NCBI GenBank assembly: GCA_964615185.1
Contig: CAZTOS010000050.1
Coordinates: 1-16,776, forward strand
Source of the DNA: an uncultured Thermococci archaeon
GTDB lineage: Archaea > Methanobacteriota_B > Thermococci > Thermococcales > Thermococcaceae
Direction: 5' to 3'
DNA: 16,776 nt
Made by a program: the position numbers and the translations under genes. Each line of letters opens with the position of its first letter. Positions within the stretch are counted from its first letter, which is position 1. This document shows, piece after piece, positions 1-16,776 of the stretch. Under the pieces are notes generated by a model that saw only the letters and a program-made list of their open reading frames with translations, made no database searches and had not been told where the DNA came from.

Positions 1-194
1 GCCTCCACTTTACCCAAAGCATAGGGAGCATACTTTGCCCTTACACCATCCGTAGGCACTTTGGGTGCCAATATGCGATACTCCACATTTTTGGGCACGA
101 GCCTGTACGGCAAGCACAGTCCAAATCCATAAAAACTCCTACCATGGTAATCCGTAAAGAGGGCTCTATCCGCCGTTAAAACTATTCTCACCAT
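1..194 (-). CDS. N-terminal part of an archaeal B12-domain-like radical SAM protein, probable GDGT ring synthase (Grs) family; truncated by the window edge
   Basis: Not in the ORF track. ATG at 194-192, 1 nt after the upstream stop, and open to the window edge: MVRIVLTADRALFTDYHGRSFYGFGLCLPYRLVPKNVEYRILAPKVPTDGVRAKYAPYALGKVE. The IVLTAD..L.TDY...F.GF and A.YAPY.L.K.E pattern matches my recollection of Grs-family N-termini. The rSAM motif lies outside the window. Confidence 0.7.
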   Translation of the reverse strand, partial: MVRIVLTADRALFTDYHGRSFYGFGLCLPYRLVPKNVEYRILAPKVPTDGVRAKYAPYALGKVE

Positions 195-195
195 C

Positions 196-1578
196 TTAAC
201 AACTTCCCATCATAGATTTTGCCATATCTATTGCCCTCGGGATGGCCCTCCTGAATATGAAGCCTTTCCTTGAAATTATATCCTTAATCAGATACGATGG
301 GCGCAGGTAGAAGGACAGGTATGCCTTCTGGAGCATTCTCTTTATCTGCTCGGAAGTGAAGTTCTTCAACTTCATTACCGGGTCCAACGTTGTGTATTTC
401 CTCCAGTTGAACGTCAGGATGAGATTCTTCGACAGGGCGTAGCTCCACAGCCTCGTTCCGGGGTAAGGGGTGGCTATCGTGAACTGGGCGTATTCCACCC
501 CTACCTTCTTGGAGAACTTTATGGTCTTTTCCACGTCTTCCCTTGTCTCCTCTGGAAAACCTATGACAAAGGAACCCAAAGCATTGAGCCCGTGTTTTTT
601 CGCCTTCTTGACAGCCGCCATTGACTGCTCGGGGGTTATTCTCTTGCCGATGAAGTCAAGTGTTTTCTGGGAGCCGGACTCGATTCCGAAATAAACGGTA
701 TGGCAGCCACCGGCCTTCATAGCCCTGGCAACCTCGTCCGTGAAGAGGTCAACCCTTGAAGAGGCCGACCAGGAGATATCGAGACCCTCCTCCCTAATCC
801 TTTTCGCAATCCTTATCGCTCTCGGCCTGTTTAACGTGAATGTATCATCGAGGAACTCTATCTCCCGAATTTTGTACTCGTCGTGGAGTATCCTCAGCTC
901 CTCGATGACCCTCGAATCGCTATGCCCGCGCCACCTCTTGCCAAACTGCAGGGAGGAGGAGCAGAAAACGCAGTCAAACGGACAGCCCCTGCTCGTCATC
1001 ACGGTTCCAAATCTGACACCATCAGCTTTATACTTATCCATTGGGAGAAGGTCGTAAGATGGCATGGGAATGGTATCCACATCTTTTATCAAGGGCCGGG
1101 GAGGGTTGTTCCTTACCTTCCCTTCCATGTTTATGCTCAGCCCCAAAATGTTCGATGTGTCTTTCCCCCTGTCAAGGGCATCGATGAGCTCCCTGAACGT
1201 TATCTCGCCCTCTCCCCTCACTATGAAGTCTATGTAGGGGCATTCCTTGAAGGTTCTCTCCGGGACAAATGTAACGTGGGGACCTCCCATAACAACCTTC
1301 ACGTTCTCGTTGTGCATCTTCGCGATTTTTGCAACTATGCAGGCATCGGGCATCATGGAAGTCGTTGATGTTATTCCAACGACGTCGGGGTCGTACTTCT
1401 TTATTATCCTCTCTACGTCCCTGTAGGTGTAGTCCTCCGCCAAAGAATCAACGATTCTCACGTCGTGCTCGTCCCTAACCATAGATGCCAAATATGCCAA
1501 ACCGAGGGGCGGGCCCGTCGTGCCGATAATCGCTTTAATAGCGCTGATAGTCGGGGGCGAGATGAGCAGGATTTTCAT
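196..1578 (-). CDS. Cobalamin-binding (class B) radical SAM methyltransferase, candidate GMGT methylase (Gmm-like)
   Basis: N-terminal B12-binding domain (PPLGLAYLAS, DVVGITS, GGPHVTF, GEGE). rSAM motif TSRGCPFDCVFC, followed by FLDDTF, GIESGSQ and TPYPGT. RBS AGGTGA upstream of the ATG. The class is secure; the Gmm assignment rests on gene context. Confidence 0.85.
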   Translation of the reverse strand: MKILLISPPTISAIKAIIGTTGPPLGLAYLASMVRDEHDVRIVDSLAEDYTYRDVERIIKKYDPDVVGITSTTSMMPDACIVAKIAKMHNENVKVVMGGPHVTFVPERTFKECPYIDFIVRGEGEITFRELIDALDRGKDTSNILGLSINMEGKVRNNPPRPLIKDVDTIPMPSYDLLPMDKYKADGVRFGTVMTSRGCPFDCVFCSSSLQFGKRWRGHSDSRVIEELRILHDEYKIREIEFLDDTFTLNRPRAIRIAKRIREEGLDISWSASSRVDLFTDEVARAMKAGGCHTVYFGIESGSQKTLDFIGKRITPEQSMAAVKKAKKHGLNALGSFVIGFPEETREDVEKTIKFSKKVGVEYAQFTIATPYPGTRLWSYALSKNLILTFNWRKYTTLDPVMKLKNFTSEQIKRMLQKAYLSFYLRPSYLIKDIISRKGFIFRRAIPRAIDMAKSMMGSC

Positions 1579-3025
1579 TTAAATTCACCTTCTGAACAAG
1601 CTTCTCCCACTCCTCCTTCATAAGTATGCACCCGGGGTCAGGGGCGAGGATATCACCATAATACGCGTACGCCCTCGCCCTGCAACCGCCGCACACGTAC
1701 CTGAACGGGCAGTCCCTGCAGGCGTAATCAAGTGCATCCCTATCCCTCAGTCTGTTGAAGACCTCGCTGTTCTTCCACACGTTCACGAAGCCGTCCTTTA
1801 TGGCGTTGCCAACCTTAATGGGTATGAACACGCAGGGCTGAATGTCTCCGTTGTGTTCTATTGAGCAGTAAATCCTCCCCGCACCACAGCCGCCTATGAA
1901 CTCTGTCAGTGCCTTCGCCGCTCCACCAAACTCTTTCGGTATCTCGATCTCGGCAAAATGAGTTGGCGAAATCTTATCACCCGTGCCCCTGTCCATTGCG
2001 GTTATTGATATTCTCGCGTATGCCGGACAGGTGGAGAAGATCTGTATATCTCCCTTCTTCCATTCGTTGTAGAGGTACTTCATGAGCTCTTCCCTCTCCT
2101 CGGGAGTGAGATCTTCCCTGATTATCTCCTTCCCCCTCCCCGTGGGTATGAAGTTGAAGACTATGAACCTTCTTACCTCCAGTTCCCTCGCGAGCTCCAC
2201 CATGTCTGGGATGTAGTCAATGTTCTCGTGGGTTGCCGTCGTTGCTATGCCGACGCTGAGCCCTGCAGCTTTGGCGTTCTTTATCCCCCTGATTGTGGCA
2301 TTGAATGCTCCTTTAACCCCCCTGAACTCATCGTGAATTTCTGGGGTTGGTCCGTCAAGGCTTATCTCAACGTACCTTATTCCGACCTTTCTCAATCTTT
2401 TCGCAACCTTTTCGGAGATGGGAGTTCCGTTCGTGGCGACAGAGAGGTAGAAGCCCTTCGAGGCGGCATACTCAGCAACCTTCCAGAAGTCCTTGTTTAT
2501 CAGGGGTTCCCCTCCAGAGAAGGATATGGCGGCAACACCAGCCTCGTCAAGCTGGTCAACGATGTTCAGCTTTTCCTCAAGGGTCAGCTCATCGGGTGCC
2601 GGATACGGCGTGGCGTTGGCGTAGCAGTGCTTGCATTTGAGGTTGCACTGCTTCGTAAAGTCCCAGACGACCATAAAAGGCGCAACCAGCCTCTGGGGCT
2701 TCGTTATTCCATACTCCGCTATGCTCCTGAGTACCACGGCGAAGCCCTTCCTCATGTAGGGGTCTTTGAGGTGGCTTTTAATCGTCTCAGGGCTTGCTCC
2801 GAACTTCTCGGCGCCCTTCTCAAGGGCCTCACCGACGATTTTTGCGTGGAGCCTTTCCCTGATGCCTCTTGGTTTTAAAACCCCAGCATACACGCCAAGG
2901 GATTTCTCAAGCTTTTTGACCTCTGTCATCTCCTTTAGGATGAAGCTCGCAAACCTGTTGTCCATCACTTTATGGAGATAATCTATTATTTCCGCTTCAT
3001 TTAAAGCCGCCTCTGATGTTTTCAT
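1535..3025 (-). CDS. Radical SAM/SPASM protein with N-terminal extension, candidate GMGT (H-GDGT) synthase (Gms-like)
   Basis: APFMVVWDFTKQCNLKCKHCYA (CxxxCxxC), SFSGGEPL, and SPASM cysteines (GCGAGRIYC...PC, CRDC...CGGCRARA...DPGC), with about 115 aa of N-terminal extension. Start moved from 3040 to the ATG at 3025 because GGTGA sits 5 nt upstream of it. Overlaps the next gene by 44 nt. Confidence 0.85.
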   Translation of the reverse strand: MKTSEAALNEAEIIDYLHKVMDNRFASFILKEMTEVKKLEKSLGVYAGVLKPRGIRERLHAKIVGEALEKGAEKFGASPETIKSHLKDPYMRKGFAVVLRSIAEYGITKPQRLVAPFMVVWDFTKQCNLKCKHCYANATPYPAPDELTLEEKLNIVDQLDEAGVAAISFSGGEPLINKDFWKVAEYAASKGFYLSVATNGTPISEKVAKRLRKVGIRYVEISLDGPTPEIHDEFRGVKGAFNATIRGIKNAKAAGLSVGIATTATHENIDYIPDMVELARELEVRRFIVFNFIPTGRGKEIIREDLTPEEREELMKYLYNEWKKGDIQIFSTCPAYARISITAMDRGTGDKISPTHFAEIEIPKEFGGAAKALTEFIGGCGAGRIYCSIEHNGDIQPCVFIPIKVGNAIKDGFVNVWKNSEVFNRLRDRDALDYACRDCPFRYVCGGCRARAYAYYGDILAPDPGCILMKEEWEKLVQKVNLNENPAHLAPDYQRY

Positions 3026-3059
3026 GAGAGTCACCTTCATATCTATGTAAAAAAATTTG

Positions 3060-3077
3060 CATATTTAAGCTTATCGC
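3060..3077 (-). promoter_or_regulatory. Putative BRE/TATA promoter of the radical SAM operon
   Basis: Minus strand reads GCGATAAGCTTAAATATG, a purine-rich BRE-like element plus TTAAATA, about 37 nt upstream of the ATG at 3025. Confidence 0.55.
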
Positions 3078-3100
3078 ATTGCTCCCCTATGTTTATAATT

Positions 3101-3658
3101 TCACATAATTTCATGCTTTTCTAATTCCTCAAGGAGATTTTTTACAGCAAAACAGATGTCTTCCTCATTCCTAGCTCCAGCAACAACAATTTTGCCTGTA
3201 GTAAAGAGAAGCACTGTTAATCTTGAACCCCTGACTCTGTAAATTATTCCAGGAAATATCTCCGGCTCATACTCACAGTTAGGCAGAGTTAAAGCAATGA
3301 TGTCTAAGTCCAGATTCCCCATGTTTAGGTCTCCAGAAGCTACTAGGTTTTGAATTTCAATTGTTGGGTCATCTGAAAACTTAATTCCCAATCCTTCCAA
3401 TTGCCTTACAAGTGTTTTAACTGCTTCCTTTACTTCCTCACTGTTCTTTGCTCCCGTACACACCAGCTTTCCAGTATCAAAAATTAAAAAGGTAGTTTTG
3501 GGCCTTTCAAGCTTGTATATTGCACCAGGAAAAATGCTTGGATTGTATTCGACATTTTTTAAGTTGCTGACAACTTTTTCTAAATCAATCTCTCCATGCA
3601 GGTCTATTGATGCGACAACATTTTCAACTCTGACTTTAACTTTGCTTAGCACATCCAT
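3101..3658 (-). CDS. tbp: TATA-box-binding protein, divergent and likely a paralogue
   Basis: Two direct TBP repeats: ENVVAS..YNPSIFPGAIY..FLIFDTGKLVCTGAK and QNLVAS..YEPEIFPGIIY..LLFTTGKIVVAGAR. Start placed at ATG 3658 because GGTGA lies just upstream. Confidence 0.95.
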   Translation of the reverse strand: MDVLSKVKVRVENVVASIDLHGEIDLEKVVSNLKNVEYNPSIFPGAIYKLERPKTTFLIFDTGKLVCTGAKNSEEVKEAVKTLVRQLEGLGIKFSDDPTIEIQNLVASGDLNMGNLDLDIIALTLPNCEYEPEIFPGIIYRVRGSRLTVLLFTTGKIVVAGARNEEDICFAVKNLLEELEKHEIM

Positions 3659-3768
3659 CCTATTCACCAGGTATATATTCACGTTTGGCACCTTAACTTT
3701 ATCTAATACATGTGTTAAATAATTCTCTAATGGTGTAGTTAGGGAGTGCTGAAGAGATAGTATCTCCC

Positions 3769-4035
3769 ATGATGCTCCCTCTCAAGGCTAAGCTCCTGCG
3801 CCACAAGAATACATTGGTAGTGATTGCTCAGAGACTACAACAAAAATATGTGAAGGAGGAAATAGAGTATGTGAATGAGCGGAGTTTGGAAATGCTTAAG
3901 GCTCTCAGCGAGCAAGTTGTGGAGGTTTCTGTAGAGCTTGCTTTGATAGGAGAAGTCCCAAAATCTTCAATCCAAGGATTCAAACCTCGCGTGGAGATTA
4001 TGCGACTGTCACAAAAGCATTTTGTCTGCAAGTGA
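3769..4035 (+). CDS. Small hypothetical protein or gene remnant
   Basis: 88-aa ORF divergent from tbp and followed by a T-rich tract (4036-4056). It has no clear RBS, and an in-frame upstream ATG (3730) is cut by TAG two codons later. The segment EYVNERSLEMLKALSEQVVEV resembles the C-terminal helix-strand of DUF257/KaiC-like proteins. Confidence 0.35.
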   Translation: MMLPLKAKLLRHKNTLVVIAQRLQQKYVKEEIEYVNERSLEMLKALSEQVVEVSVELALIGEVPKSSIQGFKPRVEIMRLSQKHFVCK

Positions 4036-4146
4036 ATTTTATTTCAATTCTTTCATTCAGGCCCCATTTTTTGGCGTTAGAGTAAGATTTAAATTTCCTT
4101 AGGGTTTGAAGTATTAATGGAGGTCCAATTGAGAGGGTGAGCATGA

Positions 4147-4782
4147 ATGAGTATTGCTAAAAATGTTTGGGATGATGTTAAGCCTGGTGAAAGTGTGCTG
4201 ATCGAGCATTCTTCGACGGGAGCTCCTTACTTGGGGCTCCTGCACTTGATAAATTGGGCCAAAGAGAAGGGGTACCAAGTAGTCGTTGACGACGTCTTGG
4301 ACACTCTTTACTTGTACAAGACTCAGATGAAGTTGGCTGGATTTGACGCGAGCATCTTGGATGATGTTAAAGCCATAAAGTTTGGGGGAAGGATAAAAGT
4401 TGGCCAAGTTGTTGGACGGCTTCAGATTAAAGAGCCGGTAATTCGAGAGCGAGAGTATGGACAAATTTTTGCGCCCCTCTCGGGGGGGGCGGTAGTTAAT
4501 CCTGTTCTGGGCATTGAGAAGCTCTTCTTGCTTGCCGAGTCTAAGAGGGAAGTGTTGAGTACTGTGAATGGACTCCTCTCTTTCGTTGGCGACAAGCGAA
4601 GGATTACATTTTATTTCATCAACGCTGACTTGTTGAAGACTGCTGTTTCAGAAGCCTTGCCCCTGCTAGAAGAACTAGCCAGCACGGTAGTTAGGGTTGA
4701 CATGGAGGGAAAATCTCACAAGTTCTCGATAGTGAAGTCAGTGAACAAGGAACTCTTAGGACTCACGTTTATCCTGCCTTGA
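4147..4782 (+). CDS. DUF257 family protein (Thermococcales-expanded, RecA/KaiC-like fold)
   Basis: KPGESVLIEHSS, VVVDDVLDTLYLYKTQMKLAG, VLGIEKL, VGDKRRITFYFINADLL and LPLLEELASTVV are typical of DUF257. RBS GAGGGTGA, with a TTTAAAT TATA-like element near 4088. Confidence 0.85.
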   Translation: MSIAKNVWDDVKPGESVLIEHSSTGAPYLGLLHLINWAKEKGYQVVVDDVLDTLYLYKTQMKLAGFDASILDDVKAIKFGGRIKVGQVVGRLQIKEPVIREREYGQIFAPLSGGAVVNPVLGIEKLFLLAESKREVLSTVNGLLSFVGDKRRITFYFINADLLKTAVSEALPLLEELASTVVRVDMEGKSHKFSIVKSVNKELLGLTFILP

Positions 4783-4794
4783 GGCAATCTCTCT

Positions 4795-5110
4795 TATTTT
4801 TGGCCGCAGTAGTTTCTTTCAGAAAACAAGGTATTCTGTCATCAAAGCAGGTTGTTAAAGCATCCCAGAATCCCTCATGCGGTTTCCCGTGCTTGTACCT
4901 CTCCTTGGAAGAATCATAAGCATCAGCGGCGTAAAAATCCCGGAACCTTTGGGCAGGAGTTCATTTAGTGCCAACGTAAGGTGATTCCTGTAGTTTTTTC
5001 AGTTCGAGGTTCGTGGGGGTTGAGTAGTAATGCCGAAGGCCTGCGTGAGGGACAAATTGTAGTATTATCCAAAGAGGAGTTGCCGGGATTTTGGGTTTTC
5101 AGTTTTTCTC
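4795..5110 (-). pseudogene. Degraded IS5-like (DDE) transposase relic
   Basis: Minus-strand fragments broken by stops and frameshifts: QLLFG*YYNLSL, then LRHYYSTPTNLELKKLQE, then ELLPKGSG / DFYAADAYDS, then ERYKHGKPHEGFWDALTTCFDDRIPCFLKETT. These resemble, in the correct order, the N-terminal helix, the AD.AYDS catalytic motif and the Y..R...E..F..L...FGDR motif of IS5-type transposases. Boundaries are approximate. Confidence 0.5.
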
Positions 5111-5245
5111 TCTGATTCTAAATCTGGCAGAACATCCAGCTACGCTCTCAAGCTCTGGATTCTCTCTGTGGGAGCATAAGAATCATCTGAAAGAATTCAG
5201 CAAAAATCCTAAATAAAAGTTACTGTAAACCCCTCCTCACACTTA

Positions 5246-5260
5246 GTAAAGTTTTTAAAT
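5246..5260 (+). promoter_or_regulatory. BRE/TATA promoter of the RND operon
   Basis: GTAAAGTTTTTAAAT, a typical Thermococcales promoter, 50 nt upstream of the ATG at 5311. Confidence 0.7.
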
Positions 5261-5273
5261 GCTAACTATCTAA

Positions 5274-5297
5274 AACTTTCGGAAATTTCCGAAAGTT
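5274..5297. promoter_or_regulatory. Perfect 24-bp palindrome, probable repressor operator
   Basis: AACTTTCGGAAA|TTTCCGAAAGTT is a perfect inverted repeat with no spacer. It lies between the TATA box and the GGAGG RBS, over the expected transcription start. Confidence 0.8.
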
Positions 5298-5310
5298 GGA
5301 GGGAAATAAA

Positions 5311-7569
5311 ATGCTCAGAAGATTATCAAAGATCATTGTTGAATACAGAATTGCCTTTGGATTGGTGGCAATATTCTTGCTCATCCTTTCATCTTACGGT
5401 ATAACAAAGCTCAGCTTTGAGAGTGATACTTCGAAACAGCTTCCTGAAGACTTGAAGGCGGTGAAGGACTATTATGCACTTCAGGATGAATTCCAAAGCG
5501 GAGACGCCGCCATCATTATAGTGAAGGTTAACAGTATAGAGGAAGGAGGCGTTTATGACATAAGGGATCCGGAAGTAATCCAGGCAATCCACGAGCTTGA
5601 GCAGAGGATCAGACAGCATGAGTATGTAACAAACACAATGAGCATTGCTGATATCTACCTTCAAACTCTTGGGCGATTGCCGAAAAACGAAGATGAGGTG
5701 AAATTTGTTCTGAACATGCTCCCTGAGGAAGCCAAACAAGGATTGATAAGCTCTGACTATAGAACAACAATGATAGTGGTGACCTTAAATAGAGAGAAGA
5801 ACTCCAACGTCCTGCGGAGGGTTTATGAAGAAATCCAGAGGGATATCAATGAAGTAAAGTTTCCTAAAAACGTTGAAGTTGTTCAAACTGGAACTGTTGG
5901 GATTGCATATAGACTTTTGAAGCTTTTGCAGAGTGATTTAAATAAAACTATGGGAGTTGCTTTTCTGATTGTCGTTTTGATTCTACTCTACTTCTATCGC
6001 TCTCCAATAAAAGCAGCGATACCCCTTATTCCCCTCATCTTTGGGGTTACAATGACTCTCGGATTTATGGGGCTTTTAGGAATTCCCCTTGATATGGCAA
6101 CTACAACCGTCGGTGCCATGCTGATAGGTATGGGTATTGATTATGGTGTCCACGTAACGAACAGATATTACGAAGAGAGAAAGAAGGGAAGAAGTATTGA
6201 GGATGCTGCAGAGGAGGCAATAGCTGAAACAGGCAAAGCCCTGCTTGGAGCTGCGTTAACAACCATAGCTGGATTTGCAGCACTAAGCCTCTCCATATTG
6301 CCCTCACTGCAGAGGTTGAGTGCTGCTTTAATAATGGGTTTGAGCTTGGCAGCATTGAACGCTGTGGTGATAACTCCAGTAATCATAATTCTGGAGGAGG
6401 ACTTAAGGAAAAAGCTCACTGGTCATTATGAGATTCCAGAGATTAGAGCTCATTCGGGAGTTGTTTCTAAGGTTTTTGAAAGCCTTGGAAGAACAGTTAG
6501 GGATCATCCAAGGAGCTTCCTGGCATTGGTGCTTATTATAACCCTGTTCTTTGGGTACGGCTTGACCAAAGTGACTACTGAGGTCAGGCTTGAGAAAATG
6601 ATTCCAGAGGGAATACCGGAGATAGAGGTGATGAAAGACGTTAGGTATGAATTCGGTGGTCAAGATGAAGTGGATATCTTGGTGAAAGCAGATGACGTTA
6701 GAGAGCCAAGTGTTGTTAGAGCCATTTATCGCTTTGAGCAGAGCGTTAAGGCAGATTCTTACTACAACAACGTCTTCGAAGCCAACAGCCTCGCTGACAT
6801 TTTGATTCAGAAGTATGGCTACATCCCTAATGATGAGGAGAAGATAAAGAAAGCTCTGGAGGAATATCAGGGGCAGAGTTTGGTGAACTCGGATTACTCA
6901 ATGGCAGTGGTTCAGTTCAAGGGAAACTTCATGGGAGTAGAGCAAGAGCAGTTTGGGAGAATAATGGAGTATTTTGAGAATGAAGTTAAAAATGCAGATT
7001 TTCCACCGGGGGTGCAGGTTTCTTTGGCTGGAGAGGCTCATTTGAGTTATGTTTTGGGTGGCTTAACGAATCAAGAACTTGGCAAAATTTCAACCTATGG
7101 AACGCTTTTTGTGCTTATCATAGTCATTCTACTCTTCAGAAATGCAAAGCTCTCAGCAGCGATGGTAATGCCGATGTTACTTGGTGCATTATGGACTGTC
7201 GGCTACATGGGCTGGGCTGGAATTCCTTTTAACCAAACACTGGCTGGAATTATCTCAATGATTGTAGGTTTGGGAGTAGATTACGGAATGCATCTAACCC
7301 ACAGGTTCATGGAGGAGTTAAATGAAGGGAATCCACACCCAATAGTTATTGCTGTCAAAAGCGTTGGCCCTGGAATCTTAATTGGTGGTTTAACAACTGC
7401 TGGTGGATTTTTGGCTCTGCTGGTTGGTCAGCTAACCCCAATCCACGATTTAGGAAAAACTTTGGCTATTGGTATATTTTCATCAATGTTTGCTGCTTTC
7501 CTTGTTACCCCTGCTTTACTGCAGATATTTTACGGTAAACAAATAAAGAAAAGAGGTGGTGAAGAATGA
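5311..7569 (+). CDS. MMPL/RND superfamily transporter (hydrophobe/amphiphile efflux-3, HAE3)
   Basis: Two homologous halves, each with 1 TM, an extracellular loop and 5 TM. Motifs GMGIDYGVH and GLGVDYGMH, plus TTIAGF and TTAGGF. Start is ATG 5311 after RBS GGAGG rather than TTG 5296. Confidence 0.92.
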   Translation: MLRRLSKIIVEYRIAFGLVAIFLLILSSYGITKLSFESDTSKQLPEDLKAVKDYYALQDEFQSGDAAIIIVKVNSIEEGGVYDIRDPEVIQAIHELEQRIRQHEYVTNTMSIADIYLQTLGRLPKNEDEVKFVLNMLPEEAKQGLISSDYRTTMIVVTLNREKNSNVLRRVYEEIQRDINEVKFPKNVEVVQTGTVGIAYRLLKLLQSDLNKTMGVAFLIVVLILLYFYRSPIKAAIPLIPLIFGVTMTLGFMGLLGIPLDMATTTVGAMLIGMGIDYGVHVTNRYYEERKKGRSIEDAAEEAIAETGKALLGAALTTIAGFAALSLSILPSLQRLSAALIMGLSLAALNAVVITPVIIILEEDLRKKLTGHYEIPEIRAHSGVVSKVFESLGRTVRDHPRSFLALVLIITLFFGYGLTKVTTEVRLEKMIPEGIPEIEVMKDVRYEFGGQDEVDILVKADDVREPSVVRAIYRFEQSVKADSYYNNVFEANSLADILIQKYGYIPNDEEKIKKALEEYQGQSLVNSDYSMAVVQFKGNFMGVEQEQFGRIMEYFENEVKNADFPPGVQVSLAGEAHLSYVLGGLTNQELGKISTYGTLFVLIIVILLFRNAKLSAAMVMPMLLGALWTVGYMGWAGIPFNQTLAGIISMIVGLGVDYGMHLTHRFMEELNEGNPHPIVIAVKSVGPGILIGGLTTAGGFLALLVGQLTPIHDLGKTLAIGIFSSMFAAFLVTPALLQIFYGKQIKKRGGEE

Positions 7570-10316
7570 AGAAATCTGGAATGTTATTGGGTGTAATGGT
7601 TATCATGGCAACCTTCAACATAGCATTGGCTCAAGACACTGTGCTTTTTGAGGGATATTTAAATAAAGGAGATGCAATCCTAGTTGGTCCCCTTATAATC
7701 ACGCTGAACGATGTTCAAAAGGACTATCTTACGAATCAGTACAAGGCAATGTTCATCATAATGAAAGATGGAAAAATAATCAATGCCAACTACACTGTAC
7801 TCTACATTCCGAACCCCAGCAGGATGCAGGAACTTTTAGCCGATCCGGAGTTTCTTGCGGCAATGGCGGAAACTCTGGGCTACAATCCCAATGATCCGCT
7901 TTCATACGCCCAATTTTTGGCTTGGTTGGCTACGGCTTCACCTGAAGAAATTGCAGATGCAGTTTTTAAGACAATTAATGAGCATCCAGAATTGGGTATA
8001 AACAAAGAAGACCTCCTAATGCCAATACGAATTCCACAATTTACGTACATTGGCGAAAATGAGACGATTGAACTCAATGTTGATGGTCAAAAAGTTACCG
8101 TAACTGCACTTGACACATACCCAAATGGAGCAAGAGTGAGTATAAGTGGTCCTTATGAGTGGAAGGCATCCATGATACCAGCACTCATAACTACAAGTAT
8201 AGAAGCCCCTAAAAGTGTGAATCCGGGACAGGAATTTACCGTAAAAGTTCACTTAAAGAATGAAGGTGCGTTGAAAGCAAAATATATAACTGTCATGGTT
8301 TCTCCAGTTATGCTGAATACCGGAAGTAGTGAGAACCAGAACTCCCAAAGTTCAATGGGACAGGCATTAGCTCAGGCTTTGAGCCAAAGTGGAGTTGTGC
8401 AGTCTGCTTTAATGCCAGTAAACACCTCAATAAAATACATCGAGTATCTTGACGGAAAGGAAAGTGAAACGCTGGAATTTAAGTTTAAAGCTAATGAGAA
8501 TGCCCAGCCTGGTGTTTATCCCCTATATGTAACTGTAATTTATTTCTTTGGTGTAGGACAAGATGTTCAGCAGATGCAGAGCTTCAATTTTGTTGGAATT
8601 ACTGTGGCGAGGGATAGCGATGCATCGTTCGTAATTGAGAGTATTGAAAAGCCAAAAATAGTTCATCCTGGAGAGGACTTTGAAGTTAAGATAAAACTCA
8701 GGAACATGGGAGGAGATACTGCCAAAGACTTTTTAGCAACAATTGAGCCTAAATTAAATATCGAAGAGCAGAAGATTCAAAATGCCCAGCTCTCTGGGGA
8801 TTTGCCAATGGAGACAAAAACACCAATTCTTGTAGCTAATAAGACTGACCAGTACTATAGGGCGATTGTTAGGCCGAATGACGAAGTCGAACTTACTTTT
8901 AGGCTTCATGTGAGCGAAGATGCAGAGACTGGTAGCTATCCCCTAACCCTAAAGCTCACCTACTATAGTGGAGATTCAAAGGATTCAAAGAGCCAAAGTT
9001 TTGAGTTCTCAGTCCAAGTGCTTAGAAAAAGGGAGGCATTCATAGAAATTGAAAGCATTGACATGGAGCCAAAGAAAATTGAACCTGGAGATGAGTTCAC
9101 CCTTACAATAAAGCTCAGGAACGTTGGAGAAGAAAATGCGAGGGCATTTGCACTGAAAATAATCCCCACCCAAGTTCCAGTTCAGGGAGAAATTAAAAAA
9201 GTTGATCTTTCATCGCTCCAAAATCTGCCGATTCAAGGGAGCCAAGCCATAAGTGAGAACCTCCAGGAGGCATTAAACCAAATATTAAAAGAGCTTGCAA
9301 AGAGAAATGTTGATGCATTCTTACCTGTTGGAGAGGACAACGTGAAGTATGTTCCAGAGATTGCTCCAAATCAAGAGGCAACGTTGAGGTTCCATTTAAA
9401 GGCAAACAATAAACTTGAGAATGGAATTTATCCATTGAGAATAGGCATTGAGTACCTTTCATCTCCAGATGATTCAAAAATTAGTGATGAGCGCTTGATT
9501 GGCATCAATGTTCTCGGAAAGGAGCAGCTCATAATTTCAAAGGTCTCAACTTCACCGAGCAGGGTTTACCCAGGAACGCATAACATTGAGGTAAGCTTAA
9601 GCGTTGAGAACATTGGAAGCGGAACTGCGAGATATGTGCTTCTTATTCCGAAGCCCCAAAGCCCATTTGAGCTTAGCGACACAAGCGAGCAGATAATAAA
9701 CCTCGGAACCTTAAGGCAGGGAGATTCAGCAAATGCTGTCTTTAGGATTAACGTTAATGAAGATGCAAAAGGAGGAAGTTATGAGCTTCCCGTGGAGATT
9801 CAGTATAAGGATTCTCTTGGAAACAGCCAGAAAATCATGTTGAATGTTCCAATAATAATCCACGAAAAGCCAAAGCTTGTTGTTGAAAATGTTCGCTTTG
9901 ACAAAACACCGAGGCAGGGGAAGAAAGTCAAAGTTTATGTCAAGGTCAAGAACGTTGGCGGAGAGCAGGCAGAGAATGTTATCATTGAGGGAGTCGTTAA
10001 AGCCAGCCAGCCATTTACACTGACTAAAAGAACCGACTACATAGGAACCCTCGATCCTGGAAAGAGCGGAGAAGGGGTCATAGAGCTGAGCATAAACAGG
10101 GACGCGATTCCAAAGGAGTATACAATCCAAGTTAGAATCAGGGCTGTTGGAGACAAGGAAAGTGGAGATGACAACGTTTATGTTTTTGAAGATAGCGTAA
10201 AAATACCAGTTCAGGAAAATACAAAGCAAGCACATACTTTGAAGTATGCCGGAGTTGGAGTTGGTGTTTTAGTTGTTTTGGCAGTCCTTGCTACTTACAT
10301 GAAAAGACGCAAGTAA
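7566..10316 (+). CDS. COG1361 S-layer-domain / CARDB-like repeat surface protein
   Basis: Signal peptide (MKK...ALA), five Ig-like repeats (V.PG.EF.V...L.N.G...A ... A..G.YPL), and a C-terminal TM helix followed by KRRK. ATGA overlap with the RND gene indicates translational coupling. Confidence 0.85.
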   Translation: MKKSGMLLGVMVIMATFNIALAQDTVLFEGYLNKGDAILVGPLIITLNDVQKDYLTNQYKAMFIIMKDGKIINANYTVLYIPNPSRMQELLADPEFLAAMAETLGYNPNDPLSYAQFLAWLATASPEEIADAVFKTINEHPELGINKEDLLMPIRIPQFTYIGENETIELNVDGQKVTVTALDTYPNGARVSISGPYEWKASMIPALITTSIEAPKSVNPGQEFTVKVHLKNEGALKAKYITVMVSPVMLNTGSSENQNSQSSMGQALAQALSQSGVVQSALMPVNTSIKYIEYLDGKESETLEFKFKANENAQPGVYPLYVTVIYFFGVGQDVQQMQSFNFVGITVARDSDASFVIESIEKPKIVHPGEDFEVKIKLRNMGGDTAKDFLATIEPKLNIEEQKIQNAQLSGDLPMETKTPILVANKTDQYYRAIVRPNDEVELTFRLHVSEDAETGSYPLTLKLTYYSGDSKDSKSQSFEFSVQVLRKREAFIEIESIDMEPKKIEPGDEFTLTIKLRNVGEENARAFALKIIPTQVPVQGEIKKVDLSSLQNLPIQGSQAISENLQEALNQILKELAKRNVDAFLPVGEDNVKYVPEIAPNQEATLRFHLKANNKLENGIYPLRIGIEYLSSPDDSKISDERLIGINVLGKEQLIISKVSTSPSRVYPGTHNIEVSLSVENIGSGTARYVLLIPKPQSPFELSDTSEQIINLGTLRQGDSANAVFRINVNEDAKGGSYELPVEIQYKDSLGNSQKIMLNVPIIIHEKPKLVVENVRFDKTPRQGKKVKVYVKVKNVGGEQAENVIIEGVVKASQPFTLTKRTDYIGTLDPGKSGEGVIELSINRDAIPKEYTIQVRIRAVGDKESGDDNVYVFEDSVKIPVQENTKQAHTLKYAGVGVGVLVVLAVLATYMKRRK

Positions 10317-10336
10317 TTTCTTCATTTTCCTTTTTT
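10317..10336 (+). terminator. Oligo-T terminator-like tract
   Basis: TTTCTTCATTTTCCTTTTTT directly after the stop codon. Confidence 0.5.
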
Positions 10337-10376
10337 AGAAAACTTTAAACGATCTTAGTGATGATCATGTTTGTAG

Positions 10377-11273
10377 GTGAAGACGATGAGAATTGTTAAG
10401 ATAGTACTTGCAGTATTGCTTATTTTGATAGTGTGGCTTGGATATTTAGGATATTCTGCCATGCACATAAAACCGGAAATTACAGCTGAGTGGGGATATG
10501 TGGATGACAAAACAACTGAGGTATGGCTTCACATATATCTGGATAAAAAGCTCCCAATTTCAGGTAGTGTTAATGACGTGACAATTGAGTGGGCTGGAGT
10601 TAAAATTGGGAAAATTGAAAATATGAGGCTCGGCTTTATGCAGGATAAAGTCGATGGTGTTTTAGTTCTTGACAACTACAAAGCAGTTGAAGCTTTGAAA
10701 AGCCACATCAAAAATGGAGAAAATAGCTATGCAAAAATAGTCATGAAAATTTCCGTCTTTGGGATACCGCTCTTTAAAAAGGAATTTACTCAGCAAGCTA
10801 AGACAGATATACTGTCTCAGTTTAATATAGAGACTGAAAGCACAGGAGATTTAATTAAAACGCCTGCTGTAGAGGGAATTTCTTCGAGATGGGGACCAGT
10901 TGGTGACAAATACATTACAATATACAGTGATATTAAGCTTTACAATCCTAACAGCTTCCCGATTCCAGTATCTGGAGTGGAATTCAATGTCAATATAGAT
11001 AATTATCCCGTTGCCACGGGTAGTTTAGTTGAGAATACAGTGATTCCAGCAAATGGATATGGGGTTGTTAAGGTTAAAACGCTCCTTGATGCTTCCATTC
11101 TACCAAAAGTTTGGGCTGAGCATATAAAGCGTGGAGAAGAAAGTGATGTTTCGGCAGTTATTTATCTAAAAGCTAACGTCCTCAATAAGGAGTTTAGGCT
11201 TAAAGTTGCCGACATTGAGAAGAAAATCAAAACCAACATAATTGAGCAGATAAATTCAATGCTCCAGATTTAA
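10377..11273 (+). CDS. Membrane-anchored protein with two LEA_2 (WHy) domains
   Basis: N-terminal TM anchor and two repeats (WG.V....T....I.L.NPN.FPIPV..V ... HIK.GE.S). The YNPNSFPIP motif is characteristic of LEA_2/WHy. The start may be ATG 10386 (AGGTGA upstream). Confidence 0.8.
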   Translation: MKTMRIVKIVLAVLLILIVWLGYLGYSAMHIKPEITAEWGYVDDKTTEVWLHIYLDKKLPISGSVNDVTIEWAGVKIGKIENMRLGFMQDKVDGVLVLDNYKAVEALKSHIKNGENSYAKIVMKISVFGIPLFKKEFTQQAKTDILSQFNIETESTGDLIKTPAVEGISSRWGPVGDKYITIYSDIKLYNPNSFPIPVSGVEFNVNIDNYPVATGSLVENTVIPANGYGVVKVKTLLDASILPKVWAEHIKRGEESDVSAVIYLKANVLNKEFRLKVADIEKKIKTNIIEQINSMLQI

Positions 11274-11321
11274 CGCTAAATTTAAATTTCCTTTACCCTT
11301 TTCTTTTCTGGAGGTGAAATT

Positions 11322-11834
11322 GTGAACTTGCTTGATGTTCACAACTTACTCAACTTTATCTGGGGTGAGACTTTCAGGCTTAATGAAGAGCTCAGGGAGA
11401 AGCTTAAACCTCTCGGGTTTAAAGTTGAGCCAGTTGAGGAGGTTTTTAACGCTTATATCTATCTTGATGGAGAATGGAGGGAGATGCTTTATCCTCATCC
11501 AGCGTTTGAAGTCAAGCCCGGTGGAGAAGTTGGGGCAACTTTGCAGGGATTTTATTTTGTGTTTGGCATTCTCAAGGAGAAGATAACCAAGGAGTTTGTG
11601 GAAGAGTTTGTCCAAAAATTCAAAAAATCCTACATCTATGGAAGCGAGAATTTCCTTAGGGATTTTTACAACTATCAGCATCCGAAAGAACCAAATGAAG
11701 TGTTTAAGGGAATAAAGGAGAGTGGGGAAGAGATTATAAACTTCGAAGTTGGTGAGCTGACCGTTGAAGAACTGGAAAGGTATCTCTTTGACTTTATTGA
11801 GCTCATCAAAAAATACGGTCTCTTTGACCTTTAA
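11322..11834 (+). CDS. DUF3201 family protein
   Basis: GFKVEPVEEVFNAYIYLDGEWREMLYPHPAFEVKPGGEVGA and IYGSENFL.DFY resemble Thermococcales DUF3201. Strong RBS GGAGGTGA. Confidence 0.7.
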   Translation: MNLLDVHNLLNFIWGETFRLNEELREKLKPLGFKVEPVEEVFNAYIYLDGEWREMLYPHPAFEVKPGGEVGATLQGFYFVFGILKEKITKEFVEEFVQKFKKSYIYGSENFLRDFYNYQHPKEPNEVFKGIKESGEEIINFEVGELTVEELERYLFDFIELIKKYGLFDL

Positions 11835-11843
11835 GGTGATATC

Positions 11844-12998
11844 ATGTATCTTGAAGCATTTCCAGAAGAACTCCAGGAGTATTACAGAAAGCTCTTTGGA
11901 GAAGAAGCTGAGATAATAATGCAGAAGCTCAGAGAACCTGTGGAGAAATATTACATACGGGTTAATACGCTTAAGATCAGCAGGGATAAACTAATTGAGG
12001 AGCTTAGAAAAGAGGGACTCAAGCCCAAGAGAAGCCCCAACCTTGAAGAGGGCATTTATTTCGACCGGGAAGGCCCAAATTTCCCTGATGACTACAATCC
12101 AAACCTTCCCACGGTTGTTGCAAATAAATATGCGGCTGAAAGTGTGTATCAAGGTGCTATGCTCTATGCTCCTGGTGTTCTTAAAGCGGATAGAGGTATT
12201 AAAGAAGGGGATGAAGTCCAGATAAGAGACCCGAAGGGCCTTTTGATTGGAATTGGGACAGCAAAGATGAGTGCAAAGGAAATGATAAAAGCTACCAGAG
12301 GGGTTGCTGTTGAAGTAACTCTGCCGAAGTTCAAGCTTCCAAGCTTGAGTGAGCTTAAAAGCTTTGAGAAAGGCTATTTCTATCCTCAAAGCTTACCGTC
12401 TATGGTAACTGCCAGAATCCTCGAACCCAATGAGGGAGATTTAATCATTGACATGGCAGCTGCTCCTGGAGGTAAAACTACTCACTTAGCCCAGCTCATG
12501 CAGAATAGAGGAGAAATCATTGCAATTGATAAATCCAAAAATAGGTTCAAGAAAATGGAGGAAACCTTAAAGCGTTTGGGAGTCAAAAATGTTAAATTAG
12601 TTCATATGGACTCAAGAAATTTGCCAGAGCTCGGACTAAAAGCTGACAAGGTTCTGCTCGATGCTCCCTGCACAGCTTTGGGAGTTCGACCTAAACTCTG
12701 GGAGAGCAAAACGCCAAGAGATATAATGGCAACAGCCCGCTATCAGAGGCAGTTTATAAATGCTGCAATAAAGAGCTTAAGGAAGGGTGGGGTTTTAGTG
12801 TATTCAACATGCACTCTCAGCTATGAGGAGAACGAAGGAAACGTTAAATACATGCTCAAAAAGGGATTGAAGCTTGAAAGGCAATCAATCTTTATAGGCT
12901 CTCCTGGGATAGGAATAAAGGAAGTGCAGCGCTTTTATCCTCACAAACATTTGACTCAAGGATTTTTCATAGCAAAGCTGAGGAAGGTGAAAGGATGA
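11844..12998 (+). CDS. RsmB/NOL1/NOP2/Sun family RNA m5C methyltransferase with PUA domain (NSUN6-like)
   Basis: RVNTLK, a PUA domain (AAESVYQGAMLYAPGV), QSLPSM, SAM-binding DMAAAPGGKT, and catalytic DAPC and YSTC motifs. Confidence 0.92.
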   Translation: MYLEAFPEELQEYYRKLFGEEAEIIMQKLREPVEKYYIRVNTLKISRDKLIEELRKEGLKPKRSPNLEEGIYFDREGPNFPDDYNPNLPTVVANKYAAESVYQGAMLYAPGVLKADRGIKEGDEVQIRDPKGLLIGIGTAKMSAKEMIKATRGVAVEVTLPKFKLPSLSELKSFEKGYFYPQSLPSMVTARILEPNEGDLIIDMAAAPGGKTTHLAQLMQNRGEIIAIDKSKNRFKKMEETLKRLGVKNVKLVHMDSRNLPELGLKADKVLLDAPCTALGVRPKLWESKTPRDIMATARYQRQFINAAIKSLRKGGVLVYSTCTLSYEENEGNVKYMLKKGLKLERQSIFIGSPGIGIKEVQRFYPHKHLTQGFFIAKLRKVKG

Positions 12999-14020
12999 AG
13001 AAAAAAAGAATTCCAATGATAGTTCTCGGAATTTTGCTGATATTTGCGCTTATCTGGTGGGCGGGGATAGAGGAGACATTAAAACTCATAGTGAGTGCCA
13101 ATATCAACTATCTTCTCTTAGCATTAATGATGCAGCTATTTGCGACGTTTGCTTGGGCTCTGAGATGGCAGGTTTTTTTGAGACGAGCGGGGGTTAAAAT
13201 TGGATTTTGGAGAATAATAATGGCAACGTTCATAGGTGTGTTTTTCAACAATATAACACCTGGAGCGAGAGCAGGGGGAGAACCTGCGAGGATGGTTGTT
13301 ATAAGCAAAACTTCTGAATCAAAAAGCACTTATGGGCAGATTTTTGCAACCATAATGGCAGATAGAATTCTTGATGTCATTCCGGTAATGGTATTCATGT
13401 TTATAGCTTTTAAATATGCTTTGAGTTTGAAGGTTCATGTTTTACTTTTAGTTCTTTCAGTATCGACGCTGGCTTTGGTTGCAATTCTGACAATTTCTAT
13501 CCTTTTGTCTCTTAATGAGAAGCTTGCAATGAAATCCCTTAAAACTATTATAATGCTTCTGAAGAGGCTATTTCCCCGAAAGTTTGAAAATATAGAAGAG
13601 AAGCTTGAAGATAGGCTTAAAAGATCAATATTTGAATTCAGAGAGACCTTGATGGAGTTATCAACTGACAAAGCTGTTTTGATAAAGACGTTGTTTTATT
13701 CATTTGCTCTCTGGGGGTTCATGATTCTCAGGACATATTTTGTATTTAAAAGCATAGATTATCCTCTTGAGCTTTATAAAATTCTGATGGTTCAGATGGC
13801 TGGAATAGCATTGGGAATGATAAGCATTCCTCCCGGAGGAATTGGCGTAACGGAGGCAGTAAATTCAGCTCTTTACTTAAGCTTGGGCATAAATAAGAGC
13901 TTAGCTGTCACTGCAACAGTAATTGATAGGTTTATTTCCTTCTGGCTTCCAAGCATAGTGGGTGGAGCTTTGAGCATTTATTTGGGTGTTAAAGGTGGAG
14001 GAATTAAAGAAAAATCTTAA
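12995..14020 (+). CDS. UPF0104 / lysylphosphatidylglycerol synthase TM domain (flippase-like) membrane protein
   Basis: Multi-TM protein with ALRW, FFNNITPGARAGGEP, DRILD, PGGIGVTE and DRFISFWLP motifs. Confidence 0.88.
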   Translation: MKKKRIPMIVLGILLIFALIWWAGIEETLKLIVSANINYLLLALMMQLFATFAWALRWQVFLRRAGVKIGFWRIIMATFIGVFFNNITPGARAGGEPARMVVISKTSESKSTYGQIFATIMADRILDVIPVMVFMFIAFKYALSLKVHVLLLVLSVSTLALVAILTISILLSLNEKLAMKSLKTIIMLLKRLFPRKFENIEEKLEDRLKRSIFEFRETLMELSTDKAVLIKTLFYSFALWGFMILRTYFVFKSIDYPLELYKILMVQMAGIALGMISIPPGGIGVTEAVNSALYLSLGINKSLAVTATVIDRFISFWLPSIVGGALSIYLGVKGGGIKEKS

Positions 14021-14174
14021 GATACTAATCTGCCCATGTTGTGGTGGTGAATTAGAGCTTAAGGAAAATTATTTATTCTGCAAGCGCTGTAATTTAAAAT
14101 ATCCCATAGTTGATGACATCCCCCAGCTTGTGGTGAACATTGATGAAGTTTGGTGTGGTGGCAAGAAGGGATAA
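13995..14174 (+). CDS. Trm112-like zinc-knuckle protein
   Basis: [13 protein letters not shown]....[19 protein letters not shown] is the canonical Trm112 pattern. Overlaps both neighbours. Start is probably GTG 13995 (GTG 13986 is the alternative). Confidence 0.8.
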
Positions 14175-14979
14175 GGAGGCTGCATTAAAGCTGGCGTATA
14201 GGGTTTATGATTTTCTCAAGGTTAGTGGGTTTGAGGTTTTTGTCGATACAGAAACCTACAAGCATTTCCCCCATTTTGAAGAAGAAAACGTTATTCCCCT
14301 TGAAAAAATGGATGTTGACTTTATAATTGCAATTGGAGGGGATGGAACAATCTTAAGAATTGAACACCGCACTAAAAAGGACATTCCAATTTTGGGTATT
14401 AACATGGGGACATTGGGATTTCTGACTGAAGTTGAGCCAAATGAAACATTTTTTGCCATAAATAAGTTAATTGAAGGTGATTATCATATTGATGAGAGAA
14501 TAAAGCTCAGAACTTATTTGGATGGGAAAAATATCGTCCCTGACGCTTTAAATGAAGTTGCCATTTTAACTGGAATTCCAGGTAAAATAGTACACTTAAA
14601 ATACTATGTTGATGATGGACTGGCAGATGAAGTTCGTTCCGACGGTCTTATAATTTCGACTCCTACTGGGTCTACCGGTTATGCGATGTCTGCTGGTGGT
14701 CCTTTCCTTGACCCGAGGATTGATGGTGTTGTTGTAGCTCCTCTCACCCCTATAGCGTTAAGTTCTCGTCCGATGGTAGTTCCAGCAACTTCTAAGATTG
14801 ACGTAAGAATCTTAACTTTAACAAGAAACGTTATACTGGCAGTGGATGGTCAGTTTTACACATATCTTAATCCCGATGTGGAGATAACAATAAAAAAATC
14901 TCCAAGAAAGACAAAATTTGTACGCTTTTCTGAAGAAATTTATCCGAAGTATACGCTTAAAATTAAGAAGAAGTTTTGA
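14143..14979 (+). CDS. ppnK: NAD(+) kinase
   Basis: [21 protein letters not shown] and [21 protein letters not shown] motifs. GGTGA RBS before ATG 14143. Confidence 0.96.
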
Positions 14980-14985
14980 GGGCTT

Positions 14986-16703
<1,718 letters not shown>

Positions 16704-16727
16704 TTAATGTAAAGTTGCAACATGGAG

Positions 16728-16742
16728 ATTAAAAATCTTATG
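16728..16742 (-). promoter_or_regulatory. Putative BRE/TATA promoter of kae1
   Basis: Minus strand reads CATAAGATTTTTAAT, ending 24 nt upstream of the ATG. No SD sequence is visible. Confidence 0.5.
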
Positions 16743-16776
16743 TTCTTCTTGCAGTTGAAATTATGAGTGGAGTGAA

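Follow-up and report, generated by a model that had tools for sequence, protein, structure and literature searches.

Three tightly coupled minus-strand genes occupy one end of a Thermococcaceae contig (C50 of genome G000, analysed here over its whole length of 16,776 nt as the window), and they raise the question of whether a single operon would bridge, methylate and cyclise the membrane lipids of its host, as a sequence-only reading of the window had proposed. The open reading frames run at 3040-1535, 1578-196 and 194-<1. Genes 1 and 2 overlap by 44 nt (1535-1578) and a 1-nt gap at 195 separates genes 2 and 3, in agreement with the layout given in that reading. Because the window is the entire contig, gene 3 runs off its end, and only its first 64 codons are present. 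A metagenome contig, L144, matches C50 at 99.98% over 4493 nt and a second contig, C38, at 99.99% over 9944 nt; it connects the two and carries a complete gene 3 (529 aa) followed by a fourth radical SAM gene.

With a probability of roughly two in three, we read the locus as a four-gene cluster for tetraether-lipid tailoring, in which gms and gmm are followed by a GrsB-sister gene, and a GrsA-type gene lies just past the end of the contig. The four products are predicted to act on GDGT by cross-linking, methylation and cyclisation, likely to more than four rings, and to give methylated GMGTs. The features are as follows:

1535..3025, minus strand: gms, GMGT synthase of the T. guaymasensis type; 496 aa from the ATG at 3025, 501 aa from the ATG at 3040
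196..1578, minus strand: gmm, GMGT methylase, a B12-binding radical SAM protein of 460 aa
1..194, minus strand: 5' 64 codons of gene 3, the GrsB-sister B12-radical SAM gene; full length 529 aa (P0198; L144 4300-5889)
227..268, minus strand: 42-bp stretch of the gmm 3' end, repeated after gene 3 (L144 4226-4267 vs 5910-5951)
196..226, minus strand: gmm C-terminal tail, probably donor-derived, by its likeness to gmm tails preceding gene-3 homologs
3062..3076, minus strand: putative BRE/TATA-like promoter core of gms-gmm-gene 3, from its sequence and five conserved copies
3031..3175, minus strand: 145-bp block (TBP 3' end, promoter and leader) with an 89% duplicate on C38 before the fourth gene
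3101..3658, minus strand: extra TBP paralog directly upstream of the cluster (Pfam TBP)

Identity of genes 1 and 2

Gene 1 had been described as a radical SAM/SPASM protein with an N-terminal extension, and Pfam bears this out: Radical_SAM (residues 128-284) and SPASM (385-445) domains follow an unannotated part of about 120 aa. Residues 8-120 align gap-free with the N-terminus of the characterised T. guaymasensis enzyme (Tg-Gms), where an extension of about 100 aa (COG4001) serves as a criterion. The radical SAM cysteines C127, C131 and C134 (CX3CX2C) and the SPASM cysteines C380, C398, C436, C439, C445, C448 and C466 are invariant in all five aligned rows. Gene 1 is 91.8% identical to Tg-Gms (WP_062369926.1; 435/474, E 0.0), falls in the same 90% cluster, and is 44-45% identical to the Pf and Tc Gms proteins; it lies within the published limits for Gms (BLAST E <= 1e-80 to Tg-Gms, at least 400 aa; PMC11214058). 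In a 46-row tree rooted on two AhbD/NirJ-like paralogs of L019, rather than on M. barkeri AhbD, it grouped with Tg-Gms and apart from the AhbD-like proteins, and its proposed identity as Gms stands. The likelier start is the ATG at 3025, because a GGTGA ribosome site lies 6 nt upstream and the database representative P0004 also has 496 aa. The 44-nt overlap arises because gene 1 has a C-terminal tail that is not conserved; Tg-Gms stops short of this tail, and its overlap with gmm is 4 nt. A second gms, on contig C4, is of the Pf/Tc type (82% identical to both); the C50 enzyme is predicted to favour GMGT-0b and the C4 enzyme to give a mixture close to 1:1.

Gene 2, previously read as a B12-binding radical SAM protein and as Gmm, carries both Pfam domains above cut-off (B12-binding, 13-131; Radical_SAM, 195-355) and is 94.1% identical (432/459) to the characterised T. 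guaymasensis Gmm (Tg-Gmm, WP_062369928.1), with which it shares a 90% cluster, confirming both assignments. It also lies within the published limits for Gmm, which ask for both domains, a length of at least 400 aa and a BLAST E <= 1e-65 to Tg-Gmm. Its length of 460 aa and its 94% identity to Tg-Gmm set it apart from Cgm, Pgm and Ted; longer Thermococcales homologs are 33-38% identical. Cgm itself is 34% identical to Tg-Gmm, and the published search for Cgm and Pgm was limited to proteins of more than 495 aa.

The closest known arrangement is the grs-gms-gmm cluster of T. guaymasensis (Garcia et al. 2024, PMC11214058; WP_062369925.1, WP_062369926.1 and WP_062369928.1), whose enzymes are 89%, 92% and 94% identical to those found here and in which gms and gmm likewise overlap. 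The present locus differs in its order, gms-gmm-[gene 3]-grsA, and its duplicated promoter, as well as in the added GrsB-sister gene, the upstream TBP paralog and the second, Pf/Tc-type gms. The proposal of one operon for bridging, methylating and cyclising lipids thus holds in its Gms (92%), Gmm (94%) and Grs-family assignments, but its novelty was overstated, as a gms-gmm-grs core had already been published (PMC11214058); the useful part is the added gene 3.

A sister of the ring synthase GrsB

Gene 3 begins MVRIVLTADR, as noted earlier, and its 64-aa fragment matched neither Pfam nor NCBIfam. The full-length protein is 39% identical to S. acidocaldarius GrsB over its full length, 32% to GrsA of that species and 35% to T. 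kodakarensis TK0167. Its best characterised match is GrsB, at 371 bits, against 253 for Tg Grs, 243 for TK0167 and 195 for Saci GrsA. We take S. acidocaldarius GrsB, Saci_0240, to be Q4JC22, and T. kodakarensis GrsA, TK0167, to be BAD84356.1. With E values of 1e-126 to GrsB and 1e-59 to GrsA, the 529-aa protein falls well inside the Grs family as delimited in a preprint (E <= 1e-20 to GrsA or GrsB, at least 400 aa). Three trees placed it as sister to the GrsB clade (FastTree 0.935, 193 rows; aLRT 87, 70 rows; UFboot/aLRT 96/95, 39 rows), beside and not within the crown clade of characterised GrsB. It did not group with GrsA: identity to Saci_1585 and TK0167 was 32-36%, and branches starred in the tree separate it from both. 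The description of gene 3 as Grs-like was therefore right as to family, while the protein is a GrsB sister and not a Thermococcales GrsA. We also considered gene 3 as the ortholog of T. guaymasensis grs and rejected this at 36% identity, the true ortholog being the gene on C38.

The structure model of gene 3 (pLDDT 94) has the Grs architecture, with an N-terminal B12-type Rossmann domain, a partial TIM barrel bearing an intact CX3CX2C motif, and C-terminal helices. Its fold matches include MgmA, TsrM, CysS, OxsB and TokK, and also the B12-free MiaB and RimO. The Pfam B12-binding model misses the protein, as it does Saci GrsA and GrsB, and matches 36 of 79 family members weakly. Sequence searches of the PDB turned up nothing under the names Gms, Gmm or Grs. 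For thermoacidophiles, an N-terminal coiled coil has been proposed in the close homologs of GrsB (bioRxiv 2022.08.15.504015).

Gene 3 falls in a vent clade. It is 83.8% identical to RLF52741.1, the probable grsB of Thermoplasmata B28_G1, and 78% to MDF2956654.1 of Alkanophaga; both genomes are listed as encoding GrsA, GrsB and Gms. The accession RLF52741.1 adjoins that of the B28_G1 Gms (RLF52742.1, 70% identical to gene 1), and the link from gene 3 to the grsB of those authors runs through this adjacency and the gene order. The B28_G1 cluster grsA-hbs(gms)-hgm(gmm)-grsB (bioRxiv 10.1101/2023.10.20.563219; Dataset S2 of PMC11214058) unites the same four functions and likewise places a grsB-type gene directly after gmm; unlike it, the present locus has a Thermococcaceae host, another gene order, and an assembly that looks stepwise and recent. 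The order grsA-gms-gmm-gene 3 recurs in L150, L151 and L167; L145 has it too, interrupted by two small ORFs. Gene-3 homologs often directly follow gmm (L150, L151, L153, L154, L167, L168, L181). Other clade members (L146-L149, L158, L166, L170) have neither gms nor gmm nearby. In 133 genomes of this class a single further copy was present, on a contig of G106 that we set aside as probably misbinned (2,950 bp, GC 0.41, 83% DNA identity, neighbour included, to the Thermoplasmata-type L151).

On this comparison of sequences, gene 3 is a relative of ring synthase B that likely completes a multi-ring kit; S. acidocaldarius GrsB is its closest characterised relative, in a sister clade with the same domain order. 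Gene 3 differs from that enzyme in lying outside the crown clade and in having Ile in place of an Arg before the first radical SAM cysteine, a residue retained in 180 of 193 tree rows. The change is clade-specific: Ile or Val stands there in 18 of the 20 members at least 78% identical to gene 3, itself counted. The clade members P0129 and P0133 have Arg, and P0671, like gene 3, has Ile. The long branch of this separate clade, the substitution beside the Fe-S motif, the 39% identity to GrsB and the frequent position directly after gmm would all suit a Grs-family enzyme with non-GrsB chemistry, genes 1, 2 and 4 acting as stated. It might then form rings only on GMGT or methylated GMGT, serve as a second C-7 cyclase, perform another chain reaction such as desaturation, or make a different ring; homologous B12-radical SAM enzymes of the pathway do change activity (Cgm, Pgm and the Ted desaturase). 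We consider this unlikely, given the sister position to GrsB at 96/95. A GMGT-only role is unnecessary, since clade members occur without gms or gmm nearby, and V. distributa lipids backed the grsB classification by those authors of another divergent clade.

Insertion of gene 3 and the predicted lipids

In L144, the 42-bp stretch from the gmm 3' end is repeated at 90% identity after gene 3 and is followed by a stranded old gmm tail. This is the scar of an insertion of gene 3 into the gmm 3' end, and the insertion looks recent because the repeat is still 90% identical. Runs X1 and X2 both gave contigs that contain the joint 3142->227. The present gmm tail (196..226) resembles those preceding gene-3 homologs in L181, L150 and L168, unlike that of L001 or Tg-Gmm, which suggests that it probably came from the donor together with gene 3. 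GC3 is 0.62-0.67 in gms, gmm and grsA and 0.49 in gene 3; over 923 ORFs of the genome the median is 0.40, and 0.62 marks the 99th percentile. From the repeats and GC3 values, gms-gmm and grsA would have been acquired from a higher-GC donor, with duplication of the promoter block; gene 3 would be the later arrival, donated by a vent archaeon in which gmm and grsB form a pair and recombined into the 3' end of gmm. Recombination at that position would have left gene 3 translationally coupled to gmm, and the locus is a clear case of operon growth by recombination into a gene 3' end. A second, separate insertion of the clade, into a Thermococcus-like locus, is found in metagenome contig L145, and two independent entries into Thermococcales loci hint at selection.

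In the proposed pathway, Tes, whose gene on contig C59 scored above cut-off, would supply GDGT-0. Gms would join the two biphytanyl chains by a C-C bridge, to judge from Tg-Gms, which converts GDGT to GMGT in vivo, mainly GMGT-0b (PMC11214058); a radical coupling mechanism with three [4Fe-4S] clusters is a proposal from the literature. Gmm would add one to three methyls from SAM via methylcobalamin, with GMGT as the preferred substrate, as for Tg-Gmm, which methylates GMGT in preference to GDGT (PMC11214058). The fourth gene (C38:19337-20962), 84.7% identical to TK0167 and 89.4% to Tg Grs, groups with the TK0167 clade, to which gene 3, at 35%, does not belong; like TK0167, it would add up to four C-7 cyclopentane rings. 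Gene 3, in the weakest step, would act on lipids that carry rings already and form C-3 rings on them, in the manner of GrsB with GDGT-4, a role suggested by phylogeny and gene context; lipids with more than four rings require GrsB. Activities of the reference enzymes are described in PMC11214058, PMC11186832 and bioRxiv 2025.10.20.683597.

Possession of the genes need not mean that the lipids are made: T. guaymasensis carries grs-gms-gmm, yet GMGT-0 is the sole product listed for it, and the same table shows no Thermococci with more than four rings. Two RNA runs, X19 and X20, contain just 0.09-0.14 of the sequence words. A genuine cluster in which gene 3 and the ring synthase are minor in vivo, being newly acquired, weakly expressed or short of cobalamin, and yielding mainly GMGT-0 and some Me-GMGT-0, would fit this listing, the none or trace cyclised GDGTs described for Thermococci and the recent look of the insertion. 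We find it improbable: the gene 3 frame is intact and coupled to gmm, its clade has entered two Thermococcales loci, and T. aggregans reaches a ring index of about 1 in late growth.

A kit that cross-links, methylates and forms multiple rings is known from other vent archaea, and the full kit is not reported for Thermococcales in the genome lists compared: none of the 76 genomes listed with GrsA, GrsB and Gms has a Thermococcales name, three being only 'Euryarchaeota archaeon', and the published supplements may already show Thermococcales GrsB homologs or the clade placement. More tentatively, at somewhat less than an even chance, a Thermococcales lineage built the complete kit by stepwise horizontal transfer, combining GrsA and Gmm with a vent-type GrsB and with two types of Gms that differ in isomer output, for methylated GMGTs with at least five rings. 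Thermococcales would then supply highly cyclised GMGTs of the sort from which ARN acids at vents are thought to derive. Should gene 3 prove to be a working GrsB, ringed and methylated GMGTs in vent sediments would have Thermococcales among their candidate sources, with a bearing on lipid proxies and ARN acid precursors. As a naturally Thermococcales-hosted member, gene 3 would be a ready test case in T. kodakarensis, and the vent 'GrsB' clade, so far assigned by phylogeny, could then be studied in a genetically tractable relative.

Contig join and promoter region

The join of C50 to C38 rests on one contig, L144, possibly from the same sample as the window, with partial support from other runs. 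In the G000 assembly the remainder of gene 3 was not found, tblastn hits being limited to the fragment on C50 and the gene on C38. The genome breaks exactly at gene 3, and L001 has gms-gmm-grsA without it, as might be expected of an assembly or strain-mixture artefact in which one strain has gms-gmm-gene 3 and another gms-gmm-grsA. Such an artefact is very unlikely, as L144 covers the entire region in a single contig and gene 3 continues beyond base 1 of C50 in all four runs examined. Contig depths in run X1, a rough measure, were 16.8 for the gene-3 piece, 23.3 for the tail-promoter joint and 25-27 for gms and gmm; the first two are each near this single-copy depth and do not sum to it.

A heme-type (AhbC/D, NirJ) or RiPP-type radical SAM cluster is scarcely credible: the top NCBIfam scores (AhbD, TIGR04053 and NirJ2 for gene 1; HpnJ, BchE and ApyD for gene 2) all lie far below cut-off, no model reaching it for either gene, likeness to AhbD is a known trait of Gms (PMC11214058), identity to Tg-Gms and Tg-Gmm is 92-94%, and a search for a short precursor ORF between the TBP gene and gene 1 found none, as the sequence-only reading had said.

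That reading placed the genes under one TATA promoter. A putative BRE/TATA block does lie upstream of gms, its 14-nt core and T-tract unchanged in five copies from four of the nine loci scanned (chance expectation of a YTTWAWW match, about 0.03 per 11-nt slot), but the second copy precedes the fourth gene, so a single promoter spans genes 1-3 at most. A scan for sigma-70 promoters gave 7, against 8.0 expected by chance; sigma-70 and hairpin-terminator models do not apply to archaea. The genome has three TBP genes, and the paralog upstream of the cluster shares 53% identity with the canonical copy, whose acidic tail it does not have. The small ORFs after the cluster are the same here and in T. 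guaymasensis.

Gms and Gmm genes of the cluster

The uncultured Thermococci genome G000 (2.26 Mb, 138 contigs, 95.6% complete) was placed among the Thermococcaceae genomes of the search. The window, its entire contig C50, carries three minus-strand genes at one end, and the ORF coordinates confirmed the 44-nt overlap and 1-nt gap described in the sequence-only reading.

3062-3076, minus strand: conserved BRE/TATA-like block, five copies
3040-1535, minus strand: gene 1 ORF (gms), Radical_SAM and SPASM domains with ~120 unannotated residues N-terminal to them
1578-196, minus strand: gene 2 ORF (gmm), B12-binding and Radical_SAM domains
194-<1, minus strand: gene 3 fragment, 64 residues before the contig end

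Domain matches agreed with the earlier description of genes 1 and 2 as an N-terminally extended radical SAM/SPASM protein and a B12-binding radical SAM protein. For gene 1, ATG 3025 is a more likely start than 3040, because a ribosome site is present there and the database representative, P0004, has 496 aa. The long gms/gmm overlap is a tail without conservation. Divergent from the cluster, window 5296-11273 (plus strand) encodes an MMPL/RND transporter, a CARDB/Ig-repeat surface protein and an LEA_2 protein, as does L001, a locus from a named Thermococci MAG.

Using reference proteins taken by accession, we found that gene 1 was 91.8% identical (435/474) to Thermococcus guaymasensis Gms (Tg-Gms, WP_062369926.1) and 44-45% identical to the Pyrococcus furiosus (Pf) and Thermococcus celer (Tc) enzymes. 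Its ten Fe-S cysteines were all invariant, and in a 46-row tree it grouped with Tg-Gms, the rest of the group being Thermoplasmata, Methanoxibalbensis and Syntrophoarchaeum sequences. Gene 2 was 94% identical (432/459) to Tg-Gmm (WP_062369928.1). These identities, together with the tree placement of gene 1, uphold the proposed Gms and Gmm assignments. According to the available text of PMC11214058, Tg-Gms expressed in Thermococcus kodakarensis yields GMGTs with a 40-fold bias to isomer 0b, Tg-Gmm methylates GMGTs one to three times, and the T. guaymasensis gms and gmm genes are clustered with a grs gene. Another Gms is described in the accessible part of PMC11186832 as active in vitro and as carrying three [4Fe-4S] clusters. 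The core idea of the earlier reading was thus right and already published: near-identical enzymes had been characterised and the cluster with grs described. At such identities, bridge formation by Gms and methylation by Gmm are near-certain.

Among 99 genomes of the order, a gms-like gene (E <= 1e-70) was present in 47, Tg-type gms (88% or more) in only 6, gmm (68% or more) in 17 and a Grs-like gene in 43. G000 holds two gms types, the second copy (G000:C4:49381-51060) being of the Pf/Tc type (82% to Pf and Tc Gms); GMGT-0a/0b output is reported to differ between the types. Its Tes gene, on contig C59, scored above the family cut-off. This gene (G000:C59:3267-6080) has an in-frame insertion of ~450 codons, probably an intein, in an open frame of 1074 aa.

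Gene 3 and the predicted ring-forming genes

A family search with the 64-residue gene 3 fragment returned no match. The metagenome contig L144 matched C50 at 99.98% over 4,493 nt and contig C38 of G000 at 99.99% over 9,944 nt, and spans the gap between them. C38 ends in a gmm 3' tail, followed by a copy of window block 3031-3175 (89% over 145 bp) and a grs gene.

Gene order on L144: TBP paralog, promoter, gms, gmm, gene 3 (529 aa), 42-bp gmm 3' repeat plus old gmm tail, promoter copy, grs

When contigs of four public runs, one possibly the window's own source, were compared with window 1-5400, gene 3 extended past base 1 in all four and the tail-promoter joint was present in two of the four. 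The fourth gene, grs, was 89% identical to T. guaymasensis Grs and 85% to TK0167, the T. kodakarensis GrsA, whose product range is given as GDGT-1 to -4 in the accessible part of bioRxiv 2025.10.20.683597. C-7 rings made by the fourth gene are likely.

The lipid cluster is followed by two small ORFs (~75-110 and 137-147 aa) at L144:7715-8364, L288:11637-12414, L145:9056-9825 and L283:10185-10983; in these Thermococcales loci the larger had no Pfam match. A nearby ORF is presumably GbsR/MarR-like, and one on L144 resembles CDP-archaeol synthase.

Across its entire length, gene 3 shared 39% identity with Q4JC22 of Sulfolobus acidocaldarius; identity was 32% with Q4J8I0 and 35-36% with TK0167 and T. 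guaymasensis Grs. We take Q4JC22 to be Saci_0240/GrsB, Q4J8I0 to be Saci_1585/GrsA and BAD84356.1 to be TK0167, in agreement with genome positions. The GrsB and GrsA roles of saci_0240 and saci_1585 are described in PMC13459092 (text available in part). Grs-like candidates (438 sequences, 193 after dereplication) were placed in midpoint-rooted trees with weak deep branches. In all three trees the gene 3 clade was sister to the GrsB crown clade (193 rows, 0.935; 70 rows, aLRT 87; 39 rows, 96/95) and separate from both GrsA groups, so that the suggested Grs-like third gene belongs to the Grs family. The predicted model of the full-length protein P0198 (pLDDT 94) combines a Rossmann-type N-terminal domain with a radical SAM barrel and C-terminal helices; structures of B12-radical SAM enzymes are among its fold matches.

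Gene 3 also shared 83.8% identity with RLF52741.1, an accession adjoining B28_G1 Gms RLF52742.1, and 78% with a protein of Alkanophaga volatiphilum. In the available text of 10.1101/2023.10.20.563219, B28_G1 carries a grsA-hbs-hgm-grsB cluster, and both genomes are among 76 with GrsA, GrsB and Gms. Loci L150, L151 and L167 have the B28_G1-type order with gene 3 homologs in the last position. Given the likeness to RLF52741.1, the counting of both genomes and this order, the GrsB of those authors, in the text available, very probably corresponds to the gene 3 clade. Three results count against this reading or against ring formation: the clade falls outside the GrsB crown; in 18/20 of its closest members Ile/Val stands where an Arg next to the Fe-S motif is normally conserved; and GMGT-0 alone is listed in the accessible part of PMC11214058 for T. 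guaymasensis, which has three of these four genes. On balance, C-3 rings formed by gene 3 are probable (about 0.7).

Probable insertion and rarity of gene 3

L001, with the order gms-gmm-promoter-grs and no gene 3, represents the locus before the insertion. In the window, gmm has a tail similar to those found ahead of gene 3 homologs at other loci, and we infer that gene 3 came with its donor's gmm end by recombination. GC3 was 0.62-0.67 for gms, gmm and grs and 0.49 for gene 3 (G000 median, 0.40), values that would fit two donors. G000:C35:177-13658 holds several of the genome's highest-GC3 ORFs and a third TBP, and is probably another acquired island.

The full-length gene 3 protein (E <= 1e-95) found a match in 1/133 genomes of the class, G106, and G000 itself holds the fragment only. 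The contig with the G106 copy appears misbinned. Metagenome contig L145 was ~88% colinear over 14.7 kb with L288, whose proteins are identical to T. guaymasensis Grs and Gmm, and carried a gene 3 homolog (90%) within a ~1.9-kb insertion at a different site; judged from these alignments, it is a second acquisition, separate from that of G000. No Thermococcales name is among the 76 published genomes with GrsA, GrsB and Gms, and no Thermococcales GrsB or GDGT-5 was found in titles and abstract openings of the matching literature, a scope outside which paywalled papers and supplements lie. The cluster is real, well explained and of a known kind, and the increment is small: a GrsB-type gene, otherwise known in vent Thermoplasmata and other archaea, inserted in a Thermococcales gms-gmm-grsA cluster.

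TBP paralogs and promoter sharing

G000 has three TBP genes (window 3101-3658, minus strand; C35:2209-2757; C103:4098-4634), and more than one TBP match occurred in 20/99 genomes of the order (one partial). A gms-like gene was present in 16/20 of these multi-TBP genomes versus 31/79 others, although related genomes do not count as independent. In G000, G004 (L283) and L002 the gene immediately upstream of gms is an extra TBP; G085, G102, G110 and G066 have one no more than ~17 kb from gms or gmm, within a variable metal/redox/ABC gene region. In these paralogs the conserved core is retained and the acidic tail is missing. Such a paralog may serve these regions as a dedicated initiation factor; literature titles among the matches listed named none. 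In another genome of the same genus (L283:7036-8550), a deep-branching gms (44% to gene 1), followed by grsA, stands behind the same block of TBP, promoter and leader; compared with the window, gms has been exchanged behind one promoter.
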